Shown here in pieces: positions 1 through 64,000 of a stretch of DNA of 64,000 nt. The DNA is from an uncultured beta proteobacterium (GTDB lineage: Bacteria > Pseudomonadota > Gammaproteobacteria > Burkholderiales > Usitatibacteraceae). Within the stretch, counting starts at the first letter, position 1; every line of letters starts with the position of its first letter. The notes under the pieces are model-generated. The model made no database searches. It saw only the letters and a list, made by a program, of their open reading frames with translations, and was not told where the DNA came from. The stretch covers positions 1,106,680 to 1,170,679 of the forward strand of contig CAVOQC010000001.1 of the NCBI GenBank assembly GCA_963698265.1, in the 5' to 3' direction. The position numbers were made by a program, and so were the translations under genes.

Positions 1-413
1 ACGGTCGTCATGGTCCCGCGAAAGGCATGCTCCCCGTGGCTCCACGTTGCGATCGCCGGCGAGAGCGGCAACGCCGAGGCGAGCCGCAAGGGAAACTCGT
101 CATCGGGAAACAAAGCCTCGGCGGAGGCGAAGACCAGCGATCCGTCCGGAGTGGAAAGACGAACGCCGAGGTGAGGGTGGCCGATCAGCGCGTCGCTCAT
201 GCGCTCCGGAAGCGCGGCGAAATCCCCGGCCGTCCGGACCTTGGCAAGCGTGTGGCGCACCAGCGCGACCTTCCCGAGCAACTCCTCGCGATCCATGTCC
301 ACGAAGTGCGCCTGCACCGATACCGCCACGAAGCTTCCCAGCACCACGAGCACCGCGGTCGCCGCGAACCCGAACAGCAGGGTAAGCCGGAGCGTCAGGG
401 ACGGCCGGCGCAT
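1..413 (-). CDS. Heavy-metal sensor histidine kinase, N-terminal part (CusS/CopS family); 3' part lies outside the window
   Basis: Manual minus-strand translation from ATG (413-411) gives [59 protein letters not shown].... This is a TM helix followed by a periplasmic sensor start, typical of CusS-type kinases. The ATG overlaps the TGA of the upstream response regulator (ATGA). Absent from the ORF track because it runs off the edge. Confidence 0.75.
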   Translation of the reverse strand, partial: MRRPSLTLRLTLLFGFAATAVLVVLGSFVAVSVQAHFVDMDREELLGKVALVRHTLAKVRTAGDFAALPERMSDALIGHPHLGVRLSTPDGSLVFASAEALFPDDEFPLRLASALPLSPAIATWSHGEHAFRGTMTT

Positions 414-1093
414 CAGCGCGTTTCCGGCGTCTCGAGGACGTATCCCATGCCGCGCACGGTCTGGATGAGCTTGGGCTCGAAGCCGTCGTCGATCTTCGCG
501 CGAAGCCGGCGCACCGCGACCTCGATCACATTGGTGTCGCTGTCGAAGTTCATGTCCCAGACCTGGGAGGCGATCAGGGATCGCGGCAACACCTCGTCGT
601 GACGGCGCATGAGCAGTTCCAGCAGCATGAACTCCTTGGCGGTGAGGTCTATTCGCCGACCGCCGCGGTGCACCCGGCGGCGCAGGAGGTCGAGCTCCAC
701 GTCGGCCACTTGAAGCACCTCGGGCTCCGTGGCCCGTCCCCTGCGGAGCAGCGTGCGCACGCGCGCCAGCAGCTCGGAGAAGGCGAAGGGCTTGAGGAGG
801 TAGTCGTCGGCACCCAGCTCCAGCCCCTTCACCCGATCGTCCACCTGGCTCTTCGCCGTGAGGAAGAGCACGGGCATCATCCGCCCCTCCTTCCGGATGG
901 CGCGCAGCACGCCCCAGCCGTCGAGGCCGGGGAGCATCACGTCGAGGATGACCAGGTCGTAGTCCTCGGTCATGGCCTGGTGGCGGCCGTCGAGGCCGTC
1001 CCGGGCGAGGTCGACGACGAACCCCGCTTCCGCAAGGCCCTGCCGGAGGTAATCGCCTGTCTTGGGTTCGTCCTCGACCACCAGAATCTTCAT
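413..1093 (-). CDS. OmpR-family heavy-metal response regulator (CusR/CopR-like)
   Basis: [36 protein letters not shown]...[13 protein letters not shown] receiver domain plus winged-helix C-terminus (GMGYVLE). I prefer the start at 1093 (MKIL) because a GGGAGGG SD lies just upstream. The track ORF extends to 1120. Confidence 0.92.
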
Positions 1094-1160
1094 CGTCCCT
1101 CCCTGGTCCATGCAGGACACGGCGGGATTCTTGCGCGCCTTCCGGCAAGCTGGCCGGATC

Positions 1161-1177
1161 CTTACGGGATTGTAATG
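1161..1177. promoter_or_regulatory. Candidate CopR/CusR-type operator (imperfect palindrome TTAC-N6-GTAA)
   Basis: cTTACgggatTGTAATg sits in the divergent intergenic region between the regulator gene and the DUF411 gene. It resembles the TGTAAT-containing copper boxes of CopR/CusR/PcoR regulators. One copy only. Confidence 0.3.
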
Positions 1178-1278
1178 TCGATGTCAGGCTGGAGTGGGGG
1201 CAGGAAAACCATCATGCAGGAAGCGCGGGGAGGCCGTTTGCCCGCCCGCGACCCCCTTGCCAACCAGGGATTCCTCCG

Positions 1279-1722
1279 ATGAAACTCGTTCCTGCAACCC
1301 TCGCCGCGGCGCTGCTCTCCCTTGGTTCCGCCGGCGCCCTCGCTGCACCTGACACGGTCGTCGACATGTACAAGAACGCCAACTGCGGCTGCTGCGACAA
1401 GTGGGCGGAGCACATGGAGCGCAACGGTTTCAAGGTCCGCACGCACGAATTGCCGGACGCGAGCGCGTATCGCGAGCGCGCGGGCATTCCGGCGACCTAC
1501 GGAAGCTGCCACACCGCGATGGTCGGAGGCTACGCGGTCGAGGGTCATGTGCCGGCCGCGGACGTAAGGCGCCTGCTCCGGCAGCGTCCAAAGGCAGTCG
1601 GCATAGCCGTTCCCGGCATGCCCATGGGCTCGCCCGGCATGGAACAGGGCGGCATGAAGCAGGCGTACGAAGTGTTGCTGGTGAAGACCGGCGGCGCGAC
1701 CGAAGTCTTCGCGAGGCACTGA
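1279..1722 (+). CDS. DUF411 / CopG-like periplasmic copper-binding protein
   Basis: Signal peptide, then NANCGCCDKWAEHM and VPGMPMGSPGME motifs characteristic of DUF411 (CopG) proteins of copper-resistance clusters. Confidence 0.88.
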   Translation: MKLVPATLAAALLSLGSAGALAAPDTVVDMYKNANCGCCDKWAEHMERNGFKVRTHELPDASAYRERAGIPATYGSCHTAMVGGYAVEGHVPAADVRRLLRQRPKAVGIAVPGMPMGSPGMEQGGMKQAYEVLLVKTGGATEVFARH

Positions 1723-1724
1723 CG

Positions 1725-2075
1725 ATGGCCGGGCGAACCACTTCCGCGAAATCGCCAGGCAACACGCTTGTCCTGGTGGCCATTGCCGCGGGCCTTTCCA
1801 CCGCGGCTGCCGCCCAGCCTGCCGCGGGGCCGGCCGACGCGAAGGCGAGCGTGCCGCCCACGGCGTACGAGTCCCCTTTCGCCGGCTACCGCGGGCACGC
1901 CGACGCGAAAGTGGGTCACTGGCGGGGCGTGAATGAAGAAGTGGGTCGCATCGGCGGGTGGAAGGCCTACGCGAGAGAAGCCTACGAGGCTTCGCAGGCA
2001 GCGCAGTCCGGTGCGAAGCCCGCGCCCGTCGCGCCGCCTCCATCAAGCCATCCCGGCGCGAAACCGCCGCAATAA
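1725..2075 (+). CDS. Small secreted hypothetical protein (Ala/Pro-rich)
   Basis: ATG at 1725 lies 3 nt after the DUF411 stop. Hydrophobic signal-like segment LVLVAIAAGLSTAAAAQP. Same strand and tightly packed with the copper genes. No family recognised. Confidence 0.55.
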   Translation: MAGRTTSAKSPGNTLVLVAIAAGLSTAAAAQPAAGPADAKASVPPTAYESPFAGYRGHADAKVGHWRGVNEEVGRIGGWKAYAREAYEASQAAQSGAKPAPVAPPPSSHPGAKPPQ

Positions 2076-2100
2076 CAGCCGCCCGGCAGAGGGGGAACAG

Positions 2101-3525
2101 ATGGGGAAAACCATGAGCCGGATCGGCCGGCCGGTGATCATTATCGCGACAGCGGTCGCACTGGCCGGCTGCGCCTCTTTCAGCCCTGACGGCGGCTTCG
2201 CCGGCGTGGCCGACGAGGTGCGCTTGCGTACCGGCAAGGAAACAGCCTGGGCGCGCTCCGATGGCGAGCGCGGCGAGATCGACGCGCGCGTGGCGGAGCT
2301 CGTTTCGAAGCGCCCGCTCGGCGCCGACGACGCGGTGCAGGCCGCGATCCTCAACAACCGCGGGCTGCAGGCGTCCTTCGCCGAGCTGGGCATGGCCGAG
2401 GCGGATCTCGTGCAGGCCGGCCGCCTGCCCAACCCCCACTTCTCGATGTTTCGGGCGAAGCTGGGCCACGACTACAAGATCGAGCAGGCGCTCACCTTCA
2501 ACCTCTTTTCCCTGGTGACCGCGCCGCTCGCGCTCGAGGTGGAGAAGCGCCGGTTCGCGCAGGCGCAACGCCAGGCCGCCCTCGAAGTGCTTCGCATGGC
2601 TTCCGAAACCCGCAAGGCGTGGATCACGGCGGTGGCCGCCGAGGAGACCGTGCGCTACCTGCGCAAGGTGCGCGAAGCGGCGGACGCCGGGGCGGAACTC
2701 GCCCGGCGCATGGAGCAGGCCGGCAACTGGAGCAGGCTCGCGAGGGCGCGCGAGCAGGGGTTCTATGCCGATGCCGCACTGAACGTCGCCCGGGCAGAGC
2801 ACGCGCAAGTCGCCGCGCGGGAACGGCTGACGCGCCTCCTGGGACTGTGGGGCGAAGAGGCGGCCTACGCGCTTCCCGAACGGCTTCCGGACTTGCCGGA
2901 GCAGGCCGAGGAACGGCCCGACATCGAGCGCCAGGCCCTGGCGCAGCGGCTCGACGTGCGAGCGGCGATCCTCGAGACCGAGGCGGTCGCCCGCAATCTC
3001 GGCCTCGCGAAGGCCACGCGTTTCGTGAACGTGCTCGAGTTCGGGCCGGCGCGCGTCCTCGAGGGCGAGAAGACGGACCCGTACAAGAAGGGCTACGAGA
3101 TCGCGCTCGAGCTTCCGCTCTTCGACTGGGGCACCGCGAGGATCGCCAAGGCCGAGTCGATCTACCGCCAGGCGCTCGACCGTGCCGCCGAGACGGCGAT
3201 CCATGCGCGGTCGGAAGTGCGCGAGACCTACCGCGGCTACCGGATCAGCCACGACATCGCGAAGCACTACCGCGACGAGATCGTGCCGCTGCGCAAGCGG
3301 ATCGCGGAGGAGAACGTGCTGCGCTACAACGGCATGCTGATCGGCGTCTTCGACCTGCTCGCCGACGCACGCTCCCAGATCGCGAGCGTGAACGGCTACC
3401 TCGAGTCCTTGCGTGATTTCTGGATCGCCGAGGCCGACCTGCAGATGGCGATGATCGGCCGCGTGGGAGCGTCCGCCGGGCCGAGGATGGCCGCCACCCA
3501 ACCCGAAGCGGCCGCTGGCCACTGA
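2101..3525 (+). CDS. TolC-family outer-membrane efflux lipoprotein
   Basis: Lipobox VALAGC. Two OEP-type repeats (AILNNRGLQASFAELGMAEADLVQAG...; ...IAEENVLRYNGMLIGVFDLLADARSQI). AGGGGG SD upstream of ATG 2101. Confidence 0.88.
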   Translation: MGKTMSRIGRPVIIIATAVALAGCASFSPDGGFAGVADEVRLRTGKETAWARSDGERGEIDARVAELVSKRPLGADDAVQAAILNNRGLQASFAELGMAEADLVQAGRLPNPHFSMFRAKLGHDYKIEQALTFNLFSLVTAPLALEVEKRRFAQAQRQAALEVLRMASETRKAWITAVAAEETVRYLRKVREAADAGAELARRMEQAGNWSRLARAREQGFYADAALNVARAEHAQVAARERLTRLLGLWGEEAAYALPERLPDLPEQAEERPDIERQALAQRLDVRAAILETEAVARNLGLAKATRFVNVLEFGPARVLEGEKTDPYKKGYEIALELPLFDWGTARIAKAESIYRQALDRAAETAIHARSEVRETYRGYRISHDIAKHYRDEIVPLRKRIAEENVLRYNGMLIGVFDLLADARSQIASVNGYLESLRDFWIAEADLQMAMIGRVGASAGPRMAATQPEAAAGH

Positions 3526-3541
3526 CCAAGGAAAGCGCACG

Positions 3542-4951
3542 ATGACTTCGAGACGCGACTTTTTCCGGAACGCCGGCGTGGCCGGGGCGGCGCTGGCGGC
3601 CGCCTCCGTGAGCCGCGTGTCGATGGCGGCCCTTCCCGAGCCGGTCCTCATGCAGAAGCCCGACACGCAGCCTCCCCTCATCCCCTCCAGCGGCAGGCCG
3701 TACAACCCGGTCGTGACGCTCAACGGCTGGACGCTGCCCTGGCGCATGGTGAACGGCGTGAAGGAGTTCCATCTGGTCGCCGAGCCCGTGGTCCGCGAGA
3801 TCGCACCGGGCATGAAGGCGCATCTCTGGGGCTACAACGGCCAGAGCCCGGGCCCGACGATCGAGGTGGTCGAGGGCGACCGCGTGCGCATCTTCGTCAC
3901 CAACCGCCTCCCGGAGCACACGACGATCCACTGGCACGGCCAGCGCCTGCCCAACGGCATGGACGGCGTGGGAGGGCTCAACCAGCCGCAGATTCCCATG
4001 GGCAAGACCTTCGTGTACGAGTTCGTCGCGCGCCGCCCGGGCACTTTCATGTACCACCCGCACGCCGACGAGATGACGCAGATGGCCATGGGCATGATGG
4101 GCTTCTGGGTGACGCATCCGAAAGGGCGCCACCCGCTCATCGACGTGGTCGACCGGGACTTCTGCGTCATGCTGAACGCCTTCGACATCGACCCCGGCAG
4201 CTACACGCCGAAGATCAACACCATGCTCGACTTCAACCTCTGGATGTGGAACAGCCGCGTGTTTCCCGGCATCGACTCGTTCAACGTCCGCCTGGGCGAC
4301 AAGGTGCGGATGCGCTACGGCAACCTCACCATGACCAACCATCCCATCCACCTGCACGGGCACGAGTTCCTCGTCACCGGCACCGACGGGGGGCCGACGC
4401 CGAAATCCACGCGCTGGTACGAGGTGACCACGGACGTCGCGGTGGGGCAGATGCGCCAGATCGAGCTGCTGGCCGACGAGGAGGGCGACTGGGCGATCCA
4501 CTGCCACAAGTCGCACCACACGATGAACGCGATGGGCCACGACGTCCCCACGATGATCGGCGTGGACCATCGCGGGCTCGCCACGCAGATCACCTCCCTC
4601 ATTCCCGACTACATGGTGATGGGCGAGCGCGGCATGGCCGACATGGGCGAGATGGAGATGCCGCTGCCCGACAACACGCTGCCGATGATGACGGGCACCG
4701 GGCCCTACGGCGCGGTGGAGATGGGCGGCATGTTCACCGTCTTCAAGGTGCGCCGCGACCAGAAGCCGGGCGATTACGGCGACCCGGGCTGGTACCGGCA
4801 GCCTCCCGGAACGCAGGCCTGGGAATGGACGGGGCCGATTGCCGAACCCGCGCGGTTCAGGTCCGAGGGCGGGCAGTCGATGCCGGCTGCGCGCAGCGGG
4901 CCGGCCATGGAAATGAAGGTCCGCAAGCCGCAGGGCCATGGAAACCACTGA
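3542..4951 (+). CDS. Multicopper oxidase (Tat-exported)
   Basis: Twin-arginine signal MTSRRDFFRNAGVAGAALAA. Copper ligand motifs HWHG, YHPHAD, HPIHLHGHEF and HCHKSHHTMNAM. Confidence 0.92.
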   Translation: MTSRRDFFRNAGVAGAALAAASVSRVSMAALPEPVLMQKPDTQPPLIPSSGRPYNPVVTLNGWTLPWRMVNGVKEFHLVAEPVVREIAPGMKAHLWGYNGQSPGPTIEVVEGDRVRIFVTNRLPEHTTIHWHGQRLPNGMDGVGGLNQPQIPMGKTFVYEFVARRPGTFMYHPHADEMTQMAMGMMGFWVTHPKGRHPLIDVVDRDFCVMLNAFDIDPGSYTPKINTMLDFNLWMWNSRVFPGIDSFNVRLGDKVRMRYGNLTMTNHPIHLHGHEFLVTGTDGGPTPKSTRWYEVTTDVAVGQMRQIELLADEEGDWAIHCHKSHHTMNAMGHDVPTMIGVDHRGLATQITSLIPDYMVMGERGMADMGEMEMPLPDNTLPMMTGTGPYGAVEMGGMFTVFKVRRDQKPGDYGDPGWYRQPPGTQAWEWTGPIAEPARFRSEGGQSMPAARSGPAMEMKVRKPQGHGNH

Positions 4952-4976
4952 TCGGGCGAGCCCGAGGAGACAAGAC

Positions 4977-5477
4977 ATGAAGAGAACCGCATCCCTTGCC
5001 GCAGCAGTGATCCTCGCGCTCGCCGCCGCGAACGCCCTTGCCCACGGCGACGAGAAGCACGGCAAGCCGATGATGGCGAAGCCCCTGTCGATGGAGGAGC
5101 ACTCCTTCGGCCGGCAAGGCGACCCCGCCCGCGCGAGCCGCACCGTCCAGGTCGACATGAGCGACGCCATGCGCTTCAGCCCCGCCGAGATCCGGGTGAA
5201 GCGCGGCGAGACGATCCGGTTCGTCGTGAAGAACGGCGGCAAGGTGCTGCACGAAATGGTGATCGGCAACCTCGCGGAGCTGAAAGCCCACGGCGAAATG
5301 ATGAAGAAGTTCCCGAACATGGAGCACGACGAGCCCTACATGGCCCACGTGGCGCCCGGGAAGGTGCAGGAGATCACCTGGACCTTCACGAAAGCGGGCG
5401 AGTTCCATTTCGGCTGCCTCGTGCCCGGACACTTCGACGCGGGGATGATCGGCAGGATCGTCGTCGCCGCGACATGA
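4977..5477 (+). CDS. Cupredoxin-fold (plastocyanin/azurin-like) blue copper protein
   Basis: Signal peptide. C-terminal type-1 Cu site pattern FHFGCLVPGHFDAGMIG (Cys-x4-His-x4-Met) with upstream LHEMV His. GAGGAGA SD before ATG 4977. Confidence 0.85.
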   Translation: MKRTASLAAAVILALAAANALAHGDEKHGKPMMAKPLSMEEHSFGRQGDPARASRTVQVDMSDAMRFSPAEIRVKRGETIRFVVKNGGKVLHEMVIGNLAELKAHGEMMKKFPNMEHDEPYMAHVAPGKVQEITWTFTKAGEFHFGCLVPGHFDAGMIGRIVVAAT

Positions 5478-5517
5478 CCCCCGTCAATCGACACAACCCC
5501 TGGAAATGGAGAGCCCC

Positions 5518-5916
5518 ATGAAGATCCTTGCCGCCACGCTGGCCCTTTTCGCGGCCGCAGCGATACCCGCTTTCGCACAGTCGCACGGTTCGATGCACGC
5601 CCCGGCGCAAACCCAGGCGCAGATGCCGATGCAGCATTCGACGCCCGCCCAGGGCCAGATGCCGATGCAGGGCGAGATGCCCATGGCGGGCGGCGCCCGA
5701 TCCGACGGCGAAGTTCGAAAGGTCGACAAGGAAGCCGGCAAGATCACGCTCAGGCACGGCCCCATCGCGAACCTGGACATGCCGCCCATGACCATGGTCT
5801 TCCACGTGAAGGACCGCGCCATGCTCGACAGGGTGAAGGTGGGCGAGAAGGTGCGCTTCGCTGCCGAGGACAAGGGCGGCGCGCTGACTGTGACGGCCAT
5901 CGAGCCGGCGAAGTAG
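5518..5916 (+). CDS. CusF-like periplasmic Cu(I)/Ag(I)-binding protein with Met/His-rich N-terminal extension
   Basis: GEVRKVDKEAGKITLRHGPIANLDMPPMTMVFHV matches the CusF OB-fold core (H...M.M). The N-terminus carries QMPMQ...QMPMQGEMPM. GGAGAG SD favours ATG 5518 over 5506. Confidence 0.85.
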   Translation: MKILAATLALFAAAAIPAFAQSHGSMHAPAQTQAQMPMQHSTPAQGQMPMQGEMPMAGGARSDGEVRKVDKEAGKITLRHGPIANLDMPPMTMVFHVKDRAMLDRVKVGEKVRFAAEDKGGALTVTAIEPAK

Positions 5917-5934
5917 GGCCGGGGCGGGACGCCG

Positions 5935-6480
5935 GTGCCGCTCGGTCCGAGCCTGCGCTGGGTGGTGCCCGTTGCGGCGGTCGCGGCCGGAATTGCGCTT
6001 CGCGACTGCCTGTTCCTCGCAGCCGCGGGCCCGCTGGCGCTGGGAGCGTTCTACCTGGGCATGGACGCAAGGCCGCCCGCCAACGCCTTGCGGGGCGCGG
6101 TGCGGTGCGCGCTCGCCGGCCTCGCCTCGATCGCAGGGGGGGCGGCGCTCATAGCCGCCATAGTTGCGGCCCTGAACGGCGCCTGGAATCCCGCCCATGA
6201 TCGTTTCCACGCCGGTGCGTGGCTGCTGGCGGCGTCGGTGGGCGCATATCTTGTCCTGTCGGCCGGGGGGATGCGGCAACTCGCCGCAAGCGCATTCCGG
6301 TGGAGCGCGTTCGGGCTCGCGGTCCTGCTGGCGGTGCTGGCGGTGATCCCGCTGGCTGCCGGGCTCGCGTGGAGCGTCTGCGCCCTGCCGATCGCCACCG
6401 CCGCGCTGATGGTCGCCGCCGGGTGGCGGCTGCTGCGGGAAGTCTCGCCCGCGATGCTCCAGCTCGGGCAACGGCGCTAG
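5935..6480 (+). CDS. Hypothetical polytopic membrane protein
   Basis: 181-aa ORF with GTG start and about 5 hydrophobic helices (VVPVAAVAAGIAL..., LAGLASIAGGAALIAAIVAAL..., FGLAVLLAVLAVIPLAAGLAW...). No family recognised. Confidence 0.5.
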   Translation: MPLGPSLRWVVPVAAVAAGIALRDCLFLAAAGPLALGAFYLGMDARPPANALRGAVRCALAGLASIAGGAALIAAIVAALNGAWNPAHDRFHAGAWLLAASVGAYLVLSAGGMRQLAASAFRWSAFGLAVLLAVLAVIPLAAGLAWSVCALPIATAALMVAAGWRLLREVSPAMLQLGQRR

Positions 6481-6514
6481 CCCGGCGCGCGCCGCGAGGC
6501 CTTGCCCCCGCGCA

Positions 6515-6742
6515 TCAACCTCCGAGGTTTCGCCTGGTTTCCTGGAATTCCTCGACGCCGATTTCGCCTCGCGCAAGTCGCTGCCGGAGGATCTCGAGCG
6601 CCTCGTCGTCCCGGGCACTGCGACCGGATCGCCGGGACAGGTAGGCGGCCACCGCCACGGCTATCGCGACCGGCACCAGCCACCACAGGATCATCAGGAG
6701 ATCGCCATCGAACATGCCGCCGCCGTGAGCCATTCCGTACAT
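6515..6742 (-). CDS. SHOCT-domain small membrane protein
   Basis: TM helix LLMILWWLVPVAIAVAVAAYL followed by ALEILRQRLARGEIGVEEFQETRRNL (SHOCT-like C-terminal motif). Strong AAGGAGG SD before ATG 6742. Confidence 0.75.
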   Translation of the reverse strand: MYGMAHGGGMFDGDLLMILWWLVPVAIAVAVAAYLSRRSGRSARDDEALEILRQRLARGEIGVEEFQETRRNLGG

Positions 6743-6939
6743 GATCCCCTCCTTCGGCGAATGCGTTGTCGTCAAGTTTCGACCCGCAGGTGCCGGATCG
6801 GTTCAGGGTGCGGGCCGAATCGACGCGGCTTTCGGAGATGTCGAAAATGTAAGGTCGCCGTCAGGCTCCGGTGCAGGTGCGTCTTCCACAATGACGATGT
6901 TCGACACATTCGGGCAACCCACACGATTGGAGAGCTGAC

Positions 6940-7476
6940 ATGAAACGCATCCTCACTGCCGCGATGATCGCCGGGCTCGCGCTCGCGCCGACGGCCTACG
7001 CCAACGACGCGCACCATCCCGACAAGGACAAGGCGCCGGGAGCAGCAGCGGCACAGCCGGCGAAGGCACCGGGGGACCAGACGGCGCAGCAAATGCAGGA
7101 GAACGTGAAGCGGATGCAGTCCCAGCTCGACGGCGTTCGCAAGGCGAAGGACGCCGTGCAACGCGAGAAGCTGCTCGCCGAACACATGCAGACGATGCGC
7201 GAGAACATGATGCTGGGCAACTCCATGATGCAGGGCGGCGGCATGGGCATGATGGGCGGTCAGGGCGGCCATGGCGGCATGGGCATGATGGGCGGCCAGG
7301 GCGGCATGGGCATGATGGACCAGTGCATGAAGATGATGGGCGGCATGTCAGCCGCGGGCCCGTCCGATGCGTCCGCGCGCCTGGACCAGATGGAGAAGCG
7401 CATGGACATGATGCAGATGATGATGGGACAGATGGCGGGACGCGCCATGCCGCCATCGGCCGAACCAACGAAGTAG
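6940..7476 (+). CDS. Secreted Met/Gly-repeat protein (candidate periplasmic Cu(I)-binding or chaperone-like protein)
   Basis: Signal peptide MKRILTAAMIAGLALAPTAYA. Helical Gln/Met-rich segments. Central QGGGMGMMGG-QGGHGGMGMMGG-QGGMGMMD repeats. C-terminal MEKRMDMMQMMMGQM. GGAGAG SD. Confidence 0.8.
   Translation: MKRILTAAMIAGLALAPTAYANDAHHPDKDKAPGAAAAQPAKAPGDQTAQQMQENVKRMQSQLDGVRKAKDAVQREKLLAEHMQTMRENMMLGNSMMQGGGMGMMGGQGGHGGMGMMGGQGGMGMMDQCMKMMGGMSAAGPSDASARLDQMEKRMDMMQMMMGQMAGRAMPPSAEPTK
7231..7320 (+). repeat. Three imperfect in-frame tandem repeats (30/36/24 nt) encoding the GGMGMMGG units
   Basis: cagggcggcggcatgggcatgatgggcggt / cagggcggccatggcggcatgggcatgatgggcggc / cagggcggcatgggcatgatggac, read directly from the sequence. 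Confidence 0.9.
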
Positions 7477-7588
7477 GTTCGCGGCTCGCGGGCGCGTTCT
7501 CCCGGACCGGGCTGCTCGCGCCCTCGAAGGACCCTTGACCTGAGTGCGACGAGCAGGTCGAGCACGAGACTTCGAGAAGGGGACCGTA

Positions 7589-10004
<2,416 letters not shown>

Positions 10005-10027
10005 TCCGCGGGAAAGGAGCCAAATCC

Positions 10028-10351
10028 ATGATCGGCATCGAGCGCACCGTCGAATACGGTTCCCCGGAAGGGGCCGGCCGGGCCGGCCCGGCGCCGCGGA
10101 TACCGCTGGTTCCGCTCGGGATGAGCCTGGGGGTGTTTTTGGCGGTGAGCTACTGCGCCTGCATCGCCTTCGACCTGCTCTTCCCCGATCACGCCATGCA
10201 CGAAACCTGGCATCGGCTGCTTCCGGGCTTCACGTGGCTCACCTGGCCCGGCTTCCTGATCGGTCTCGTGGAGAGCTTCGCCTACGGGTGGTACGTCGCC
10301 CTGGTCTTCGTGCCCCTCTACAACTTCTTCGCGGAGCGTTCGAGGCGATGA
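10028..10351 (+). CDS. Small two-TM membrane protein, hypothetical
   Basis: AAGGAG SD 7 nt before ATG 10028. Hydrophobic helices [19 protein letters not shown] and [24 protein letters not shown]. It is the in-frame tail of track ORF 8936..10351. Confidence 0.65.
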
Positions 10352-10440
10352 CGACCCCCTCCGCCCGGCATCGAGCCGTCCGGTGATTCGGGCCGCGCGA
10401 GCCTCCGGGCGGGTGGCGAAACAGGGTCCGCGGAAATGGG

Positions 10441-10462
10441 CTGCGGCCCCGGAGGGCCGCAG
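10441..10462. terminator. GC hairpin between convergent genes (possible bidirectional terminator)
   Basis: CTGCGGCC-ccggag-GGCCGCAG, a perfect 8-bp stem. Only weak T-tracts on either side. Confidence 0.35.
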
Positions 10463-10500
10463 CGTGCTTCGAGCCGGATGGCTTCCGTGCGTCGCGGAGA

Positions 10501-10893
10501 TCAGGATCCGCCGGTGCGCTCGAGCGCGATCTTCTCCGCCATCGTGAGCGGACTCGTGTCCGCGACCCGGTGCATGTGACCGACCGGGTCATCCACGTGC
10601 GCGAAGCTTCCGCTTTGGTAGGCGTATTCCATCGGCCGGATCTGCCAGCCGCCCTCGCCGCCGAGGTAGACGTACTGGCGATCGACGGAGAATTCGCCCT
10701 TCTTCAGCAGTCCCGTGCCCTTGGCCGTCGCGATGCCTTGCGCAGCGCCGATTTCGGAGACGACGATGGCCGAGCCGGCCTCGTCCTGGGTGGCCTGCCA
10801 GAAACCTCCGGCGAGCGCCGAGAAGGGTGCGCCGAGCGCGAGGGTGATGCCGAGAGCGAGTGCGGATGTGCGAATTTTCACGAATGCCTCCAT
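10501..10893 (-). CDS. Secreted hypothetical protein
   Basis: Signal peptide (VKIRTSALALGITLALGAPFSALA). An alternative GTG start at 10881 has a better-placed GGAGG. No family recognised. Confidence 0.6.
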   Translation of the reverse strand: MEAFVKIRTSALALGITLALGAPFSALAGGFWQATQDEAGSAIVVSEIGAAQGIATAKGTGLLKKGEFSVDRQYVYLGGEGGWQIRPMEYAYQSGSFAHVDDPVGHMHRVADTSPLTMAEKIALERTGGS

Positions 10894-11007
10894 CTGGTGG
10901 GTCGGTCGCCCGTTTCGGGCGGAACCGGCGACGGCCGGTACGGTTCCCACTCTACGGGCGCGACCCTGACGGGACGGGCACGGCAGCATTACATGCGTGA
11001 AGTCTTT

Positions 11008-11763
11008 TCAGGAGCCCGGGCCGCGCGCGGTCTTGCGGACTTCGTCGCTCACGAGATCGTGCAGCTCCTTCAGCCCGAATCGCGGCAGCGGTCGACCGTT
11101 CACGAAGAACTCGGGCGTCTTCGAGACGTTGAGTGCCTTCGCGTCGGCAATGTCGCGTTCCATGCGAGTGGCGATGTCCGGGCCGTTCATCTCGCGCCCG
11201 ACGCGCTCCTGGTCGAGCCCGACGCCGCGAAGCGCGGGCCAGACCTGGTCGACGTGCACCGCGTGGTTCACCGTCCAACGGTCCTGGGCGGCGAACAGGG
11301 CCTCCAGCGTCTGCCAGTAGAGATCCTGGCCGCGCGCCGCCTCGAGGATGCGCACGACGTGCTCCGACCCCTTGTGAAAGGGCACGTGGCGCATCGAGAC
11401 GCGGATCGCGCCGGGGTGCTCGGCCATCAGCTTTTTCACTTCCGGATAGAAGAGCGCGCAGGTTTCGCAAGCGGGGTCGAGGAACTCCACGATGTGCACG
11501 CGGGCGTCGGGCGCGCCCTTCGCCGGCGAGTGCGCGCTCGCCAGTGCCTCGACGTTCTCCTGCGCGAGCTGGCGCGAGGATTCCTGTTTCTCGGTCGTGT
11601 AGAGGAGCGTTGCCACGACGAAAGCCGCGATGAGGACGATTGTCCCGCCGATGAAGAGGCCCTTGCGGGATACGGCCTTCGTCGGGGTTGGCTGCGGTGG
11701 CGTCGGTGCCGTTGCCGCCGGGACCTCGCGTCCGGATCTGTTGCGCTTGGACTTCTTGCTCAT
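11008..11763 (-). CDS. Membrane-anchored DsbA/BdbD-like thiol:disulfide oxidoreductase
   Basis: N-terminal TM anchor LFIGGTIVLIAAFVVATLLY. Thioredoxin fold with FLDPACETCALFYPEV (CxxC) and TPEFFVNGRPL (cis-Pro region). Confidence 0.85.
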   Translation of the reverse strand: MSKKSKRNRSGREVPAATAPTPPQPTPTKAVSRKGLFIGGTIVLIAAFVVATLLYTTEKQESSRQLAQENVEALASAHSPAKGAPDARVHIVEFLDPACETCALFYPEVKKLMAEHPGAIRVSMRHVPFHKGSEHVVRILEAARGQDLYWQTLEALFAAQDRWTVNHAVHVDQVWPALRGVGLDQERVGREMNGPDIATRMERDIADAKALNVSKTPEFFVNGRPLPRFGLKELHDLVSDEVRKTARGPGS

Positions 11764-12191
11764 CGTGTGCTCCGGAAGTGTGCCGCAACGAGCAGTGCGG
11801 CCAGGGTGGAAAAGGCGACGAACGAAAGCAGCGGGATGTTCACGAACCCCAGCCACTGGACCTGCAGTTCGGAACAGGGCACGCCCTGTACGCACGGCCC
11901 GGCGCTCTCCGGGATCCAGCCCGCCACAAGCAGCAGGTGATACAGCGCGACCAGCCAGCCCCCTGCCGCCAGGGGAAGCGCGTAGCGAACGACCTTCGCG
12001 TCGAACGGGAAGAGGCCCAGGGGAAGGACCAGCACGAGCGGGAACATGAAGATCCGCTGGTACCAGCAGAGCACGCAGGGCGGCAATTCCATCACCTCGC
12101 TGAAGAAGAGCGCGCCCAGCGTGGAGGCGGCGGCGACCAGCCAGCCCGCGAAAACCAGCATCCAGGCCGACTCCGGGCCGCGGGCCGTCAC
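11760..12191 (-). CDS. DsbB/BdbC-type disulfide bond formation protein
   Basis: 4-TM, about 143 aa, PPCVLCWYQRIFMFP motif and a second Cys pair GPCVQGVPCS. Its stop overlaps the DsbA-like start (ATGA at 11760-11763). Confidence 0.85.
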   Translation of the reverse strand: MTARGPESAWMLVFAGWLVAAASTLGALFFSEVMELPPCVLCWYQRIFMFPLVLVLPLGLFPFDAKVVRYALPLAAGGWLVALYHLLLVAGWIPESAGPCVQGVPCSELQVQWLGFVNIPLLSFVAFSTLAALLVAAHFRSTR

Positions 12192-12360
12192 GCCTGCCTC
12201 CCGGGCCGGTGTACCGGCAAGACACTGCCTTCGGCGATGTTCCCCGTCATGCGACCGTCCTTCTTCCTGCCCGTCCCGGCCGCCACGGCGGCTTTCGAGC
12301 CGTCATTCTCCCATGGCCGCGCAAAGGAGCCGTTGCGATCCGGTAAGATCTGCGTTCACC

Positions 12361-12966
12361 ATGTCCTCCGGCAAGCCCCGCGCGGTCGAGTATTTCGGCG
12401 CCCAGTTCGAGCGCCAGATCGCCGCGCACGACTACCAGCTGAACCCCTTCGAGCAGCGTGCCTTGCCCCACCTCAAGGGCAACGTGCTCGACCTCGGTTG
12501 CGGCCTGGGAAACCTCTCCCTCGCGGCGGCGAAGCGCGGCGCCCGCGTGACGGCCTACGACGCCTGCGAGAACGCCGTCGACGACCTTGCGGTGCGCGCG
12601 CTCGCCTCGGAACTCGATGTCTGGGTGCGCGCCGTGGACTTGAAGGGCTGGCGACCCGAGGAGACCTGGGACGCGGTGAACTGCATCGGGCTTCTCATGT
12701 TCTTCGCGCGCGGCGAAGCGCTCGCGGGCCTGGAGTCCGTGCGGGACGCGGTGCGCCCGGGCGGCGTGGCGGTCGTGAACGCGATGGTCGAAGGCTCGAC
12801 CTTCCTCGCGATGTTCGACCCCGACGAGTACTACCTCTTCCGGCCGGAGGAAATCGCCGCGCCGTTCGCGGGCTGGGAAGTCCTCCACGACAGCATCGAG
12901 GACTTTCCCGCGGCCGGAAGCACCGTGAAGCGCTTCCGCACGCTCATCGCCCGCGCACCCTCCTGA
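12361..12966 (+). CDS. Class I SAM-dependent methyltransferase
   Basis: VLDLGCGLGNLSLAAAKRGARVTAYD (motif I, post I) and GGVAVVN. Confidence 0.8.
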   Translation: MSSGKPRAVEYFGAQFERQIAAHDYQLNPFEQRALPHLKGNVLDLGCGLGNLSLAAAKRGARVTAYDACENAVDDLAVRALASELDVWVRAVDLKGWRPEETWDAVNCIGLLMFFARGEALAGLESVRDAVRPGGVAVVNAMVEGSTFLAMFDPDEYYLFRPEEIAAPFAGWEVLHDSIEDFPAAGSTVKRFRTLIARAPS

Positions 12967-12967
12967 A

Positions 12968-14020
<1,053 letters not shown>

Positions 14021-14083
14021 GACGGTCTTCCGGATGGTTTCAGGGTTTCGAGCGGAAGCAACCGGCGCGAGCGCGGCGCAGCT

Positions 14084-14794
14084 TCACTTGCGCAGCGACT
14101 GGACGTAGCGGGCGATGCGCCCCTTGAGGCCGGGGCGCGAGGCGGAGCCATCCAGGGACAGGAGATCCTCATCGCGACGGTCCTGCCGGCACGCCGCGCG
14201 AATCGCAGCGAGCGTTTCGCGATCGGCAACCGGCTCGCTACATCGTACGCCCACCCAGTCCCCCGCGTCACCGTCGAAGACTTCCGTGGCGAGCCCGGCT
14301 TCCACGGCGCCCTGCGCGTCGAGCGTCAAGCCCTCGCTCGCCAGGGGTCGCGCGCGGTCCCAGCCGACAAGCTCCACGAGCCGGCGCGTGCCGAGCACGA
14401 TGCCGAAGGCGGAGCCCGGGAAGCGGAACGTGGCGTCGGGCGCGCACGCGCGGATGTCGCAGGAGGCGAAGAGATCCGCCCCCGCCCCCCAGGCGCGGCC
14501 GGTCGCGAACGCCGCCGTGCGCACGGGCGCGTGCCAGACCGTCTGCAGAAGCTTCTCAAGCGCCACGAAGCGGTTGCGAAGGGAAGCGTCCGTCTCGTCG
14601 TCCAGGCCGGAGAGGTCGAAGCCCGTGCAGAAATGCCGGCCGCGGCCGCGGAAGAGGAGCGTGTGCACGCCCGGGTCGGCGAGCGCGGTTGCGACCGCGG
14701 CCGACAGTTTCCCGACGGCGGCCTCGGAGAGCGCGTTGCCGCGCTCGGGCCGGTCGAGCCATACCGTGGCCACGCCGGCGGGGTCGTCCTTCAT
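14084..14794 (-). CDS. Enoyl-CoA hydratase/isomerase (crotonase) family protein
   Basis: VWLDRPERGNALS...HFCTGFDL...GRAWGAGADLFASCDIR crotonase signatures. The start overlaps the upstream stop (ATGA). Confidence 0.82.
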   Translation of the reverse strand: MKDDPAGVATVWLDRPERGNALSEAAVGKLSAAVATALADPGVHTLLFRGRGRHFCTGFDLSGLDDETDASLRNRFVALEKLLQTVWHAPVRTAAFATGRAWGAGADLFASCDIRACAPDATFRFPGSAFGIVLGTRRLVELVGWDRARPLASEGLTLDAQGAVEAGLATEVFDGDAGDWVGVRCSEPVADRETLAAIRAACRQDRRDEDLLSLDGSASRPGLKGRIARYVQSLRK

Positions 14795-15414
14795 CCGGCG
14801 ATCGCGGAGCGCAGCGCCGCGGAGCGGTCCCAGAGGTTGGGCACGCGCGCGATCGAGTAGCCGGAGACGAAGTCCTTCGCGGCGCCCGTGGCTCTGTCGA
14901 AGACGTGCCGGCGCACCGCGCCGATGTTGGCGCCGTAGACGTGGATGCTGACCGAAGGCGCGTCGGCAAGCCCGTTGGCCACGGTGTGGATGTCTCCCAC
15001 CATCGGTGACACCGCCTCGATGTCGCCTGGGCGCAGCACCTGCTCCTCGCCCGCGGGGCGAAGCGCGCCGTCGGCGGCCCGCTCGTAGCGCCGGCAGCGC
15101 TCCGCGCCGCGCAGCATCCCCACGAGGCCCCACACGGTGTGGTCGTGGATGGGCGTGGATTGTCCCGGCCCCCACACGAAGCTCACCACCGAGAAGCGCT
15201 CGAGCGGGTCGCAGTGCAGCAGGCATTGGCGGTAGAACTGCGGGTCGGGCTGCGCGAACTCGTCGGGCAGCCACGCGTCGCCGGCGATGAGCGCTGCGAG
15301 GAGCGGTCGCGCGCCCGAGAGCAGGGCCGCCTCGTCGTCGGTGCGCTCGACGAGGCGCGTCATGGACTGCACGAAGTCGCGCAAGGGCGCGATGCGGTCG
15401 GTGTCGGTGCTCAT
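14791..15414 (-). CDS. Cysteine dioxygenase type I-like cupin (possible 3-mercaptopropionate dioxygenase)
   Basis: Cupin motifs SVVSFVWGPGQSTPIHDHTVWGLVGML and DIHTVAN...IHVYG (3-His site). ATGA overlaps on both sides. Confidence 0.8.
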   Translation of the reverse strand: MSTDTDRIAPLRDFVQSMTRLVERTDDEAALLSGARPLLAALIAGDAWLPDEFAQPDPQFYRQCLLHCDPLERFSVVSFVWGPGQSTPIHDHTVWGLVGMLRGAERCRRYERAADGALRPAGEEQVLRPGDIEAVSPMVGDIHTVANGLADAPSVSIHVYGANIGAVRRHVFDRATGAAKDFVSGYSIARVPNLWDRSAALRSAIAG

Positions 15415-16568
15415 GTCGCCTCCTTCGTGGCCGCGCGCAGCGCCCTGGTGTGTTCGCCCAGCGCGGGGAATGCCGTGCTCACCGCGACCGCCTTGCCGTC
15501 GAGCCGCACGGGGCAGCCCACGGTGCGCGTGGCGTGGCCGCCGGGCAGGGTCGCGGGGACGACGAGGCCCAGGTGCGCGGCCTGCGGGTCGCCGAGCGCC
15601 TCGGCGTAGCCATTGATGGGCGCACAGGGCACGCCCGCGGCGCGAAAGCGCGCGAGCCACTCGTCCGTGCCCGCGCTTGCGAAACGGGCCTCCAGGAGAT
15701 CCTTGAGCGCCGCCTGGTTCGCCGCGCGCAGCGTGGTCGTCGCGAAGCGCGCGTCGCGCGCCCACTCCGGCGCCCCCACGACCTCGCACACCGACTGCCA
15801 GAGCCTGTCGTTGCCGGCGGCGATCGCGAACCAGCCGTCGGCGGCGCGGTAGGCCTGGTAGGGGGCGTTCCTCGGGTGCGCGGAGCCCAGCTTGCGCGGA
15901 TTATTTCCCGTGCCGAAGTACTCGCTCGTCTGCAGCGCCGCGATGGCGAGGTTGGTCGCGAACATCGGCACGTCGATCGCGCCGCCGGGGCCGCCGGCGC
16001 GCACGCGCGCGAGGAGTGCGGCGATGGAGAACGCCGCGTAGAGCCCCGCGGCGAAGTCCGAGACCGGCACGCCGCACTTCACCGGCGCTCCGCCTTCGTC
16101 GCCCGTCACGCTCATCACGCCCGAGGCGGCCTGGATGGTGAGATCGAAGCCGCCTTCGGCGGCGCGAGGCCCCGACTGCCCGAAGGCGGAGATCGAGCAG
16201 TACACGAGCGAGGGCTTGCGCGGGGCGAACCAGTCCCAGCCCAGCCCCAGGCGCTGCATCACGCCGGGACGATTGTTCTCGACGAGGACGTCGGCTTCCA
16301 GCACGAGGGCGCGCGCGAAATCGCGGTCGACTTCTTTCTTGAGGTCGAGCGCGACACTTTGCTTTCCGCGGTTGATGGATGCGAAATTCTCGCTGTAGCC
16401 GCCGTTCACCGGCGGCCACTGGCGCATGGCATCGCCCTCGGGCGGCTCGACCTTCACCACTTCGGCGCCGTAGTCGGCGAGCAGCATGCCGCAGAAGGGG
16501 CCGGCGGCGACCTGGCAGAACTCGACGACCTTGGTGCCCGCGAGCGGGGCGGCGGCCGGGATGGGCAT
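15411..16568 (-). CDS. Family III CoA-transferase (CaiB/BaiF)
   Basis: LAGTKVVEFCQVAAGPFCGMLLADYGAEVVKVEPPEGD...ENNRPGVMQRLGL...SISAFGQSGP is typical of family III. I chose the start at 16568 (MPIPAAAPL), and the track ORF is longer. Confidence 0.88.
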   Translation of the reverse strand: MPIPAAAPLAGTKVVEFCQVAAGPFCGMLLADYGAEVVKVEPPEGDAMRQWPPVNGGYSENFASINRGKQSVALDLKKEVDRDFARALVLEADVLVENNRPGVMQRLGLGWDWFAPRKPSLVYCSISAFGQSGPRAAEGGFDLTIQAASGVMSVTGDEGGAPVKCGVPVSDFAAGLYAAFSIAALLARVRAGGPGGAIDVPMFATNLAIAALQTSEYFGTGNNPRKLGSAHPRNAPYQAYRAADGWFAIAAGNDRLWQSVCEVVGAPEWARDARFATTTLRAANQAALKDLLEARFASAGTDEWLARFRAAGVPCAPINGYAEALGDPQAAHLGLVVPATLPGGHATRTVGCPVRLDGKAVAVSTAFPALGEHTRALRAATKEAT

Positions 16569-16664
16569 GGGGCGGATCTCGGGGCTGGGCGCCCCGGGCC
16601 GCGGGGCGATCGCCCGAGGATACACCGGCGACACGCGTGCCCCGCATCTTGTACCCTTGGCGGC

Positions 16665-17075
16665 GTGAATCCCCGGACCGTCGTCGCGCTCGCCAGGTTC
16701 TCGCTCGTGGTGGCGGTGGCGCTCATCCTGTTTGTCGCCACCACGGATCAGCGCATTGCGTTCATCGACGACATCTGGGACAAGTCCAAGCACGCCGGCG
16801 CCTTCTTCGTTCTGGCGCTGCTCGTGGACGTGTCCTTTCCCACGGGCCGGTTCGGGTTCGCCAAGATCGCCACGCTCCTGGGCTTCGGCGCGCTGATCGA
16901 GGCGATCCAGCACTTCCTGCCGCACCGCGAGGCCTCGCTCCTCGACCTGGTCGCCGACGGCGCGGGAATTGCGATTTTCGTATGCTGCATTCCCCTGCTC
17001 GCGCGATACCCCGTGCTGAATGCGGCGCGCGGGTCCGTAGCCTCCACCGTAGTCCCGGGAGCATCACCGCCATGA
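16665..17075 (+). CDS. VanZ-like family membrane protein
   Basis: DKSKHAGAFFVLALL...GFGALIEAIQHFLPHREASLLDLVADGAGI pattern of VanZ proteins. The GTG start is uncertain. The stop overlaps the next gene's ATG. Confidence 0.65.
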   Translation: MNPRTVVALARFSLVVAVALILFVATTDQRIAFIDDIWDKSKHAGAFFVLALLVDVSFPTGRFGFAKIATLLGFGALIEAIQHFLPHREASLLDLVADGAGIAIFVCCIPLLARYPVLNAARGSVASTVVPGASPP

Positions 17076-18862
17076 ACGCGATCGCCTCGTCCACCCCGCG
17101 CTGGTCCTGGCTTCCGGCCACCGGGACGTGGAAGTACCACGCCTTCCTGGTCTGTCTCGGTGTCTTCGTCCTGGGTCCCCTGGGGGGCGTCACGGCCTCC
17201 TTCATGAACTTCTCGCTGGGCTTCTTCATCGGCGGGCAGGTGCTCGCCGGGATCCTCGGCTCCACGGTCACCTACGGCTACGGCGCCGAAGGCAAGCACG
17301 GTGCGAACTACATGCAGACGGCGGCCGCTTCCGTCGCCGGCATGAGCGCCATGGGCGTGCTCATCCAGGCCATGGTGTGGATGGGGCTTCCGCAACCGCC
17401 GGTATGGCAGCTGATCCTCTACATGCTCTGCATCGGCATGTTCGGCGTGGGCGTGGGCATGCTCTACACGCCGCTGCTCGTGGACCGGATGCAGCTCCCC
17501 TATCCCTCGGGGTTCGCGGTGGCCAATATCCTGCGCGCGCTCACGGACCCGGTGCTCCTTCGCCAGTCGGTCGCCAAGCTGGGCAGCGGCATCGTGGCGG
17601 GCATAGTCGGCGGCATCGCTTCCGGCAAGGTCGCCATTCTCGGCGCCATCGAGCTGTCCACCTCCACGCTCGGCGTCGGGATGATAGTCGGCGCGCGAAT
17701 CGGCATACCGGCGATAACCTCAGGCCTCATCTTCTGGGCGTTGGTGCCGTACTTCATCTCCATCGGCTGGCTCGCGGAAGGAGATCCCTTCCGGAAGATC
17801 GCCTTTCTCATCGCGCTCGGCCTCATCATGGGCGCGGCCGTCGTCGACGTCGCGCTGGTGCTGAAGGAAGCGGCGGCGCGTTGGCGCGGCAAGGCCCCGG
17901 CACCCGAGTCGCAGGCCGAATGGAAGCGCGTCAACACGAGGCGGCTGGTGGCGTGGGTCGCGTTCTGGGGCGCCGGCGTCGTCCTCACCGGGCACCTGGT
18001 GCTTGGGCAGCCCGTGGGATTTCTCGTCTTCGCCGTGGCACTCGTGTTCGTCTTCGCGCTGGTGAACGGCATTTCCGTGGGCATCAGCGATTCCAACCCC
18101 ATCTCCTCGGCCTTCGTGGTGAGCGTGGTGCTGATGGCGGCCATCGGCCTCACCGATCCGGTGGTGGGGCTCATGGCGGGCATGGTGCTTCTCATCTCGA
18201 CCAGCATCGCCTGCGACATGCAGCAGGACCGCTCCACCGGCTGGCGGCTCGGCACCAACCGCGTGTACCAGTTCCGCTACCAGGTGGTGGGGGTGCTGAT
18301 GGGCGCGATCATGGCCGTGGCCTTTGCCAAGATCTTCATGTCGGCCTATCCGGTGCTGCTCCTCGACCAGACGGTGATGAAGTCGAGCGAGCAGCCGGCG
18401 GGCTGGAACGCCGCGATGACCTACAAGTTCGTGGGCGTGCTGCGCAGCCTCACCGACGACAAGCCCTACCAGCGCACGGCCATCTGGGTGGGCGTGGGCA
18501 TCGGCTTCGCGATGCAGCTCGCGCGCAAGCTCCTCAAGGCGAGCGAGGCGTACCGGCGGTTCGTGGCGAGCGGCCGGCGCGGGTTCGTGACGGATTTCCT
18601 GATGGACGCGGTGTTCCTGCCGACCCCGTACGCCTCGTCGTTCGGAGGTTTCGTGAACCTGCCCACCTCGCTCTGGTTCGGCGGCGGCGGCATGCTCTCG
18701 AGCTTCATCAATTCGCTGCCGAAGCGCGAATCGGCGAAGAAGCAGGCGATGCCGGAGGACATGAGCACGACTTCTCTCGTGGGCGGCGGCTTCATCGCGG
18801 GCGATTCGCTGGCCGCGCTCGGGCTCGGCATCGCGGGCCTCGCCGCGACGCTGCTTGCCTGA
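17072..18862 (+). CDS. OPT-family oligopeptide/metal-chelate transporter
   Basis: 596-aa polytopic protein (LPYPSGFAVANILRAL, NPISSAFVVSVVLMA, MQQDRSTGWRLGTN) matching bacterial OPT superfamily members. Confidence 0.85.
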   Translation: MNAIASSTPRWSWLPATGTWKYHAFLVCLGVFVLGPLGGVTASFMNFSLGFFIGGQVLAGILGSTVTYGYGAEGKHGANYMQTAAASVAGMSAMGVLIQAMVWMGLPQPPVWQLILYMLCIGMFGVGVGMLYTPLLVDRMQLPYPSGFAVANILRALTDPVLLRQSVAKLGSGIVAGIVGGIASGKVAILGAIELSTSTLGVGMIVGARIGIPAITSGLIFWALVPYFISIGWLAEGDPFRKIAFLIALGLIMGAAVVDVALVLKEAAARWRGKAPAPESQAEWKRVNTRRLVAWVAFWGAGVVLTGHLVLGQPVGFLVFAVALVFVFALVNGISVGISDSNPISSAFVVSVVLMAAIGLTDPVVGLMAGMVLLISTSIACDMQQDRSTGWRLGTNRVYQFRYQVVGVLMGAIMAVAFAKIFMSAYPVLLLDQTVMKSSEQPAGWNAAMTYKFVGVLRSLTDDKPYQRTAIWVGVGIGFAMQLARKLLKASEAYRRFVASGRRGFVTDFLMDAVFLPTPYASSFGGFVNLPTSLWFGGGGMLSSFINSLPKRESAKKQAMPEDMSTTSLVGGGFIAGDSLAALGLGIAGLAATLLA

Positions 18863-18914
18863 GGCCGGCGGCGGCGATGGCGCGGCGTCGGAATCGCGTC
18901 GCGGGCCTAGAGCC

Positions 18915-20420
18915 GTGAGGGCACGCTTTCTCATCGTCGCGTGCGCGAGCCTCGCAGCTCTTGCGGGTATCTTCGCCGTGGCGGGACTCGCGGCCGCGGC
19001 CGAGCCGCTTCGCATCGGCTCGAAGCGGTTCACCGAGAGCTACCTCCTCGGCGAGATCCTCCTGCAGACCGCGACGCGCGAAGGCGTTGTCGCGGTACAC
19101 CGCCCCGGGCTCGGCAACACCGCGATCGTCTTCGCGGCACTCTCGCGCGGCGAGATCGACGCCTATCCGGAGTACACGGGGACGATCGCGCGCGAGATCC
19201 TCAAGTCGCGCGAGCCCCTCGATCTCGAGACGATCAACCGGCGCCTGGCTCCCCTGGGGCTTGCCGCGAGCGTGCCCTTCGGGTTTTCCAACGGCTACGC
19301 GCTCGGCATGCGCGAGGAGGTGGCCGCGGCGAAGGGCATCGCGCGCCTCTCCGACCTCGCCGCCCATCCGGGCCTCATCCTCGGCCTGTCCCACGAGTTC
19401 CTCGGCCGCGAGGACGGCTGGCCGGGCCTCAGGTCCGCCTACGGCCTGCCGCAGCGCGACCCCCGCGGGCTGGACCACGGGATTGCATACGAAGCGCTCG
19501 CGGCGGGCGAGGTGGAGGCGATCGACGTCTACACGACGGACGCGAAGATCGCGCGTCACCGCCTCAGGATCCTTGCCGACGACCGTGCCTTCTTCCCGCG
19601 CTACGACGCCGTGGTGCTGCACAGGATCGACGCGCGGGCGCGGCACCCCGGTGCCTTCGCCGCGTGGGCGGGGCTCGCGGGGCGCATCGACGAGGCGGCG
19701 ATGATCGGGCTCAACGCACGGGCGGAGCTGGACCGCGTCGACTTCGCCGCCGTGGCGCGCGAGTTCGTGGCGGGCCGGCCCGCGGGAGGGGCGACCTCGC
19801 TCTACGCCACCGTCTTCGCGCCGGACTTCCCGCGCCTCGCGCTGGAGCACCTGCTGCTCGTGTTCGGCTCGCTCGCCGCCGCCGTTGCCGTGGGCGTGCC
19901 GATGGGGGTGGTCGCGGCCAAGGTGCGATGGCTCGCGCAGCCGGTGCTCGCCGTCGCGGGGCTCGTGCAGACGATTCCTTCGCTGGCGCTCCTCGCCTTC
20001 CTGATCCCGTTCACCGGCATCGGCGCCTGGCCCGCGCTCGTCGCGCTCTTCGTCTACGCGCTGCTGCCCATCACGCGCAACACGCACGCAGGAATCGCGG
20101 GCATCGGCCCGGGGCTGAAGCAGGCGGGGCTCGCGCTCGGCCTCACGGGCACGCAAGTGCTCCTGAAGATCGAGTTGCCTCTCGCGACGCCGACCATCCT
20201 CGCGGGCGTGAAGACTTCCGCCGTGATCAACGTGGGCACGGCCACCATCGCGGCCTTCATCGGCGCGGGCGGGTTCGGCGAGCGGATCGCCAAGGGGCTC
20301 GCGGTGAACGACCACGCGATGCTGTTTGCGGGCGCGGCCCCCGCGGCGGCGCTGGCGCTCGCCGTGCACGCGCTCTTCGAGCTGGCCGAGTGGCGCGTGC
20401 GCCGCCGGGCGCGCGGTTGA
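18915..20420 (+). CDS. Fused glycine-betaine/choline-type substrate-binding domain + ABC permease (OpuC/OpuB-like)
   Basis: N-terminal half RIGSKRFTESYLLGEIL...EIDAYPEYTGTI...DVYTTDAKIA (OpuAC-type SBP). C-terminal half has the EAA-like loop LLPITRNTHAGIAGIGPGLKQAGLALGLTG. The GTG start at 18915 is inferred. Confidence 0.82.
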   Translation: MRARFLIVACASLAALAGIFAVAGLAAAAEPLRIGSKRFTESYLLGEILLQTATREGVVAVHRPGLGNTAIVFAALSRGEIDAYPEYTGTIAREILKSREPLDLETINRRLAPLGLAASVPFGFSNGYALGMREEVAAAKGIARLSDLAAHPGLILGLSHEFLGREDGWPGLRSAYGLPQRDPRGLDHGIAYEALAAGEVEAIDVYTTDAKIARHRLRILADDRAFFPRYDAVVLHRIDARARHPGAFAAWAGLAGRIDEAAMIGLNARAELDRVDFAAVAREFVAGRPAGGATSLYATVFAPDFPRLALEHLLLVFGSLAAAVAVGVPMGVVAAKVRWLAQPVLAVAGLVQTIPSLALLAFLIPFTGIGAWPALVALFVYALLPITRNTHAGIAGIGPGLKQAGLALGLTGTQVLLKIELPLATPTILAGVKTSAVINVGTATIAAFIGAGGFGERIAKGLAVNDHAMLFAGAAPAAALALAVHALFELAEWRVRRRARG

Positions 20421-20432
20421 GCCGGCGCCCGG

Positions 20433-21635
20433 CTACTGCATGTTCCGGCGGATGAAGTCGTCCATCCGCGCAACACCCTTCTTGATCGTCGCCGGGGAGG
20501 CCGCGTAGCTGAAGCGGATGTGCTGGCCCTCGTCGGGCACGCGCGGGCCGAAGTGGATGTCGGCGAGCACCGCGACACCCGCCTCGTTCAGGAGCCGCAC
20601 GCGGAACTCCTCGGAATCGGCCGCGCGGACCATGGCGCAGGCCTCCGTCACGTTGGGCCAGGCGTAGAAGGCGCCGCCGGGGCTCTGGCAGGTCACGCCC
20701 GGCACCTGGTTCAGGAGCCCCACGATGAGATCGCGCCGCTCGAGAAAACTCGCGCGCATCTTTTCCGCTTCTTCCTGCGGCCCGCCGATCGCCTCCACCG
20801 CCGCCCACTGGCTGATCTGCGAGGCGCAGGAATCGGTGTTGGTGACCCAGCGCGTGAACACGGGTGCCAGCGCCTTGTTCACCGCGTAGCCCAGCCGCCA
20901 GCCGGTCATCGCCCAGGTTTTCGATGCCCCGTCGCAGATGATGGTGCGCTCCTGCATGCCGGGGATCGCGGCGAGGGAGGCGAAGGCGCCGTCGTACACC
21001 AGGCGCGAGTAAATCTCGTCGGCGTACACCCAGATGTCGGGGTGTTTCGCGAGGATCGCGGCGATCGCTTCCATGTCCTGCTTCGGGATCACGCCGCCCG
21101 TCGGGTTCTGCGGCGAGTTGAGGATGACGAGCTTGGTGAGCGGCGAGATCTTCGCCTCGAGGTCCGCGGGGTCGAAGTTGAAGCCGCGCGATTCGCGCAG
21201 GTACAGCGGCACGGGCACGGCACCCATGGCGCGGATCTGCGACTCGTAGATCGGGAAGCCCGGGTTCGGGTAGATCACCTCGTCGCCGGTGCCGTGGTCG
21301 GTGACCGAGAGGATCGTGTAGGCGATGAAGGGCTTGGCACCCGCGCCCACCACGACGTCTTCGGCGGCGACCGGGATGCCGCGCGTGCGCGAGACGTATT
21401 GCGCGATCGTCTCGCGCAGCTCCGCGATGCCGGCGGAGGGCGTGTAGCCGTGCTTGCCCTCGCGGATCGCCTTGACCGCCGCATCCTGGATGTTCACGGG
21501 CGTCGGGAAATCGGGCTGGCCGATGCAGAAGGAGATGATGTCCTTGCCCGCGGCCTGGAGCTTCGCCACTTCGGCGAGGACGACGAAGGCGTTTTCGGTG
21601 CCGAGGTCGTCGGCGCGGCGGCTGGTGGAGGGCAT
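20433..21635 (-). CDS. PLP-dependent class I/II aminotransferase (aspartate/aromatic type)
   Basis: LNSPQNPTGGV, YADEIYSRLVYDG and DGASKTWAMTGWRLGY (PLP lysine). Confidence 0.9.
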   Translation of the reverse strand: MPSTSRRADDLGTENAFVVLAEVAKLQAAGKDIISFCIGQPDFPTPVNIQDAAVKAIREGKHGYTPSAGIAELRETIAQYVSRTRGIPVAAEDVVVGAGAKPFIAYTILSVTDHGTGDEVIYPNPGFPIYESQIRAMGAVPVPLYLRESRGFNFDPADLEAKISPLTKLVILNSPQNPTGGVIPKQDMEAIAAILAKHPDIWVYADEIYSRLVYDGAFASLAAIPGMQERTIICDGASKTWAMTGWRLGYAVNKALAPVFTRWVTNTDSCASQISQWAAVEAIGGPQEEAEKMRASFLERRDLIVGLLNQVPGVTCQSPGGAFYAWPNVTEACAMVRAADSEEFRVRLLNEAGVAVLADIHFGPRVPDEGQHIRFSYAASPATIKKGVARMDDFIRRNMQ

Positions 21636-21778
21636 GGGAAGTTCCGTGGTAACCGGGGAGAGGGACCCCGCATCGGGATCACCGTCGATTTTACGGCAAG
21701 CGGCGGCCGCGCACGCCCGCGCCGGCCACGTCGCCGGTCGCTGCTATTCTTGGCGGGGCGATCGAGCGCACCGGGAGG

Positions 21779-22672
21779 ATGACGATGGCAAGAAAGACGA
21801 AGCGCGCGAAGGCAGGGGACGAGGTTCTCGCCGACGCAAAGGAAGCGGACCGGATCGAGCAGTACTGGCATCTCGCGGGCCGCCCGAAGGCGCGCAAGCC
21901 GCCGGCGAAGTACAAGTACGTGAAGGAACTCGCCCATCTGCAGGTCGAGTTGATCAAGTTGCAGGAATGGGTGCGCCTGCAGGGCCTCAAGGTCGCCGTG
22001 ATCTTCGAGGGCCGCGACGCCGCCGGCAAGGGCGGCGTGATCAAGCGCATCGCCGAGTGCCTGAACCCGCGCATCTGCCGGATCGTGGCGCTGGGCACGC
22101 CCACGGAGCGCGAGCGCGGCCAGTGGTACTTCCAGCGCTACGTCCCGCACCTGCCGGCGCAGGGCGAGATCGTCCTCTTCGACCGCAGCTGGTACAACCG
22201 ATCCGGCGTGGAGCGCGTCATGGGCTTCTGCACCGAGACGGAGTACCGGGAGTTCCTGCGCTCCTGCCCGCTCTTCGAGGAGATGCTCATCCGCTCCGGC
22301 ATCGTGCTGGTGAAATACTGGTTCTCCGTGAACGACGAGGAACAGGAGCGGCGCTTCCAGGAGCGAATCAGGAACCCCACGAAGCGCTGGAAGCTGAGCC
22401 CCATGGACATCGAGTCGCGCAAGCACTGGAGCGAATATTCGCGGGCCAAGGACATCATGTTCGCGGCAACCGACCGGAAGCAGACGCCGTGGTGGGTGGT
22501 CGATGCCGACAACAAGAAGCGGGCGCGCCTGAACTGCATCGCGCACCTCCTGCGCCAGGTTCCCTACGAGAACATGACGCCCGTGGAGATCGAGGTGCCG
22601 CCGCGTCAGGGAGACATCGGCTACCGGCGGCCGAAGAAGTCGAGCCAGCGCTTCGTGGAGAGCGTCTACTAG
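21779..22672 (+). CDS. ppk2: Polyphosphate kinase 2
   Basis: VIFEGRDAAGKGGVIKRI (Walker A), FDRSWYNRSGVERVMGF, KLSPMD, WWVVDADNKKRARLN. Confidence 0.92.
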   Translation: MTMARKTKRAKAGDEVLADAKEADRIEQYWHLAGRPKARKPPAKYKYVKELAHLQVELIKLQEWVRLQGLKVAVIFEGRDAAGKGGVIKRIAECLNPRICRIVALGTPTERERGQWYFQRYVPHLPAQGEIVLFDRSWYNRSGVERVMGFCTETEYREFLRSCPLFEEMLIRSGIVLVKYWFSVNDEEQERRFQERIRNPTKRWKLSPMDIESRKHWSEYSRAKDIMFAATDRKQTPWWVVDADNKKRARLNCIAHLLRQVPYENMTPVEIEVPPRQGDIGYRRPKKSSQRFVESVY

Positions 22673-22694
22673 GGCGCGCGCGGCGAGGCGCCGC

Positions 22695-25600
22695 CTAGGG
22701 GCTCGCCCGGCGGGCCCTCGCGATGTCGGCGCGAAGATTCGCGCCGGTCTTCCACTTGCTCAGGGCCGGCGCGATGCTGTCGAGGACGGCGGTGGCCTCG
22801 GCGAGCAGCGCGGCGCGCCTGGCCGGCTCGGCGAGCGCCGAAACATAGACGGCGTGGGCGTACTCGAAGTGCTGCAGGTGGGAATCGTGGCGGCGCGCGA
22901 GCTGCTTGCGATGGAACTCGAGCGCCGGCTGCAGGATCTCGCGCGCCTCCGCCAGCCGCCCCTGGCGCGCGACGGCCTCGGCGAGGTACACCTGGAACAC
23001 GGCGCCTTCGCGCTCGGTCCCGAACAGGTCACGGCGCGGCAGCTTGGCGTGCTCGGCGACCATGACGCGTGCCGCCGCTTCCGCGGCCGCGAAATCGCCC
23101 AGCTCCAGGGACGCGAGGCCGATGATCTGGCTGGCGCGGATGCGAAAGCGGCCGAACCACTCCACGTCGGCCTGGCTCTCGGGCTTGATGTCGCCCAGCC
23201 CCCCCAGCGCGGTTCGCGCCTGCTGCAAGGCCTTTCGCGGGTCGCCCTCGAGGTACGGCAGGTACGCCTCGTAGGCTTCGAGCCACAGGCGCGAGAAACC
23301 GACGATCATCGGCGCGGAAGTCGGCTTGATGTACGTCTCCCACAGGCGCCGGCTTTCCGCGACCGTGGCCTTCGCCGCTGCATGGTTGCCGAGCTCGGCG
23401 TCGATTTCCGCCGAGATCCCCAGCCAGATCATCGCGTTTCGCGCCTGGAAGGAGCCGATCTTGGGCATCTGCTCGCGCACCTGCGCGGCGGAGCGGAACT
23501 TGTCGCGTGCCTCGGCGAGGCGGCCCGACTCCATGAGGGCGCCGGCCGTTCGCTGCCGCGCCACGCCCAGGTTGTTCAGGGAGGCCGTATTGGTGGAGGC
23601 GACCTTCACCATGCCTTCGTAGAGGGCCTCGTTCTCGCGCAGGAGCACCATCGCCTTCGCGATCCGCAGGTCGAACACCTCCAGGTCGGAGAGGGCGCCG
23701 AGCACGAGCCCCTTGGTGTGGATCGCCGTCGCATGGCCGGGCATTGCGTCGAGGACCTTGTTGGCGATCGCGAGCGACTCCTCGTTCTTCGCGCGGGACT
23801 CGGGCCACTTGCCCGTATCGTAGAGCGCGTCAGCGAGCCACGCGCCGGCGTTGGAATAGCCGGCGGCGGCCGAGAGGTCCGCGAGGCCCGGCGCGCCCAG
23901 CCGGCGGAAAACCTCCTGGGCCTCCTGCAGGTAGCCGATGGCTTTCCGGGCATCCCCGAAATTGCGCGTGGTGTAGCCCATCCCGGTGAGCAGCTCTCCG
24001 TACTGGCGAAGCACCGCGACCGAAGGCTTGGGCGAGGCCTCGACGAGCGGCTTCAACTCGGCCTGCGCGGCTTCGCCGGCGCGCAGGGCCTCCGCGTGCT
24101 TGAGCTGGTTCACGAGAATCATCGCCTGGTAGCTCAGGGCGCTGCCCAGGCCCAGGCGCGTGGCTTCCGACGAATCTCCCTGGGAGCCCAGCCGGCGGAA
24201 GACGGCCTCGGCTTCCTTCAAGGCGACGAGCCCCTCCTCGTGCTTGCCCTGGCGGCGCGCGACGGCGCCGGCGCGCACGAGCGCCATCGCGCGGTTGCGC
24301 TCCGTGTCGGGCGTGCGAAGTTCCGGGGGCAGGCCCTTGTAGTAGTCGAGGGCGCGATGGGCGAGCGAGGCCACGATGTCGATCCGGCCGACGGGATCGA
24401 GTTCGCGCACGAAATCGTCGAGCAGGTAGACGAGGAGCTTCTCGGACTCGCCGCGCGCCGACTCGGCCAGCTGCCGCGTCTGCTGGGCCTTCGCTTCGGC
24501 TTCCTTGGCGCGGTTCATGTTCACGTAGCCGAAGACGGCGCCAACCACCGCGAGTATCGCAAGCACGGAGGCGCCCGCGGCCACCTGGCGTGCGCGCACC
24601 AGCGCCTTGCGCGTGGCGGCCTCGCGCTCGCGCTGGGCCTCGAGCTGGCGCTCGGCGTTCTCGCGCGCCTCGCGCGCGAGCCGCATCTCGCGGCTGGCGC
24701 GGACGACCCCGCACAGCACGTCGTGGGTGAGCTCCACGCGGCGCACGTCGAGGCGCTCCTCGATGCGCAGGAGCCGCCGGTTCACGAGCGTGGGCAACGC
24801 ATCCGGGGAGGCGCCCGCGGCTTCGAACGCCTTCACCACGCGTTCCTCCGCGAGGCTCTCTCGGTAGCCCGAGTCCGTGAGCAGCTCGTCCTCGATCACC
24901 TTGCGCACCGCCGGCGGCTGGTCGGCGAGCACGCGCTCGTAGAACTCGGCGAGGATCGTGTCGTGGGAGCCCGCCAGCAGGTCTGCGGAGATCTCCGCGC
25001 GGCCCTGGGCGAGGCGCGTGTTGTTGAGTTCCCGGCAGATGAGCGACAGGAGCGAGGGCTCGACCTCGGCGTTGCGCAGCTCCGAGCCCCCGGCGATGAA
25101 GCGCACGATCGCCTCGGCCACCTCTTCCGAGACGAGATCGCCGCCCGGCTTCATCACGGCGGAGAGCGCCTGCTGGCCGTTCATGCGGGCAAGCCGCATG
25201 CGATTCTGGGTGATCGAGGGCATTGCGCCCTTGAGCCCCTCCAGGTGCGCGAGGTAGTCCTCGCGCAGCGCGATGAGGATGCGGTAGTCGGCGCGGCCGA
25301 AGTCGAAGCGCTCGGGAACGGAATCGTCCGACTCGAGCTTCGCCTCGAGCGCCTTCGGGGGCCGGTTCTCCACGAGGTCGGCGAGATCCTCGATGAACTG
25401 CGCGGCGCGCGCCTTGCCTGCATCGTCGGCCTGGGCGAGCGTGAAGACCTCCTCGAACTGGTCGAAGATCAGCAGCGGAATGACGGTCTTGCCGCTGGCG
25501 TCCTTCAGGATGTCGTCGCGGTGGTGCAGGAACTCCCAGAGCGATTCGCCCTCGGCCGCCGTGCCCGGCTGCGTCCACGTTCCCGAGGACTGCGTCGCGC

Positions 25601-25934
25601 GGAAGATCGCCGCCTTGATCTGCTCCGTGGGCGGCGGCGAATCCGGCGAATAGTCGACGCGCACGTAGACGGGGCAGTACCCCTCCGGCCGCAGCCTCGG
25701 CACGATGCCCGCGCGCAGGATCGAGGTCTTGCCCAGGCCCGACTGGCCGAAGAGGATCGTCAGGAGCTTGCGCTGCACGCGCCGGCCAAGCTCGGCGACC
25801 TCCTCTTCGCGGCCATGGAAGAAGCCGCGCGTTTCCTCCGTGTACGAGGCGAGGCCCAGCCAGGGATGCTGCGGGTCGATCGCGGGGGAAGACCCCGGCG
25901 CCGCGTCCTGCGCCTTCGCGGTCTCCGCGCTCAT
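22695..25934 (-). CDS. STAND-type P-loop NTPase (nSTAND-like) with internal TM helix and TPR-like C-terminal half
   Basis: N-terminus PWLGLASYTEETRGFFHGREEEVAELGRRV-x-LLTILFGQSGLGKTSILRAGIVPRL (Walker A at 25722-25748). Walker B VIPLLIFDQFEEVF. Helical/winged-helix region ending RRVELTHDVL. Coiled coil, then hydrophobic helix VAAGASVLAILAVVGAVFGYV (24522-24584), then about 600 aa of TPR-like repeats. The start ATG overlaps the upstream TGA (25931-25934). The track ORF extends to 26213, but that extension overlaps the upstream gene. Confidence 0.85.
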   Translation of the reverse strand: MSAETAKAQDAAPGSSPAIDPQHPWLGLASYTEETRGFFHGREEEVAELGRRVQRKLLTILFGQSGLGKTSILRAGIVPRLRPEGYCPVYVRVDYSPDSPPPTEQIKAAIFRATQSSGTWTQPGTAAEGESLWEFLHHRDDILKDASGKTVIPLLIFDQFEEVFTLAQADDAGKARAAQFIEDLADLVENRPPKALEAKLESDDSVPERFDFGRADYRILIALREDYLAHLEGLKGAMPSITQNRMRLARMNGQQALSAVMKPGGDLVSEEVAEAIVRFIAGGSELRNAEVEPSLLSLICRELNNTRLAQGRAEISADLLAGSHDTILAEFYERVLADQPPAVRKVIEDELLTDSGYRESLAEERVVKAFEAAGASPDALPTLVNRRLLRIEERLDVRRVELTHDVLCGVVRASREMRLAREARENAERQLEAQREREAATRKALVRARQVAAGASVLAILAVVGAVFGYVNMNRAKEAEAKAQQTRQLAESARGESEKLLVYLLDDFVRELDPVGRIDIVASLAHRALDYYKGLPPELRTPDTERNRAMALVRAGAVARRQGKHEEGLVALKEAEAVFRRLGSQGDSSEATRLGLGSALSYQAMILVNQLKHAEALRAGEAAQAELKPLVEASPKPSVAVLRQYGELLTGMGYTTRNFGDARKAIGYLQEAQEVFRRLGAPGLADLSAAAGYSNAGAWLADALYDTGKWPESRAKNEESLAIANKVLDAMPGHATAIHTKGLVLGALSDLEVFDLRIAKAMVLLRENEALYEGMVKVASTNTASLNNLGVARQRTAGALMESGRLAEARDKFRSAAQVREQMPKIGSFQARNAMIWLGISAEIDAELGNHAAAKATVAESRRLWETYIKPTSAPMIVGFSRLWLEAYEAYLPYLEGDPRKALQQARTALGGLGDIKPESQADVEWFGRFRIRASQIIGLASLELGDFAAAEAAARVMVAEHAKLPRRDLFGTEREGAVFQVYLAEAVARQGRLAEAREILQPALEFHRKQLARRHDSHLQHFEYAHAVYVSALAEPARRAALLAEATAVLDSIAPALSKWKTGANLRADIARARRASP
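24522..24584 (-). other. Predicted single transmembrane helix inside the STAND NTPase (residues about 451-471)
   Basis: 21 uncharged residues VAAGASVLAILAVVGAVFGYV, flanked by RKALVRARQ on the N-side and NMNRAKE on the C-side. Confidence 0.6.
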
Positions 25935-27328
25935 GCGCCGCCCCGGCCGCCGGTGCTCGTGAGCTCCTTCAGGCGGTTCACGAACTCCGGGGTTGCGGCG
26001 CCACCCGGCAACTGCGTGAGGTGCACGGCCTTGAACTTGTCGGGCACGCGCGCGCCGCGCGGGTCCGTGTCGTCGATGCACACCGGCAGGATGAAGATCG
26101 CCTCGTCGGCCATGTTGCGCGTGCGGTCCAGTGCGTAGCTCCATTCGCGGCGGAAGTAGGCCTCCAGCCGGCGGTCCGTCGTGGCGGAGACCACCGGGAT
26201 GAAGTAGGAGCATCGCGCGATGTTCTTCTGGATCTTGCGGTCGTAGTCGTCGCCGCCTTCGAGCCGGTCCATGTCGAACCAGGTCGTGATGCCGGCGGCG
26301 TCGAGCCCGCTCTTCAGTTTCTGCACGGCCGCGAGATCCTCGCGCGCGTAGCTCACGAAAACCGCGTTGTCGGGCATCTCGCGCTCGGGCGGCAGGAAGC
26401 GCTGCGGTGCCGCGCCCAGCGCGATCACCTCGCCCGGCTTGCGCCGCGCCGTCCAGCGGCGATGCAATTCGTCCACGAACTGCTCGGCGCCGCTGTAGAC
26501 GCGGGTGCGCACGCTCACCTGCTGGAGAAACGCCATCAGGCGATCATCCTGGTCGGAATGGTCGTCGGCGAGCACTTCGCCCACGTCGCGCGGGTCGGAG
26601 AGCCGCCGGCGCTTGGCCATGCGCAGGAACAGGCGCGCGAGCCAGTTCGAGAAGTTGCTGCCGATGAGGAGCAGGTGGCTGTGCTCGAGCTCGTAGAAGA
26701 GCTTCTCGGGCGTCAGGTGCTCGCTCTGCAGCGCGCAGACGAATTCGAGCACGTCCTCGTCGGAGATCACGTAGGTGGGCGAGGCAGAAACGCGGCCGAG
26801 CAGGTGGTAGACCACGGGCCGCTGCAACTGCTCGCGCTCGCCCGGCAGGTCCGCCACGCGGTTGGGCGCGTAGCTCACGACCTCCGTGGACTGGGCCCCC
26901 GCAAACCTCGTCTCGTTGATCGCCTGCTCGAGGAAGGTATCGAAGGTGGTCGAGACGAAGAGGTCGAAGTCGGTGATCTCGGCGAGCTGGCGAAGCGCCT
27001 TCGGCGGCGCGAAGTTCGTGTCGCGCAGGATGGCGCGCATGCGCGTGTAGGTGTCCTCGCGGCGCCCGCGCGCGGAGAGGAACCAGCAGACGACGTCGTT
27101 CAGCGTGTAGGGCTGCGGCAGGCGCGTCGTGTCCACGCCGAGCTTCGCGGCGAGCTTTTCCGCCATCCAGTCGTAGAGCAGGCGCGGGCCCGATTCCGTC
27201 TCGACCTTGAGGAGTTCCGGGCCGACGATGGGAATGACGCGTCTTTCCTCGATGAAGTCGAGGAGATCCTCCCAGGCGTCCTCGTCCAGCGTGGGCAGCG
27301 GCGTTTCGAGCGCGTGCACGTTGCTCAC
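25931..27328 (-). CDS. SIR2-like (SIR2_2-type Rossmann) domain fused to a C-terminal TIR domain
   Basis: The N-terminal domain shows the SIR2_2 motif order with substitutions: VIPIVGPELL, FVSTTFDTFLE, PVVYHLLGRV, LLLIGSNFSNW. The C-terminal TIR is VFVSYAREDLAAVQKLKSGLDAAGITTWFDMD...YFIPVVSATT...EAYFRREWSYAL...ILPVCID. Confidence 0.85.
   Translation of the reverse strand: MSNVHALETPLPTLDEDAWEDLLDFIEERRVIPIVGPELLKVETESGPRLLYDWMAEKLAAKLGVDTTRLPQPYTLNDVVCWFLSARGRREDTYTRMRAILRDTNFAPPKALRQLAEITDFDLFVSTTFDTFLEQAINETRFAGAQSTEVVSYAPNRVADLPGEREQLQRPVVYHLLGRVSASPTYVISDEDVLEFVCALQSEHLTPEKLFYELEHSHLLLIGSNFSNWLARLFLRMAKRRRLSDPRDVGEVLADDHSDQDDRLMAFLQQVSVRTRVYSGAEQFVDELHRRWTARRKPGEVIALGAAPQRFLPPEREMPDNAVFVSYAREDLAAVQKLKSGLDAAGITTWFDMDRLEGGDDYDRKIQKNIARCSYFIPVVSATTDRRLEAYFRREWSYALDRTRNMADEAIFILPVCIDDTDPRGARVPDKFKAVHLTQLPGGAATPEFVNRLKELTSTGGRGGA
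25994..26368 (-). other. TIR domain (residues about 321-445) with candidate catalytic Glu395 (codon 26144-26146)
   Basis: (F/V)(V/I)SY...D start motif, and the S-x-W-x-x-E-like region aligned to FRREW. Confidence 0.7.
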
Positions 27329-27551
27329 GGGTGCAGACCTCGGGACGAAGGAGACGACGGCTGGAACGGAACCGGCACGGATGCACCCCCAGGTTTCGTT
27401 TCGAGTCCGGCGGGAAGGAACTGAACCCCGCGCGGCTGCGCCCCGGGGTCGGTTGCCCCGCTCGGCGCGGATGCAGCAAAGGGTAGGCCAAACTGCGCCA
27501 TTTGAATAGCCGGACTATCATCGGCGCTCGCGCATCGACCGGAATATCCCC

Positions 27552-29429
27552 ATGAAGCATGAGACGCCCGGCGCGGGAAACGCCGCGGAGGACAGCGCCG
27601 AGGAGGCGAGCGCGCGTGCGCAGCGCGAGCTCGATCGAGGCGAGCCGCTGCTCGCCTGCAACACGGCGCAGGCGGCGCTGGACCGCTGGCCGGAGCATGC
27701 GCGCCTGCGGCAACTTCACGCCCTGGCGCTGGTGCGAAGCGGCGACCTCGAGCGCGCGAACCGGATCCTCGCCGCGCTGGCCGCTGAGGGCAGGGACGAC
27801 GCGGAGACCCTCGGGATGCTCGCGCGCACCCACAAGGATCTCGCGCTGCGCGAAGCGGAAGGGCCGCGGCGCCGCGAGCACCTCGAGGCGGGATTCAGCC
27901 TCTACGAACGGGCCTTCGAATCGGCGCGCAAGCGCGGCGCCGTGGCGGACGCGTCCTACACCGGCATCAACGCGGCGACGATGGCGGTCTTCATGGACGA
28001 CCTCCCGGGCGCGCGCCGGATCGCTTCCGCCGTGCGGGAGGCGTGCGGACGCGACGAGGGCCGCAAGGCGCCCGAGCCGGCGCGCTACTGGAGGGAGGCC
28101 ACCCTCGGGGAGGCGGCGCTGATTCTCGGCGATGCCGGGGAGGCGGGCGTGCGCTACCGCAAGGCGAGGCTGCTCTCGGGCAAGCGCTTCGGGGATCTCG
28201 GCACCACGCGCCTGCAGGCGCGACGGCTTCAGGCGCGCCTCCCCGCGACCGGCGTGGACGTGGACGCGCTCCTCGCCGTTCCGCCGGTGCTCGTCTTCAC
28301 CGGCAACATGGTCGATGCGCCGGAGCGGGAGGCTGGCCGATTTCCGGCCGCGCTCGAGCCGGCGGTGCGCGAGGCGCTGCGCGAAGCCCTCGCTGCGATC
28401 GCCCCTCTCGCGGTGTACGGGTCCGCCGCCTGCGGAGCCGACATCCTCTGCCTGGAACTCGCGCGCGAGCGGGGAGCCGAGACCCACGTCGTGCTGCCGT
28501 TCCCGCCCGCGGAGTTCCGGCACGCGAGCGTCGATTTCGCCAGCGGCGACTGGGGCGAGCGATTCGAGCGGGCGCTCGCCGCGGCCCACAGCGTGACGGT
28601 GGCGAGCGACCATCGCGCGAGCGGCAGCGCGGCCTCCTTCGAGTACGCGAACCTCATCGCCACGGGCATGGGGCGGCTGCGGGCGCAGGTGCTCGACGCC
28701 CCGCTGCGCGCGCTCGCGGCGTGGGATGCCGGCGTGCCGGCGTCGCCGGGAGGTGCGGCCTCGGTCGTCTCGCTGTGGCGCTCGCGCGGAATCACCGTGG
28801 ACACGGTGGACCTCGCGGCGTTGCGCGCGGACGAAGGCTCGCCCGCTTCCGCGACGCCGGCGGCTTCCGTAGCGGCGACCGACGGCGCCACGCGCCACGA
28901 GCTGCGCGCGATGCTCTTCGCCGACGCCGTCGGCTACAGCCAGCTGAGCGAGGACCAGATCCCGCGCTACATCTCCGGCTTCCTCGGGGCCGTGGCCGAG
29001 CTGAGCCGGAAGACCGCGCACCCCTTCGAGCACGTCGAGACTTCCGGCGACGGGCTCTACATGGTGTTCGCGACCGTGGCCGACGCGGGCCAGTTCGCCC
29101 TCGAGCTGAGCGCGCTCGCCAACGGTCTCGACCGCGCGGCCTGCGGCCTGCCGGAGCGCTTCAACCTGCGCATCGCGCTGCACTGCGGCCCGGTGCACTG
29201 CGGGCGCGACCCCATCACCGGTTCGCGCCTCTACACCGGCCCGCACACCAGCCGCACGGCGCGAATCGAGCCGATCACGCCGCCGGGGCAGGTCTACGCG
29301 AGCAGCGCCTTCGCCGCCGTTGCCGCGGCGAGCGGCGCCGACGGGCTCGCGATGGGATATGTCGGGCGCATGCCGCTCGCCAAGGGATACGGTACGCTCG
29401 GCCTGTACCACGTCCGTCCGGCCCACTGA
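27552..29429 (+). CDS. Three-domain signalling protein: TPR-like (MAP3K TRAF-binding/DUF4071-like) + Rossmann SLOG-like + class III nucleotidyl cyclase
   Basis: N-domain motifs ETLGMLARTHKD, YTGINAATMAVF, RYWREATLGEAALILGD. Middle domain VLVFTGNMVDAP...RFP...LAVYGSAACGADILCLELARERGAETHVVLPF. C-terminal cyclase domain (28899-29411) MLFADAVGYS...ETSGDGLYMVF...LRIALHCGPV...GPHTSRTARIE. Confidence 0.85.
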   Translation: MKHETPGAGNAAEDSAEEASARAQRELDRGEPLLACNTAQAALDRWPEHARLRQLHALALVRSGDLERANRILAALAAEGRDDAETLGMLARTHKDLALREAEGPRRREHLEAGFSLYERAFESARKRGAVADASYTGINAATMAVFMDDLPGARRIASAVREACGRDEGRKAPEPARYWREATLGEAALILGDAGEAGVRYRKARLLSGKRFGDLGTTRLQARRLQARLPATGVDVDALLAVPPVLVFTGNMVDAPEREAGRFPAALEPAVREALREALAAIAPLAVYGSAACGADILCLELARERGAETHVVLPFPPAEFRHASVDFASGDWGERFERALAAAHSVTVASDHRASGSAASFEYANLIATGMGRLRAQVLDAPLRALAAWDAGVPASPGGAASVVSLWRSRGITVDTVDLAALRADEGSPASATPAASVAATDGATRHELRAMLFADAVGYSQLSEDQIPRYISGFLGAVAELSRKTAHPFEHVETSGDGLYMVFATVADAGQFALELSALANGLDRAACGLPERFNLRIALHCGPVHCGRDPITGSRLYTGPHTSRTARIEPITPPGQVYASSAFAAVAAASGADGLAMGYVGRMPLAKGYGTLGLYHVRPAH

Positions 29430-29430
29430 C

Positions 29431-31356
29431 TTGCCGCTCCTCCAGCTCTCCGAAATATCGCTCGCCTTCGGCCACGTGCCGCTCCTCGACCACGCGAGCC
29501 TCGTGATCGAGCCGGGCGAGCGCGTCGGGCTCATCGGGCGAAACGGCACCGGCAAGTCGAGCCTGCTCAGGATCATCGAGGGCACGGCGCGCGCCGACGA
29601 CGGCGAATCCCGGCTCGCCGCGGGTGCGAAGCTCGCGTTCGTGCCGCAGGAGCCCGCCTTCGCGCCCGGGCAGACGGTCTACGAGGCGGTGGCCGACGGG
29701 CTGGGCGCGAGCGCGCGCCTGCTGGTGGACTACCACGCGGTGGCCCATGGGCTCGCCGCGCATCCCGGCGGAGCCGAGGAGGCGGCGTTGCTCACCCGCC
29801 TGCACGATCTCCAGGAGGCGCTCGAGGCGGGCGACGGCTGGACGCTCGCGCACCGGATAGAGGCCACGCTCTCTCGCCTGGCACTTCCCGAGGACACGCT
29901 GGTGGAGGAGCTCTCGGGAGGGCTCCGGAAGCGCGTGGCCCTCGCCCGTGCGCTGGTGCTCGAACCCGACCTGCTGCTCCTGGACGAGCCCACCAACCAC
30001 CTCGACGTCACGGCCATCGAATGGCTCGAGGACACGCTCGTCGCCTTCCCCGGCGCGGTGCTCTTCGTCACCCACGACCGGCGCTTCCTCGACCGCGTGG
30101 CGCTGCGCATCGTGGAGCTCGACCGCGGGCGGCTCGCCGACTTCCCCGGAAACTTCAGCGCCTACGAGGCGCGCAAGGCGGAGATGCTCGCGAGCGAGGC
30201 GGTAGTCAACCGCAAGTTCGACAAGGTGCTCGCCCAGGAGGAGGCGTGGATCCGCAGGGGCGTGCAGGCGCGGCGCACGCGCGACGAAGGCCGGGTGCGC
30301 AGGCTCGAGGCGCTCCGGCTCGAGCGCGCGGCGCGCCGCGAGCGCGTGGGGCGCGTGGACATCGCCCTCTCGCCGGGCGAGCGCTCCGGCAAGCTCGTGG
30401 CCGAACTCGAGGCGGTGAGCAAGCGTTTCGGCGCCAAGCGCGTGGTGGAGGCGTTTTCCACGCGGGTGATGCGCGGCGACAAGATCGGCCTCATCGGCCC
30501 CAACGGCTGCGGCAAGTCGACGCTGCTGAAGCTGATCCTGGGCGAGATCGAACCGGATTCCGGCACGGTGCGCCTGGGCACGAAGGTCACCATCGCCTAC
30601 TTCGACCAGTTCCGCGCGGCGCTGGACGAGGAAGCCACGCTCGCCGACACGATCTCTCCCGGCGCCGACTTCGTCGAGATCGACGGTACGCGCAAGCACG
30701 TGATCAGCTACCTCGGCGATTTTCTCTTTCCGCCGGAACGCGCCACTGCCCCGGTGAGGACGCTCTCCGGAGGCGAGCGCAACCGCCTGCTGCTCGCGCG
30801 CCTCTTCAGCCGGCCCGCGAGCGTCGTGGTGCTGGACGAGCCGACCAACGACCTGGACATCGAGACGCTGGAACTCCTCGAGGCGCTGCTGCAGGACTAC
30901 ACGGGCACGCTCTTCCTCGTGAGCCACGACCGGGCCTTCCTCGACAACGTCGTCACGCAGACGATCGCCTACGAAGGCGAGGGCCGGTGGAAGGAGTACG
31001 CGGGCGGCTACTCGGACTGGCAGCGCGCGCGGCGTGCCGCCCCGGAACGGGCAGGCGGTGGCGACGACGAGAGTGGTACGCGCGCCGCGGCGAAGGGCGA
31101 AGGGCGGGAGCCGCGCAAGCGCGCGAAGCTCGGCTTCAAGGAGGCGCGGGAGCTCGATGAGCTTCCGGGAAGGCTCGCGGCGCTGGAGCGGGAGCAGGCG
31201 GAACTCGCCGGCCGCCTCGCGGACCCGGCGCTCTACCAGGACCGCAGCGTGGACCTGAAGGCGCTCAACGCGCGCCGGGAAGCGATCGAAGCCGAACTCA
31301 CGGGCCTGCTCGAGCGCTGGGAGATTCTGGAAGCCAAGTCCCGGTCGTCGCGCTGA
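29431..31356 (+). CDS. uup: ABC-F family ATPase Uup
   Basis: Collinear with E. coli Uup throughout: two ABC cassettes (GRNGTGKSS, LSGGLRKRVALARAL, LLLDEPTNHLD; GPNGCGKSTLLKL, LSGGERNRLLLARL, LDEPTNDLD), the linker QEEAWIRRGVQARRTRDEGRV, and a C-terminal coiled coil. The only start compatible with the conserved N-terminus is TTG 29431, 1 nt after the upstream stop. Confidence 0.9.
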   Translation: MPLLQLSEISLAFGHVPLLDHASLVIEPGERVGLIGRNGTGKSSLLRIIEGTARADDGESRLAAGAKLAFVPQEPAFAPGQTVYEAVADGLGASARLLVDYHAVAHGLAAHPGGAEEAALLTRLHDLQEALEAGDGWTLAHRIEATLSRLALPEDTLVEELSGGLRKRVALARALVLEPDLLLLDEPTNHLDVTAIEWLEDTLVAFPGAVLFVTHDRRFLDRVALRIVELDRGRLADFPGNFSAYEARKAEMLASEAVVNRKFDKVLAQEEAWIRRGVQARRTRDEGRVRRLEALRLERAARRERVGRVDIALSPGERSGKLVAELEAVSKRFGAKRVVEAFSTRVMRGDKIGLIGPNGCGKSTLLKLILGEIEPDSGTVRLGTKVTIAYFDQFRAALDEEATLADTISPGADFVEIDGTRKHVISYLGDFLFPPERATAPVRTLSGGERNRLLLARLFSRPASVVVLDEPTNDLDIETLELLEALLQDYTGTLFLVSHDRAFLDNVVTQTIAYEGEGRWKEYAGGYSDWQRARRAAPERAGGGDDESGTRAAAKGEGREPRKRAKLGFKEARELDELPGRLAALEREQAELAGRLADPALYQDRSVDLKALNARREAIEAELTGLLERWEILEAKSRSSR

Positions 31357-31552
31357 GCGCATTCCGGGCGGGCCGCCGCGAGCCGGCGCGATGCGGCCCA
31401 GGGCCGCGCTGGCCGGACCATTACACGTGAAATCGGGAGAGTGATCCGCGGCGCAGCCCGGTGCATTCGCCCGTGCTATGAATGGCGTATCTGGAACGCG
31501 GAACTTCCGCTCAACGCTTCAGGCGAAGCCAGCTCGCCGATCATCGCCACAT

Positions 31553-34036
31553 ATGCTCAACAGCACCGAATCGCTGGAACTCCTCCCCGTCGACGATCAT
31601 CCGCCCGCCCTCCGCCCCGGCGAGCGCGCGAACCTGCTTGCGAGCTGGCCGATGCCGCCGGTCTCGCCATGGGCGCCCGGCGAGCTGGGCGAAGGGCCCG
31701 AGCGGGCGCACCTGGATTACGCGGCCGGCCGTCGCGTCGCGGGCGAGGCGTTCATCCTCGGCGCGGACGACGGCGTCCTGTTCCGTGCGGAAGGCGGGAG
31801 TTCACGGGAGCACTGGGTGCCGTTGCGCGATTTCCGGGCGCTGTCCCTCACCCGCCCGCTGGCCCTGGCCGCCCCGCCCTCCGATGGCGCGTGGCTGCGC
31901 CGGCGATACCGCCTCGAGCTCGTGGACGGCACCGTTCGCGAAGGCGAAAGCGCCGGGATGGTGCGCACCGACCTCGGCATCTTCCTGTACCCGCCTGCCG
32001 GGGACGCGTCCGTGGCAAGGCACTTCATCCCATCCGGCAGAGTGCGTGGGTTCGACTGGACGGGCGCCCCGCGCGGACACGTGCAGCTCGACCTCGACAA
32101 TATCGTGGCGCCGCCGGAGCCCGCGGCAACGGAAGCGCCCGCCGCGAAGGAAATCGAGACCATCAACGACCTCCGGGAGACGCTCGCAAGGCTCGCCCGA
32201 AGCCCCATTCGCCGGCTCGGCGAGGTGCTCGTCGATCTCGGCCACATCAGCCAGGCCCAGCTCGACGAGTCGCTCGACCGCCAGCTCGCGGACAAGGACA
32301 AGCCCCTGGGGGAGGTGCTGATCGAGATGGGCGTCGTGAAGGCCGACCAGCTGAAGGCCGTGCTCGCACAGAAGCTGGGCATCCCGCACGTGGACGCCCG
32401 CGTTTTCCCGGCGGACCCGCAGGCCCGGCTGCTCGTGCCAAGGGCACAGTGCCGCAGGCACAAGCTGATTCCGCTGTGCTTCGACGACGACGGCGGAATC
32501 GTCGTCGCGATGGACAACCCGATGTCGGGAGAAGCGCTGCAGGCGGTGCGCTTCTCCTCCGGCCGCCGTGTCGTCCCGGTGCTCGGCAGCTGGCCGGACA
32601 TCCGCGCCGCGCTTGGTTCGCGCGACGTCTGGGCCACCCATGCCTTCCTGGGCGCGCAGGCGTCGCCCGAACCGACGGCGAAGCCCGGCGTGGAAGCCCA
32701 GTTCGTGGACGCGATCGAGTTCGATCTCGACGGCGTCACCGAGCTCACGACGAAGCTCTCGCTCGAGACGACCTCCCTGGATGCGGAGCCCTCCGATACG
32801 GTGAAGGAGAGCGACTCCACGCTCGTCCGGCTCGTCAACAAGATCATCCTGGACGGACACGAGGGCGGCGCCTCAGACATCCATTTCGAGCCCGCCCCGG
32901 GAAACCGGCCGACGCGCATCCGCATGCGCCGTGACGGCGTGCTTTCCGATTACGCCGAGCTGCCCGCGAAATTCCGCGCGGCTATCGTCTCGCGCATCAA
33001 GATCATGGCGAACCTCGACATCTCGGAGCGCAGGAAGCCCCAGGACGGGAAGATCGATTTCTCGCGCTTCGGGCCGGCGAAGCTCGAACTGAGGGTCGCC
33101 ACGATCCCGACCAACAATTCGCTGGAAAGCGTGATCCTGCGCCTGCTCGTCTCGCATGAGCCGATCCCGGCGGACAAGCTGGGCCTCGATGCGAAGGTCC
33201 TCGCCACACTTCGTGTTCTCGCGGAGCGTCCCCACGGGCTCCTGCTCGTGTGTGGTCCCACGGGCTCGGGCAAGACGACCACGCTTCACTCGCTCCTCGC
33301 GATGATCAACACGCCGGAGCGCAAGATCTGGACGGCCGAAGACCCGATCGAGATCACGCAGGCCGGCCTGTCGCAGGTCCAGGTCAATCCCAAGACCGGC
33401 TGGGGATTCGCGGATGCGCTGCGCGCCTTCCTGCGCGCCGACCCCGACGTGATCATGATCGGCGAGATGCGCGACAAGGTGACCGCCGAGACGGCCGTGG
33501 AGGCCTCGCTCACCGGGCACCTCGTTTTTTCCACGCTGCACACGAACAGCGCGCCCGAAACCGTGACGCGGCTGCTGGACCTCGGCGTGGACCCGTTCAA
33601 TTTCAGCGATTCGCTCCTGGGCGTTCTTGCACAGCGCCTCGTGCGCCGGGTCTGCCCGGCATGCTCGAAGAGCGTGGAGCTGCCCGAAGAAGAGGCCCTG
33701 CGCCTCGCCGCCGAGTTCTCGGACCCAGCGGCGCTCGAGCCGGCATCCGTGCTCGCGGACTGGAGGGCGCGTTTCGGCAGGAACGGCGCCCTTTTCACGG
33801 CGAAAGGCGAGGGCTGCGAAGAGTGTCTCGATTCCGGCTACAAGGGCCGCCTCGGCGTGCACGAGTTCATGGCGTCCAGCGCCGGCACCCGCTCGATCAT
33901 CCAGTCGCGCGGCGCGGCCGAGGCGCTACGAACGCAGGCGCTCTCCGAAGGCATGCGCACCCTCAAGCAGGACGGGATCGAGAAGATGCTGATGGGGCTC
34001 ACGACCCTGGAACAGGTGCGGGGCTCGTGCGGTTGA
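31553..34036 (+). CDS. GspE/PilB/MshE-family secretion ATPase with MshEN-like domain and an extra N-terminal domain of about 215 aa
   Basis: C-terminal ATPase: GLLLVCGPTGSGKTTT (Walker A), DPDVIMIGEMRD (Walker B region), GHLVFSTLHTN, and the tetracysteine CPAC...CEEC. The T2SSE_N/MshEN repeats lie at 32213-32374. Confidence 0.88.
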   Translation: MLNSTESLELLPVDDHPPALRPGERANLLASWPMPPVSPWAPGELGEGPERAHLDYAAGRRVAGEAFILGADDGVLFRAEGGSSREHWVPLRDFRALSLTRPLALAAPPSDGAWLRRRYRLELVDGTVREGESAGMVRTDLGIFLYPPAGDASVARHFIPSGRVRGFDWTGAPRGHVQLDLDNIVAPPEPAATEAPAAKEIETINDLRETLARLARSPIRRLGEVLVDLGHISQAQLDESLDRQLADKDKPLGEVLIEMGVVKADQLKAVLAQKLGIPHVDARVFPADPQARLLVPRAQCRRHKLIPLCFDDDGGIVVAMDNPMSGEALQAVRFSSGRRVVPVLGSWPDIRAALGSRDVWATHAFLGAQASPEPTAKPGVEAQFVDAIEFDLDGVTELTTKLSLETTSLDAEPSDTVKESDSTLVRLVNKIILDGHEGGASDIHFEPAPGNRPTRIRMRRDGVLSDYAELPAKFRAAIVSRIKIMANLDISERRKPQDGKIDFSRFGPAKLELRVATIPTNNSLESVILRLLVSHEPIPADKLGLDAKVLATLRVLAERPHGLLLVCGPTGSGKTTTLHSLLAMINTPERKIWTAEDPIEITQAGLSQVQVNPKTGWGFADALRAFLRADPDVIMIGEMRDKVTAETAVEASLTGHLVFSTLHTNSAPETVTRLLDLGVDPFNFSDSLLGVLAQRLVRRVCPACSKSVELPEEEALRLAAEFSDPAALEPASVLADWRARFGRNGALFTAKGEGCEECLDSGYKGRLGVHEFMASSAGTRSIIQSRGAAEALRTQALSEGMRTLKQDGIEKMLMGLTTLEQVRGSCG
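32213..32374 (+). other. Tandem MshEN-type motifs (possible c-di-GMP binding site)
   Basis: RLGEVLVDLGHISQAQLDESLDRQ - LADKDKP - LGEVLIEMGVVKADQLKAVLAQK. Compare the published 24-residue motif RLGxx(L/V/I)(L/V/I)xxG(L/V/I)(L/V/I)xxxxLxxxLxxQ. Confidence 0.5.
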
Positions 34037-34147
34037 AGGCGCCCTGAAGGATCGTGGTAGCCTCGGCCCGGACTTCCCCGGCGTGGGGGAACTGCCCGGC
34101 GACCGCGACATCCAATCGGTGGGCTATCGGGAGGGAGGGGGACGAAC

Positions 34148-34948
34148 ATGGGACCGATCCGGATCGGGCTGGTGACTGTCGCGGTGCTCGGGGTTGCCGG
34201 CGCCGCGTGGTATTTCTGGTTGCGCGAGCCGCCGCCTCCCCCACCGCTTTCCGCGCCCGTGGCGCAGGTGCAGCCGGCTCCCGTGCCGCCACCGCCGCCC
34301 GAGCACTATCCCGTTCCGGAAGCGCCACCCCCGGCGGATGCGAAGGCCCCGGAGAAGCCGCTCGCGAAGCTGGACGAGAGCGACAAGGACATGCAGGCCG
34401 GGCTCTCGGGCCTCATCGGGTCCGGCGCGCTCGCTCGCTACTTCAATCTCGAGGGCTTGGTGAGGAACATCGTCGTCACGGTGGACAACCTGCCGCGCAA
34501 GACCTTCGCCATGCGCCTGAGCCCGTTGAAGCCCGTGGGCGGCCTCATCGTGGTCAATGGAAAGGACGCCTCGATGGTGCTCGCCGCGGAGAACGCCGCG
34601 CGCTACGCGCCGTGGGTGGGCGTGCTCGAGAAGGTCGACGCGAGGAAGCTGGTGGCGCTCTACGTGCGCTTCCACCCGCTCTTCCAGCAGGCCTACGTGG
34701 AGTTGGGGTACCCCAAGGGCCACTTCAACACGCGCCTGGTGCAGGTTATCGACCACCTGCTCACCGCGCCCGAGCCGCCGGAACCTGTCCGGCTCACGGT
34801 TCCGCACGTCCTGCACGAGTTCGCCGACCCGGCGCTCGAGGCGGAATCGGCGGGGCGCAAGGTGCTCTTCCGCATGGGCAATGCCAATGCCGCGAAGGTG
34901 AAGGCGAAGCTGCGCGAGATCCGGCGCGCCCTAGTGCAGGCTCGATGA
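34148..34948 (+). CDS. DUF3014-like membrane-anchored protein
   Basis: N-terminal TM (IGLVTVAVLGVAGAAWYFW), a Pro-rich linker, then LDESDKDMQAGL...VVTVDNLPRK...YPKGHFNTRLVQVIDHLL, as I remember for DUF3014 proteins. GGGAGGGGG SD. Confidence 0.7.
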   Translation: MGPIRIGLVTVAVLGVAGAAWYFWLREPPPPPPLSAPVAQVQPAPVPPPPPEHYPVPEAPPPADAKAPEKPLAKLDESDKDMQAGLSGLIGSGALARYFNLEGLVRNIVVTVDNLPRKTFAMRLSPLKPVGGLIVVNGKDASMVLAAENAARYAPWVGVLEKVDARKLVALYVRFHPLFQQAYVELGYPKGHFNTRLVQVIDHLLTAPEPPEPVRLTVPHVLHEFADPALEAESAGRKVLFRMGNANAAKVKAKLREIRRALVQAR

Positions 34949-36082
34949 CCTGATGCGCGCGAGCTTGGCCGAATAGAGGTCGTGGTCCTTGCGCGTCGTG
35001 CTGTGCTCCATCGCAAGCGCGAGGTGCCGCTTCGCCTTCTCCGGCTCCCCGAGCTTCGCGAGCGCGAGCGCCATCCAGAAGTGGAACTCGTGGTAGTAGG
35101 GATCGCGGTCGATCTCCCGGGCGAAGAGATCGCGCGCGGCCCGGAAGTTGCCTTGCTCCATCGCCTCGCGACCGCGGAGGAAGAACGCGAAGGGCGGGTC
35201 GGGCTCGAGTTGCGCGAGGCGGCGCTCGAGCGCCTGTGATTCGGCCACCCGGCCCAGGCCCGCGAGGACGGGCGCGAGGTTCGAGATCACGTGGGTGTTG
35301 CGCGGCTCGCGCTCCAGCGCGTGGGAGAACACGCGCTCGGCCTGCGCGAGGTGGCCGCGGCGCTGGTAGATCACGCCCAGCGTGTTGTACGCGGTGACGT
35401 ACGCGGGGTCCTGGAAGACCGCCTCCCGCGCGAACCAGTAGGCGTCGTCCTCCCGGCCCGCGGAGAGGGCCTCGGCCGCGCGGTTGTTCATGTACATGGC
35501 GACGATCGTCGCCTCCTCGATCGCGCGCCATCTGCTGTGGCGCAGGTCCGGGGGCGGCAGGAAGTCGACGGTGAGCTGCTCGCCGTCGTCGATGCGGGTG
35601 CCGAGCTTCGGCGGCCTGCGGCCCAGGGTCAGGTTCACGTGGCCGACGGAGAAGTAGAGGTCGCCCCTGCGCGTCCAGTTCTCGTCCACGGAGACGTTCT
35701 GGTAGCGCACGCCGATGCCCATCTCCTTGGCGAAGGCGGCCGTCATGATGACCAGCGACAGGCAGTTGCCGGTGCGCGCATCGAAGGCCTGGGCGGCGTT
35801 GCGGGTGAAGGCCGCGTCGTACTCGAGCCGCAGCTGGCCCTTGTTGCGCAGCGCGTCGACGAGCCGCTGCTGGCGGCCCTTGGAGCCGGGCATCTCGCCC
35901 AGCTCCGCGGCGAGGTAGTCCTTCATCTGCGTGCTGACCGCGAAGACTTCCTGCGCGTCGACGCGCGCGGAAGGTGCGGCGAAGAGGCCGTCGGCGAACA
36001 ACGCCTCCACGTTCGTGGCCGGCGGCGCGACGGCGCAGGCGCCCGAGGCGAGTACCAGGATCAGGGGTGCCCAAGTCTTCAT
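34931..36082 (-). CDS. Secreted transglutaminase-like cysteine-protease domain protein with C-terminal TPR repeats
   Basis: Signal peptide MKTWAPLILVLASGACA. Candidate catalytic-Cys context TGNCLSLVIMTAAFAKEMGIGVRY. TPR-like AYNTLGVIYQRRGHLAQAERVFSHALEREP.... The 3' end overlaps DUF3014 by 18 nt (convergent). Confidence 0.75.
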   Translation of the reverse strand: MKTWAPLILVLASGACAVAPPATNVEALFADGLFAAPSARVDAQEVFAVSTQMKDYLAAELGEMPGSKGRQQRLVDALRNKGQLRLEYDAAFTRNAAQAFDARTGNCLSLVIMTAAFAKEMGIGVRYQNVSVDENWTRRGDLYFSVGHVNLTLGRRPPKLGTRIDDGEQLTVDFLPPPDLRHSRWRAIEEATIVAMYMNNRAAEALSAGREDDAYWFAREAVFQDPAYVTAYNTLGVIYQRRGHLAQAERVFSHALEREPRNTHVISNLAPVLAGLGRVAESQALERRLAQLEPDPPFAFFLRGREAMEQGNFRAARDLFAREIDRDPYYHEFHFWMALALAKLGEPEKAKRHLALAMEHSTTRKDHDLYSAKLARIRSSSLH

Positions 36083-36246
36083 GCGGCTTCTCCTTCTGCC
36101 ATGCCGGCCATTCTGCGACGATTCCGCGGGCGCCGGGTTACGGATTGCGCCGGCCGTCCGGTGGGTGCCCGCCGGATGCGCGGCCTCGCCCGGCGCTCCC
36201 CGACCCTGCTACGCTCGGCCCCATTCCACCCGCCGCGGGAGCCGAC

Positions 36247-37824
36247 ATGCCGATCCGTGCCCTGATCCTCTGCCTGGCGGTATTCGCCGCCGCAGCTTCC
36301 CACGCCGGGAACCTGCGCTGGTCCTCCCAGGGCGACGCCACCACGCTCGACCCCCACGCGCAGAACGAGTCCTTCACCAACGGCATCAACAACCTCGTCT
36401 ACGAATACCTTGCGACCCGCGGCAAGGACATGAAGTTCCAACCCACGCTCGCGACCTCCTGGAAGAACACCGGGCCCCTCACCTGGATCTTCCACCTGAG
36501 GAAGGGCGTGAAGTTCCACGACGGCTCGCCCTTCACCGCGGACGACGTGGTCTTCTCCTTCGACCGCGCGCGCCTGTCCAGCGTCACCTTCAAGCTCTAC
36601 GCGAACCAGTCCGGCACGGTGAGGAAGATCGACGACCACACGGTCGAGTTCACCACCCCCGTGCCCAACCCCGTGATGATCGAGTCCATCGGTTCGATCT
36701 TCGTGATGAGCAAGCGCTGGGCCGAGAAGCACGGGGTGCTGAAGCCCCAGGACCTCACGAAGAAGGAGGATTCCTTCGCGCAGCGAAACGCCATGGGCAC
36801 CGGGCCCTACCGTCTCGTCTCCTACGAGCCCGGCGTGAAGACCGCGCACGCGAAGAACGACGACTGGTGGGGCATACGCGAAGGCCTGTACGAGGGCAAC
36901 GCGACCACGCTCGAGTACCGGCCCATCGGCAACGCCTCCACCCGCATGGCCGCGCTCAAGTCGGGGAGCCTCGACTTCGTGCTCGACCCGCCGGTGCAGG
37001 ACGTCGCGGCGCTGCGCGCGGACCCCGCCCTCAAGGTCTGGGACGGCGCCGAGGTGCGCGTCATCATGATCGGCTTCGACCAGTGGCGCGACGAACTCGC
37101 GAACGCCGACGTGAAGGGCGCGAACCCCTTCAAGGATCGGCGCGTGCGCCTGGCGCTCTACCAGGCCACCGACGTCGAGGCGCTCAAGCGCACGGTGATG
37201 CGCGGGATGTCCATCCCCACGGGCATTCCGCTTCCCGACCCGAAGGGCGGAGGCGTTCCGGATTCCTTCGAGAAGCGCCACCCCCACGACCCCGCGGTCG
37301 CGAAGCGGCTGCTCGCCGAGGCGGGCTATCCGAACGGCTTCGGCTTCACCCTGCACTGCCCCAACGACCGCTACATCAATGACGAGAAGATCTGCGTGGC
37401 GCTCGCCGGCATGTGGGCGAAGATCGGCATGCGGGTGCGCGTCGAGGTGATGCCCAAGGCCCAGTACTTTCCGCGCGCGACCAAGCGCGATTTCAGCGCT
37501 TTCATGTCGGGGTGGGGTGGCGGCTCCTCGGACGCGATCTTCCTCCTGAAGCCCACCATGCACAGCCCGAACACGCAGGGCGCGGGGGATGCGAACTACG
37601 GCGGGTTCCGGAACGAGGCGCTCGACGCGCTGATCGACAGGATCGACGGCGACATGGACCTCGCGCGGCGCCAGGGCCTGATCAACGAGGCGATCGCGAT
37701 CCTGCAGTCCGAAGTGCACGTGATCCCGCTGCACCGGCAGGTGATCCCGTGGGTGTCGCGCGCGGGGGTCACCGTGCACCACCTGCCGACCAACCAGTTC
37801 CGGCCGGAGTGGGCGAGGTTCTAG
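36247..37824 (+). CDS. ABC transporter substrate-binding protein, family 5 (peptide/nickel type)
   Basis: Signal peptide, then LRWSSQGDATTLDPHAQNE...LRKGVKFHDGSPFTADDVVFSF, typical of SBP_bac_5. No cognate permease or ATPase genes are adjacent. Confidence 0.85.
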   Translation: MPIRALILCLAVFAAAASHAGNLRWSSQGDATTLDPHAQNESFTNGINNLVYEYLATRGKDMKFQPTLATSWKNTGPLTWIFHLRKGVKFHDGSPFTADDVVFSFDRARLSSVTFKLYANQSGTVRKIDDHTVEFTTPVPNPVMIESIGSIFVMSKRWAEKHGVLKPQDLTKKEDSFAQRNAMGTGPYRLVSYEPGVKTAHAKNDDWWGIREGLYEGNATTLEYRPIGNASTRMAALKSGSLDFVLDPPVQDVAALRADPALKVWDGAEVRVIMIGFDQWRDELANADVKGANPFKDRRVRLALYQATDVEALKRTVMRGMSIPTGIPLPDPKGGGVPDSFEKRHPHDPAVAKRLLAEAGYPNGFGFTLHCPNDRYINDEKICVALAGMWAKIGMRVRVEVMPKAQYFPRATKRDFSAFMSGWGGGSSDAIFLLKPTMHSPNTQGAGDANYGGFRNEALDALIDRIDGDMDLARRQGLINEAIAILQSEVHVIPLHRQVIPWVSRAGVTVHHLPTNQFRPEWARF

Positions 37825-37830
37825 GGCGCC

Positions 37831-38340
37831 TCAGTCGAGCTGCACGCCCAGGGTCTTCGCGAGGAGCGCCTTGTTTTCCGGGCTGTCCCACTCGCGGGCG
37901 CCGTAGACCTTCCGGAGCACCTTTCCCTTCGCATCCACCAGGACGGTGAGGGGGATGCGGTTCGCACCCAGCATGTTCTCCAGCACCAGGCCGCGATCGA
38001 GGTAGTTGTCGAAGGAGACTCCCGTGCCCACCACGAAGCGCTGCGCCTTGTCGGCGTGGTCGTCGGTGGAAATGCCGATGATGTGGAACTGCCGGCCGTT
38101 GTGGCGGCGGGCGAGGCGGTCGAGGGAGCCCATCTCGTCGCGGCACGGCCCGCACCAGCTCGCCCAGACGTTGATAACCAGCGGCTTGCCGCGGAACTCG
38201 GAGAGCTTGCGGTAATCGAGCGTGAGGCCGTAGAGCGGTGCCTCGCGCAGCGTGGCGCCGACGGGGACTTCGCCGGGGGTGGCGGCGAGCGCCGCGGAGC
38301 CCACGCCGCACCAGAGGGCGAAAAGCAGGACCGCCTTCAC
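37831..38340 (-). CDS. TlpA/ResA-family periplasmic thiol:disulfide oxidoreductase
   Basis: Signal peptide. KPLVINVWASWCGPCRDEM (WCxxC). Confidence 0.88.
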   Translation of the reverse strand: MKAVLLFALWCGVGSAALAATPGEVPVGATLREAPLYGLTLDYRKLSEFRGKPLVINVWASWCGPCRDEMGSLDRLARRHNGRQFHIIGISTDDHADKAQRFVVGTGVSFDNYLDRGLVLENMLGANRIPLTVLVDAKGKVLRKVYGAREWDSPENKALLAKTLGVQLD

Positions 38341-38357
38341 GGGCCCGGGCCCACAGC

Positions 38358-39086
38358 CTACTTGCGAAGTGCCGCGTCCTCGATCAGCACGGGATAGGCG
38401 TATCCGGCGCCCACGTTCACGTCGGTGCGCACCGTGCCCTTCGCGGTCACGATGTCGCCGACCGCGGCCACGTCCTTCGTGGTGAGGATGATGTCGTTCG
38501 AGCCGTCGGCGGCAGCGCCGGAGCCGTCCTGCACATGCAGCCAGTTCTTGCCGAGGATGCCGGAAGTGACCTTCACGACCTGCGCGCGCACGAGGACGGG
38601 CTTGTCCTTGAGCCCCGCCTTGCCCTTCACCACTTCCGCCACGGTCCTCGCATCGGGGCCGCTCGCCCTGTCCACCTTCGCGATGGCGGTCTTCGCGGCG
38701 GGGACTGCGCCGTGGGGCGCGGCCATTGCCGCGGCGGTCGGGGCACCGAGGGTCGAGGCCATCGCCGCGGCGGGTTTCGCGTTCGGGTCGGCGATCGTGC
38801 CGAAGACGATCCGGTCGAACTTCCGCTTGAGCGTCTTGCTCTCGAAATCCTGCATCACCATCATGTTGCCGATCGTCACCCGGGCGCCCTTCTTCACGGT
38901 GGTCGAGGGAACCGCGGCCCAGGTCTCGCCGTCCTTCGTCTTCAGGCGCAGGTAGGTGTAGCTGTCGACGCTCTTTACTTCCAGCACCTCGCCCTGGAGC
39001 GCGGCGGACGCCTGCGACGGCATGGCGTGGGCCGCGAGGCCGGCGGCGGCGAGGAGGAGGGTGGCGAGCGCGGTCGTGGGCTTCAT
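38358..39086 (-). CDS. Secreted hypothetical protein (two beta-rich halves joined by an Ala-rich linker)
   Basis: Signal peptide MKPTTALATLLLAAAGLAAHA and good coding look. No family confidently recognised. Confidence 0.65.
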   Translation of the reverse strand: MKPTTALATLLLAAAGLAAHAMPSQASAALQGEVLEVKSVDSYTYLRLKTKDGETWAAVPSTTVKKGARVTIGNMMVMQDFESKTLKRKFDRIVFGTIADPNAKPAAAMASTLGAPTAAAMAAPHGAVPAAKTAIAKVDRASGPDARTVAEVVKGKAGLKDKPVLVRAQVVKVTSGILGKNWLHVQDGSGAAADGSNDIILTTKDVAAVGDIVTAKGTVRTDVNVGAGYAYPVLIEDAALRK

Positions 39087-39163
39087 GGAAAGGGGCTCCG
39101 TTCAGGGATGGGCGTCATCATGGAGGATCGGAGCGTGCAGGGGTTGAGGGGCGTCAAGCCGGG

Positions 39164-39532
39164 CTAGCCCATGCAGAAGACGTTCAGCTTGTTGCCGTCG
39201 AGGTCGCGGAAGTAGCCGGCATAGAACGATTCGCCGCGCAGCCCGACGGGACCCTCGTCCTTGCCGCCGAGCGCGAGCGCCTTCGCGTGGACGCGGTCCA
39301 CCTTGTCGCGGGCATCGACCACGAGCGCCACCATGACGCCGTTGCCCACCGTGGCGGCCTGCTTGTCATAGGGCTGCATGATGGCGAGCGCGGGGCGCTT
39401 CGGGTTCACGGTCCAGGCGTAGCCGCGGCCGAAGTCCATGGTCCGCGTCGCACCGATCTCGGCGAGGAGCGCGTCGTAGAAGGCGGTCGCGCGCGGCAGG
39501 TCGTTGGTTCCGAGCGTCACGTATCCGATCAT
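39164..39532 (-). CDS. VOC (glyoxalase/bleomycin-resistance/dioxygenase) family protein
   Basis: 122 aa: MIGYVTLGTNDLPRATAFYDALL...GYFRDLDGNKLNVF. Confidence 0.85.
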   Translation of the reverse strand: MIGYVTLGTNDLPRATAFYDALLAEIGATRTMDFGRGYAWTVNPKRPALAIMQPYDKQAATVGNGVMVALVVDARDKVDRVHAKALALGGKDEGPVGLRGESFYAGYFRDLDGNKLNVFCMG

Positions 39533-39596
39533 GGTTCTCTCCGGCTGTACGGTGGAAGGGAGCGCGCAGTGTAATGCAATCCCGCCGACGCCCCGC

Positions 39597-40265
39597 TCAC
39601 TCGAGAAACACCGCGATCTCGTCGAGTGACTTTCTTTCGATGGCCGGAACCGTCGCGCCGGGCGCGGGGTAGCCGGCCACGAGCAGCACGAAGGGTCGTT
39701 CGTTGTCGGGCCGCCCGAGGATGCCGTTGAGGAAGGCCATGGGGCTGGGCGTGTGCGTGAGGGTCGCGAGCCCGGCGTGGTGCAGGGCGGTGATGAGGAC
39801 GCCCGTGGCGATGCCGGCCGAGTCCATCGGGTAGTAGCGTTTCTGCCGCTCGCCCGATGCCCCCACGCCGTAGGCCTCGTAGAACACCGCGATCAGCCAG
39901 GGCGCGGTCTCGAGGAACGGCTTGTTCGCATCCGTGCCCAGCGGCGCCAGCGCCGCCAGCCACTCGTCGGGTGCGCGCCGTTCGTAGAAATCGCGCTCCT
40001 CGGCCTCCGCGCCCTCCCGGATCGCCTTCTTGATGGCCGGGTCCGAGACGGCCACGAAGCGCCACGGCTGCTGGTTCGCGCCGCTGGGGGCGGACCCGGC
40101 CGCGGCGATGCAGGCGGCGATCAGTTCCCGCGGCACGGGCTCGGGGGAGAAATCGCGCACGGTGCGCCGGCGCGCGGCCTCGTCGCGAAAGGACTCCGCG
40201 CGGTGGCGCATCTCCTCCGGAGCGAATCGGCGGAAGTCCAGGGGCTGCCGGTCGTTGGCGGGCAT
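39597..40265 (-). CDS. Nitroreductase-family flavoprotein (iodotyrosine-deiodinase-like subgroup)
   Basis: [39 protein letters not shown]... Confidence 0.8.
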
Positions 40266-40268
40266 CCG

Positions 40269-40556
40269 CTATTCCTCTTCGCCCCCGAAGCACGTCGTGA
40301 GCACGATGGCGACGAAAAGGAGCGTCCAAAAGGCCTGGAGAAAGCGGTCGCCGAGGGAACTCGAGTTCCGGCGGATCTTCCGGGCGCGATCGCGGAAGGC
40401 CGAGACTTCCTCCTTCGTGGCCTTGCGCCAGGGGTTGGGCGCCTCGCACAGGGGGCAGCGGGAAAGGTATTTCCGGCTCTCACTGCTGACGAAGGACCAG
40501 AAGGCCCGCCCGCCGATGACGGCGCCGCAATTGGAGCAGACCTCGGTAAGCGCCAT
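40269..40556 (-). CDS. Small zinc-ribbon protein with C-terminal TM helix, hypothetical
   Basis: CSNCG...CPLCE Cys pairs and the C-terminal helix FLQAFWTLLFVAIVLTTCF. The start is ambiguous (40556, 40586 or 40613). Confidence 0.45.
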   Translation of the reverse strand: MALTEVCSNCGAVIGGRAFWSFVSSESRKYLSRCPLCEAPNPWRKATKEEVSAFRDRARKIRRNSSSLGDRFLQAFWTLLFVAIVLTTCFGGEEE

Positions 40557-40646
40557 CGCCACCCCTGCCGCCCGGAAAGCGGCCATGGTGCCGCCGGGGA
40601 TTGCCGCTGGCAAGCGCCGGCGGGACCGTCGAGGAATGCCCGGGCG

Positions 40647-40676
40647 TTGCCGCCGCCGCTCGCGGCACGATAGAAT
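40647..40676 (+). promoter_or_regulatory. Candidate sigma70 promoter of the metH leader
   Basis: TTGCCG - 18 nt - TAGAAT, about 120 nt upstream of the metH ATG. Confidence 0.4.
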
Positions 40677-40746
40677 CCGTCGCTAGCGCCGATTTGACCC
40701 ATCAGCTTGCGGGCGCTCAACAAATACCGCTAAAGCGACCGGCCCA

Positions 40747-40780
40747 GAAAACCCGTCGCGCGCAGACGGGTTTTTCGTTT
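40747..40780 (+). terminator. Intrinsic-terminator-like hairpin inside the metH 5' leader (attenuator or riboswitch expression platform candidate)
   Basis: AAAACCCGTC-gcgcgca-GACGGGTTTT followed by TCGTTT. It ends 17 nt before the metH ATG, and no upstream same-strand gene exists for it to terminate. Confidence 0.6.
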
Positions 40781-40796
40781 CCGGATCGCCACGACC

Positions 40797-44500
<3,704 letters not shown>

Positions 44501-44501
<1 letters not shown>

Positions 44502-45463
44502 TGCGCGCGCTCGCCGCCCTCGGCGCGTGCCTGCTGCTGGCGCTGCCGGCCCGGGCCGACTGGCAGCCGACGAGGACCGTGAAGATCGTCGTGCCCTTCG
44601 CGCCGGGCGGCCAGCCCGATGTCGTCGCCCGCACGCTCGCCGAACCGCTCGCGAAGGCCCTGGGCCAGGCGGTGATCGTCGAGAACCGCCCCGGCGCCGG
44701 CGGCAACATCGCCGCGGATTTCGTCGCAAAAAGCGCGCCCGACGGCCACACGCTGCTCATGGGCACCAACGGGCCGCTTGCGCTGAGCACCGTGGCCTAC
44801 GCTTCGCTCCCGTACGAGCCGCTGCGCGATTTCGCTCCCGTAACGCTCGTGGGCACCTCCCCCAACCTCATCGCCGTGCATCCCGCGCTGGGCGTGTCAA
44901 CGCTCAAGGAACTCGTCGCAAGAGCGAAGGCGGAACCGGGCAGGCTCAACTTCTCCTCCGTGGGCAAGGGAAGCGTCTCGCAGCTTTCCATGGAGATGTT
45001 CAATTCCCTGGCGGGCATCCGCACCGAGCACATCCCGTACAACGGCGGCGCGCCCGCGGTGATGGCGCTCGTCGCCGGCGACGTGCAGATCCTCTCGCTC
45101 AATCCCACGGCGCTCCTGCCGCAGATGCACGCGGGCAAGGTGAGAATTCTCGCGCAGACGGGGGCCGTGCGTTCCGCCCTCATCGCGGAGGTGCCCACGG
45201 TGGCCGAATCCGGCTACCCCGGGTTCGAGGCCGGCGTCTGGATGGCGATCGTCGCGCCCGCGAAGACGCCGCCGGAAGCGCTCGCGCGCCTGAACGCGGA
45301 GTTCGTGCGGGCGATCCGCGATCCCGCGCTCAAGGCCTCGCTCTGGGATCGGCAGTGGATAGAACCGGTCGGCTCGGCGCCGGAAGAGGTCACGCGCGTG
45401 ATGCGCAGGGAGATCGACAAGTGGGCACGCGTAGCAAGGGCCGCAAACCTGAAGTCGGAGTGA
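44501..45463 (+). CDS. Bug-family (TctC-like) tripartite tricarboxylate transporter substrate-binding protein
   Basis: Signal peptide, then RTVKIVVPFAPGGQPDVVARTLAEPL...VENRPGAGGNIAADFVAKSAPDGHTLL. The ATG overlaps the metH TGA (TGATG). Confidence 0.9.
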
Positions 45464-45570
45464 GGCCGCCCGCCGGCGCCGGCACGGGAGCGCAGGCGCC
45501 CGCGCCACGCTCGCGGTCGGCAGGTCTCGTCGAGGCCCTCGGCGCGATCGTGCGCGGCCGCCTGGTGGGG

Positions 45571-46959
45571 ATGACGATCGGCTCGGGCGTGCGACTCTAT
45601 GCGGCGATATTCCTGGGTCTCGGCGCCATCACCCTGAACGTGGGCTGGCAGCAGGGGCCGAAGCGCCTGCTCGAGGCAAGCGAGTTCAAGACGTTCACGG
45701 CGCGCGCCGATGGCCGCATCGTGGAGAGCTGGCTCGCGATCGAACTGGAGCCGGCCGCGATCGGCGAAGCGCGGAACTGGCGCGCCTCCGCGAAGGCCTC
45801 CCCCTGCGCCGTGGTCGAATACGACGGCGACTGGGGCAAGGGCTCGCGTCGCGCCTTCTGCGGCAACCGCCTCGGCTTCAACGAGTCCTACGCGCTGCAC
45901 GACCTGAAGGAGATGGCCCCCGGCATCGCCTTCGCCTGGGCGCGCGACGCCTCGGGATTCGCCGTGCCGGAGATCCGCATGGGCGAGGCCGCGGTGCGCT
46001 GGCTCGCCTCCCACGGGCCGTCGCAGGCTGCGGCCGGCGCGCAGGCACCGGCCACCGCGCTGGGGGTGCTCGAGCGCGAGGTGGACCGTCCCGTGGATGT
46101 CGCGGTGGAGAGCTGGGCGGCCGCGCCGCCGGCGTATCCGCTCGCCTTCGATCCGAAGTCCCCGGGCAGCGCGATGCCCGCGGCCTACGTCGAGGCCCGT
46201 CGCGAGTCCGGGGCGGCCTGGGTGCTGGCGACGATGTTCCTCGTGATCGGCTTCGGCCTCTGGTTCGCGGGCACGGCGATCCTCCTGCCGGCGCTGCCGC
46301 TGCCCGTGCACCTCTTTCTCGCGGCACTTCCGCTCGCGGCCCTGCCCTGGTGGGGCGACGCGGTGCCGCGCTACCTGCGCCACCTGCATCCCGGGTTCGC
46401 GATGGTGGTCGCGGACATGCTCGGCGAGACCGACATCACCGGGCGCCTCGTGGCGAGCGATCCGGCGGACGCCACGCTCGCCGGCGGCGACGTGCTTCGC
46501 TGGCCCCCGGGTCGCGGCGACCACGCAGAAACCTTCGGGCGCATGCGCTTCGTGAAGCCCGAGCCGCCGCCGCGCGATGCCGATGCGGCGCTCGCCGCGC
46601 TCACCGCCGCCGTCGCCACACAGGTGCGGGCCATGCCCGAGGGCGAGCGCATCGAGCTGTTCCGGCGCCTGGAGCGCGACAAGGCTGCGGGACTGCACGG
46701 CGCGGGGCTCGCCTTCGTGCCCGCGGCGAGGCAGGCGGTGATGGAGCCGAGCACGCCCGCGGAGGTGCGCAAGTCCGCAGGGAGGTTCCTTTCGGCGTGG
46801 GTAACGCAGCCCGTGGACGAGCCGTGGCCGCGCGATGCCGGGTTCCGGGAGCGCATCCGCATCTTCGGATCGCTCCGGGACGTGCCGATCAGCGACGTGG
46901 CGATCCTCTCGGCATCGATCGCGGAGCGGGCGGCGGCCCGCGAACAGGAACGCCGCTAG
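45571..46959 (+). CDS. Hypothetical membrane protein (1 N-terminal and about 2-3 central TM helices)
   Basis: Long in-frame ORF with a plausible composition. Helices LYAAIFLGLGAITL and AAWVLATMFLVIGFGLWFAGTAILLPALPLPVHLFLAALPLAALPWW. The start is uncertain (ATG 45571 or GTG 45460). No family recognised. Confidence 0.55.
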   Translation: MTIGSGVRLYAAIFLGLGAITLNVGWQQGPKRLLEASEFKTFTARADGRIVESWLAIELEPAAIGEARNWRASAKASPCAVVEYDGDWGKGSRRAFCGNRLGFNESYALHDLKEMAPGIAFAWARDASGFAVPEIRMGEAAVRWLASHGPSQAAAGAQAPATALGVLEREVDRPVDVAVESWAAAPPAYPLAFDPKSPGSAMPAAYVEARRESGAAWVLATMFLVIGFGLWFAGTAILLPALPLPVHLFLAALPLAALPWWGDAVPRYLRHLHPGFAMVVADMLGETDITGRLVASDPADATLAGGDVLRWPPGRGDHAETFGRMRFVKPEPPPRDADAALAALTAAVATQVRAMPEGERIELFRRLERDKAAGLHGAGLAFVPAARQAVMEPSTPAEVRKSAGRFLSAWVTQPVDEPWPRDAGFRERIRIFGSLRDVPISDVAILSASIAERAAAREQERR

Positions 46960-48074
46960 AGCGGCAGGATCCGCGCCGGGTCCGGGCGCTCGGCGAACGC
47001 GAGGAAGGCCTCTCCCAGCCGTTCGCTCTCCGCGATCGCCGTCTTCCAGTACGAGAGCCGTCCGTCGAAATCGGACTCGAAGCGCTTGAAGTCCTTGCGG
47101 TCGGGGAGCTTTCCGAAAGGCAGCTTCGCGACGTACTCGCGCGTGGGCGACACCAGCACCACGTTGTCCAGCCACTCGCCCCGCGCGCGCCGCCACGGCA
47201 GCGCCTTGTCGAACCAGCCGGGAACGATGCGATCCGTGAAGTGGGGATAGAGCACGAGCCCGTCCACCCGCGCGTAGGGCAGGTGCAGGTGATAGTCGAT
47301 GAGCCCGCCGTCCCAGTAGAGGCCGGCCGGTGCGCCCGGGATGTCGGGCACGGCCTCGATCACCAGCGGGATGGCTGCGGAAGCGACGAGTGCCTCGCGG
47401 AGGTTTTCGCGGTCCAGCGCAACGGCGTGCGTCTTGAACGCGTCGAAGCGGATCGACGGATTGCCGGTTGCCGGAACGGGATCTCCAGGCACTCCGGCAT
47501 CCGCGAGGAAGGGCGGCCGCGCACGGGCGTCGTGGAAGATCGTGCGCTCGAGGAAGTGGCGCAGGTGCCGGCGCCCCGCGAGGTTCGCGAGCGCCGCCGC
47601 GCCGAAGCCCGCGGCGCGACGCAGGCCCGCATCGTGCACGAGGGGGCCGCGGCCGCGCACCGCGAGCACGTGCACGCGCCAGTCGCGGCTCGCGAGAATC
47701 CCCTCGTCGTGGCCGTCGAAGAGCGCCGCGAGCATTTCGCGGACCTTGCGCGTGACGAACGCGGCGCCGGAACCGGGCGGGTAGCGCTGTGCGGCGTAGA
47801 GGCGCGCGAGTTCGCGCAGTCCCTGCGCGGGATCGGCGCGGCAGGCCGCTGCGAATCGCCAGGCGCCGATGGAGGCGCCGACGAGGTGGCGCACGCGGGG
47901 CGCCTTCGGCAGCCACTCGCCGAAAAGCGCGATGTCGAGGCCGGTGAGGCCCAGCGCCTTCGGCCCGCCCGCGGCGCCGGGAATGAGTGCCACGTCGGCG
48001 GGATCGAGCCCGTGCTCGAGGATGCGTGCCCGGGCGCGCGGCCCGGCGCGGATCGTGAGCGTCGGCTCGGCCAT
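46956..48074 (-). CDS. Patatin-like phospholipase
   Basis: IPGAAGGPKALG (oxyanion loop), GASIGA (GxSxG), YWDGGLIDY (catalytic Asp). Confidence 0.85.
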   Translation of the reverse strand: MAEPTLTIRAGPRARARILEHGLDPADVALIPGAAGGPKALGLTGLDIALFGEWLPKAPRVRHLVGASIGAWRFAAACRADPAQGLRELARLYAAQRYPPGSGAAFVTRKVREMLAALFDGHDEGILASRDWRVHVLAVRGRGPLVHDAGLRRAAGFGAAALANLAGRRHLRHFLERTIFHDARARPPFLADAGVPGDPVPATGNPSIRFDAFKTHAVALDRENLREALVASAAIPLVIEAVPDIPGAPAGLYWDGGLIDYHLHLPYARVDGLVLYPHFTDRIVPGWFDKALPWRRARGEWLDNVVLVSPTREYVAKLPFGKLPDRKDFKRFESDFDGRLSYWKTAIAESERLGEAFLAFAERPDPARILPL

Positions 48075-48078
48075 GGCG

Positions 48079-49083
48079 CTACCGGTAGATGAGGATCTCC
48101 GGCTTCTCCGCGTCCCGGGCGAAGCCGCGGTACATGCCCTCGGTTGTGAAGGAGAAGACCGCATTGCCCGAGCGGTCGAGCACGATCACGCCGCCGCGCC
48201 CGCCGATCGCCCGCACCTTCCCGAGCGACTCGTCCGCCGCCTGCTGCGCGGTGAGGCCCTTGTACTTCACGAGCGCGGCGATGTCGTGGGCCGCGACGCT
48301 GCGAATGAACATCTCGCCGGTGCCCGTGGCCGACACCGCCACGCTCTCGTTCTCCGCCCAGGTGCCCGCGCCGACGATCGGGGAGTCGCCCACGCGCCCG
48401 AAGCGCTTGTTGGTGAGCCCGCCGGTGGAGGTGGCCGCGGCGAGGTTGCCCGCCTGGTCGAGGGCCACGGCGCCCACGGTGCCGAACTTCTCGTGCTCCT
48501 CGAGGGCGCTCGACTTCTTCGGCGCATCGTGGTCCATCGGGATCGCGTCGCGTTCCTTCGCGCGCTGCAGCTGCTGCCAGCGTTCCTCGGTGCGGAAGTA
48601 CGCGGGTTCGACGATCTCGAGGCCCTGCTCTTTCGCGAACCGGTCCGCGCCCCTGCCCCCGAGAAGCACGTGGCGGGATTTCTCCATCACCGCGCGCGCC
48701 GCCTCGATGGGATTCTTCGCGGTGGTAACGCCGGCGACGGCACCCGCGCGCCGGCCCTTGCCGTCCATGATCGAGGCGTCCATCTCGTTCGTGCCTTCGT
48801 TCGTGAAGACGGCGCCCCTGCCGGCGTTGAAGAGGGGGGAGTCCTCCATCACCTTCACGGCGGCGACGACGGCATCGAGGCTTGCGCCGCCGCCGGCGAG
48901 CACGCGGCGCCCGGCCTCGATCGCCTCGGTGAGTGCCGCGCGGTACGCCGACTCGCGTTCCGGCGTGAGCGTGGTGCGCGTGATGGTGCCGGAGCCGCCG
49001 TGTATCGCGATGGCGAACGGCTTGTCCTGCGCGGCGGCCGAGAACGCGGCGGTCGCGACAAGAATTGCGGCGACATGCTTCAT
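48079..49083 (-). CDS. Isoaspartyl peptidase / L-asparaginase (Ntn-hydrolase, plant-type)
   Basis: Signal peptide. IAIHGGSG. The autoprocessing site HEKFGTVGAVALD. GDSPIVGAG. Confidence 0.88.
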   Translation of the reverse strand: MKHVAAILVATAAFSAAAQDKPFAIAIHGGSGTITRTTLTPERESAYRAALTEAIEAGRRVLAGGGASLDAVVAAVKVMEDSPLFNAGRGAVFTNEGTNEMDASIMDGKGRRAGAVAGVTTAKNPIEAARAVMEKSRHVLLGGRGADRFAKEQGLEIVEPAYFRTEERWQQLQRAKERDAIPMDHDAPKKSSALEEHEKFGTVGAVALDQAGNLAAATSTGGLTNKRFGRVGDSPIVGAGTWAENESVAVSATGTGEMFIRSVAAHDIAALVKYKGLTAQQAADESLGKVRAIGGRGGVIVLDRSGNAVFSFTTEGMYRGFARDAEKPEILIYR

Positions 49084-49195
49084 GGATTCCCTCCGGGATG
49101 GTTGCAGCGATTCTAACCGGGCGCCCCGGCCCGGCATTCGCCGGCATGCTAGATTGGAATTCCCGGATATCCCTTGTCCCGACTCCCTCGCTTCC

Positions 49196-50272
49196 ATGTC
49201 ACTTCTCTTCAGCCCGATCACGCTGCGCTCCGTCACGATCCCCAACCGCGTCTTCGTCTCGCCGATGTGCGAGTACTCCTGCGAGGACGGCGTGCCGAAC
49301 GACTGGCACCTGGTCCACCTCGGCAGCCGCGCGGTCGGCGGCTGCGGCCTCGTGATCACGGAAGCCGCGAGCGTGTCGCCCGAGGGACGCATCACGCCCT
49401 GGGACGCCGGCATCTGGTCGGCCGCGCAGGTCGAGGCGTGGAAGCCGATCGTGAAGTTCATCCGCGACCAGGGCGCTTTGACGGGCATCCAGATCGCGCA
49501 CGCCGGGCGCAAGGCCTCGTGCGACAAGCCCTGGAATGGCGGCAAGCCGCTCGCACAGGGCGCGGGCGGTTGGAAGACGCTCGGGCCCAGCGAGATCGCC
49601 TTCGGCGATTACCCGGCGCCGCGCGCGATGACGCCGGCGGACCTGGAGGCGTGCGTGGCCGCTTTCCGCCATTCGGCGGGCCTCGCGCTGCAGGCGGGGT
49701 TCGAGGTGGCCGAGGTGCACGCGGCCCACGGCTACCTGCTGCACGAGTTCCTCTCGCCGCTGTCGAACCGGCGCGAGGATGACTTCGGCGGCTCGCTCGC
49801 CAATCGCATGCGCTTCCCGCTGGCGGTCGTGCGCGCGGTGCGCGAGGCGTGGCCCGGGGACAAGCCCGTGCTGGTGCGCATCTCGGCGAGCGACTGGAAG
49901 GAGGGCGGCTGGGACCTCGCACAGTCGATCGCCTTCGCCCGCGAGCTGAAGGCGATCGGCGTCGACATGATCGACGTCTCCAGCGGCGGCAACGCCGCCG
50001 ACCAGAAGATCGTGCTCGGCCCGGGCTACCAGGTGCCGTTCGCCGCCGCCATCCGGCGCGAGGCGGATATTCCGGTGGCCGCGGTCGGCCTCATCACCGA
50101 GCCGGTGCAGGCCGAGCACATCCTCGCGACCGGCCAGGCCGATGCGGTGTGCCTCGCGCGCGCGCTGCTGCGCGACCCCTATTGGCCGCGCCATGCCGCG
50201 AAGGCCCTCGGCGTGGCGATGGCCTGGCCCAACCAGTACAAGCGCTGCGACACCGGCCCCCTGGGCCGCTAG
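49196..50272 (+). CDS. NADH:flavin oxidoreductase, Old Yellow Enzyme family (NamA/YqjM-like)
   Basis: NRVFVSPMCEYS, GIQIAHAGRKAS, HAAHGYLLHEFLSPLSN, RISASDW. Confidence 0.9.
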   Translation: MSLLFSPITLRSVTIPNRVFVSPMCEYSCEDGVPNDWHLVHLGSRAVGGCGLVITEAASVSPEGRITPWDAGIWSAAQVEAWKPIVKFIRDQGALTGIQIAHAGRKASCDKPWNGGKPLAQGAGGWKTLGPSEIAFGDYPAPRAMTPADLEACVAAFRHSAGLALQAGFEVAEVHAAHGYLLHEFLSPLSNRREDDFGGSLANRMRFPLAVVRAVREAWPGDKPVLVRISASDWKEGGWDLAQSIAFARELKAIGVDMIDVSSGGNAADQKIVLGPGYQVPFAAAIRREADIPVAAVGLITEPVQAEHILATGQADAVCLARALLRDPYWPRHAAKALGVAMAWPNQYKRCDTGPLGR

Positions 50273-50289
50273 ACGAAAGGACGGACGCG

Positions 50290-50991
50290 ATGTACGACCT
50301 CTACTACTGGACCACGCCCAACGGCCACAAGATCACGCTGTTCCTGGAGGAGGCGAAGCTGCCCTACCGCCTGCACGGCATCAACATCGGCAAGGGCGAG
50401 CAGTTCGCGAAGGACTTCCTGAAGATCTCGCCCAACAACCGCATCCCGGCGCTGGTCGACCACGCGCCGGCCGACGCCGGCAAGCCGCTTTCGGTCTTCG
50501 AGTCGGGCGCGATCCTCGTCTACCTCGCGGGCAAGACGGGGAAGTTCATCCCGAGGGACCTGCGCGGGCAGGTGGAGGCGCTCGAGTGGCTCATGTGGCA
50601 GATGGGGGGGCTGGGCCCGATGGCCGGGCAGAACCACCACTTCCAGCACTACGCCCCGGAGAAGGTGCCCTACGCGATCGAGCGCTACGTGAAGGAGACG
50701 AGCCGCCTCTACGGCGTGCTCGACAAACGCCTCAAGGGCCGCGACTTCATCCTCGGGAAGTCCTATTCCATCGCCGACATGGCCTCCTATCCCTGGATCA
50801 TTCCCGAACGCCAGGGCCAGGACCTCGCCGACTTCCCGAACCTCGCGCGCTGGCACGCCGCGATCCGCGCGCGCCCCGGCACCACGCGCGCCTACGCGAA
50901 GGCGAAGGAAGTGAACCCGACCCCGCGCGGTCCGGTGACCGAGCAGGAGCGCAAGATTCTCTTCGGCCAGGACAGGGGCGTGGTGAAATAG
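50290..50991 (+). CDS. Glutathione S-transferase (Nu-class, YfcG/YghU-like)
   Basis: LYYWTTPNGHKITLFLEE, ISPNNRIPALVD, FESGAILVYLA, MWQMGGLGPMAGQ. Confidence 0.88.
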   Translation: MYDLYYWTTPNGHKITLFLEEAKLPYRLHGINIGKGEQFAKDFLKISPNNRIPALVDHAPADAGKPLSVFESGAILVYLAGKTGKFIPRDLRGQVEALEWLMWQMGGLGPMAGQNHHFQHYAPEKVPYAIERYVKETSRLYGVLDKRLKGRDFILGKSYSIADMASYPWIIPERQGQDLADFPNLARWHAAIRARPGTTRAYAKAKEVNPTPRGPVTEQERKILFGQDRGVVK

Positions 50992-51045
50992 CGCCCGGGC
51001 GGAAGCCAGCGCCCGCACCCCCCGCGTGAGCGGCAGGAGGAGACC

Positions 51046-52464
<1,419 letters not shown>

Positions 52465-52489
52465 CACGGCGCACGGCGCCGGATGGAAA

Positions 52490-52521
52490 GGGCCGGGCGA
52501 GGGCGTCTCGCGCCCCGGCCC
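52490..52521. terminator. GC-rich hairpin between convergent genes (weak terminator candidate)
   Basis: GGGCCGGGCG-agggcgtct-CGCGCCCCGGCCC, an imperfect stem with no clear T-tract. Confidence 0.25.
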
Positions 52522-52542
52522 GGCCCCTGGAGATCGCCGCGG

Positions 52543-52902
52543 CTACTGGCCGAGTTCCTTCTTCGCCTTCTCCTGGTCCTCGCGGAACTTGTTCATGACC
52601 GCGTTGTGCTCCTCGACCGCGGCGCGGATGCCGTTGTTGCTCGCCTCGATGAAGGCCTTGCGTTCCGCCACGTAGGCCTTCACGCAGTCCTGGTAGTTCT
52701 TGAGCGCTTTCGTGAAAGCCTCGCGCTTGTCGTCGTCCTGGATGGCCTTCACGCCCGGGTAGACGGGCTTGGGCTCGCACTTGGCCGCCGGAACGCTCAC
52801 GCCGGGCGCCGCGGCGGTAGCAGTAGCGGCGGCGGGGGCCTGCGCGAGCGTGGCGGTGGTGCCCAGGGCGAGGGCAATCGCGAAGACGGTGCGTTTCATC
52901 AT
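52543..52902 (-). CDS. Small secreted helical protein, hypothetical
   Basis: Signal peptide MMKRTVFAIALALGTTATLAQA, then a Lys/Glu-rich helical region. Confidence 0.6.
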   Translation of the reverse strand: MMKRTVFAIALALGTTATLAQAPAAATATAAAPGVSVPAAKCEPKPVYPGVKAIQDDDKREAFTKALKNYQDCVKAYVAERKAFIEASNNGIRAAVEEHNAVMNKFREDQEKAKKELGQ

Positions 52903-52960
52903 CGAGTTCCTTTCGGTCGCAAGGTGCGGATTTTACCGTGATAGGGAGCGGCGGCGAACC

Positions 52961-53449
52961 TCAGGGCTTGCCCTTGGCCGGAGCGGGCGGCGGAATCAGC
53001 AGCAGGTCCGGCGCGGAGATGGCGCGGCTCAGCTCCACGGCGGAGAGAAGGTCGCCGCACACCTTGTCCTGGCCCGTCGGGCAGCTGCTCTTGGCGAGGT
53101 CGCGGATCTCGGCGGAATCCTGGGTCGCGAGCGTGGGGCTGCTCAGGCGCCGGTTGAGCCAGCGGCGGAAAGGTTCGTCCTTGTCGAGGATGGGGCCCGC
53201 ATCCCCCACCTTGTGCCAGCCGCTGATCACCACGCGCAGCATCGCCTCGGTGAAGAGGTCCGCGGTCGTGCCCTTGTCGCAGTGACCGAAGTCCTTCACC
53301 GACTTCTGCAGCGCGGCCCAGGTGGTCACGCCGTCGATCGCCTTGTTGGCGCCGTCGCAGGGTTTGTCGGCGGCCGCGGCGCCGAAGCTCGCGGCCGCGA
53401 GGAGGAGTGCGGCGGCCCTAGGCCGCCATGCCGGGTCTCTGGGAAGCAT
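52961..53449 (-). CDS. Secreted Cys-containing hypothetical protein
   Basis: I chose the start at 53449 ([27 protein letters not shown] signal). This overlaps the last 32 nt of dxs. Confidence 0.5.
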
Positions 53450-55316
53450 TGCCTTGCGAAAGCCTTTCACGGATGGCACGCGCGATGCCGGGAGCATCAA
53501 GGCCGCAATCGGCCAGCAATTGCGCCGGATCGCCGTGTTCGACGAAGTGGTCGGGAAGGCCCAGCTGGAGAACCTGAACCTCGACGCCCTGGGCCGCGAG
53601 CGATTCGAGGACCGCGGAACCCGCGCCGCCCGCGAGGACGTTTTCCTCGACGGTAACGACGAGTTCGTGGGTGGTGGCGAGCCGCAGGACGAGCGCCTGG
53701 TCGAGCGGCTTCACGAAGCGCATGTTGGCGACGGTTGCGCCCAGCTCGGCGCCGGCGTCGAGCGAGGGGCGCAGCATCGCGCCGAAGGCGAGGATCGCGA
53801 CCCTGCGCCCCTCGCGGCGGACCACGCCCTCGCCGACCGGCAGGGCCTCCAGTTGCGCCGACACTTCGGCGCCCGGGCCGGCGCCGCGCGGGTAGCGGAT
53901 CGCCGACGGGCCGTCGAGCGCGAAGCCGGTGCAGAGCATCCGGCGGCATTCGTCCTCGTCGGCCGGCGCCATCACGGTCAGGTTCGGGATGCAGCGCAGG
54001 AACGACAGGTCGAAGGCGCCGTGGTGCGTGGGGCCGTCCGCCCCCACGAGGCCACCCCGGTCGAGCGCGAAGACCACGGGCAGGTTCTGCAGCGCCACGT
54101 CGTGGATCAGCTGGTCGTAGGCGCGCTGCAGGAAGGTGGAGTAGATCGCGACCACGGGCTTCATGCCGTCGCAGGCGAGCCCCGCGGCGAAGGTGACGGC
54201 GTGCTGCTCGGCGATGCCCACGTCGAAGTAGCGGTCCGCGTATTCCTGGGAGAAACGCACCATGCCCGAGCCCTCGCGCATCGCCGGCGTGATGCCGACG
54301 AGCCGGTGGTCCGCCTTCGCCTGGTCGCAGAGCCAGTCGCCGAACACCTGCGTGTAGGTCGGCCGCGCCCTCGCGTCGGGGGCCGGCGCGGGCTTCACGA
54401 TGCCCACGCCCGGATCGAAGCGACCGGGGCCGTGGTAGGCGATGGGGTCGTCCTCGGCGAAGGCGTAGCCCTGGCCCTTCTTGGTCACCACGTGCAGGAA
54501 CTGCGGGCCATCGAGGCGCTTCACGTTGGTGAGCGTCTCCAGGAGGGCGTCGAGGTTGTGCCCGTCGACGGGGCCCGTGTAGTTCAGGCCGAATTCCTCG
54601 AAGAGCGTGGAGGGCGTGATCATGCCCTTGGCGTGCCCCTCGAAGCGCTTGGCGAGCTCCTTCATGGGAGGTGCGACGGAGAGGATCTTGTCGGCGGTGC
54701 GCTTCGTCGCCGCGTAGAAGCGCCCGGACATGAGCTTCGCGAGGTAGTTGTTGAGCGCGCCCACGTTCTCCGAGATCGACATGTCGTTGTCGTTCAGGAC
54801 CACGATCACGTTGGCGCCGGAGTGCTTCACGTTGTTCAGCGCCTCGAAGGCCATGCCCGCGGTCATGGCGCCGTCGCCGATGACCGCGACGGCGCGGTGG
54901 TCCTTGCCCAGCTGGCGCGCGGCGACCGCCATGCCGAGCGCGGCCGAAATCGAGGTGGACGAATGCGCGGTGCCGAAGGTGTCGTAGACACTCTCCTCGC
55001 GCCGGGGGAAGCCCGCGATGCCGCCCTTCTGCCGCAGCCTCGGCATCCCTGCGCGCCGCCCGGTGAGGATCTTGTGGCCGTAGGTCTGGTGACCCACGTC
55101 CCAGATGATCCGGTCCTCGGGGGTGGCGAACACGTAGTGGAGCGCGATGGTGAGCTCCACCGTGCCGAGGTTCGACGACAGGTGCCCGCCGGTGTTCGCC
55201 ACGGAAGTGACGATGAATCGGCGCAGCTCCGCGGCGAGCGCCGGGAGCTGCTTGCGGTCGAGCCGCCGGAGATCCGAGGGATCGTTGATCGTCTCGAGGA
55301 GGGGGTAGGTGCTCAT
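53418..55316 (-). CDS. dxs: 1-deoxy-D-xylulose-5-phosphate synthase
   Basis: [17 protein letters not shown]..., [52 protein letters not shown]. Start at 55316 (MSTYPLL), and the track ORF is longer. Confidence 0.96.
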
Positions 55317-55607
55317 GCGGTGCTTGCGGCGGCGGGGGGCCGGAGTGAGGCATTTTGCCGCAACTGGGCGCATCCCGTCTGCGCGGCCTCAAATGGAACG
55401 GAGATGGCGAGGGCCTTCCCGTCGCGCGCGGGACGCAGGTGGGTGAGCCGGGCTCGCGCCGGGCCTTTCTCGCCCGTTTTGTCCGGTATTTCGGACAGGT
55501 TTTCCAGATTCCGATACGCGCCGGGCTGTAATGGTCTCCGTTACTTATTCAGCGCCCGATGAATTTATAAGTATTTGATAAACAACGCGCAGAACAGTTA
55601 TTTCACC

Positions 55608-55650
55608 GATAAATGAAATCTTGACGAAGTCCATGAGACTGCACTAGATT
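55608..55650 (+). promoter_or_regulatory. Candidate promoter (TTGACG-18-TAGATT) with an overlapping Fur-box-like AT-rich element upstream of the TonB-dependent receptor
   Basis: GATAAATGAAATC TTGACG at 55608-55626 matches 11 of 19 positions of GATAATGATAATCATTATC by eye. The inverted repeat ATTTCA-N8-TGAAAT lies at 55600-55619. It sits in the only AT-rich patch of the window. Confidence 0.3.
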
Positions 55651-55715
55651 GCGGACCACGCGGCCGGTGTCCGGTAAGCGCGACGCACAATAATTCCAAT
55701 CCTGAGGGGGAATCC

Positions 55716-58118
55716 ATGGCATCGAAACGACAGCATTCGGTCCGGACGCTGCACGCGGCCATCGCGCTGGCATTGACGCAGGGCGCGGTCGTCGCCTCGG
55801 CGCAGGACCAGGCGCCGGAGACGGGCATCAAGGTGGCCCAGGCCACGCAGGCGGGGTCGCAGGCGAAGGACGCGAAGAAGGACAGCCCCACCGCGGTCGA
55901 GCAGATCGTCGTCACCGCGCGGCGACGCGAAGAGCTGCTGCAGGACGTTCCCGGTGCCGTGAGCGCCTTCTCCGCCGCGGCGATCGAGGCGGCGGGCATC
56001 CCGGACCTCACGGGCATCGCGAACCTCGTGCCCAGCACGACGCTCAAGCCTTCGCGCGCGACCAACTCCACGCTCACGGCCTTCATTCGCGGCGTCGGCC
56101 AGCAGGACCCGCTCGCCGGCTACGAGCAGGGCGTCGGGATCTACCTGGACGACGTCTACCTTGCGCGCCCGCAGGGCGCGCTCTCGGACATCTACGACAT
56201 CGAGCGGATCGAGATCCTGCGCGGCCCCCAGGGAACGCTCTACGGACGCAACACGATCGGCGGCGCGATCAAGTACGTGACGCGCAGGCTCTCGGCGAAG
56301 ACCGAGCTGAACGTGAAGGCGACGCTGGGCAGCTACAACCAGCAGGACCTGAGCGTCCGGGGCAGCGTGCCGGTGACCGACACGGTGAGGCTCGGCGCCA
56401 CCCTGGCTTCCTTCAACCGGGACGGGTACGGCACGAACGTCGTCAACGGCAAGGACAACTACAACAAGGACGTGCTGGCGGGCCGGATCACGGCGGAGTT
56501 CACGCCGACGAGTTCGCTCTTCATCCGATTCGCCGCCGACCGCACGGTCGACGATTCGCTGCCCAAGCAGGGGTACCGCCTGACGGCCGGTCCCGCCCCG
56601 GGCAGCGAGCCCGTGCTCTCGGGCAGCTTCGACACGCGGGCCAACCTGTACAGCGTCCTCGGCCACGCCCAGCAAGTGAAGACCAGCGGCGAATCGCTGC
56701 TGGTGGACTACACGATCAGCCCGACCCTGTCGTTCAAGTCGATCACCGCGACGCGCCGCTCCAAGTCCTACGCGCCGATCGACTTCGATTCCCTCAACAC
56801 GCCCCTGTTCGAGGCGCCCGCGATCTACGAGGACGACCAGAAGAGCCAGGAATTCCAGTTCACGTACACGGGAAGCAAGTGGCAGGGTGTCGCGGGCGCC
56901 TATTTCATGCGCGCGAACGCCTTCAATGAGTTCGACGTGCTCTTCAACGCCGCGGGCGGGCTGTCCCTCTACACGCTGGACGACATCGACACCAAGACCT
57001 GGGCCGCTTTCGCCGACGCGAGCTACGAAGTCTCGGACCGGCTCAACGTGACGCTGGGCGGGCGCTACACGAGCGACCAGCGGCAGGCGCGCATCTACAA
57101 GCGGACCTATTTCGGCCTCGCCGGCTCTCCCACGCTCGGCAATCCCGCGGCCGCGGCCTCGGCCGTCGTCAACACCGACATGAGCAAGAGCGACCTGGAC
57201 CGCACCGACAAGAAGTTCACGCCCAAGGTCGGCTTCGGCTGGAAGCTCACTCCGGAACAGAACCTGTACGCGACCTACTCCGAGGGCTTCAAGGGCGGGC
57301 TGTTCGACCCCCGCATGGACCTCGGGGGCAACCCCACCAGCGCCACCTCGCTCGAGAAGCGCAAGGGAGTCAAGCCCGAAGAGGTCAAGAGCTTCGAGGT
57401 GGGCCTGAAGTCCGCGATGAACAACGGCCGCATCCAGACCAACGCGGCGGCGTTCTTCACGGACTACACGAACGTCCAGATCCCGGGTTCGATCCCGACC
57501 TTCGACGCCGCCGGGACCGTGACCGGATTCGCCGGAAACGTGACCAACGCCGGCAAGGCCGAGATCAAGGGCCTCGAGTTCGAGGCCCTCGCGCGGGTCA
57601 CCGACGCGTTCACGGTGAGTGGCATGGTCTCGTTCATCGACGCCGAGTACAAGGAGTGGATCGTCGCCAACGGGCTCACGGGAGCGGCCGCCGCGCTGGT
57701 CAACATCGCCTCCGCGGCGGAGTTCCAGAACACGCCGAGAAAGGCGGCCAGCATCTCGGGGACCTACGAGTGGCCGATGGCCGTCGCCGGCAAGAGCGGG
57801 CGTCTCGCGCTGACGAACACGATGTCCTACAAGGACAAGGTGTACCAATTCGAGTTCGTGCGCCCGACCGGCGTCCCGGCGATCGACGCCAACGTGGGAG
57901 CGGCGGAAGCGCTGGCGCAGGCGGCCCACACGCTCTGGGATGCGAGCCTCACGTGGACGAGCAGCGACCGCAGGGTCCAGGTGGCCCTGATCGGGCGCAA
58001 CCTGACCGACAAGCGCTACAAGGTCGCCGGCTACACCTTCGGGGCTTTCTTCAACACGGTCACGGCCTTCTACGGCGATCCGCGCACGGTCAAGCTCACC
58101 GCGAGCTACTCGTTCTGA
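55716..58118 (+). CDS. TonB-dependent outer-membrane receptor
   Basis: Signal peptide, a TonB-box-like EQIVVTARRR, the plug RGPQGTLYGRNTIGGAIKY, and a C-terminal beta-strand ending LTASYSF. Confidence 0.92.
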   Translation: MASKRQHSVRTLHAAIALALTQGAVVASAQDQAPETGIKVAQATQAGSQAKDAKKDSPTAVEQIVVTARRREELLQDVPGAVSAFSAAAIEAAGIPDLTGIANLVPSTTLKPSRATNSTLTAFIRGVGQQDPLAGYEQGVGIYLDDVYLARPQGALSDIYDIERIEILRGPQGTLYGRNTIGGAIKYVTRRLSAKTELNVKATLGSYNQQDLSVRGSVPVTDTVRLGATLASFNRDGYGTNVVNGKDNYNKDVLAGRITAEFTPTSSLFIRFAADRTVDDSLPKQGYRLTAGPAPGSEPVLSGSFDTRANLYSVLGHAQQVKTSGESLLVDYTISPTLSFKSITATRRSKSYAPIDFDSLNTPLFEAPAIYEDDQKSQEFQFTYTGSKWQGVAGAYFMRANAFNEFDVLFNAAGGLSLYTLDDIDTKTWAAFADASYEVSDRLNVTLGGRYTSDQRQARIYKRTYFGLAGSPTLGNPAAAASAVVNTDMSKSDLDRTDKKFTPKVGFGWKLTPEQNLYATYSEGFKGGLFDPRMDLGGNPTSATSLEKRKGVKPEEVKSFEVGLKSAMNNGRIQTNAAAFFTDYTNVQIPGSIPTFDAAGTVTGFAGNVTNAGKAEIKGLEFEALARVTDAFTVSGMVSFIDAEYKEWIVANGLTGAAAALVNIASAAEFQNTPRKAASISGTYEWPMAVAGKSGRLALTNTMSYKDKVYQFEFVRPTGVPAIDANVGAAEALAQAAHTLWDASLTWTSSDRRVQVALIGRNLTDKRYKVAGYTFGAFFNTVTAFYGDPRTVKLTASYSF

Positions 58119-58238
58119 CCTGCACCGCCTGAGCTGACCGGCGGCGCCGCCAGGCGCCGCCGGCCTGATTCGGCGATCATCGGGGCCGCAGGCACCGCCC
58201 CGGCGGGCAGCCGCACGCTTTCCGGCGAAGGAGGAACC

Positions 58239-59111
58239 ATGGCCACTTTTGTCGAACGGACCTGGAAGGGCGTGGGCGACCTCGCGCTCCACGCCCGCGA
58301 CTACGCGGGCGACGGCGGCCCCGCGCGCTGTCCCGTCGTCTGCATCCACGGGCTCACCCGCAATTCCGGCGATTTCGAGGATGTCGCGCCCTGGATCGCC
58401 ACGCAGGGCCGGCGCGTCATCGCGGTCGACATCCGCGGCCGCGGCCGCTCGGCGCGCGATCCCGATCCCCGGCGCTATCACCCCGCCGTCTATGCCGCGG
58501 ACGTGCTGAAGCTCCTCGACGAGGCCGGCATCGCCCGCGCCGTCTTCATCGGCACCTCCATGGGCGGCATCATCACCATGGCGATCGCCCTGAAGCGCCT
58601 GCGGGCCATCGCCGCGGCCGTGCTGAACGACATCGGCCCCGTGATCTCCATGGCGGGGCTCACGCGCATCAAGGGCTACGTGGGGCAGGGGCGTCCCGTG
58701 GAGTCCTGGGACGATGCCGCGGCCTACATCCAGTCCATCAACGGAGCGGCGTTTCCGGACAACACCCCGGCAGACTGGCACGCGTGGGCGAAGCGCACCT
58801 ATCGCGCCGACGAGAACGGACGGCTCGCCCTGGACTACGACCCGACGATCGCGGCCGCCATACAGGGCGCGAAACTCAAGCCCACGTCGTTTCTCGCGAA
58901 AATGCTCTTCCGCCGTCTCGCCCGAAACCGCCCGACGCTGCTCGTCCGCGGCGCGATCTCCGACATCCTGGGCCCGGAGGAGGCCGAGTACATGCGCCGC
59001 ACCGCTCCCGGCATGCAGTACGCCGAGGTGCCCGGCGTGGGCCACGCGCCGATGCTCACGGAACCCGCGGCGCGGGCCGCGCTCGCGAGCTTCCTCGCGG
59101 GCGTTGCATGA
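58239..59111 (+). CDS. Alpha/beta-fold hydrolase
   Basis: VVCIHGLTRNSGDF (HG oxyanion), FIGTSMGG (GxSxG nucleophile elbow), PGVGHAPML (catalytic His). Confidence 0.85.
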   Translation: MATFVERTWKGVGDLALHARDYAGDGGPARCPVVCIHGLTRNSGDFEDVAPWIATQGRRVIAVDIRGRGRSARDPDPRRYHPAVYAADVLKLLDEAGIARAVFIGTSMGGIITMAIALKRLRAIAAAVLNDIGPVISMAGLTRIKGYVGQGRPVESWDDAAAYIQSINGAAFPDNTPADWHAWAKRTYRADENGRLALDYDPTIAAAIQGAKLKPTSFLAKMLFRRLARNRPTLLVRGAISDILGPEEAEYMRRTAPGMQYAEVPGVGHAPMLTEPAARAALASFLAGVA

Positions 59112-59115
59112 CGCG

Positions 59116-59817
59116 ATGCCCAGGGCCGCGAACAAGGCCGCCCCGCGTGGCCGCCCCGTGCGCAGGCTCGCGGAGGCGGTCGAGACGCGCGGGCTCATCC
59201 TCGACCACGCCGAGGCGCTGTTCGCGCGCCACGGGCTCCACGGCGTCACCGTGCGCGAGGTGGGGAGTTCCGCCGGCGTCGACCCTGCGCTCGTGCACTA
59301 CTACTTCGAGACCAAGAAGGGCCTCTTCGACGCCGTCTTCGAGCGGCGGGCCGAGGTCCTCAACGCGGAGCGGATCAGCTCCATGGACGCCTATGCGCTC
59401 GCCGCCGGCGAGCGCATCTCGGCCGAAGGCTGCATCGAGGCCTTCCTCGAGCCGATCCTGCGCCACTCGATCCAGGGCGACGAGCGCTGGAAGAACTACT
59501 TTCGCCTCCTCGCGCTGGTCAACAATTCGCCCGACTGGGGCGGCCGGATGATGACGCGCCACTTCGATCCGGTCATCCGGCGCCTGATCGACCTGCTGCG
59601 CCGCTGCATGCCGAAGGCGAGCGACGTCGACCTGTACTGGTGCTACCACTTCCTGTCCGGGGCGCTCACGCTGAGCCTCTCGGAGACCGGGCGCATCGAC
59701 CGGCTGTCCGCGGGCGCGTGTGCCTCCGCGGACATGGAAGCCATCCTGCGCCGGATGGTGCCGTTCATCGCGGCAGGCTTCCGGCGCGTCTGCCAGCCCG
59801 GGCCGCAGGCCACCTGA
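59116..59817 (+). CDS. TetR/AcrR-family transcriptional regulator
   Basis: ILDHAEALFARHGLHGVTVREVGSSAGVDPALVHYYFETKKGLF (TetR HTH). Confidence 0.88.
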   Translation: MPRAANKAAPRGRPVRRLAEAVETRGLILDHAEALFARHGLHGVTVREVGSSAGVDPALVHYYFETKKGLFDAVFERRAEVLNAERISSMDAYALAAGERISAEGCIEAFLEPILRHSIQGDERWKNYFRLLALVNNSPDWGGRMMTRHFDPVIRRLIDLLRRCMPKASDVDLYWCYHFLSGALTLSLSETGRIDRLSAGACASADMEAILRRMVPFIAAGFRRVCQPGPQAT

Positions 59818-59846
59818 TCCCGCGCACTTTTTCCGAGGAGATGTCC

Positions 59847-61028
59847 ATGGCTTTGAAGAACTTCATGATCGTGCTGGCCCTGTGGGCCGCAGCCGGCGCC
59901 GCGAGCGCCCAGGAACTGCGCATCGCCCTGATCCTGGGCAAGACCGGCCCCTTCGAGGCCTATGCGAAGGAAACCGAGGCCGGTTTCATGATGGGCCTGG
60001 AATACCTGACCGGCGGCAAGATGGAGCTCGGCGGCCGCAAGATCCGGGTGATCGTGAAGGACGACCAGCTGAAGCCCGACCTCGCCAAGACCGCGCTCGC
60101 CGAGGCCTACGGCGACGACAAGGTGGCGATCGCGGTGGGCACGACCTCCTCGGGTGCGACGCTCGCGATGCTGCCGGTGGCCGAGGAGTACCGCAAGATC
60201 CTGATCGTCGAGCCGGCGGTGGCCGACAGCATCACGGGCGACAAGTGGAACCGCCACATCTTCCGCACCAGCCGCAACTCGACGCAGGACGGCCTCGCGG
60301 GCGCGGCAACGCTCATGGGCAAGGCGAGCGTGGCTTTCCTCGCGCAGGACTACGCCTTCGGGCGCGACGGCGTGAAGGCCGCGAAGGACGCGCTGGCGAC
60401 GATCGGCAGCAAGGCCACCGTCGTGCACGAGGAGTACGCGCCGCAGAACACCACCGACTTCACCGCCTCCGCCCAGCGCATCTTCGACGCGCTCAAGGCC
60501 CACCCCGAGCCGCGCATCCTCGGGATCATCTGGGCGGGCCCGCACCCGCTGTCCAAGATCGCGGATCTGAAGCCCGGGCGCTACGGCATCGTGCTCGCCC
60601 CCGGCGGCAACATCCTGCCGGTGTTGAAGACCTGGAAGAGCTACGCGGGCACCGAGGGCGCGATCTTCTACTACTACGGGTTCCCGAAGAACCCCATGAA
60701 CGACTGGCTCGTGGCGGAGTACCGCAAGCGCTACAACGCGCCGCCGGACATGTTCACCGCCGGCGGGTTCACGGCCGCGAGCGCGGTGGTCGCCGCGCTG
60801 AAGAAGGTGCCTTCGGGAGACACGGAGAAGCTGATCGCCGCGATGGAGGGCATGGAGTTCGACACGCCGAAGGGGAAGATGAGCTTCCGCAAGGAGGACC
60901 ACCAGGCGATGCAGGCGATGTACCACTTCCGCATCAAGCGGGAACAGAAGGACGAGTGGGACCTCCTGGAGCTGGTGCGCGAGATTCCCGCGAGCGAGCT
61001 GCCCGTCCCCGTCCGGAACAAGCGCTGA
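59847..61028 (+). CDS. ABC transporter substrate-binding protein (branched-chain amino acid/amide LivK-like, type 1 PBP)
   Basis: Signal peptide, then ELRIALILGKTGPFEAYAKE...VAIAVGTTSSGATLAM...FLAQDYAFGRDG. GAGGAG SD spacing favours ATG 59847. Confidence 0.85.
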   Translation: MALKNFMIVLALWAAAGAASAQELRIALILGKTGPFEAYAKETEAGFMMGLEYLTGGKMELGGRKIRVIVKDDQLKPDLAKTALAEAYGDDKVAIAVGTTSSGATLAMLPVAEEYRKILIVEPAVADSITGDKWNRHIFRTSRNSTQDGLAGAATLMGKASVAFLAQDYAFGRDGVKAAKDALATIGSKATVVHEEYAPQNTTDFTASAQRIFDALKAHPEPRILGIIWAGPHPLSKIADLKPGRYGIVLAPGGNILPVLKTWKSYAGTEGAIFYYYGFPKNPMNDWLVAEYRKRYNAPPDMFTAGGFTAASAVVAALKKVPSGDTEKLIAAMEGMEFDTPKGKMSFRKEDHQAMQAMYHFRIKREQKDEWDLLELVREIPASELPVPVRNKR

Positions 61029-61054
61029 GCCGGAAGCGAACGAAGAGGCCCGCC

Positions 61055-61837
61055 GTGTCCGCGCTTCCCGCCACGCACCCGGTGCTTTCGACGCGCGGCC
61101 TCACGGTGCGCTTCGGGGGCCACGTCGCGGTGAATGCGGTGAGCGCCGACTTCCACCCCGGGACGCTCACCGCGATCGTGGGCCCGAACGGCGCCGGGAA
61201 GACCACGTACTTCAACCTCGTCTCCGGGCAGCTCGCGGCGAGCGCCGGATCGGTGCACCTCTTCGGCGAGGACGTCACGCGGCTCGGCGCGGCGCAGCGC
61301 GCCCAGCGCGGCATCGGCCGGGCGTTCCAGCTGACGCAGCTCTTCCCGAACCTCACGGTGATCGAGAACGTGCGGCTCGCCGTGCAGAGCCGCGCACGCG
61401 CGGGGCTCAATTTCCTCTCGCTCTGGACCGGGCACGTGGAGCTGATCGAGAAGGCGGAGCACTTCCTGAGCCGCGTGGCGCTGGCCGACCGGCGGCACGC
61501 GGCCGCGGCCTCGCTCTCCCACGGCGAGCAGAGGAAGCTCGAGGTGGCGATTCTCCTCGCGCTCGAGCCGCAGGTCCTCATGTTCGACGAGCCCACCGCG
61601 GGCATGAGCGTGGACGAGGTGCCGATCGTCCTCGAGCTGATCCAGCACATCAAGGACCAGGGCGACCGCACGGTGCTGCTGGTCGAGCACAAGCTGGACG
61701 TGGTGCGCTCGCTCGCCGACCGCATCCTCGTCCTCCACGACGGCGCCCTCGTGGCCGACGGCGACTTCGCCACGGTGATGGCTTCCCCCATCGTCCAGGA
61801 GGCGTACCTGGGCATCGCGGAGGACGGCGATGGCTGA
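61055..61837 (+). CDS. ABC transporter ATP-binding protein (LivG-like)
   Basis: GPNGAGKTT, LSHGEQRKLEVA, LMFDEPTAGM. GTG start in frame with track ORF 59720..61837. Confidence 0.88.
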   Translation: MSALPATHPVLSTRGLTVRFGGHVAVNAVSADFHPGTLTAIVGPNGAGKTTYFNLVSGQLAASAGSVHLFGEDVTRLGAAQRAQRGIGRAFQLTQLFPNLTVIENVRLAVQSRARAGLNFLSLWTGHVELIEKAEHFLSRVALADRRHAAAASLSHGEQRKLEVAILLALEPQVLMFDEPTAGMSVDEVPIVLELIQHIKDQGDRTVLLVEHKLDVVRSLADRILVLHDGALVADGDFATVMASPIVQEAYLGIAEDGDG

Positions 61838-62555
61838 GGCGCTGCTGACACTCGCCGGCGTGCACACGCACATCGGGCAGTACCACATCCTCCAGGGCGT
61901 CGACCTCGAGGTCCGCGAGGGGGAGCTCACGGCGCTGCTCGGGCGCAACGGCGCCGGGAAGACCACGACGCTTCGCACCATCATGGGATTGTGGAAGGCG
62001 AGCCAGGGGCGGCTTCGCTTCGAGGGGCGCGACATCGCCGCGCTTGCGACACCGGAGATCGCGCGGGCGGGCGTGGCCTACGTGCCCGAGAGCATGGCGG
62101 TCTTCTCCGACCTCACGGTGCGCGAGAACCTCGTGCTCGGCGCCCGCCAGGGCAAGCTCGATCCTGCCAGGCTCGAATGGATCCTCGGATTCCTGCCCGC
62201 CCTGGGGAAGTTCTGGAACCACCAGGCCGGAAACCTCTCCGGGGGGCAGAAGCAGATGCTCGCCATCGCCCGCGCGATCGTCGAGCCGCGGCGCTTGTTG
62301 CTCGTGGACGAGCCCACCAAGGGGCTGGCACCCGCCATCGTCCAGAGCCTGCTCGCGGCGTTCCGGGAGCTGAAGGCGACGGGGACCACGATCCTGCTCG
62401 TCGAGCAGAACGTGAGCTTCGTGAAGCGCCTGGGGGACCGCGTCGCCGTGATGGACGACGGGAGAATCGTGCACGCCGGGCCGATGCCCGACTTCGCCTC
62501 CGACCGGGCGCTGCAGATGCGCCTGCTGGGGCTCGCCATGGAGGCGCATTCATGA
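61830..62555 (+). CDS. ABC transporter ATP-binding protein (LivF-like)
   Basis: GRNGAGKTTT, LSGGQKQMLAIARA, LLVDEPTKGL. Overlaps the previous gene by 8 nt. Confidence 0.9.
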   Translation: MAEALLTLAGVHTHIGQYHILQGVDLEVREGELTALLGRNGAGKTTTLRTIMGLWKASQGRLRFEGRDIAALATPEIARAGVAYVPESMAVFSDLTVRENLVLGARQGKLDPARLEWILGFLPALGKFWNHQAGNLSGGQKQMLAIARAIVEPRRLLLVDEPTKGLAPAIVQSLLAAFRELKATGTTILLVEQNVSFVKRLGDRVAVMDDGRIVHAGPMPDFASDRALQMRLLGLAMEAHS

Positions 62556-63580
62556 ACGACGAATTCGTGCCCGCGCAGCAGGGCAAGGGTGCGGCGATTC
62601 CCGCCGCGGCGCTCGATTACGCGCCGCTCGTCCTGGTGCCGGCCGTCGCGATCGCCACGCTGCCGCTCGTCGGGAGCTTTCCCGCCTGGGTGACGCTCAC
62701 CGTGGCCGGGCTCGCCATGGGCATGATGATCTTCATCATGGCGAGCGGCCTCACGCTGGTCTTCGGCCTGATGGACGTGCTGAACTTCGGCCACGGCGCC
62801 TTCGTATCCGTCGGCGCCTTCGCCGCGACGCTGGTGCTCCTTCCGCTGGGCGACTGGACCCAGGCCGATTCGCTGGCACTCAACCTCTCGGCCGTCGGGC
62901 TCGCCATCGTCGTCGCGATGGTCGCGACCGCCGCCGTCGGCTGGATCTTCGAGCGCCTCATCGTCCGGCGCGTCTACGGGCAGCACCTGCGGCAGATCCT
63001 GGTGACGATGGGGGGCGCCATCGTCACCGAGCAGATGATTCACGTGATCTGGGGCCCGGACCAGATTCCGCTGCCGCTTCCGAAGGCGCTGCGCGGGGCG
63101 TTCGTGATGGGTGACGTCGCGATCGAGAAGTACCGGCTGCTCGCGGTGGCCGTGGGGCTTGTGGTGTTCGCGACCATGTTCCTGGTGCTCAACCGCACGC
63201 GTATCGGTCTATTGATCCGCGCCGGCGTCGAGAACGGCCCGATGGTGGAGGCCCTGGGCTACCGCATCCGGCGACTCTTCGTGGGCGTGTTCGTGGCCGG
63301 CTCCGCCCTCGCCGGTCTCGGGGGCGTGCTGTGGGGGCTGTACCGGGAGACGCTCACGGCCTCCATGGGCGGCGAGATCGTGGTGATGGTGTTCATCGTG
63401 ATCATCATCGGCGGACTGGGTTCCGTGGGCGGCTGCTTCATCGGCGCGCTCCTGACCGCGCTGGTGGCCAACTACGCGGGATTTCTCGCGCCGAAGCTGG
63501 CACTCGCCTCCAACATCCTCCTCATGGTGGCGATCCTGCTCTGGCGCCCCGCGGGGCTCTACGCCGTGGCCAGGCGCTAG
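62552..63580 (+). CDS. Branched-chain amino acid-type ABC permease (LivH-like)
   Basis: ASGLTLVFGLMDVLNFGHGAF and GGLGSVGGCFIGAL. The ATG overlaps the previous TGA (ATGA). Confidence 0.88.
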   Translation: MNDEFVPAQQGKGAAIPAAALDYAPLVLVPAVAIATLPLVGSFPAWVTLTVAGLAMGMMIFIMASGLTLVFGLMDVLNFGHGAFVSVGAFAATLVLLPLGDWTQADSLALNLSAVGLAIVVAMVATAAVGWIFERLIVRRVYGQHLRQILVTMGGAIVTEQMIHVIWGPDQIPLPLPKALRGAFVMGDVAIEKYRLLAVAVGLVVFATMFLVLNRTRIGLLIRAGVENGPMVEALGYRIRRLFVGVFVAGSALAGLGGVLWGLYRETLTASMGGEIVVMVFIVIIIGGLGSVGGCFIGALLTALVANYAGFLAPKLALASNILLMVAILLWRPAGLYAVARR

Positions 63581-63586
63581 AAGGGG

Positions 63587-64000
63587 ATGCAGGTGATCCG
63601 AAGCCTCCTCTCCGACGACGTGCCGCGCGGGCGCCTGCTCGTCGCACTCCTGGTCGCGATCCTCGTGGGCCTCGCGGCCGTCCCGTTCGTCGCGGGCGGT
63701 GCGCGCGCGCTCAACACCGCGGCCACGATCTGCGTCTTCATCGTCCTGGTGGCCTCCTACGACCTGCTGCTCGGCTATGCCGGCATCGTGTCCTTCGCCC
63801 ACACCATGTTCTACGGCATCGGCGCCTACGGCGTGGGCCTCGCGCTGGGCGCCATGGGCCCCACCTGGTGGGCCGTGTTCACGGGGCTCGCGACCGCGCT
63901 CACGGTGACGCTCGTGCTGGCGCTCGTCATCGGCCTGGTCTCGCTCAGGGTGCGCGCGCTCTTCTTCGCGATGATCACGCTCGCCGTGGCGTCCGCCTTC
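63587..64000 (+). CDS. Branched-chain amino acid-type ABC permease (LivM-like), 5' part; continues beyond the window
   Basis: Manual translation gives MQVIRSLLSDDVPRGRLLVALLVAILVGLAAVPFV...ICVFIVLVASYDLLLGYAGIVSFAHTMFYGIGAYG. AAGGGG SD. There is no stop before the window end, so it is absent from the track. Confidence 0.8.
   Translation, partial: MQVIRSLLSDDVPRGRLLVALLVAILVGLAAVPFVAGGARALNTAATICVFIVLVASYDLLLGYAGIVSFAHTMFYGIGAYGVGLALGAMGPTWWAVFTGLATALTVTLVLALVIGLVSLRVRALFFAMITLAVASAF

Follow-up and report, generated by a model that had tools for sequence, protein, structure and literature searches.

A SIR2-like/TIR protein coupled to an nSTAND1 NTPase, with a facultative cyclase-bearing partner: a module that looks like a variant of known anti-phage signalling systems

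The core of the locus is a two-gene unit formed by gene A, which encodes a SIR2-like domain followed by a TIR domain, and gene B, which encodes an nSTAND1 NTPase, a TM helix and TPRs; a third protein, C, is a facultative part of the module. The gene structure, domains, residue conservation, co-localisation and evolutionary-rate pattern reported below are direct observations. As a whole, the module resembles known anti-phage signalling systems, of which it would be a variant not described before. Our tentative reading, to which we give a probability of roughly 0.45, is an NLR-like, TIR-based conflict signalling module, most likely anti-phage, in which B would sense, A would cleave NAD and C would read the product.

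Gene organization and surroundings

The features of the locus, numbered within the 64-kb window (the whole stretch of DNA that was analysed), are as follows.

22695-25934, minus strand: gene B, 1079 aa from the ATG at 25934, stop codon at 22695-22697 (ORF and translation)
22698-24497, minus strand: TPR region of B, residues 480-1079 (Pfam TPR_12, TPR_4)
24519-24587, minus strand: single predicted TM helix of B, residues ~450-472 (Kyte-Doolittle up to 2.35)
24633-25865, minus strand: nSTAND1 NTPase domain of B, residues 24-434 (Pfam, E 5e-33)
25722-25748, minus strand: Walker A of B, GQSGLGKTS, with K69 (sequence)
within the NTPase domain, minus strand: Walker B-like LLIFDQFEE of B, around D148 (sequence)
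25931-25934, minus strand: ATGA stop/start overlap of A and B (sequence)
25931-27328, minus strand: gene A, 465 aa, GTG start, SIR2-like + TIR (ORF and translation)
26015-26362, minus strand: TIR_2 domain of A, residues 323-438 (Pfam, E 3e-18)
26144-26146, minus strand: codon of the catalytic Glu395 of A, within TIR_2
26522-26962, minus strand: SIR2_2 match of A, residues 123-269 (Pfam, E 8e-11)
27329-27551, no strand: divergent spacer between A and C, 223 bp (sequence)
27552-29429, plus strand: gene C, 625 aa, TPR-S + Rossmann-like + class III cyclase (ORF, Pfam)
27660-27983, plus strand: TPR-S match of C, residues 37-144 (Pfam, E 3e-19)
28272-28826, plus strand: Rossmann-like beta/alpha middle domain of C, residues 241-425 (AlphaFold2 secondary structure)
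28887-29420, plus strand: class III nucleotidyl cyclase domain of C, residues 446-623 (Pfam, Foldseek)

The ORFs and the sequence agreed with an earlier note on this DNA in the three genes, their coordinates, the ATGA overlap and the 223-bp divergent spacer. In GCATGAGC the TGA of A occupies 25931-25933 and the ATG of B 25932-25934. Of 83 related loci, 82 have B adjoining A. In 66 of 82 loci the base before the stop codon of A is A, G or T, which would give B a possible ATG, GTG or TTG start with a 4-nt overlap; the translational coupling that had been proposed is thus upheld. A scan of the spacer for the sigma-70 consensus, which is unsuited to a genome of ~69% GC, gave no match. As the same note had described, the module is flanked by two housekeeping genes, encoding PPK2 and an ABC-F (Uup-like) ATPase, and no mobility genes were found adjoining it. 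In the window C is divergent from A-B, with uup directly 3' of C on the same strand, and there are no tRNA genes. The flanks carry no defence-island signal except generic ABC-ATPase matches, and no copy of the module was found among the viral contigs of IMG/VR. The closest relatives share the synteny around the module (aminotransferase, uup).

Domains and conserved residues of A, B and C

The SIR2-like, TIR and STAND domains assigned earlier were recovered by Pfam as SIR2_2, TIR_2 and nSTAND1. In A, the SIR2_2 match sits inside an N-terminal SIR2-like domain of ~300 residues that has no PDB relative by sequence. At the site of the canonical SIR2 TTNYD, A has TTFD (T128); among 242 family members this position holds Thr 213 times and Asn 5 times, while H175 is conserved in 202 and G36 is invariant. 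Because the canonical catalytic Asn is missing in 98% of the family, the SIR2-like domain is probably not an NADase. The TIR domain aligns with NADase TIRs, and its E395, conserved in 241 of 242 members, pairs with the KEL-motif Glu of TIR-APAZ (SPARTA) chains, taken here to be the catalytic residue. A is thus predicted to combine an intact, NAD-cleaving TIR with a degenerate SIR2-like domain, so that of the NAD-consuming SIR2/TIR effector suggested before, probably only the TIR part holds. Its closest similarity is to SPARTA effector TIRs of the NAD-depleting kind and to the SAVED-TIR models of CBASS, and this TIR is nearer in sequence to the SPARTA effector type than to the ThsB signal makers; being close to the NAD-depleting type, it may have no dedicated messenger product. 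The A family comprises 1505 representative clusters at E<=1e-30, and one database protein of 465 aa is 100% identical to A. PADLOC (2023) returned only TIR-domain matches for A, no match for B, Avs and bNACHT included, and no match for C.

The TM helix of B, which the STAND NTPase had already been noted to carry, is a hydrophobic helix that recurs in 59 of 60 full-length orthologues. Its flanks contain a mean of 5.2 K+R on the N side versus 3.3 on the C side, and Cys makes up 0.66% of the N domain versus 0.10% of the C-terminal part; this asymmetry and the Cys-poor C-terminal part suggest an N-in/C-out topology. The TPR region is the presumed sensor, possibly periplasmic. Across species, identity is 73-90% for A and 72-87% for the NTPase domain of B but only 28-49% for the TPR end, and a fast-evolving TPR end next to a conserved NTPase is what one would expect if B were an immune receptor.

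The AlphaFold2 model of C has a mean pLDDT of 86.9. Its TPR-S lies within an all-helical N-terminal region of ~230 residues (helices at 16-229 in the model). The middle domain has the conserved motifs F-T/A-G-H/N-M-x-D, R-F-P, S-A-A-C-G-A-D-x-L-x-x-E and V-L-P-F, and it matches neither Pfam nor any PDB sequence. A Lichenicola plasmid encodes this domain by itself, as a protein of 194 aa, between two TIR genes. In C it had been described as a Rossmann (SLOG-like) domain; the model agrees with Rossmann-like, whereas the SLOG identity was not supported, as no sequence or profile test linked the domain to SLOG families. The TPR-like N-terminus and the class III cyclase were borne out by Pfam and, for the latter, by Foldseek: Guanylate_cyc scores 25.6 bits on residues 448-590 against a cut-off of 21.9, and the fold matches Rv1900c, Cya2 and CyaB (E ~1e-7 to 1e-6, target TM 0.7-0.8). 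The metal-binding D458 and D500 and also R571 are conserved, E496 occupies the first base-specifying position, and S567 replaces the usual transition-state Asn, the family having Ser or Thr there. With the fold confirmed and both metal Asp and the Arg conserved, the cyclase is plausibly active, although the Ser/Thr replacement argues against activity; the sequence alone does not tell which substrate it uses.

Distribution of the A-B pair and of C

The A-B pair or its relatives occur in at least 596 species genomes, a recurrence that, with the possible overlap in most loci, argues that the pairing is not due to chance. Relatives of A at 43-48% identity likewise precede nSTAND1 genes, whose products have WD40, TPR or FGE-sulfatase ends, the FGE-sulfatase-ended partner being DGR-linked; among the loci examined, the distant pairs with WD40 or FGE-sulfatase ends lacked a C-like gene. 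Two gene orders place C beside A-B in 36 of 53 informative species; it is absent in 17, a count limited to loci with adequate flanks. The neighbourhood among homologues thus confirms the co-localisation of A and B and the linkage of C, while the three-gene unit first proposed reduces to a pair with a facultative third member. The C paralogues of the two gene orders are only 33-40% identical to each other, whereas A is ~79% identical there. In some loci B is followed, instead of C, by a PGDYG gene and a SLATT-like gene, the latter encoding a 2TM protein, or by a second STAND gene. Paralogous extra A-B pairs and additional STAND genes also occur, toxin-antitoxin genes lie within ~5 kb in some loci, and a third form of C, with added cNMP-binding and HTH domains, stands beside a distant A-B pair.

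For the C family, 80 loci from metagenomes gave 10 with A/B and 23 with another TIR protein, and in 15 of these 23 the TIR gene lies within ~300 bp; about half of the well-flanked loci had no TIR neighbour. Small proteins made of an uncharacterised domain and a TIR are encoded directly 3' of C-family genes. On two plasmids, TIR, TPR-S and the C-type middle domain appear in further fusions and operons, TPR-S being fused to or encoded beside TIR. A ThsI-like plasmid protein carries Pfam TPR-S in a locus resembling type VIII Thoeris, where the neighbouring TIR is 56% identical to the validated type VIII ThsB.

Comparison with known systems

A has no Pfam match to DUF4062, which we take to be DrHyd. 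The nSTAND1 counter-invader systems of Kaur et al. (2021; eLife, PMC8195603), compared here by domain strings, share with the module the defining nSTAND1 domain of B and a separate NAD-directed effector gene directly upstream of it. Their source data contain nSTAND1+TM+TPR/BetaPropeller strings 412 times, as well as the operons 'TIR+DrHyd-> nSTAND1+TM+BetaPropeller' and 'TIR+DrHyd-> nSTAND1+TPR'. They differ from our module in the label 'TIR+DrHyd', given the missing DUF4062 in A; a 'SIR2+TIR' partner is absent from the source-data tables; A and B have only ~20-30 residues before their first domains and no evident effector-associated adaptor; and a TPR-S/cyclase third gene is not described in that work. 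Given these nSTAND1+TM and TIR-effector-upstream operons and the TPR-bearing ThsI (10.64898/2025.12.03.692087), the parts of the module are already in the literature; what stands of its earlier description as unrecognised is the combination, PADLOC having placed no protein of the three in a named system.

Like Avs/AVAST, including SIR2-fused Avs5 and TIR-fused forms, the module would control an NAD-consuming effector through a STAND protein with a variable repeat sensor, and B pairs a quickly evolving sensor with a conserved NTPase. Unlike in Avs, the effector A is a separate, translationally coupled two-domain protein rather than an N-terminal fusion, the NTPase of B is of the nSTAND1 clade, with no Avs/bNACHT match in PADLOC, a TM helix lies between NTPase and sensor, and a third gene is often attached.

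Thoeris types VII and VIII combine a TIR with the SLATT effector ThsH or with the CMP-hydrolase/TPR effector ThsI, respectively, and use a cADPR signal; ThsI is cADPR-responsive and is reported to carry Aravind's TIR-signalling TPR domain, SLATT is the other cADPR-responsive effector type, and one signal can be served by either effector or by both (10.64898/2025.12.03.692087). That study explicitly excluded Avs-linked TIRs. Our module resembles these types in its TIR with an intact catalytic Glu and a TPR-S partner, and the SLATT-like 2TM protein that can take the place of C mirrors the ThsH/ThsI alternative. It differs in that the TIR of A is fused to a SIR2-like domain and linked to a STAND NTPase, whereas ThsB is a sensor standing alone; in that C has an N-terminal TPR-S followed by Rossmann-like and cyclase domains, whereas ThsI begins with a hydrolase and shows no detectable similarity to C outside TPR-S; and in that C is divergent in the window rather than in the operon. 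With type I ThsA (SIR2 + SLOG) the locus shares a SIR2_2-family domain and a TIR, but the SIR2-like domain of A lacks the catalytic Asn and is fused to TIR rather than to SLOG, which is not demonstrable anywhere in the locus.

Proposed mechanism and alternative readings

We infer the biochemical steps as follows, together with the trigger, the membrane topology and the way in which signals pass between A and C. B would be the sensor and switch, a STAND ATPase anchored in the inner membrane by one helix, whose fast-evolving and possibly periplasmic TPR end would bind the trigger. Ligand-induced oligomerisation is established for STAND/NLR proteins, and on that basis ligand binding would cause the NTPase domains of B to oligomerise. 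The oligomer would then recruit or re-order A, made in step with B through translational coupling, with the degenerate SIR2-like domain as scaffold or adaptor; the TIR domains would form composite active sites and cleave NAD+, lowering NAD+ and releasing ADP-ribose-type products. Where C is present, its TPR-S would read such a product and switch on the Rossmann-like and cyclase domains, so that C might turn an NAD-derived signal into a cyclic nucleotide or else drain the nucleotide pools.

The ATGA overlap, the near-constant adjacency and the distant A relatives that precede nSTAND1 genes argue for coupling of A and B, and the divergence of the TPR end beside a conserved A and NTPase points to a receptor-like B. 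Retention of Glu395, the rarity of the SIR2 Asn and the alignment with NADase TIRs are consistent with an active TIR and a degenerate SIR2. C is tied to A-B by its presence in 36 of 53 species, by the two gene orders with distant paralogues and by the cNMP-binding/HTH form, and to TIR in general by the other-TIR neighbours and the plasmid fusions and operons. For TPR-S as a reader of TIR signals speak its presence in the ThsI-like protein, the response of ThsI to cADPR and the SLATT-like alternative partner. Against A making a messenger stands the affinity of its TIR to the SPARTA effector type and not to ThsB, and against C as its reader the 17 species without C and the TIR-free half of the well-flanked C-family loci.

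In another reading, rather unlikely in our view, A-B would be a self-contained Avs-like abortive-infection pair whose TIR depletes NAD+ once B is triggered. C would be either an independent signalling protein that is a neighbour by chance, or a regulator acting upstream of A-B or in parallel, with a TPR-S that senses something else and a cyclic nucleotide that tunes A-B expression or activity. It would fit the 17 well-flanked species with A-B alone, the distant pairs lacking a C-like gene, the SPARTA- and SAVED-like TIR, the divergent orientation of C with uup directly after it, and the C-like protein with cNMP-binding and HTH domains, which hints at transcriptional regulation by cNMP. However, C was recruited in two gene orders by paralogues of low identity, its family repeatedly adjoins unrelated TIR proteins, plasmids join TPR-S to TIR, and neither A nor B has a cNMP-binding domain in Pfam with which to receive its signal. 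The last point also weighs against a Pycsar/Pucsar-like direction, which we regard as improbable, where the TPR-S of C would detect infection and its cNMP activate the TIR of A via the SIR2-like pocket, with B as co-factor. Cyclase and TIR effector pairs are established anti-phage logic (Pycsar; Pucsar, 10.64898/2026.08.12.744502), and the locus likewise brings together a cyclase domain of class III type and a predicted TIR NADase; the SIR2-like domain keeps its Rossmann-type glycine (G36) and loses the catalytic Asn, as would fit ligand binding, and the small X+TIR proteins lie directly 3' of C-family genes. Yet those small partners too lack a cNMP-binding domain in Pfam, A-B is kept as a unit without C in many species, TPR-S occurs in TIR-signal-responsive effectors and not in known primary sensors, and the STAND sensor would be left without a role. 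The cyclase also differs from Pycsar/Pucsar in being facultative, in accompanying a STAND NTPase and in forming the C-terminal part of a three-domain protein with its own sensor. Instead of the Pycsar-type upstream signal maker suggested earlier, a cyclase downstream of the TIR is more likely, given the lack of a cNMP-binding Pfam domain in A and B.

Class III cyclases have a classic role in physiological signalling. It is unlikely, though less so than the Pycsar-like direction, that the module serves physiological transmembrane signalling instead of immunity in soil and wastewater Proteobacteria, a periplasmic TPR sensing an envelope or environmental cue and the STAND switch setting NAD turnover (A) and cyclic nucleotide (C) for dormancy, stress adaptation or social behaviour. 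The housekeeping neighbourhood with its conserved synteny, the lack of adjoining mobility genes and of IMG/VR copies, and the conservation of A and of the B NTPase favour it, as do the spread over at least 596 species genomes, the predicted N-in/C-out topology with a Cys-poor C-terminal domain, and the cyclase itself. The housekeeping flanks with no defence-island signal except generic ABC-ATPase matches, the missing IMG/VR copies and a conservation of A and of the B NTPase that is unusual for defence genes also count against a conflict module. A conflict module is better matched by a sensor end of B that evolves far faster than the remainder, by the DGR-linked sensor end in a close relative of the pair, by the paralogous extra pairs and additional STAND genes, by SLATT-like pore-type partners and nearby toxin-antitoxin genes, and by the reports of nSTAND1 and TPR-S from counter-invader systems (PMC8195603; 10.64898/2025.12.03.692087).

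Locus organization and genomic surroundings

The three ORFs lie where the earlier note had placed them, and the gene overlap and divergent spacer that it described are borne out in the sequence. Gene A encodes a SIR2-like protein with a TIR domain, gene B an nSTAND1 NTPase with a transmembrane (TM) helix and TPR repeats, and gene C a protein that joins a TPR-S domain, a Rossmann-like middle domain and a class III cyclase domain.

25931-27328, minus strand: gene A, ORF of 465 aa with a GTG start
22695-25934, minus strand: gene B, ORF of 1079 aa counted from the ATG at 25934
27552-29429, plus strand: gene C, ORF of 625 aa

The minus strand reads ...GGC GCA TGA GCG..., so that the ATGA at 25931-25934 is common to the TGA of A and the ATG of B, and a spacer of 223 bp separates A from the divergent C. 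The G+C content is uniform along the window (~66-75%), the locus forms no compositional island and the window contains no tRNA genes. A promoter and terminator scan gave no informative signal. Flanking genes encode PPK2, a class I/II aminotransferase, an ABC-F (Uup-like) ATPase and an MshE-type secretion ATPase. The closest relatives of the locus are syntenic with it, having the aminotransferase, uup and a Ca/H exchanger gene in common; across the related loci the neighbours are ABC transporters, MFS transporters, a peroxiredoxin, an aminoacyl-tRNA synthetase and similar genes. Among 150 neighbouring genes scanned with PADLOC there was no defence-island signal, the matches being almost all generic ABC-ATPase cross-matches, and no A-family copies were found in IMG/VR viral contigs.

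A and B form a conserved pair with an exchangeable sensor end

A belongs to a family of full-length SIR2_2+TIR_2 proteins of ~460 aa with 1505 representative clusters at E<=1e-30. Scanning one genome per species, we found A relatives in at least 596 genomes, and the hosts of the family are mostly uncultured soil and wastewater Proteobacteria. The closest 80 of these relatives are 71-86% identical to A; they belong to Usitatibacteraceae, Casimicrobiaceae and other Burkholderiales, and also to Steroidobacteraceae and Rhodanobacteraceae MAGs. We compared the neighbourhoods of these 80 species loci and three others. B directly follows A in 82 of the 83, the remaining locus stopping at a contig edge, and a possible ATG, GTG or TTG start overlaps the stop of A in 66 of the 82. 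One species (L030, 9012-10445 onward) has a second A-B pair ~4 kb from the first, and in another (L063:14513-17755) the next gene after B is a second B paralogue of 1080 aa whose TPR end differs; such extra copies resemble a small receptor repertoire.

For six A homologues at greater distance (43-48% identity), the neighbourhoods were inspected singly. In five, the next gene encodes an nSTAND1 protein with a different C-terminal end, namely an FGE-sulfatase domain, a TPR without an annotated TM helix or, in two cases, WD40 propellers; in the sixth it encodes an unannotated 1639-aa protein. Because distant A homologues precede nSTAND1 genes of differing C-terminal ends, the general rule, as read from these gene orders, is that an nSTAND1 gene whose sensor end is exchangeable comes after a SIR2-like+TIR gene.

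At L084:8001-14860 and L085:2079-8938, an A homologue (48% identity) precedes nSTAND1 + FGE-sulfatase (C-type-lectin fold), bAvd and reverse transcriptase genes. The last two constitute a diversity-generating retroelement (DGR), which probably diversifies the sensor end of the nSTAND1 partner of the SIR2-like+TIR protein.

B has a conserved NTPase, a membrane helix and a variable TPR end

Pfam nSTAND1 (PF20703) covers residues 24-434 of B with 115.6 bits (cut-off 27.1) and TPR is also matched; the Walker A and B motifs are GQSGLGKTS (K69) and LLIFDQFEE. A single strongly hydrophobic segment at ~450-472, predicted to be a TM helix, is kept in 59 of 60 full-length B orthologues. The 15 residues beside this helix contain 5.2 K+R on the N-terminal side vs 3.3 on the C-terminal side, and the Cys content is 0.10% in the C-terminal part vs 0.66% in the N domain. 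These values fit, but do not prove, an N-in/C-out topology that would leave the TPR end outside the cytoplasm. When three species groups were compared with the window, the two domains of A were 73-90% identical and the NTPase of B 72-87%, and the TPR end of B only 28-49%, the closest relatives included. Such a pattern of rates looks like that of a receptor-effector system. PADLOC has no family for B at E<=0.1.

A combines a conserved TIR with an atypical SIR2-like domain

On A, Pfam matched SIR2_2 (PF13289, listed for every homologue shown) at residues 123-269, with 42.6 bits against a cut-off of 24.5, and TIR_2 at residues 323-438 (E 3e-18). Of 242 family members, 241 have the TIR Glu E395; in the same set D352 is invariant, and F324, S326, Y327 and W396 are near-invariant. 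A profile search of PDB sequences placed this TIR closest to SPARTA TIR-APAZ proteins and bacterial NADase TIRs, and the Glu of their KEL motif, which we take to be the catalytic one, falls at E395 in the alignment.

SIR2 NADases are recognized by the catalytic Asn of TTNYD, a catalytic His and a GAGxS NAD loop. A matches the fold and lacks this set of motifs. In an alignment made by eye (TTNYD and HG motifs), A reads TT-T-F-D in place of the canonical defence-SIR2 TT-N-Y-D, and of the 242 family members 213 have Thr and 5 have Asn at the Asn position. The dinucleotide loop is G-x-E/D, not G-A-G, with the acid in 222, and His175 is kept in 202 and replaced in 40. PDB sequence searches returned no solved structure related to this domain. 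We infer that it is not a canonical NADase and would act as a scaffold, adaptor or ligand pocket. PADLOC (2023) gave only TIR-domain matches for A, and NCBIfam added nothing for A, B or C.

C is a facultative member of the system

The presence of C was surveyed in the 80 closest of the at least 596 A species loci. In 10 loci a C homologue stands upstream of A in divergent orientation, as in the window (59-73% identity); in 26 it comes immediately after B, on the same strand (33-48% identity). C is absent from 17 loci whose flanks reach at least 3 kb each way, and the remaining 27 are on contigs too short to show it. C is thus a facultative member, and the three-gene module of the earlier note narrows to the A-B pair, conserved in 82 of 83 loci. 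The C paralogues of the two arrangements are 30-44% identical per domain, and the accompanying A proteins ~79%. Because the former are far more diverged, the comparison favours separate recruitment or rapid change over frozen synteny.

In some C-less Steroidobacteraceae loci (L056, L070, L074 and L081, in the last of which they are genes 9-10; also L066 and L076), the genes next to B encode a 156-aa PGDYG protein and a ~350-aa 2TM protein that weakly matches DUF4231/SLATT_1; the two may be an alternative effector pair.

A different variant was found 1 kb upstream of a distant A-B pair (L086:4515-6977), where an 820-aa protein joins a cNMP-binding domain, a Crp-type HTH, TPR-S, the middle domain and a degenerate cyclase-like tail in which the first metal-binding Asp is lost. 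A metagenome scan with this cNMP-binding/TPR-S protein found nothing. A longer contig of the same locus has a further TPR-S gene ~5 kb downstream.

Domains and predicted structure of C

Pfam TPR-S (PF20308) covers residues 37-144 of C with 70 bits (cut-off 27.6) and is matched in both C classes; Guanylate_cyc covers residues 448-590, just over its curated cut-off. An AlphaFold2 model built with 49 homologues (mean pLDDT 86.9, pTM 0.87) has three parts: an all-helical region at 16-229, a beta/alpha Rossmann-like domain at ~245-425 and a C-terminal alpha/beta domain. Foldseek related the last of these to the class III cyclases Rv1900c, Cya2, CyaB and sGC (E ~1e-7 to 1e-6), with a target TM of 0.7-0.8 for the first three. 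The metal-binding D458 and D500 and R571 are conserved across both C classes, and the usual cyclase Asn position is Ser or Thr; we presume these residue roles from the canonical cyclase motifs. The first base-specifying position is Glu in the class of the window and mostly Lys in the other.

The middle domain has the strongly conserved polar motifs FTGHMxD, RFP, SAACGADxLxxE and VLPF. It gave no Pfam match at E<=1 and no PDB sequence match in a profile search, and its hhalign probability against E. coli Smf/DprA and PpnN/LOG was <1%. The top 50 Foldseek matches of full-length C were all to cyclases or generic TPRs, none to this domain, and single-sequence structure prediction of the domain alone was unusable (pLDDT 38.9). 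Pfam upheld nearly all domain calls of the earlier note; the exception is its 'SLOG-like' label for this domain, which is a guess because neither sequence nor profile searches gave a SLOG link, the model showing a Rossmann-like beta/alpha topology only. PADLOC (2023) had no match for C.

The C family recurs beside other TIR proteins

A metagenome scan seeded with the middle domain found at least 504 relatives of C, and we examined 80 loci, mostly on short contigs. Nearly all encode TPR-S, middle and cyclase domains in 600-780 aa. A and/or B are present in 10 of the 80 loci and another TIR_2 protein in 23, with the TIR gene no more than ~300 bp away in 15 of the 23; of the 17 loci flanked by 3 kb or more each way, nine have a TIR partner. 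These partners comprise an unknown domain + TIR (~320-350 aa), TIR + a 900-aa tail, TIR + WD40 and a TIR-cyclase-TIR-AAA_35 protein. At L093:237-2894, a gene divergent from a C-family gene encodes a protein of the last type: its 885 aa combine an AAA_35 ATPase with a cyclase-like segment and two TIR_2 stretches.

Re-shuffled versions of the same domains were found in two further operons. On the Lichenicola cladoniae plasmid NZ_CP053711.1 (L170:5410-7768), a ThsB-type TIR of 131 aa is followed by a stand-alone middle domain of 194 aa, itself without a Pfam match, and by a TIR_2+TPR-S protein of 441 aa. In Novosphingobium sp. RL4 (NZ_CP141945.1; L169:3196-6822), a TIR+TPR protein of 548 aa is followed by pNTSase1 (158 aa) and a TPR-S + middle-domain protein of 491 aa. 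Found in plasmid fusions and operons, these Rosetta-stone type arrangements tie TIR, TPR-S and the middle domain functionally. The Lichenicola operon has a MmeI-type restriction-modification system, an addiction-module antidote gene and recombinase genes as neighbours. The Novosphingobium TPR-S + middle-domain protein has no cyclase, pNTSase1 is a 'predicted novel nucleotide synthetase' and the record is almost unannotated.

Comparison with known systems

TPR-S is believed to have been defined by Burroughs and Aravind in 2020, who reportedly proposed it as a sensor of NAD+-derived signals. In type VIII Thoeris, TIRs produce canonical cADPR upon infection, which switches on ThsI, a protein with a CMP-hydrolase-like and a TPR domain whose role in TIR signalling was predicted by Aravind; type VII also uses a cADPR signal, with a SLATT effector, and both effectors are at times in one operon (10.64898/2025.12.03.692087). 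Using a validated type VIII ThsB TIR from the supplement of that preprint as query, we found a 56% identical TIR on an E. coli IncP plasmid, beside a 402-aa ThsI-like protein that matches Pfam TPR-S (E 1.5e-17) and an adjoining TIR+SLATT pair. The plasmid is conjugative (NZ_CP147111.1; L173:2776-5972), and the type VIII-like pair lies directly beside the type VII-like TIR + SLATT/DUF4231. C carries TPR-S, the same Pfam family as the ThsI-like protein, with no similarity to it beyond that domain (middle-domain hhalign included), and is missing from 17 well-flanked species. The TIR of A resembles those of Thoeris in keeping the catalytic Glu (TIR_2 E 3e-18; E395 in 241 of 242). However, ThsB is a lone sensor and signal maker in a two-gene operon with its effector, whereas the TIR of A shares its polypeptide with a SIR2-like domain and is coupled in translation to a STAND NTPase, with C divergent in the window. 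The systematic Thoeris survey explicitly removed Avs-linked TIRs (10.64898/2025.12.03.692087).

The nSTAND1 domain was defined by Kaur et al. 2021, whose source data contain 'nSTAND1+TM' 412 times and operons such as 'TIR+DrHyd-> nSTAND1+TM+BetaPropeller'; 'SIR2+TIR' is absent from these data (PMC8195603). In such systems the sensor is a variable C-terminal array of superstructure-forming repeats, often preceded by a TM helix, and the effector is fused to the NTPase or tied to it by common effector-associated or Death-like adaptor domains. B resembles them in its TM helix and TPR, its relatives ending in WD40, TPR or FGE-sulfatase, but A is a separate effector protein coupled to B by gene overlap. 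Pfam found no adaptor domain in A or B, each having ~20-30 residues before its first domain. DGR-diversified nSTAND1 sensors have been described by Doré et al. (10.1101/2023.09.22.558884), and Pycsar and Pucsar are precedents for cyclase-TIR immunity. The parts of the module are known as families. In the accessible literature and PADLOC we found no account of the SIR2-like+TIR family as a dedicated nSTAND1 partner, a STAND-linked TIR joined to a TPR-S protein, or a TPR-S/class III cyclase fusion as a TIR-associated family.

Avs/AVAST joins effector, STAND NTPase and sensor in a single polypeptide, whereas here the effector is a separate gene; on this ground, and with no Avs model matched, we rejected an Avs assignment.

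A signalling model and its alternatives

The best-supported model, of which we infer all biochemical steps, makes B the sensor and switch. The TIR of A, co-translated with B, would cleave NAD+ upon STAND oligomerisation and, where C is present, TPR-S would read an ADPR-type product, to which the enzymatic domains of C would respond. The cyclase would then be an output and not the primary signal maker, since Pfam matched no cNMP-binding domain in either protein, A or B. Pycsar and Pucsar would be expected to have an effector with such a domain, and because it is absent we rejected a Pycsar-type reading as the main model. The model in which C reads the TIR product also explains the SLATT-like protein after B where C is absent.

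Several observations count against this model. The TIR of A is more like NAD-depleting effector TIRs than ThsB signal makers, C is dispensable in many species and its cyclase has no canonical Asn. Moreover, the genomic context shows no defence-island signs, no copies were found in IMG/VR viral contigs and the closest relatives are syntenic. Because of these points, physiological, non-immune signalling is a possible role for the module. A three-tier immune cascade, in which an extracytoplasmic-sensing transmembrane NLR-like receptor activates a separate TIR and a TPR-S protein decodes the NAD-derived messenger and emits a cyclic nucleotide, is a tentative reading to which we give a probability of roughly 0.2. 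If true, two second messengers of different chemistry would act in relay, and prokaryotes would have an equivalent of plant TIR-NLR signalling, where a downstream receptor reads the TIR product.

Should the sensor-TIR-reader model hold, STAND/NLR-type pattern receptors would be joined to TIR second-messenger (Thoeris-type) signalling, two fields studied apart, and an NAD-derived signal would be turned into a cyclic nucleotide. B would be a membrane-spanning bacterial NLR-like receptor with a sensor that is maybe periplasmic, the SIR2 fold would be re-used as a non-catalytic scaffold, and a large unnamed SIR2-like+TIR family (1505 clusters, at least 596 species genomes) would gain a function. 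The value of the finding depends on experiment; at 6.7 kb, the compact locus can be cloned directly, which makes the predictions testable.

Other observations at the locus and its relatives

Toxin-antitoxin genes lie a few kb from the module in two related loci, as a PIN gene with a weak PhdYeFM_antitox neighbour (L001:18831-19521) and as DUF3368/UPF0175 (L084:1298-2052). In three others (L017, L054 and L073), B is followed by small proteins of ~81-85 aa that are antitoxin-like by appearance only. In the window, the MshE/GspE-type secretion ATPase (31478-34036) has a ~300-aa N-terminal extension before its MshEN domain, with no Pfam match. At 29320-29440 of the window, the longest ORF of uup would run ~110 bp into the 3' end of C; because uup orthologues begin near LPLLQLS, the true start is probably at ~29434, directly past the stop of C. 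Gene uup may be co-transcribed with C, and the C-then-uup order is seen again in three related loci (L007-L009).

Follow-up and report, generated by a model that had tools for sequence, protein, structure and literature searches.

An nSTAND1 NTPase with a predicted transmembrane helix ahead of its TPR-like repeats, encoded together with a SIR2-TIR protein in diderm bacteria

Genes and domains at the locus

The complete gene described here lies on the minus strand of the window, by which we mean the whole 64,000-nucleotide stretch of DNA that was analyzed. Its open reading frame runs from 25934 to 22695 and translates into 1079 amino acids plus a stop codon. The ATG overlaps the TGA of an upstream gene encoding a SIR2-TIR protein (ATGA overlap; GCATGAGC), and a third, divergent gene lies beyond it. 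The features are as follows.

22695..25934, minus strand: complete gene for an nSTAND1-TM-TPR protein (open reading frame and translation)
24633..25865, minus strand: nSTAND1 NTPase module, residues 24-434 (Pfam PF20703)
25722-25748, minus strand: Walker A, motif GQSGLGKTS
25449-25475, minus strand: Walker B, motif LLIFDQFEE
24585..24719, minus strand: long helix or coiled coil, rich in Arg/Glu, between the NTPase and the predicted membrane helix, residues 406-450 (AF2, conservation)
24522..24584, minus strand: predicted single transmembrane helix, residues 451-471 (hydrophobicity, positional conservation, positive-inside)
24255..24521, minus strand: conserved juxtamembrane module immediately C-terminal to the helix, residues 472-560 (alignment identity)
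22698..24254, minus strand: variable TPR-like alpha-solenoid, presumed ligand-binding ectodomain, residues 561-1079 (AF2 helical hairpins, Foldseek)
25931..27328, minus strand: upstream, translationally coupled gene for a SIR2_2 + TIR_2 protein, presumed effector (Pfam, ATGA overlap)
26522-26962, minus strand: SIR2_2 domain of this partner (Pfam E=8e-11, 42.6 bits, above cut-off)
26015-26362, minus strand: TIR_2 domain of this partner (Pfam E=3e-18, 66.8 bits, above cut-off)
27552..29429, plus strand: divergent neighbor encoding TPR-S, a middle domain and a class III nucleotide cyclase (Pfam)
27660-27983, plus strand: TPR-S domain of the divergent neighbor (Pfam E=3e-19)
28893-29321, plus strand: class III nucleotide cyclase domain of the divergent neighbor (Pfam Guanylate_cyc E=1e-5)

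The initial annotation, made from the sequence alone, had described an nSTAND-like N-terminal module, and Pfam bears this out with a match to nSTAND1 over residues 24-434 (PF20703; 115.6 bits, cut-off 27.1, E=5.2e-33, profile positions 1-367 of 379). The motifs it had quoted are all present: PWLGLASYTEETRGFFHGREEEV, GQSGLGKTS at residues 63-71 (Walker A), LLIFDQFEE at residues 154-162 (Walker B) and VELTHDVL at residues 400-407. Walker A and Walker B residues are invariant among 66 homologues, with the P-loop and acidic residues intact, and the mean pairwise identity of the module in the homologue alignment is 84%. The NTPase begins after just 23 variable residues and has no N-terminally fused effector domain. 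Toward its other end, AF2 predicts a helix spanning residues 391-449; the linker (406-450) has 80% pairwise identity, with almost no variation in the RKALVRARQ flank. Proteins that are 96-100% identical occur in Betaproteobacteria metagenome-assembled genomes (MAGs), where they are annotated as "hypothetical protein". Among the PADLOC models, no family matched the STAND protein at E<=0.1.

A hydrophobic helix conserved in its position

Residues 451-471 form an uncharged 21-residue stretch, VAAGASVLAILAVVGAVFGYV, at exactly the coordinates first assigned to it (24522-24584). The Kyte-Doolittle mean over 19 residues (KD19) is 2.35, versus 1.35 for the runner-up window in the protein. By the simple Hessa sum the segment is borderline (+0.15 kcal/mol), and when the residues of this Ala/Val/Leu-rich protein were shuffled, 3.5% of the shuffles matched the hydrophobicity and 4.5% the 21-residue uncharged run. 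In the single sequence alone, the helix is thus only modestly significant, and we judge it to be real because it is conserved across homologues. Whether relatives keep the helix had been raised with the initial annotation; 119 of 120 close homologues have it. Among distant representatives (47-86% NTPase identity) it occurs at the same place in 124 of 141, with 5.7 expected by chance, and a second sample of distant relatives gave 78 of 80. Any other such hydrophobic segment was found in only four of the 141 proteins. The helix defines a large clade and is not peculiar to the gene at 22695-25934.

Across 125 proteins, the uncharged run has a median length of 22 residues (range 19-28) and is flanked by 5.9 K+R on the N side versus 3.4 on the C side. 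Of these proteins, 111 have more K+R on the N side, 13 have equal numbers, and one has more on the C side. These charges fit the positive-inside rule with a cytoplasmic N-terminus, and a check of sequence hydrophobicity revealed no N-terminal signal sequence in the STAND protein. Counting against the topology that we favor, the C-side flank keeps about three K/R per 15 residues. A face of small residues is conserved along the helix (A452, C/A455, A459, A462, A466, and G469; conservation moment 0.22 vs 0.095, p=0.008), and both flanks are highly conserved in the homologue alignment. Based on this face and these flanks, the helix does more than anchor the protein. AF2 confidence is low at the segment.

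A variable solenoid that other domains replace in relatives

About 600 residues of TPR-like repeats had been proposed to follow the helix, in agreement with the AF2 solenoid and with a Pfam TPR_12 match (E=4e-11). In the AF2 model, the C-terminal ~570 residues have pLDDT >90 and form about 27 antiparallel helices, for which Foldseek returned TPR solenoids only. Conservation within this half is uneven. Pairwise identity is 77% in the juxtamembrane module (residues 472-560) versus 38-46% in the rest of the solenoid, a sensor-like divergence when set against the 84% of the NTPase. A profile of the juxtamembrane module matches only the ~1080-residue family (89 of 240 relatives). In the close family, cysteine makes up 0.03% of residues after the helix versus 0.68% before it (approximately 20-fold depletion), and the whole post-helix half (residues 472-1079) is cysteine-free in 106 of 119 homologues.

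A large, undescribed group of bacterial proteins shares the build of NTPase, helix, and ectodomain. The post-helix halves of helix-bearing relatives fall into at least 20 unrelated clusters and include TPR, WD40, FGE-sulfatase, PDZ, and Sel1 domains. For example, in protein P0217 all five CXXCH motifs lie beyond the helix, and the protein matches Cytochrome_C554 (multihaem cytochrome c), a fusion that is a singleton from one contig. In P0353 the helix is followed by TPR, four PEGA domains, and CarboxypepD_reg, whereas P0239 carries PPC and P0257 carries Sel1. In three of these relatives the post-helix domains (the five-CXXCH cytochrome c, the fourfold PEGA, and the PPC) are typical of the extracytoplasm. 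Two observations count against an extracytoplasmic location: canonical WD40 arrays follow the helix in many relatives, and diverse relatives have no bias toward even cysteine numbers (68 even, 80 odd).

The family runs to thousands of proteins. The NTPase-TM-TPR type has at least 499 confirmed genomic matches among the candidate stretches examined in species-representative genomes, and some MAGs have two cassettes. The hosts are diderm Proteobacteria and Opitutae, and therefore a periplasm exists.

The SIR2-TIR partner and the genomic context

The product of the upstream gene had been named as a TIR partner of the NTPase, located in the cytoplasm. A TIR_2 domain is present, but this is not a plain TIR protein, since Pfam identifies both SIR2_2 and TIR_2. 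No hydrophobic or transmembrane segment was found in it (maximum KD19 0.93), and a soluble protein of this kind agrees with the predicted cytoplasmic location. The SIR2-TIR gene is directly upstream of the STAND gene in 77 of 85 loci with differing neighborhoods. It is also upstream in six of six distant relatives (TIR-only in L090), whose ectodomains are cytochrome, PEGA, PPC, DUF2610, WD40, or FGE. Identity of the SIR2-TIR protein is 68-87% across classes.

The TIR part matches PADLOC TIR effector models; matches to ThsB are weak, and ThsA is unmatched. In the structure and sequence alignment, Ala399 of the partner sits in the register of the AbTir/SARM1 catalytic Glu, and the invariant Glu395 aligns with what we take to be E77 of SPARTA. 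In the SIR2 part, TTFD and His175 are both invariant, TTFD standing in place of what is presumably a TTNYD family consensus. The AF2 model of this protein (pLDDT 50) is too poor to settle the catalytic residues.

The cyclase domain of the divergent neighbor aligns to solved cyclases. Homologues of this TPR-S-cyclase adjoin the cassette in 17 of 85 loci, in two different arrangements, and the cytochrome-type cassette is adjoined by a TPR-S-only gene. The TPR-S-cyclase is possibly a facultative third component. Within the window, the cassette is located among housekeeping genes, with no composition anomaly and no obvious defense island; the cassette of one relative sits among IS elements. Both the NTPase and the SIR2-TIR protein are unusually conserved for defense genes, which counts against the immune role proposed below.

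Predicted topology and a possible mechanism

Every in silico test that was run favors the topology predicted in the initial annotation, with the NTPase inside, one membrane span, and the repeats outside. The NTPase needs cytoplasmic NTP, which argues for the same orientation, and the repeat domain is most likely outside the cytoplasm, as judged from sequence. Our main reading, to which we assign a probability of roughly 0.6, is that the protein is a bitopic inner-membrane NLR-like receptor in which a periplasmic sensor controls a cytoplasmic NTPase ("NOD") that activates the SIR2-TIR protein in an anti-invader role.

In such a receptor, the nSTAND1 NOD and the long charged helix would be cytoplasmic, helix 451-471 would cross the inner membrane, and the conserved juxtamembrane module and variable solenoid of ~520 residues would lie in the periplasm. 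With the membrane between them, the sensor would be unable to fold onto the NOD, and activation by clustering or re-packing therefore seems most likely. A ligand would cluster or re-pack the ectodomains and transmembrane helices, allowing the cytoplasmic NODs to meet, bind or exchange nucleotide, and oligomerize at the membrane. Once formed, the oligomer could draw in or switch on the soluble SIR2-TIR protein translated along with the STAND. That protein would use up NAD+ or produce a signal derived from NAD, and so bring about cell arrest or death. What the receptor senses is probably an envelope molecule that is foreign or linked to damage; examples would be proteins from phage tails or phage ejection, other invaders, and a damaged envelope. 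Counting against the receptor reading, we know of no mechanism with precedent for transmembrane control of a STAND.

A more general proposal, which we put forward only tentatively, is that diderms have a large and modular set of periplasm-facing pattern-recognition receptors, NLR/TLR hybrids whose interchangeable ectodomains act through STAND clustering on SIR2-TIR. Ectodomains such as TPR, WD40, FGE-sulfatase, PEGA, and haem-c would then recognize invaders, or an attack, within the envelope. Possible targets include proteins of phage tails or of phage ejection, predators that live in the periplasm (Bdellovibrio, for example), and injected toxins, and detection would precede any entry into the cytoplasm.

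Alternative explanations

The same topology could serve a non-immune function, as a housekeeping or stress device for envelope state or for kin or contact recognition that tunes NAD metabolism or growth via SIR2-TIR, possibly together with the TPR-S-cyclase. Consistent with this are the setting of the cassette amid housekeeping genes (with conserved synteny and normal composition), the strong conservation of the NTPase and SIR2-TIR protein, the large number of matches across species-representative genomes, the nucleotide cyclase gene that often adjoins the cassette, and a STAND protein without a PADLOC model; the multihaem cytochrome ectodomain also suggests redox sensing. However, a STAND partner with SIR2 and TIR domains is a signature of conflict systems (PADLOC TIR matches; Kaur 2021), whole ectodomains are exchanged between relatives, and the distal solenoid evolves rapidly, like antigen-receptor-like sensors. 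The duplicate cassettes of some MAGs and the cassette among IS elements also speak against a housekeeping role, which we consider unlikely.

Less probable again is that the periplasmic solenoid acts as a tether or guard on a host envelope machine (peptidoglycan, or an outer-membrane or secretion complex), with the STAND firing when this guardee is disturbed. In favor of this, large periplasmic TPR proteins are commonly scaffolds (BcsC, PgaA, LpoA, BamD), and the juxtamembrane module is strongly conserved. The PEGA and Sel1 domains found as ectodomains in relatives have been described as cell-wall-associating (Kaur 2020). Nevertheless, conservation within the protein is lowest in the distal solenoid, and unrelated folds replace the ectodomains; thus, diverse ligands fit better than one conserved guardee.

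The least probable alternative is that the helix is not a constitutive span and both halves are cytoplasmic, the helix being buried, a peripheral or monotopic anchor, or a latent membrane-damaging effector after activation: the borderline Hessa sum of an Ala/Gly-rich segment, its low AF2 confidence, the positive charges remaining in the C-flank, the missing even-cysteine bias of diverse relatives, and the presence after the helix of WD40 and FGE-sulfatase sensors, described on cytoplasmic STANDs, are in its favor, but all faces of the 19-28-residue stretch are apolar in more than 300 proteins, its variable positions exchange hydrophobic residues only, the flanking charges are strongly skewed in the positive-inside sense, relatives have haem-c, PEGA, and PPC domains beyond the helix, the C-terminal half of the close family is nearly cysteine-free, and a single 21-residue helix makes a re-entrant hairpin impossible.

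Significance and comparison with known systems

On the receptor reading, bacteria may possess receptors of an immune type that face outward and monitor the cell envelope. If the sensor is located across the membrane, bacteria would recognize patterns in the envelope, during the very first step of an infection or attack. Intramolecular autoinhibition between sensor and NOD would be impossible across a bilayer, and therefore STAND control would operate via induced proximity or helix signaling, as in Toll-like receptors. The family is modular with a constant two-gene core, which makes it directly testable and a possible scaffold for engineered periplasmic biosensors.

Like Avs and bNACHT proteins, the protein combines a STAND NTPase switch and a large C-terminal TPR-like repeat sensor with a SIR2/TIR-type effector, and it pairs a conserved constant module with a variable sensor. 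In the literature searched, the characterized bacterial NLR-like (STAND) immune sensors are all soluble, cytoplasmic proteins, as the initial annotation had stated, and detect phage proteins intracellularly. Here, in contrast, a predicted transmembrane helix lies between NOD and sensor, the effector has its own gene and is not fused to the N-terminus, and there is no PADLOC match. Kibby et al. mentioned, by prediction only, a bNACHT class with "TM regions" comprising multiple transmembrane segments, and speculated that bacterial NACHT proteins with TM segments may respond to signals within the membrane or from the periplasm; for periplasm-sensing bacterial STANDs, the literature searched holds hints only.

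The protein is a clear member of the nSTAND1 group of conflict systems (Kaur, Burroughs, Iyer, Aravind 2021; PF20703), with the same NTPase, and its relatives share the sensor repertoire (TPR, WD40, FGE-sulfatase) and the TIR-type effectors. In the nSTAND1 literature searched, neither an obligatory SIR2-TIR partner nor a transmembrane helix that separates NTPase and sensor is mentioned, and the nSTAND1 DGR targets in Thiohalocapsa are predicted to be cytoplasmic.

With Thoeris and other SIR2/TIR effectors that target NAD+, the partner shares its TIR_2 and SIR2_2 domains and weak ThsB, TIR-effector, and SPARTA TIR matches. It differs in that both domains are in one protein, with ThsA unmatched and canonical catalytic motifs ambiguous.

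An N-terminal cytoplasmic module, one signal-anchor helix, and a C-terminal extracytoplasmic sensor are found in ToxR/CadC, PknB-type Ser/Thr kinases, and anti-sigma factors, so that a bitopic N-in/C-out topology is biologically routine. The outputs of these proteins are DNA binding, phosphorylation, and sigma-factor release, in contrast to STAND oligomerization with an NAD-targeting effector. Animal Toll-like receptors likewise have an ecto-solenoid, a single transmembrane helix, and cytoplasmic TIR-based signaling. Their ectodomain is built of LRR rather than TPR repeats, their TIR is fused, and they are without an NTPase, so homology is restricted to the TIR fold. By analogy, the ectodomain-driven proximity of Toll-like receptors is the most plausible model for how the receptor proposed here might be activated.

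Architecture of the STAND Protein

The features of the window discussed here are as follows.
22695-25934, minus strand: STAND gene, reading from 25934 to 22695 (1079 aa; ORF and translation)
24522-24584, minus strand: hydrophobic stretch VAAGASVLAILAVVGAVFGYV, residues 451-471 of the STAND protein (located by KD19, the mean Kyte-Doolittle hydropathy over 19 residues)
25931-27328, minus strand: SIR2-TIR, a SIR2_2 + TIR_2 protein of 465 aa (Pfam)
27552-29429, plus strand: TPR-S-cyclase, with TPR-S, a middle domain of ~290 aa and a class III nucleotide cyclase (Pfam, structure alignment)

The ATG of the STAND gene overlaps the TGA of the upstream SIR2-TIR gene (GCATGAGC), and the start position of the protein is the same in homologues. 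A longer version starting at an ATG at 26213 was rejected as a high-GC artefact that overlaps the upstream gene; long shadow ORFs occur on both strands of this high-GC window. A PPK2 polyphosphate kinase gene (21779-22672, plus strand) lies between the STAND gene and an aminotransferase gene, and is not found at L004, the locus of an orthologue with 79% identity, which is syntenic in other respects. Promoter and terminator scans gave no signal above chance.

All of the motifs quoted in the initial annotation for an nSTAND-like module are present, and the NTPase is a bona fide nSTAND1 (Pfam, residues 24-434, 115.6 bits, cut-off 27.1). Weak TPR_12 matches are found beyond residue 548. The AlphaFold2 model (66 homologues, mean pLDDT 81) comprises a long helix (391-449), a low-confidence segment (447-466), a second helix (467-512) and, from there to the C-terminus, ~27 hairpin helices with pLDDT >90. 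A Foldseek search of the PDB with the full model returned solely TPR solenoids (e.g., LGN, NOT10, Ski3), in agreement with the TPR-like repeats proposed to follow the hydrophobic stretch; these matches are generic eukaryotic solenoids and include no informative relative. Sequence searches identified no related PDB chain, and PADLOC, which has no model for this protein, NCBIfam and PHROGs returned nothing useful. A near-identical protein from a metagenome-assembled genome (MAG) is publicly annotated as “hypothetical protein.”

Conservation of the Hydrophobic Helix

The 21-residue stretch had been singled out from the query alone, and its KD19 of 2.35 does stand apart from that of the runner-up window (1.35). 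On the Hessa biological scale, a simple summation is borderline (+0.15 kcal/mol). Because Ala, Val, and Leu are abundant in the protein, 3.5% of its shuffles match the hydrophobicity of the helix and 4.5% give an uncharged run of 21 residues. The query sequence by itself is thus suggestive of a membrane helix, not conclusive.

Homologues retain the segment. It occupies the same place in 119 of the 120 best homologues (54-96% identity, ~1080 aa), the exception being P0071, which has a short deletion within the helix. Searching residues 1-440 against 1.84 billion cluster representatives gave 25,585 matches at E ≤ 1e-3 and 2,577 at E ≤ 1e-30. We took the best 150 of the 25,585 matches as a wider sample (NTPase identity 47-86%), 141 of which were long enough to judge, and scored a helix where KD19 reached at least 1.8 within 15-95 residues past the THDVL motif. 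This identified a helix in 124 of the 141 relatives, vs. 5.7 expected from composition-matched shuffles, and a further segment of this kind occurs in only four proteins. Of the 17 “negatives,” several are fragments or fall just short, at 1.5-1.79. In an independent second sample, composed of relatives of the cytochrome-type protein P0217, the helix is present in 78 of 80. A few relatives have no helix at all; one is P0238 (1087 aa), a close nSTAND1 relative with the NTPase fused straight to a TPR-S sensor, suggesting that gain or loss of the helix goes with sensor type.

Between about 100 and 1900 aa follow the helix, and this sequence groups into at least 20 unrelated clusters, among them the query's own TPR family, WD40 propellers, FGE-sulfatase, PDZ, Sel1, PPC, DUF2610+TPR, VWA, and PEGA domains. 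The occurrence of the helix in distant relatives with unrelated post-helix clusters argues that a large clade inherited from its ancestor the combination of nSTAND1, one hydrophobic helix and a variable module. The helix goes with the NTPase and with no particular sensor.

Predicted Membrane Topology

The uncharged run spans 19-28 residues in 125 proteins, with a median of 22. On its N side, where Arg/Lys had been noted in the query, the 15 flanking residues contain 5.9 K+R (net charge +4.4), compared with 3.4 (net +1.2) in the 15 on the C side, a flank that thus retains positive charge. K+R is higher on the N side in 111 of these proteins, equal in 13 and higher on the C side in one. The STAND protein has no N-terminal signal sequence and a P-loop NTPase requires cytoplasmic nucleotide, which together argue for an N-in, C-out orientation.

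Three relatives would serve as natural topology reporters, judging from the domains that follow their helices. The first is encoded at a locus on another contig.
L086, 5001-8087: P0217, nSTAND1 + helix + multihaem cytochrome c-like domain, with SIR2-TIR and TPR-S genes upstream

P0217 shares 53% NTPase identity with the query and has the same helix. It matches the Cytochrome_C554 domain, and every one of its five CXXCH haem-c motifs is located after the helix; cytochrome c maturation attaches haem c covalently solely outside the cytoplasm. In P0353 the helix is followed by TPR repeats and then by four PEGA domains and one CarboxypepD_reg domain, and in P0239 by a PPC pre-peptidase domain. The cytochrome fusion is a singleton from one 31-kb contig; with P0217 as the query, no other protein with a matching C-terminal half was recovered. 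A haem-c ectodomain (the half that follows the helix) on a STAND protein would be notable in itself, possibly as a redox or small-molecule sensor.

Cysteine is nearly absent from the post-helix half in the query family (0.03%, with none in 106 of 119 proteins, vs. 0.68% in the cytoplasmic half), as would fit an oxidising compartment. The number of cysteines shows no bias toward even values in diverse relatives (68 even, 80 odd), and the even-number Cys test for exported domains lends support solely in the close family. The canonical WD40 arrays found in many relatives are a caveat to the extracytoplasmic reading. The initial annotation had proposed a cytoplasmic NTPase and extracytoplasmic repeats, and the 111:1 charge bias, the CXXCH, PEGA, and PPC reporters and the Cys depletion all point the same way. 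We predict a genuine N-in/C-out span, with a probability of about 0.8.

The Helix as a Putative Transducer

Mean pairwise identity among 66 homologues is 84% in the NTPase, 80% in the pre-helix coiled coil, 65% in the helix, 77% in the juxtamembrane module (residues 472-560), 46% in the middle solenoid and 38% in the distal solenoid. Within the helix, A452, L458, and A462 are invariant, C/A455, A456, A459, A466, F468, and G469 are nearly so, and the other positions vary among apolar residues only. This conservation is alpha-helically periodic (moment 0.22 at 100 degrees vs. a permutation mean of 0.095, p = 0.008), and the conserved face consists of small residues, the signature of tight helix-helix packing. 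The pattern suggests that the transmembrane helices associate, either constitutively or upon activation, and the helix looks like a transducer, more than an anchor. The juxtamembrane module was considered as a universal transducer element and rejected, as its profile is restricted to the ~1080-aa TPR family.

In soluble STAND proteins, the sensor autoinhibits the nSTAND1 NTPase module (NOD) via direct contact, whereas one placed across the membrane would be unable to do so. Since direct-contact autoinhibition would be impossible across a membrane, the most economical mechanism we infer is control via ligand-induced clustering or re-packing of the ectodomains and helices.

SIR2-TIR Partner and Distribution of the Cassette

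At least 499 candidate stretches, all from MAGs, encode relatives in a scan of one genome per species. The hosts are Casimicrobiaceae, Usitatibacteraceae, Steroidobacteraceae, Rhodanobacteraceae, other Burkholderiales and a few Opitutae. In 77 of 85 loci, SIR2-TIR is the immediate upstream gene, in the same orientation; six have it rearranged or spaced, and two lack upstream DNA. The genes around the cassette vary by lineage. Across loci, SIR2-TIR is 68-87% identical, vs. 45-79% for the STAND protein. Six distant relatives with cytochrome c, PEGA, PPC, DUF2610+TPR, WD40+PDZ, and FGE-sulfatase ectodomains were looked up, and in each the gene immediately upstream encodes SIR2_2-TIR_2 (TIR only in one IS-flanked case). 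Because the upstream SIR2-TIR is constant across loci and ectodomain types, the unit is a two-gene system, with a constant cytoplasmic core (SIR2-TIR, nSTAND1, and helix) and an exchangeable outer module. SIR2-TIR itself has no hydrophobic segment (maximum KD19 0.93).

Some loci depart from this arrangement. At L018, L023, and L029 the STAND gene is preceded solely by an inverted fragment matching SIR2-TIR residues ~10-290 (the SIR2 half), and these cassettes may be rearranged or decaying. At L090 (1956-4004, 9133-11515), transposase genes of the IS110, ISL3, and IS3 families flank the WD40+PDZ-type relative, and the partner encoded upstream of it, a TIR-only protein of 230 aa, may have been truncated by the insertion. 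Two MAGs each carry two separate SIR2-TIR/STAND-TM-TPR cassettes (L066 and L080 in JOPF132; L024 and L050 in GL85_DN_concoct_176), as would fit a modest set of paralogous receptors. P0303 (SIR2_2 + nSTAND1) was considered as a Rosetta-stone fusion and set aside because the order of its domains (nSTAND1, SIR2, second P-loop) resembles what read-through across tandem genes would give.

The TIR motif RREWSYALDR (SIR2-TIR residues 393-402) is invariant in 70 orthologues. In HMMER alignments Ala399 occupies the register of the AbTir/SARM1 catalytic Glu, and the invariant Glu395 aligns with a residue that we count as E77 of SPARTA. In the SIR2 domain, TTFD (residues 126-130) is invariant where the family consensus is TTNYD, and His175 is kept. 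The AlphaFold2 model is too poor for mapping catalytic residues (pLDDT only 50) because the alignment is shallow (homologues 79-100% identical). SIR2-TIR is a putative NADase.

TPR-S-Cyclase Neighbour

The cyclase of the divergently encoded TPR-S-cyclase has the metal-binding Asp motifs, and the middle domain is unassigned, its motif YGSAACGADILCLELA looking Rossmann/SLOG-like by eye only. A homologue adjoins the cassette in 17 of 85 loci (divergent upstream in five, downstream on the same strand in 12), and a TPR-S-only gene flanks the cytochrome-type cassette at L086. As adjacency persists through rearrangement, a functional link is suggested, and the protein may be a facultative third component. 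The public gene call at L001 (9183-11093), a 636-aa minus-strand ORF without a Pfam match, coincides with a plus-strand TPR-S-cyclase homologue revealed by tblastn, and is probably a shadow ORF miscalled in high-GC sequence.

Relation to Known Systems

The observation in the initial annotation is confirmed, and all available computational evidence supports its interpretation, which extends to a large clade in which the SIR2-TIR partner is constant. The nSTAND1 clade was named by Kaur et al. (2021), who tied it to TIR, caspase, and other effectors. Doré et al. predicted one DGR-diversified NACHT/C-type-lectin target to be periplasmic and called their nSTAND1 targets cytoplasmic. In the accessible part of a 2026 survey of 589 STAND clades, sensing is framed as recognition “inside cells.” Neither a transmembrane helix placed between the NTPase and the sensor of an nSTAND1 protein nor the pairing with SIR2-TIR is described in the literature searched, which holds only hints of membrane-anchored or periplasmic STAND proteins. 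STAND-TM-TPR with SIR2-TIR is a variant within the STAND/NLR-like conflict systems, for which we infer an immune role, a trigger and signal passage across the membrane. Bitopic bacterial receptors such as ToxR/CadC and PknB-type kinases are among the closest functional analogues, not members of the same family. Toll-like receptors, with an ecto-solenoid, one helix and TIR signalling, are likewise analogous in design, not in family.

Follow-up and report, generated by a model that had tools for sequence, protein, structure and literature searches.

Which of two folds does the work when a single protein carries both SIR2 and TIR is the question raised by a gene in the 64,000-nucleotide stretch of DNA from an uncultured beta proteobacterium that was analysed here (the window). 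In bacterial as in eukaryotic immunity, the effector domains that cleave NAD are chiefly SIR2 and TIR and, to our knowledge, every characterised prokaryotic system that contains a SIR2_2 domain uses it as the enzyme. A sequence-only reading of this gene had proposed that its N-terminal half follows the SIR2_2 motif order with altered residues at each site where cofactor or catalytic residues are expected, that a TIR domain with a retained Glu follows, and that the sirtuin part may have become a non-catalytic module with TIR as the active effector. A check against the sequence bore out the open reading frame, the motifs quoted (VIPIVGPELL at residues 31-40, STTFD at 126-130, YHLLG at 174-178, GSNFSNW at 223-229, and FRREW at 392-396) and the codon of E395 (Table 1). 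Literature searches returned no paper on a SIR2-like/TIR fusion, the only trace being a tree legend that names TIR among the SIR2_2-fused domains.

Table 1. Positions in the window of the SIR2-TIR gene, its putative functional sites, and the neighbouring genes.
Feature	Position	Strand	Details and basis
nSTAND1 NTPase with C-terminal TPR sensor, 1079 aa	22695..25934	(-)	Pfam nSTAND1 115.6 bits, TPR_12
Hypervariable TPR part of nSTAND1 protein	about 22698-24254	(-)	
NTPase part of nSTAND1 protein	about 24627-25859	(-)	
ATGA overlap of SIR2-TIR stop and nSTAND1 start	25931..25934	(-)	direct sequence reading
SIR2-like/TIR fusion gene	25931..27328	(-)	465 aa; GTG start, GAGG 9 nt upstream; ORF and translation
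TIR domain, aa 320-440	26009..26371	(-)	Pfam TIR_2; family profile against PDB
E395 codon (GAA), putative catalytic Glu of TIR	26144..26146	(-)	invariance; TIR-APAZ alignment
SIR2-fold domain, putative pseudoenzyme, aa 14-296	26441..27289	(-)	Foldseek, hhalign, dN/dS
L177 codon, at catalytic His position (ThsA K(L/M)HG)	26798..26800	(-)	HMMER and hhalign alignments
T128 codon, at catalytic Asn position (ThsA TTNYD)	26945..26947	(-)	HMMER and hhalign alignments
Degenerate GAGxS phosphate loop, G36-P37-E38-L39-L40	27209..27223	(-)	hhalign pairing with GAGLS
Divergent intergenic region, 223 bp, presumed promoters of both transcription units	27329..27551	.	gene arrangement only
TPR-S / alpha-beta domain / class III cyclase protein, 625 aa, divergent	27552..29429	(+)	Pfam TPR-S 70 bits, Guanylate_cyc 25.6 bits
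TPR part of TPR-S-cyclase gene	about 27597-28271	(+)	
Alpha-beta part of TPR-S-cyclase gene	about 28287-28835	(+)	
Cyclase part of TPR-S-cyclase gene	about 28893-29420	(+)	

Both domains of the encoded protein were recognised by Pfam well above the gathering cut-offs, namely SIR2_2 (PF13289; aa 123-269, 42.6 bits, E 8.2e-11; cut-off 24.5 bits) and TIR_2 (aa 323-438, 66.8 bits, E 3.3e-18; cut-off 28 bits), and the AlphaFold (AF2) model was of high quality (pLDDT 92.6, pTM 0.79). The family is large: more than 4400 homologues were found, with full-length coverage from residue 1, at E<=1e-30 it comprises no fewer than 1505 clusters of 50% identity, and at least 576 species-representative genomes contain relatives. 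All column counts given below refer to a family alignment of 123 diverse representatives.

Judged from the predicted model, the N-terminal domain is a true SIR2 fold, and the top 50 Foldseek matches were all to the defence sirtuins ThsA, Avs5, KomBC, or DSR2. Profile-profile alignment with hhalign against 22 ThsA-type SIR2 domains agreed (95.9% probability, E 5.7e-9, 195 columns), in line with the motif order claimed earlier; the by-eye pairing of motifs proved right as well, being reproduced by hhalign and by HMMER profile alignments to two ThsA structures. In these alignments TTNYD pairs with S126-T127-T128-F129-D130, which puts T128, a residue that the sequence-only reading had left unnamed, at the position of the catalytic Asn, and YK(L/M)HGD pairs with Y174-H175-L176-L177-G178-R179, which puts L177 at that of the catalytic His. 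Thus, neither canonical residue is present in a domain that nevertheless has the SIR2 fold. The loss is family-wide, as the Asn column reads T96 S9 A6 N5 G4 F1 and the His column L56 F52 M14 C1, i.e., without a single His among the 123 representatives. The GAG-type loop and the GYS..D motif, both said to be altered, were found to be so: hhalign pairs GAGLS with G36-P37-E38-L39-L40, in which the first Gly alone is kept (G36, invariant) and the second Gly and the Ser are replaced by E38 (E55/D48, hence Glu or Asp in 103/123) and L40 (L84), and GFSFxD pairs with G223...N228. Furthermore, the residues N97/H98, K151, D155, and Y169, which are invariant in ThsA, are replaced (hhalign).

The sirtuin-like domain might still be an enzyme that works through non-canonical residues (e.g., H175, D130, D160, D192, or E195), which would make the protein a dual NAD-processing effector. 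We consider this very unlikely. H175 lies two residues before the canonical His position on the same strand and hence on the same face, D130, D160, D192, and E195 are conserved in at least 95% of the family, and an Asn is kept in 5 of the 123 representatives. However, His occurs at position 175 in only 86/123 (with Q20, Y6, R4, A2, and K2) and aligns with a Lys of ThsA in hhalign, so that H175 was rejected as a relocated catalytic His. The domain has no strictly invariant polar residue at all, whereas the TIR domain has two (D352 and E395), and in the set of ThsA-type sirtuins the catalytic Asn and His are both invariant. In addition, the single mutants KomC H146A and FAM118B N163A have served as catalytically inactive controls in published work.

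Despite the loss of the dyad, the domain is constrained in sequence. Its dN/dS is 0.15 versus 0.21 for the TIR domain, with mean pairwise identities of 0.389 and 0.387, respectively, and since purifying selection on it is as strong as on TIR, the SIR2-like domain has a function. What this function may be is suggested by the residues that were lost and those that were kept. An acidic residue in place of the second Gly of the phosphate loop makes canonical NAD binding less likely, and a role as scaffold or regulator therefore seems more likely. A different role for the domain, possible though rather unlikely, is that of a ligand sensor, which would keep part of the nicotinamide/ribose pocket and gate the TIR domain allosterically; its ligand would be NAD+, NMN, ADPR, or a nucleotide signal, for example cNMP from the neighbouring cyclase. 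The ARM domain in SARM1 and the SLOG domain in ThsA are analogues of such gating. SIR2_2 motif residues outside the dyad are indeed retained, i.e., D130 of TTNYD (117/123), D192 and E195 of the D-Y-E motif, G223, and in most relatives an Asp at position 228, and selective loss of this kind is the classical mark of a pseudoenzyme with ligand binding preserved; the KomB pseudoenzyme offers a precedent, and a cyclase-bearing protein is encoded next to the fusion in many loci (see below). Against a sensor stand the Glu/Asp and the Leu in the GAGxS loop, which should disfavour canonical pyrophosphate binding, the replaced ThsA-invariant residues, and the lack of an invariant polar residue in the domain. 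At the system level the sensor role is compatible with the explanation preferred below, from which it differs only in the role of the N-terminal domain. The domain was also considered as a swappable adaptor for effectors other than TIR and rejected as such: the sole case with a non-TIR C-terminus (P0121, SIR2-like plus cyclase) comes from one 2.7-kb scaffold that lacks nSTAND1 and could be a chimera.

The TIR domain, in turn, keeps the residues of its class. Conserved in the family are F324, S326, Y327, D331, W350, D352, G359, S381, and E395, so that the F-x-S-Y of strand A, the W-x-D of strand B, and the Gly of the BB-loop are present (F324, S326, and Y327; W350 and the invariant D352; G359 in 121/123). 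When the family profile was searched against the PDB, the best match was the TIR-APAZ protein of SPARTA (E 9e-12), followed by PdTIR (1e-10), and E395 paired with the catalytic E77 of TIR-APAZ, of which E77A is the catalytic mutant (PMC10474274). This Glu, which the sequence-only reading had described as retained, is invariant (123/123) and is kept in every variant architecture as well as in a Paraburkholderia homologue of 32% identity. The TIR domain thus looks active and is a predicted NADase. With PADLOC, the pAgo-TIR and SAVED-TIR models were among the nearest TIRs by sequence; these, like SPARTA TIR-APAZ, belong to NAD-depleting effectors.

The position of the catalytic Glu was not the same in all alignments. 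Single-sequence and local alignments to TIRs of the AbTIR/PdTIR type match W396 with their Trp and thereby their Glu with A399, e.g., in phmmer against the AbTIR-like structure 7uwg, where W396 falls on the Trp of DWTNYE. The FKKEW of PdTIR matches FRREW as well. If A399 were the true position, E395 would not be catalytic and both domains would be non-catalytic, leaving a protein with an adaptor or scaffold role, as in most TIR adaptors of animals. This is highly improbable and A399 was rejected, since several observations indicate that the match is shifted. The best-scoring profile alignment (TIR-APAZ) spans the whole helix and pairs E395 with E77, whereas the profile alignments to AbTIR-type chains end before this helix. 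Counted by hand, the distance from the end of strand C (S381) to E395 is 14 residues, compared to 12-13 in AbTIR and SPARTA, whereas a match at A399 would call for an insertion of 6 residues. Four residues ahead of E395 stands an aromatic (Y/F391), as the Trp of AbTIR stands ahead of its Glu, and the invariance of E395 extends to all variant architectures. We therefore judge a local match onto A399 less likely to be correct than E395 as the putative catalytic Glu.

The genes around the fusion place it in a conserved module of three genes. The stop codon of the SIR2-TIR gene overlaps the start codon of a gene for an nSTAND1 NTPase, the same 4-nt overlap is present in the called genes of relatives, and nSTAND1 lies directly downstream of the SIR2-TIR gene in 79 of 81 related loci; the two are predicted to form one operon with translational coupling. 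Their pairing is also found in distant relatives and in Paraburkholderia caribensis MBA4 (32% identity), the operon of which contains CHAT and metallophosphoesterase genes as well. One relative, P0231, has nSTAND1 fused to SIR2-TIR, and as a Rosetta-stone fusion it was given low weight, as it lies in a tandem [SIR2-TIR][nSTAND1] array and may be a read-through fusion. The nSTAND1 NTPase carries a P-loop (GQSGLGKTS), and across the same loci the median identity is 82% for its NTPase half versus 30% for its TPR half. Such a combination of a conserved NTPase with a divergent repeat half is the pattern expected of an immune receptor. No effector-associated adaptor domain was found on either the SIR2-TIR or the nSTAND1 protein of the window.

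On the other side of the intergenic region, in which a sigma-70 consensus scan found nothing, a divergent gene encodes a TPR-S protein with a C-terminal cyclase domain, a homologue of which adjoins in 38 of 49 loci. Its AF2 model (pLDDT 87.7) matched the cyclases Rv1900c and Cya2 in Foldseek (TM up to 0.81). The middle alpha-beta domain had no Pfam match and gave nothing in a PDB profile search, and in Foldseek the whole model gave only cyclase and TPR matches. The frequent presence of this cyclase-bearing neighbour is in favour of the ligand sensor described above, whereas the TPR-S partner in Paraburkholderia is without cyclase, and cNMP therefore cannot be the universal input. A cNMP-gated TIR resembling Pycsar/Pucsar was rejected (comparison with 10.64898/2026.08.12.744502): Pfam detects no cNMP-binding domain in the TIR protein, and the cyclase, which the Paraburkholderia locus dispenses with, is here the C-terminal domain of the TPR-S protein rather than a stand-alone enzyme.

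Whether such a module serves defence may be questioned, as it could be a physiological NAD/cNMP signalling device of soil/wastewater Burkholderiales (e.g., for stress or dormancy control) that is not directed against invaders. The locus in the window is flanked by housekeeping genes, without a defence island or mobile-element genes; the SIR2-like/TIR gene is 74-87% conserved across many Burkholderiales species, which is atypical for defence genes; no matches to it were found in phage sequences and almost none on plasmids; and no PADLOC model matches nSTAND1 (0 families for the NTPase) or the TPR-S partner. Nevertheless, a purely physiological role appears quite improbable in view of the extreme divergence of the nSTAND1 TPR half. 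Moreover, flanks differ between relatives, relatives adjoin caspase/CHAT, EACC1, bDLD3, and integrase genes, and predicted conflict systems were the source of the definitions of nSTAND1, TPR-S, EACC1, and bDLD3 alike (PMC8195603).

Taken with the gene linkage, the loss of the dyad throughout the family, the purifying selection, and the invariant Glu support the non-catalytic sirtuin and TIR effector proposed from sequence at the outset. The explanation that we favour, with somewhat more confidence than doubt, is that the SIR2-TIR protein serves as effector in a conserved conflict or defence module of NLR-like (STAND NTPase) type, with TIR as the NADase and the pseudo-SIR2 domain as its scaffold or regulator. 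The TIR domain would be the catalytic part and would cleave NAD+ via E395, so that NAD+ is depleted or an ADPR-derived product is made. The N-terminal domain would be a sirtuin-fold pseudoenzyme under strong purifying selection, from which the Asn/His dyad and half of the GAGxS loop are gone; its role is most likely non-catalytic, and at rest it may hold the TIRs in an inactive arrangement. We infer that a trigger binds the hypervariable TPR sensor of nSTAND1, upon which the NTPase would oligomerise and the N-terminal domain would drive or template a higher-order TIR assembly. The TPR-S protein, cyclase-bearing in the window, would be a frequent third component that probably regulates the module or contributes another output. 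Among the Foldseek matches, the SIR2_2 proteins nearest in structure (ThsA, Avs5, and KomBC) have been solved as helical filaments, and filamentation has been described as a common activation mechanism of this sirtuin class (PMC12700824).

Comparison with known systems shows where the parts of this module recur. ThsA, the filament-forming SIR2-SLOG effector of type I Thoeris (PDB 6LHX, 7UXT, 8BTO, and 8WC0), ranks first both in structural comparison of the whole protein (Foldseek E 7e-11 to 3e-10) and in sequence-profile comparison of its N-terminal domain. It has the same domain order, with SIR2_2 first and a Rossmann-like domain at the C-terminus. In ThsA, however, the NADase is SIR2, whose Asn and His are invariant, and SLOG is the sensor, whereas the protein studied here has T128 and L177 at these positions and a C-terminal TIR with a conserved Glu. 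Membership of Thoeris was rejected, as the PADLOC ThsB models gave weak partial matches only (E 1e-4 and 0.03), Pfam detected no SLOG or Macro domain, a separate ThsB is missing, and a STAND NTPase of the nSTAND1 type is the partner instead. Since alignment to ThsA in Foldseek puts TIR opposite the SLOG sensor, the protein could also be read as ThsA with its roles swapped: the sirtuin-fold domain would have turned from NADase into a receptor for NAD+/NMN, an ADPR derivative, or the cNMP of the adjacent TPR-S-cyclase, and would license an active TIR filament. This reading is speculative and on balance doubtful; if true, it would define a new class of ligand-gated TIR effectors under NLR-like NTPase control, in which the former effector domain senses and the domain at the sensor position catalyses.

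Avs5 (AVAST type 5, SIR2-STAND; PDB 9JAP and 9NC9), a high-ranking structural match for the N-terminal domain, likewise couples SIR2_2 to a STAND NTPase with a C-terminal sensor. There, SIR2 is an active NADase fused to the NTPase, whereas here it is degenerate, bears a TIR, and is encoded by a separate gene; the NTPase belongs to the nSTAND1 clade, and fusion to it occurs in few relatives only, such as P0231. The STAND NTPase with a C-terminal repeat sensor typical of Avs-type, NLR-like receptors is thus present, with the effector in a separate, overlapping upstream gene instead of an N-terminal fusion, and the defence-system HMM sets of PADLOC do not recognise the NTPase. The SPARTA TIR-APAZ protein (PDB 8J8H, 8IFK, and 8FEX), closest in its TIR domain, with which it shares an E-x-x-x-A helix motif, is an NAD-depleting effector activated by oligomerisation; it differs in having a short Argonaute in place of a STAND NTPase as partner, a TIR that lies N-terminal to APAZ, and no SIR2-fold domain. 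In Kongming, the KomBC pair follows the same logic, a domain that lacks catalysis controlling an NAD-cleaving effector, and KomB is an earlier case of a defence effector regulated by a pseudoenzyme module. The same is seen in SARM1, where the non-catalytic ARM domain controls the NAD-cleaving effector. KomC is a good structural match for the N-terminal domain (TM 0.70), yet Kongming has an active sirtuin and a pseudoenzyme of HAM1 fold, whereas here the sirtuin fold itself would be the pseudoenzyme. The NTP-dependent conflict systems predicted by Kaur, Burroughs, Iyer, and Aravind (PMC7159879, PMC8195603) are built from the same Pfam parts, namely nSTAND1, TPR-S/MAP3K_TRAF_bd, and a TIR effector, and the bDLD3, EACC1, and caspase/CHAT of these systems also accompany relatives of SIR2-TIR. 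In the portions of these two papers that were searched, inactive enzyme domains are a recurring theme, and neither a SIR2-like/TIR fusion nor a degenerate sirtuin site is mentioned.

The SIR2-TIR protein looks like the effector part of an uncharacterised bacterial immune-type system. It belongs to a large family in which the sirtuin dyad was specifically lost while the fold stayed under strong selection and is joined to an active-looking TIR. If the favoured explanation is correct, the family would provide the first case of a sirtuin-fold pseudoenzyme within an immune-type module and a natural experiment on the reuse of sirtuin and TIR folds as scaffolds or sensors. With nSTAND1 so sharply divided into an engine that is conserved and a sensor that is hypervariable, the module makes a good candidate for a new bacterial family of pattern-recognition receptors whose effector is provided in trans, and the cultured carrier P. 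caribensis MBA4 makes it testable.

The SIR2-TIR protein combines two domains identified by Pfam, namely SIR2_2 (aa 123-269; 42.6 bits, E 8e-11) and TIR_2 (aa 323-438; 66.8 bits, E 3e-18). As both scores lie well over the gathering scores, the assignments are not due to chance. In the translated ORF, all of the motifs quoted in the sequence-only reading are found where that reading had put them, and the codon of E395 is indeed GAA. An AlphaFold2 model of the protein, for which 123 diverse relatives served as input, reached a mean pLDDT of 92.6 and a pTM of 0.79. Its top matches among solved structures are BcThsA, SeThsA, EcThsA, EfAvs5, AVAST5 filaments, KomBC, and DSR2 (E 7e-11 to 1e-6), and every best match is a defence-type sirtuin. 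The structural alignments with ThsA span ~470-530 columns, so that in the modelled protein TIR occupies the position of the ThsA SLOG domain.

The sirtuin motifs had been judged degenerate by eye. The family profile was aligned to two ThsA crystal-structure sequences and compared with a profile of 22 ThsA-type SIR2 domains (95.9% probability, E 5.7e-9, 195 columns), and the two comparisons agree on the register. Invariant among the 22 domains are G31, N97, H98, W110, T111, T112, N113, Y114, D115, K151, H153, G154, D155, and E170. In the profile alignments, ThsA GAGLS corresponds to G36-P37-E38-L39-L40 of SIR2-TIR, TTNYD to S126-T127-T128-F129-D130, YK(L/M)HGD to Y174-H175-L176-L177-G178-R179, D-Y-x-E to D192-V193-L194-E195, and GFSFxD to G223...N228, so that T128 stands at the catalytic Asn site and L177 at the catalytic His site. 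The columns of 123 full-length representatives, which are 35-57% identical to the query, agree with both comparisons in bearing out the degeneracy: position 177 is L, F, M, or C and never His, position 128 is T (96), S (9), A (6), N (5), G (4), or F (1), and the second Gly of GAG (position 38) is E or D in 103 of the 123. H175, a His in 86/123 representatives, was considered as a displaced catalytic His and ruled out, because its aligned counterpart is the ThsA Lys.

Other SIR2_2 motif residues are kept in the family (D130, D192, E195, G178, G223, and mostly D228), and the loss is therefore selective rather than a general decay. Against 82 orthologues, dN/dS is 0.15 for the SIR2-like domain and 0.21 for TIR, and mean pairwise identity within the family is 0.389 and 0.387, respectively; the SIR2-like domain is under selection and is not drifting. 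Five representatives have an Asn at the sirtuin Asn position within TTN[FYLP]D (family members P0132, P0141, P0155, P0165, and P0208), and in all five the His position is occupied by Leu or Met, which suggests that His was lost before Asn in the history of the family.

For the TIR domain, the best PDB matches of the family profile are SPARTA TIR-APAZ chains (E 9e-12). This alignment spans helix C and pairs E395, the Glu of FRREW that the TIR had been said to retain, with the Glu of LKELAVA (residue 77 by the printed chain numbering); E77A is the catalytic-dead control of SPARTA TIR-APAZ (PMC10474274). E395 and D352 are each present in 123/123 representatives, and F324, S326, Y327, D331, W350, G359, S381, and A399 are nearly invariant among them. 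Judged by its residues, SIR2-TIR thus has the features of a putative catalytic TIR. A local match of FRREW with FKKEW/KKDW of PdTIR and AbTIR would instead place their catalytic Glu on A399, and this register is rejected as the less likely one on sequence grounds: the profile alignments to the PdTIR and AbTIR chains end ahead of the helix, S381 and E395 are 14 residues apart vs 12-13 in AbTIR and SPARTA (hand count), the aromatic residue four positions before E395 is present (Y/F391), and the invariant Glu and invariant Ala one turn apart reproduce the E-x-x-x-A pattern of SPARTA. Pfam, the profile alignments, and the family columns together confirm the combination of a degenerate SIR2 domain with a Glu-bearing TIR. 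The interpretation of a non-catalytic sirtuin fold with TIR as the active effector is supported computationally, by sequence and model, in that the sirtuin fold has lost the catalytic dyad yet is still under selection, and E395 is conserved.

The SIR2-TIR stop codon overlaps the start codon of the downstream gene (ATGA), which encodes an nSTAND1 NTPase ending in a TPR array (Pfam). In a neighbourhood survey of 84 loci from relatives, 81 have room for a following gene, and in 79 of these nSTAND1 directly follows SIR2-TIR, an obligate linkage. Across 59 loci whose SIR2-TIR is 74-87% identical, the median identity of nSTAND1 is 82% in the NTPase half and 30% in the TPR half. Such a pairing of a conserved engine with a hypervariable sensor typifies NLR-like immune receptors. 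The divergence of the TPR half could stem from diversifying selection or from cassette swapping.

Upstream and divergent lies a protein whose TPR region, of the TPR-S/MAP3K_TRAF_bd type, is followed by an alpha-beta domain and then by a class III cyclase domain. A homologue adjoins SIR2-TIR in 38 of the 49 loci with enough flank, either upstream and divergent (11) or downstream on the same strand (27). In the cyclase domain, the metal-binding D458 and D500 as well as R540 and R571 are invariant; an invariant Ser (S567) replaces the canonical transition-state Asn, so that activity and product are uncertain. The middle domain is confidently modelled as a Rossmann-like alpha-beta fold of six strands, in which the motif GSAACGAD...E...H..LPFP is invariant; it gave no match in Pfam or in a PDB sequence-profile search. 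By eye, this motif resembles those of DprA/SLOG-type nucleotide-binding domains; if the likeness is true, the middle domain could be a receptor for a TIR product.

Features of the window and of relatives' loci
Feature	Sequence	Coordinates	Strand	Remark
SIR2-TIR ORF	window	25931-27328	minus	465 aa
E395 codon	window	26144-26146	minus	GAA
Stop/start overlap	window	25931-25934	minus	ATGA
nSTAND1-TPR NTPase	window	22695-25934	minus	1079 aa
Variable TPR half of nSTAND1	window	22698-24254	minus	~30% median identity
TPR-S-cyclase protein	window	27552-29429	plus	625 aa
Middle alpha-beta domain	window	28287-28835	plus	aa 246-428
Class III cyclase domain	window	28893-29420	plus	
PPK2-family gene	window	21779-22672	plus	
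SAM_alpha riboswitch match	window	40676-40754	plus	
metH-like ORF	window	40797-44501		1234 aa
P0239 locus	L085	5994-11146		
SIR2-TIR operon	L090, NZ_CP012748.1	369061-388407		
P0121	L091	330-1751		

The N-domain is homologous to SIR2_2 sirtuins; their defining catalytic features are missing, and SIR2-TIR is therefore not to be classed as a SIR2 NADase. ThsA has SLOG where SIR2-TIR has TIR at the C-terminal position. The three-gene module is not Thoeris, since a SLOG or Macro domain and ThsB would be expected and none is present; nor is it Avs in the strict sense, since its effector is supplied in trans and the PADLOC/Avs models gave no matches; nor Pycsar/Pucsar, since a cNMP-binding domain is lacking. 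Its place is among the nSTAND1/TPR-S conflict systems, a broad class predicted by the Aravind group (PMC7159879, PMC8195603), and a STAND sensor with a TIR effector is familiar system-level logic. In the literature with searchable text, the SIR2-TIR fusion and the dead sirtuin site are not described; a tree legend in PMC12700824 only names TIR among SIR2_2-fused domains.

In the proposed mechanism, the TPR array of nSTAND1 would sense a trigger, upon which the NTPase would oligomerise and recruit or re-arrange SIR2-TIR, so that the TIR domains could cleave NAD+ in composite active sites formed between them. In this scheme the pseudo-SIR2 would be an assembly or regulatory module. By analogy this is plausible, as its nearest structural relatives ThsA, Avs5, and KomBC were solved as helical filaments, and filamentation is named as the shared activation mode of this sirtuin class (PMC12700824). 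The main alternative is a ligand sensor, for which KomB of Kongming is a precedent as a pseudoenzyme sensor, although the acidic residue within the phosphate loop disfavours canonical NAD+ binding.

The family comprises 11,771 matches at E<=1e-3, of which 1,505 reach E<=1e-30 (50%-identity representatives), and at least 576 species-representative genomes contain relatives. Distant members include the caspase-SIR2-like-TIR fusion P0239, one with bacterial Death-like domain 3 inserted between SIR2 and TIR, and one in which nSTAND1 is fused to SIR2-TIR. The cultured Paraburkholderia caribensis MBA4 has a 32% identical copy (L090) in an operon ordered metallophosphoesterase, CHAT protease, GDSL-like, TPR-S/MAP3K_TRAF_bd protein, SIR2-TIR, and a short nSTAND1 (660 aa) without the long TPR array. 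Here the TPR-S protein has no cyclase, which is thus not universal in the module. The region carries no annotation in the PLSDB table. Throughout these relatives, the sirtuin Asn and His are absent and E395 is kept.

In the window, the module is flanked by housekeeping genes whose order is identical in a wastewater betaproteobacterial MAG; the genes flanking the module vary from relative to relative. The gene of P0239 has nSTAND1 after it, and ahead of it lie a phage-type integrase and a protein with a weak EACC1 domain, a hint that some family members reside on mobile islands. Copies with 77-79% identity to the betaproteobacterial gene, in MAGs that bear the labels Candidatus Levyibacteriota, Lacunisphaera, and Opitutaceae (L038, L075, L076), could reflect recent horizontal transfer or binning contamination. 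In P0121, the N-domain shares 78% identity with the SIR2-like domain of the window, and a class III cyclase domain takes the place of TIR; it lies on a single 2.7-kb metagenome scaffold, nSTAND1 is not downstream, and it could be a genuine domain swap or an assembly chimera. The PPK2-family polyphosphate kinase gene and nSTAND1 converge, their 3' ends 23 bp apart; this adjacency recurs in the closest MAGs (L088, L089) and is not seen in other relatives, so that it is probably coincidental. Elsewhere in the window, a SAM_alpha (SAM-II) riboswitch match (37.1 bits vs the Rfam gathering score of 36) lies directly 5' of a B12-dependent methionine synthase gene, which is an ordinary arrangement.

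What the first reader, a model, noticed from the sequence alone, without database searches (positions are those of the whole stretch)
27552..29429. TPR-like / SLOG-like / class III cyclase protein with a substituted transition-state Asn
The N-domain motifs (ETLGMLARTHKD, YTGINAATMAVF, RYWREATLGEAALILGD) match my memory of the MAP3K TRAF-binding/DUF4071 TPR-like family. The middle domain (VLVFTGNMVDAP..RFP..LAVYGSAACGADILCLELARERGAETHVVLPF) looks like a LOG/DprA-type (SLOG) Rossmann nucleotide-binding module. The C-terminal cyclase domain keeps both metal Asp residues (FADAVGYS D458, TSGDG D500) and the Arg of the N..R pair (R571). Aligned by eye to G-D-T-V-N-T-A-S-R-M-E, it reads GPHTSRTARIE, which puts Ser567 at the Asn position. 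The product and activity are therefore uncertain. It could be an atypical cNMP synthase or a regulatory pseudo-cyclase. Its divergent position next to the TIR/STAND operon suggests functional linkage, but that is unproven.
Basis: partly seen in the sequence, partly recalled or inferred. Interest (0 to 1): 0.65.

Follow-up and report, generated by a model that had tools for sequence, protein, structure and literature searches.

The report
Sensor-fused cyclase beside TIR genes
This is a real 625-residue bacterial protein that joins two predicted small-molecule-sensing domains to a nucleotide cyclase with an unusual active site; it sits in a mobile three-gene cassette with TIR/SIR2 and STAND genes, which suggests an untested relay from NAD-derived signals to cyclic nucleotides.

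Summary
ORF 27552-29429(+) encodes TPR-S (Pfam E 3e-19), a Pfam-unmodelled Rossmann-like domain, and a class III cyclase domain. The best structural matches of the middle domain are all SLOG proteins (DprA, Moco carrier, LOG). Profile alignment to solved cyclases puts Ser567 on the transition-state Asn. D458, D500 and R571 are kept, and Glu496 sits at the Lys/Glu specificity position, as in guanylate cyclases.

Across 151 divergent family members the two Asp and the Arg are about 99% conserved. The Asn position reads S 61%, N 19%, V 9%, T 7%. That pattern fits an active enzyme with a relaxed Asn requirement, not a dead domain.

The family is large: more than 2000 clusters at 50% identity, in at least seven phyla. 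A TIR gene lies within 5 kb in 45 of 80 genomes, in at least six TIR architectures. Two members are direct nSTAND1 fusions. Thirty percent carry an N-terminal RyR domain, and 16 of 80 have a small cNMP-binding protein next door.

The best reading is that a TIR-made NAD-derived signal is sensed by TPR-S/SLOG and switches on cNMP synthesis. This is inferred, not shown. I class it as a new variant of known kinds (Thoeris-like plus Pycsar-like).

The parts
27552..29429 (+). Gene for the 625-aa TPR-S / SLOG-like / class III cyclase protein
   Evidence: ORF and translation. More than 1436 homologues. AF2 model has pLDDT 84 and pTM 0.85.
27597..28238 (+). All-helical TPR region, aa 16-229. It contains the TPR-S Pfam match at aa 37-144 (nt 27660-27983). 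Predicted sensor for NAD-derived ligands.
   Evidence: PF20308 E 2.9e-19; PF13281 23.8 bits. Helices H16-229 in the AF2 model.
28281..28832 (+). SLOG-like Rossmann-like domain, aa 244-427. Conserved motifs: VFxG[HN]MxD, PRFP, SAAxGxD(I/L)LxxE, VLP, WxxRF, WD..GG(T/A)A.
   Evidence: No Pfam or PDB sequence hit. AF2 domain model has pLDDT 85. Foldseek top hits are DprA, ShosA, Moco carrier protein and LOG, E 4.5e-5 to 1e-3, TM 0.36-0.41. Motif conservation.
28887..29420 (+). Class III nucleotidyl cyclase homology domain, aa 446-623. Contains D458, E496, D500, L560, H565, S567 and R571.
   Evidence: PF00211. Foldseek matches Rv1900c and Cya2 with TMt 0.71-0.76. Profile against PDB gives E 7e-13. 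Residue mapping.
29250..29252 (+). Codon AGC = Ser567, at the position of the canonical transition-state Asn
   Evidence: Family distribution at this position: S 92, N 29, V 14, T 11 of 151.
27329..27551 (.). 223-bp divergent intergenic region between the SIR2-TIR and cyclase genes. Presumed shared regulatory region.
   Evidence: Sequence read. No sigma-70 consensus or terminator found.
25931..27328 (-). SIR2_2 + TIR_2 fusion protein, 465 aa. The TIR catalytic Glu is retained as E395 (nt 26144-26146).
   Evidence: Pfam. L-INS-i alignment with AbTir and SPARTA TIRs. Homologues are 79-100% identical in the top 120 clusters.
22695..25934 (-). nSTAND1 NTPase - predicted transmembrane helix (aa 451-469, nt 24528-24584) - hypervariable TPR array, 1079 aa. 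Its start codon overlaps the SIR2-TIR stop (ATGA).
   Evidence: PF20703 E 4.7e-33. ATGA overlap. Hydropathy 2.35. Identity gradient 86%, 57%, 32% along the protein.

Best explanation
The protein is a ligand-gated nucleotide cyclase. It acts as the receiver and converter in a TIR-centred signalling cassette. Proposed chain, all inferred: (1) The membrane-anchored nSTAND1 NTPase detects a cue through its hypervariable, probably extracytoplasmic, TPR array. (2) It activates the translationally coupled SIR2-TIR protein. (3) The TIR domain (and/or SIR2) turns NAD+ into an ADP-ribose-derived messenger. (4) The TPR-S and/or SLOG-like domains of the cyclase protein bind that messenger. (5) Binding promotes a productive dimer of the C-terminal class III cyclase domain, which makes a 3',5'-cNMP. 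Glu496 at the specificity position makes cGMP the first guess for this clade, with low confidence. (6) The cNMP acts on cNMP-binding proteins encoded elsewhere. What is shown: the domain architecture; the Ser-for-Asn active site with the metal Asp pair and the Arg retained; family-wide conservation of these residues; and recurrent genomic linkage to TIR, nSTAND1 and cNMP-binding genes. Nothing biochemical is shown.
For: Architecture.

Active-site conservation in 151 representatives at 50% clustering: D458 149, D500 148, R571 150, G563 150, E573 148, H565 133. S, N and T alternate at position 567.

cNMP output: a 130-aa stand-alone cNMP_binding protein (E 1.7e-23) lies convergent, mostly within tens of bp (one about 0.8 kb upstream), of the cyclase gene in 16 of 80 genomes. 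Those cyclases have the same HVET[SA]GDG...GPHTSR active site as the window protein. A Pkinase-cNMP_binding gene lies nearby in 10.

TIR link: a TIR gene lies within 5 kb in 45 of 80 loci (29 of 54 with full flanks), and nSTAND1 in 34 of 80. The SIR2-TIR/nSTAND1/cyclase cassette occurs in at least three unrelated flanking contexts (uup, metH, isc) and in both divergent and co-directional order. Other phyla pair the cyclase with TIR+DUF4062/nSTAND1, TIR-TM-TPR, TIR-TM-WD40, TIR-TM-Sel1-like or TIR-multiTM proteins. Two family representatives are nSTAND1-TPR-S-SLOG-cyclase fusions.

Sensor role: TPR-S is the TPR of the cADPR-activated Thoeris type VIII effector. A plasmid homologue next to a type-VIII-like TIR has TPR-S at E 1.5e-17. 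A TIR-associated TPR protein (BcTpr) from the TPR set catalogued by Burroughs & Aravind 2020 is reported to bind cADPR (10.1101/2023.05.26.542521); I did not test whether BcTpr carries TPR-S. SLOG is the 3'cADPR sensor of ThsA (10.64898/2025.12.03.692087). 45 of 150 family representatives carry an N-terminal RyR domain, a fold shown to bind or cleave cADPR isomers (PMC13232231).

TIR competence: the catalytic Glu is retained as E395.

Immune-like evolution: the nSTAND1 NTPase module is 86% identical across loci, but its C-terminal TPR array is only 32% identical.
Against: There are no biochemical data for any member.

The canonical transition-state Asn is missing. About 9% of relatives have Val there, so catalysis may be slow or differently organised. 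The AF2 model is least confident exactly at residues 563-570.

SLOG membership rests on fold similarity with low TM scores (0.36-0.41) and has no sequence-level support.

No cNMP-binding protein is encoded in the 64-kb window, so the output target here is unknown.

Seen from the SIR2-TIR side, nSTAND1 is always present (49 of 49), but the cyclase is adjacent in only 14 of 49 loci (5 of 18 with large flanks). Many cyclase loci, such as those in Verrucomicrobiota, have only housekeeping neighbours. The link is therefore facultative.

The direction of information flow is not determined by any of these data.

The SIR2-TIR protein is unusually conserved (at least 79% identity in 120 clusters), and the locus is not in an obvious defence island. 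A physiological role rather than an antiviral one therefore remains possible.
Confidence: 0.45

Rival explanations
1. Pseudo-cyclase. The C-terminal domain has lost catalysis because of Asn to Ser. It serves only as a dimerisation or NTP-binding regulatory module. The protein's real output would be the SLOG-like domain or protein-protein contacts with SIR2-TIR/nSTAND1.
For: Ser567 replaces the transition-state Asn. Val occupies this position in 14 of 151 relatives. Inactive cNMP cyclase domains are documented in other conflict systems (PMC7159879). AF2 confidence is low at residues 563-570.
Against: Both metal Asp residues and the Arg are about 99% conserved across a family whose members are only about 40% identical overall. 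A family-specific motif G-x-H-V-[SN]-R-A-A-R-I-E-P is maintained. 29 of 151 members have the canonical Asn at the same site, so S and N appear interchangeable. cNMP-binding proteins are encoded immediately next to close relatives with the identical active site.
Confidence: 0.12
2. Reverse order. The TPR-S/SLOG-cyclase protein is the upstream sensor, and its cNMP activates the SIR2-TIR/nSTAND1 pair as NAD-depleting effectors. This is the logic of Pycsar/Pucsar.
For: Pycsar and Pucsar systems use a cyclase upstream of TIR effectors (10.64898/2026.08.12.744502). Family members carry varied N-terminal sensor domains: RyR, GAF, cNMP_binding.
Against: Neither SIR2-TIR nor nSTAND1 has a detectable cNMP-binding domain, which is the defining feature of Pycsar/Pucsar effectors. 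The hypervariable sensor-like region is on the STAND protein, not on the cyclase protein. TPR-S, SLOG and RyR are all domains tied to sensing TIR products.
Confidence: 0.1
3. The SLOG-like domain is an enzyme, a LOG-type N-glycosidase or a signal-processing hydrolase. It would make or destroy a nucleotide signal, with TPR-S as scaffold and the cyclase as a second catalytic output or a regulator.
For: LOG-family SLOG domains are phosphoribohydrolases. The Thoeris VIII effector pairs TPR-S with a nucleotide hydrolase-type domain. The middle domain has strongly conserved polar residues: D255, R263, D297, E302, R337, D392.
Against: The LOG catalytic motif PGGxGTxxE is not present as such; the sequence reads PGG(T/A)AS with no Glu. 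The closest folds are DprA and the Moco carrier protein, which are binding proteins rather than enzymes. The conserved residues fit a ligand pocket equally well.
Confidence: 0.1
4. Ordinary physiological cAMP/cGMP signalling protein whose adjacency to TIR/STAND genes has no functional meaning.
For: The window locus lies among housekeeping genes: uup, pilB-like, an aminotransferase, ppk2. Many relatives have only housekeeping neighbours. The cyclase is absent next to most SIR2-TIR/nSTAND1 pairs.
Against: A TIR gene lies within 5 kb in 56% of 80 species-level genomes, with at least six different TIR architectures and several gene orders. The cassette is preserved while the flanks change. There are direct nSTAND1 fusions and RyR fusions. 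No TIR hit lay more than 5 kb away in the same loci.
Confidence: 0.08

Closest known systems
Thoeris type VIII effector ThsI and other TIR-associated TPR-S proteins (Burroughs & Aravind 2020; 10.64898/2025.12.03.692087)
   Same: It shares the TPR-S domain: PF20308 at E 3e-19 here and E 1.5e-17 in a plasmid ThsI-like protein next to a type-VIII-like TIR. It is also encoded next to TIR genes.
   Different: ThsI has an N-terminal nucleotide-hydrolase-type Rossmann domain followed by TPR-S, and no cyclase. Here the order is TPR-S, then a SLOG-like domain, then a cyclase. The partner is a SIR2-TIR fusion plus a STAND NTPase, not a lone ThsB. Pairwise similarity is insignificant (E 0.45).
Thoeris type I effector ThsA (SIR2-SLOG)
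   Same: It combines the same domain vocabulary (TIR, SIR2, SLOG) around NAD-derived signalling. In ThsA the SLOG domain is the 3'cADPR sensor.
   Different: In ThsA, SIR2 and SLOG are on one effector and the TIR is separate. Here SIR2 is fused to TIR, and the SLOG-like domain is fused to a cyclase. No ThsA structure appeared among the top 50 Foldseek hits.
Pycsar / Pucsar antiphage cNMP systems
   Same: A class III-type cyclase is genomically linked to a TIR protein, and a cNMP is the presumed messenger.
   Different: Those cyclases are mostly stand-alone, and their TIR or TM effectors carry a cNMP-binding domain. Here the cyclase carries TPR-S and SLOG-like domains, and the TIR protein has no cNMP-binding domain. 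PADLOC gives no hit.
Canonical class III cyclases (sGC-beta 3et6, Cya2 2w01, Rv1900c 1ybt, 3mr7)
   Same: It has the same fold (TMt 0.71-0.76), the two metal Asp residues and the transition-state Arg. The E-T-x-G-D motif matches guanylate cyclases.
   Different: Ser replaces the transition-state Asn. His565 replaces the usual Thr two residues earlier. The second specificity position is Leu560, not Cys or Asp. The family-wide signature is G-x-H-V-[SN]-R-A-A-R-I-E-P.
ASK1/MAP3K5 TRAF-binding region (DUF4071, PF13281)
   Same: The TPR part is homologous. The window protein scores 23.8 bits and several relatives pass the cut-off.
   Different: The match covers only profile positions 172-266 of 371. 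The N-terminal half of DUF4071 is absent, and there is no kinase.
nSTAND1-centred conflict systems and Avs-type STAND sensors
   Same: The partner NTPase is nSTAND1, with a conserved NTPase module and a rapidly diverging C-terminal repeat array.
   Different: The effector (SIR2-TIR) is a separate, translationally coupled protein. The STAND protein has a predicted transmembrane helix. A third, cyclase-bearing component is present.

Membership tests
Class III nucleotidyl cyclase (PF00211) | Cyclase homology domain recognised by HMM and by fold | tested here: met
   25.6-29.6 bits against a cut-off of 21.9. Family profile against PDB cyclases gives E 7e-13. Foldseek TMt 0.71-0.76.
Class III nucleotidyl cyclase (PF00211) | Two metal-binding Asp residues | tested here: met
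   D458 and D500 are present, and are conserved in 149 and 148 of 151 relatives.
Class III nucleotidyl cyclase (PF00211) | Transition-state Asn...Arg pair | tested here: not met
   Arg571 is present (150 of 151). The Asn position is Ser567. Family distribution: S 92, N 29, V 14, T 11.
Class III nucleotidyl cyclase (PF00211) | Canonical substrate-specifying pair (Lys/Asp for ATP, Glu/Cys for GTP) | tested here: inconclusive
   Glu496 aligns with the guanylate cyclase Glu. The second position is Leu560. Most of the wider family has Asn at position 496.
Class III nucleotidyl cyclase (PF00211) | Dimer-dependent cNMP synthesis | not testable with these tools
   Needs enzymology.
TPR-S (PF20308) | HMM match above the curated cut-off | tested here: met
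   70-72 bits against a cut-off of 27.6.
TPR-S (PF20308) | Genomic association with TIR genes | tested here: met
   45 of 80 loci have a TIR gene within 5 kb.
TPR-S (PF20308) | Binding of an NAD-derived nucleotide | not testable with these tools
   Reported for a TIR-associated TPR protein (BcTpr) and inferred for ThsI. BcTpr was not checked for TPR-S here. Untested for this protein.
MAP3K_TRAF_bd / DUF4071 (PF13281) | Full-length HMM match above the cut-off, including the N-terminal half | tested here: not met
   23.8 bits against a cut-off of 24.1, covering only profile positions 172-266 of 371.
SLOG superfamily (LOG/DprA/MCP/ThsA-SLOG) | Rossmann-like fold closest to LOG/DprA-type structures | tested here: met
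   The top 14 Foldseek PDB hits are DprA, ShosA and the Moco carrier protein, followed by LOG. E 4.5e-5 to 1e-3, probability 0.97-1.0, but TM only 0.32-0.41.
SLOG superfamily (LOG/DprA/MCP/ThsA-SLOG) | Sequence-profile membership in a described SLOG family | tested here: not met
   No Pfam hit for 14 diverse members at E up to 10. No PDB hit with the domain profile.
SLOG superfamily (LOG/DprA/MCP/ThsA-SLOG) | Gly-rich nucleotide-binding loops | tested here: inconclusive
   By eye, SAACGAD after strand 2 resembles the DprA S-G-x-A-x-G-x-D motif, and PGGAAS resembles the LOG PGGxGT motif. No alignment-based test was done.
Thoeris-type TIR signalling system | TIR protein with the catalytic Glu, encoded beside a protein carrying a signal-sensing domain | tested here: met
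   TIR E395 aligns with the AbTir and SPARTA catalytic Glu. TPR-S and the SLOG-like domain are on the neighbouring protein.
Thoeris-type TIR signalling system | Phage-triggered production of an ADPR-derived signal that activates the partner | not testable with these tools
   Needs infection assays and LC-MS.
Pycsar/Pucsar | Effector carrying a cNMP-binding domain encoded with the cyclase | tested here: not met
   No cNMP-binding domain in SIR2-TIR or nSTAND1, nor anywhere in the window. No PADLOC hit for the cyclase protein.

The most novel reading that the evidence does not exclude
The cassette is a two-messenger transmembrane relay. A membrane-anchored STAND NTPase has a hypervariable TPR array outside the cell. 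In other phyla the equivalent is a TIR-TM-TPR, TIR-TM-WD40 or TIR-TM-Sel1 protein. This sensor switches on a TIR (and/or SIR2) enzyme. The resulting ADP-ribose-type product is read by the TPR-S/SLOG (and RyR) domains. An atypical Ser-type cyclase then converts it into a cGMP or cAMP signal that acts in trans on cNMP-binding proteins. This would be the first pathway in which a TIR-made NAD-derived messenger is transduced into a cyclic mononucleotide.
Probability: 0.3. Interest if true: 0.8.

Novelty: new variant of a known kind. Interest (0 to 1): 0.62.

Why it matters
TIR/NAD-derived signalling (Thoeris, plant and animal TIRs) and cyclic-mononucleotide signalling (Pycsar, Pucsar, classical cAMP/cGMP) are currently treated as separate messenger systems. 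This family physically fuses the predicted receptors for the first system (TPR-S, SLOG, often RyR) to the generator of the second. It is very widespread in environmental bacteria: more than 2000 clusters at 50% identity.

If the relay is real, it shows how bacteria can amplify or re-route an immune or stress signal between messenger classes. It would also give a tractable soluble protein in which to find out what TPR-S binds, which bears on the homologous TPR of the animal ASK1 signalosome. Finally, it defines a cyclase subclass that works without the canonical transition-state Asn.

The predicted transmembrane topology of the partner sensors also raises the possibility that TIR signalling can report events outside the cytoplasm.

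Tried and rejected
- Sequence-level proof of SLOG. Pfam on the isolated domain, Pfam on 14 diverse members at E up to 10, and a domain profile against all PDB sequences gave nothing relevant. Only the fold comparison supports the assignment.
- PADLOC and NCBIfam gave no family for the cyclase protein or for nSTAND1.
- I could not read the two papers that probably define TPR-S and SLOG (Burroughs & Aravind 2020 J Bacteriol; Burroughs et al. 2015 NAR). They are not held. What I say about them rests on memory and on how held papers cite them.
- Full-text searches for 'TPR-S' together with SLOG, nSTAND1 or cyclase found no paper describing this architecture.
- The direct BLASTP of the window protein against the ThsI-like plasmid protein was insignificant (E 0.45). 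The relationship rests on the shared Pfam family.
- A first alignment suggested that the TIR lacked its catalytic Glu because of W-on-W anchoring. I rejected this after a broader L-INS-i alignment placed E395 on the catalytic Glu.
- The by-eye impression that the SIR2 'TTNYD' Asn is replaced (the sequence reads STTFD) could not be tested, because no SIR2 structure matched by sequence.
- The promoter and terminator scan of the divergent intergenic region found nothing.
- The conserved multi-TM protein that follows nSTAND1 in cyclase-less loci has no Pfam or PADLOC hit, so my guess that it is a SLATT protein is unsupported.
I replaced it with local jackhmmer counts.
Full report
**1. The observation**

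The window is about 69% G+C. It carries an ATG-initiated ORF at exactly 27552-29429(+) that encodes 625 residues. The residue numbers D458, D500, S567 and R571 are correct.

The gene is real. More than 1436 database proteins match it at E below 1e-3. The best 120 are all about 620 residues long, cover the full length, and are 62-96% identical. The closest (96%) comes from a Betaproteobacteria MAG.

**2. Domain anatomy**

Pfam finds TPR-S (PF20308) at aa 37-144, E 2.9e-19. It finds Guanylate_cyc (PF00211) at aa 448-590, 25.6 bits against a cut-off of 21.9. When the N-terminal region is scanned alone, it also reaches MAP3K_TRAF_bd/DUF4071 (PF13281) at 23.8 bits, just below the 24.1 cut-off and covering only profile positions 172-266 of 371. 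Several homologues pass that cut-off.

An AlphaFold2 model built from 36 homologues is confident (pLDDT 84, pTM 0.85). It shows three regions:
- an all-helical region, aa 16-229;
- an alternating beta/alpha domain, aa 244-427;
- a beta-alpha-beta-beta-alpha-beta domain, aa 446-623.

Foldseek matches the last region to class III cyclases (Rv1900c, Cya2, CyaC, RhoGC) with target-normalised TM 0.71-0.76.

The middle domain has no Pfam hit. This holds for 14 diverse members at E up to 10, and a domain profile finds nothing in PDB sequences. A separate domain model (pLDDT 85) retrieves DprA, the DprA-like ShosA and the Moco carrier protein as its 14 best PDB matches, with LOG enzymes just below. 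The values are E 4.5e-5 to 1e-3 and probability about 1, but TM is only 0.32-0.41. These are all SLOG-superfamily proteins. 'SLOG-like' is therefore supported at fold level and remains unproven at sequence level.

The domain is strongly conserved. Its motifs are VFxGHMxD, PRFP, SAAxGxDILFxE, VLP, WxxRF and WDG..GGTA.

**3. The cyclase active site**

Two alignments agree. They are phmmer of the protein against sGC-beta (3et6) and a 17-sequence family profile against 3mr7, 3et6 and the ANP-receptor cyclase (E 7e-13 to 9e-11). The mapping is:
- FADAVGYS aligns with the first metal-Asp strand.
- [VE/KN]T-x-GDG aligns with K/E-T-x-GD.
- G-x-H-V-S-R-A-A-R-I-E aligns with G-D-T-V-N-x-A-S-R-M-E.

Ser567 therefore occupies the transition-state Asn position, and Arg571 the Arg position. 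Glu496 sits where adenylate cyclases have Lys and guanylate cyclases have Glu. The second specificity position is Leu560, which is not canonical.

A search of 1.84 billion cluster representatives found 9004 proteins at E below 1e-3 and 2020 at E below 1e-30. Nearly all of the top 150 match over the full length of the three-domain profile. In an alignment of those 150 plus the query:

| Position | Count of 151 |
|---|---|
| D458 | 149 |
| D500 | 148 |
| R571 | 150 |
| G563 | 150 |
| E573 | 148 |
| H565 | 133 |
| Asn position 567 | S 92, N 29, V 14, T 11 |
| Position 496 | N 118, E 18 |

. Overall identity among these proteins is only about 40%.

A dead domain would not be expected to keep the metal ligands and the Arg almost invariant. 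The free exchange of Ser and Asn argues that Ser is a tolerated equivalent. From memory of the mutational literature on mammalian and mycobacterial cyclases, loss of this Asn lowers kcat but does not abolish activity. I could not check that here.

There are two active-site subfamilies:
- HVET[SA]GDG...YTGPHTSR, found in Proteobacteria and including the window protein;
- KNTWGDG...G[TA]HVSRAARIEP, found in other phyla.

One caveat applies. The 80 genome loci were fetched with patterns that include GDGLYMVF and LFADAVG. Conservation within those loci is therefore partly by construction. The representative search is the less biased evidence.

**4. Surroundings in the window**

Divergent from the cyclase gene, across a 223-bp spacer, lies a 465-aa SIR2_2+TIR_2 fusion at 25931-27328(-). 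It is followed by a 1079-aa nSTAND1 NTPase with C-terminal TPRs at 22695-25934(-). The nSTAND1 ATG overlaps the SIR2-TIR stop codon (ATGA).

Downstream of the cyclase gene, the ABC-F gene uup starts 2 nt after the stop codon. A PilB/MshE-like ATPase follows. No cNMP-binding protein is encoded anywhere in the 64 kb. PADLOC recognises only the TIR domain. It finds nothing for the cyclase protein or nSTAND1.

**5. Is the linkage real?**

*From the cyclase side.* Homologues at 63-96% identity keep the nSTAND1 / SIR2-TIR / cyclase arrangement while the flanks change. The flank is uup in some loci, metH in others, and the isc operon plus lysyl-tRNA synthetase in others.

I examined 80 species-representative genomes from Beta- and Gammaproteobacteria, Acidobacteriota, Verrucomicrobiota, Chloroflexota, Methylomirabilota, Gemmatimonadota and a deltaproteobacterium. 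HMMs built from the neighbours gave these counts:

| Neighbour | All 80 loci | 54 loci with at least 3 kb each side |
|---|---|---|
| TIR gene within 5 kb | 45 | 29 |
| nSTAND1 within 5 kb | 34 | 23 |
| Small cNMP-binding protein within 1 kb | 16 | 14 |
| At least one of these | 57 | 40 |

No TIR hit lay beyond 5 kb in these loci.

The TIR partners are not one inherited unit. They include:
- SIR2-TIR with nSTAND1, in both divergent and co-directional order;
- TIR_2+DUF4062 with nSTAND1 in Acidobacteriota;
- TIR-TM-TPR, TIR-TM-WD40, TIR-TM-Sel1-like and TIR-multiTM proteins.

Two family representatives (P0202, P0219) are nSTAND1-TPR-S-SLOG-cyclase fusions. One has an N-terminal GAF domain and one a cNMP-binding domain. 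45 of 150 carry an N-terminal RyR domain. RyR-bearing members in the genome set are again next to TIR genes.

*From the SIR2-TIR side.* Among 80 metagenome loci, nSTAND1 follows SIR2-TIR in 49 of 49 informative loci. The cyclase is adjacent in only 14 of 49 (5 of 18 with large flanks). Nearly all of these are loci where SIR2-TIR is at least 79% identical to the window copy (one more example).

The pair is therefore the constant core, and the cyclase is a clade-specific third component. About eleven of the cyclase-less loci instead carry a conserved multi-TM protein of about 330 aa, of unknown family, after nSTAND1.

**6. Clues to function**

(a) *Output.* In gammaproteobacterial relatives with the same active-site motifs as the window protein, a 130-aa stand-alone cNMP_binding protein (E 1.7e-23) is encoded convergently next to the cyclase gene, usually within tens of bp of its stop codon. 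A Ser/Thr kinase-cNMP_binding gene lies about 3 kb away. This is the best available evidence that the product is a conventional cyclic mononucleotide.

(b) *Input.* TPR-S is the TPR of the Thoeris type VIII effector ThsI. ThsI is activated by canonical cADPR, and its TPR was proposed as the cADPR receptor (10.64898/2025.12.03.692087).

I recovered a ThsI-like 'TRAFs-binding domain-containing protein' beside a TIR that is 56% identical to a listed type VIII ThsB on an E. coli IncP plasmid. It carries TPR-S at E 1.5e-17, after an N-terminal Rossmann domain.

A Bacillus cereus TIR-associated TPR protein (BcTpr) is reported to bind cADPR by ITC (10.1101/2023.05.26.542521). I did not check that BcTpr carries TPR-S.

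SLOG is the 3'cADPR sensor of ThsA. Phage RyR-domain proteins bind or cleave 2'/3'cADPR (PMC13232231).

From memory, Burroughs & Aravind (J Bacteriol 2020) defined this TPR as a predicted sensor of NAD-derived signals and traced it into the ASK signalosome. That paper is not held, so I could not verify this.

(c) *Signal generator.* A broad alignment places TIR residue E395 on the catalytic Glu of AbTir and SPARTA TIRs. An earlier narrower alignment had suggested the Glu was missing. I could not assess whether the SIR2 domain is catalytically competent.

(d) *Sensor.* Across loci, the nSTAND1 NTPase module is 86% identical, the linker 57%, and the C-terminal TPR array only 32%. SIR2-TIR is 81-90% identical and the cyclase protein 62-73%. 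A conserved engine with a fast-diverging repeat array is the usual signature of an immune-type sensor. The nSTAND1 protein also has one strongly hydrophobic 19-residue segment (aa 451-469, mean hydropathy 2.35) between the NTPase and the TPRs. This parallels the TIR-TM-repeat partners in other phyla.

**7. Most likely mechanism**

All steps are inferred. A cue is sensed by the variable, possibly extracytoplasmic, TPR array. This activates nSTAND1 and, through it, the coupled SIR2-TIR. The TIR converts NAD+ into an ADPR-type messenger. TPR-S and/or the SLOG-like domain of the cyclase protein bind it and license the cyclase dimer. The cNMP then acts on cNMP-binding proteins encoded elsewhere. 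For this Glu496 clade the product is perhaps cGMP.

I give this about 0.45. The rivals are:
- a catalytically dead regulatory cyclase domain (0.12);
- the reverse order, with cNMP acting upstream of SIR2-TIR (0.10), which is disfavoured because no partner has a cNMP-binding domain;
- an enzymatic rather than sensory SLOG-like domain (0.10);
- meaningless adjacency (0.08).

Whether the system is antiviral or physiological is open. Against a classical defence role are the extreme conservation of SIR2-TIR and the non-island context. In favour are the TIR/SIR2/STAND vocabulary and the hypervariable sensor.

**8. Comparison with known systems, and novelty**

The system works like a hybrid of two known kinds: Thoeris (a TIR product read by a SLOG or TPR-S domain) and Pycsar/Pucsar (a class III cyclase making an immune cNMP). 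It is a member of neither.
- It has no ThsA, ThsI or ThsB architecture.
- No partner protein carries the cNMP-binding domain that defines Pycsar/Pucsar effectors.
- PADLOC gives no hit.

As a cyclase it fails one defining feature, the Asn of the Asn-Arg pair. As DUF4071 it matches only the TPR half.

I found no held paper that describes the TPR-S-SLOG-cyclase protein or the three-gene cassette. The Aravind laboratory's catalogues, which I could not read, may list it.

My rating is a new variant of a known kind, with interest 0.62.

Noticed in passing
window 22695-25934 (-); TM segment nt 24528-24584: The nSTAND1 protein has a single strongly hydrophobic segment (aa 451-469, mean hydropathy 2.35) between the NTPase module and the TPR array. 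The more positive flank is on the N-terminal side. This suggests a membrane-anchored STAND protein with its TPR sensor outside the cytoplasm. Identity across loci falls from 86% (aa 1-450) to 32% (aa 621-1079).
   Followed up: partly
window 25931-25934: The SIR2-TIR stop codon and the nSTAND1 start codon overlap (ATGA), implying translational coupling. nSTAND1 follows SIR2-TIR in 49 of 49 informative metagenome loci.
   Followed up: yes
L122 9368-10378; also L169, L141, L154, L138, L139, L143, L155, L160, L168, L165: In SIR2-TIR/nSTAND1 loci that lack the cyclase, a conserved multi-TM protein of about 330 aa follows nSTAND1. It has no Pfam or PADLOC hit. It may be an alternative third component or effector.
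   Followed up: partly
L033, L037, L038, L042, L048, L052-L054, L062, L067, L072, L077 (just downstream of the cyclase gene): A stand-alone 130-aa cNMP-binding protein is encoded convergently, within tens of bp of the cyclase stop codon, in gammaproteobacterial relatives. A Ser/Thr kinase-cNMP-binding gene lies about 3 kb away in 10 loci. Neither is present in the window.
   Followed up: partly
L063, L035, L048, L072 (TIR-TM-TPR); L081 (TIR-TM-WD40); L082, L090 (TIR-TM-Sel1-like); L075, L078 (TIR-multiTM): In other phyla the cyclase gene, often with an N-terminal RyR domain, sits next to single proteins with a cytoplasmic TIR, a transmembrane helix and a repeat-type sensor domain. This is the same logic as the SIR2-TIR plus nSTAND1-TM-TPR pair.
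   Followed up: partly
window 25931-27328 (-), SIR2 part, about aa 123-130: By eye, the SIR2 'TTNYD' motif reads STTFD, so the catalytic Asn may be replaced by Thr. The His motif reads YHLLG. No solved SIR2 structure matched by sequence, so the catalytic status of the SIR2 domain is unresolved.
   Followed up: no
one search hit list; window 25931-27328: The SIR2-TIR protein is extraordinarily conserved for a putative immune gene. The 120 best clusters at 90% identity are all 79-100% identical to it, and more than 4400 hits were found.
   Followed up: partly
window 29431-31356 (+) and 31478-34036 (+): The ABC-F gene uup starts with TTG 2 nt after the cyclase stop codon, so the two may be co-transcribed in this lineage. 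Next is a PilB/MshE-like ATPase with an MshEN c-di-GMP-binding domain.
   Followed up: no
L091 (E. coli IncP plasmid NZ_CP147111.1) 2776-5972: A compact locus carries a TPR-S 'TRAFs-binding domain' protein, two TIR proteins and a DUF4231 protein. It matches the published description of rare loci that combine Thoeris type VII and type VIII effectors.
   Followed up: partly
L007, L092, L093: In several long-read metagenome contigs the nSTAND1 and cyclase genes are split into several called genes. These are probably frameshift errors of the assemblies, not real pseudogenes.
   Followed up: no
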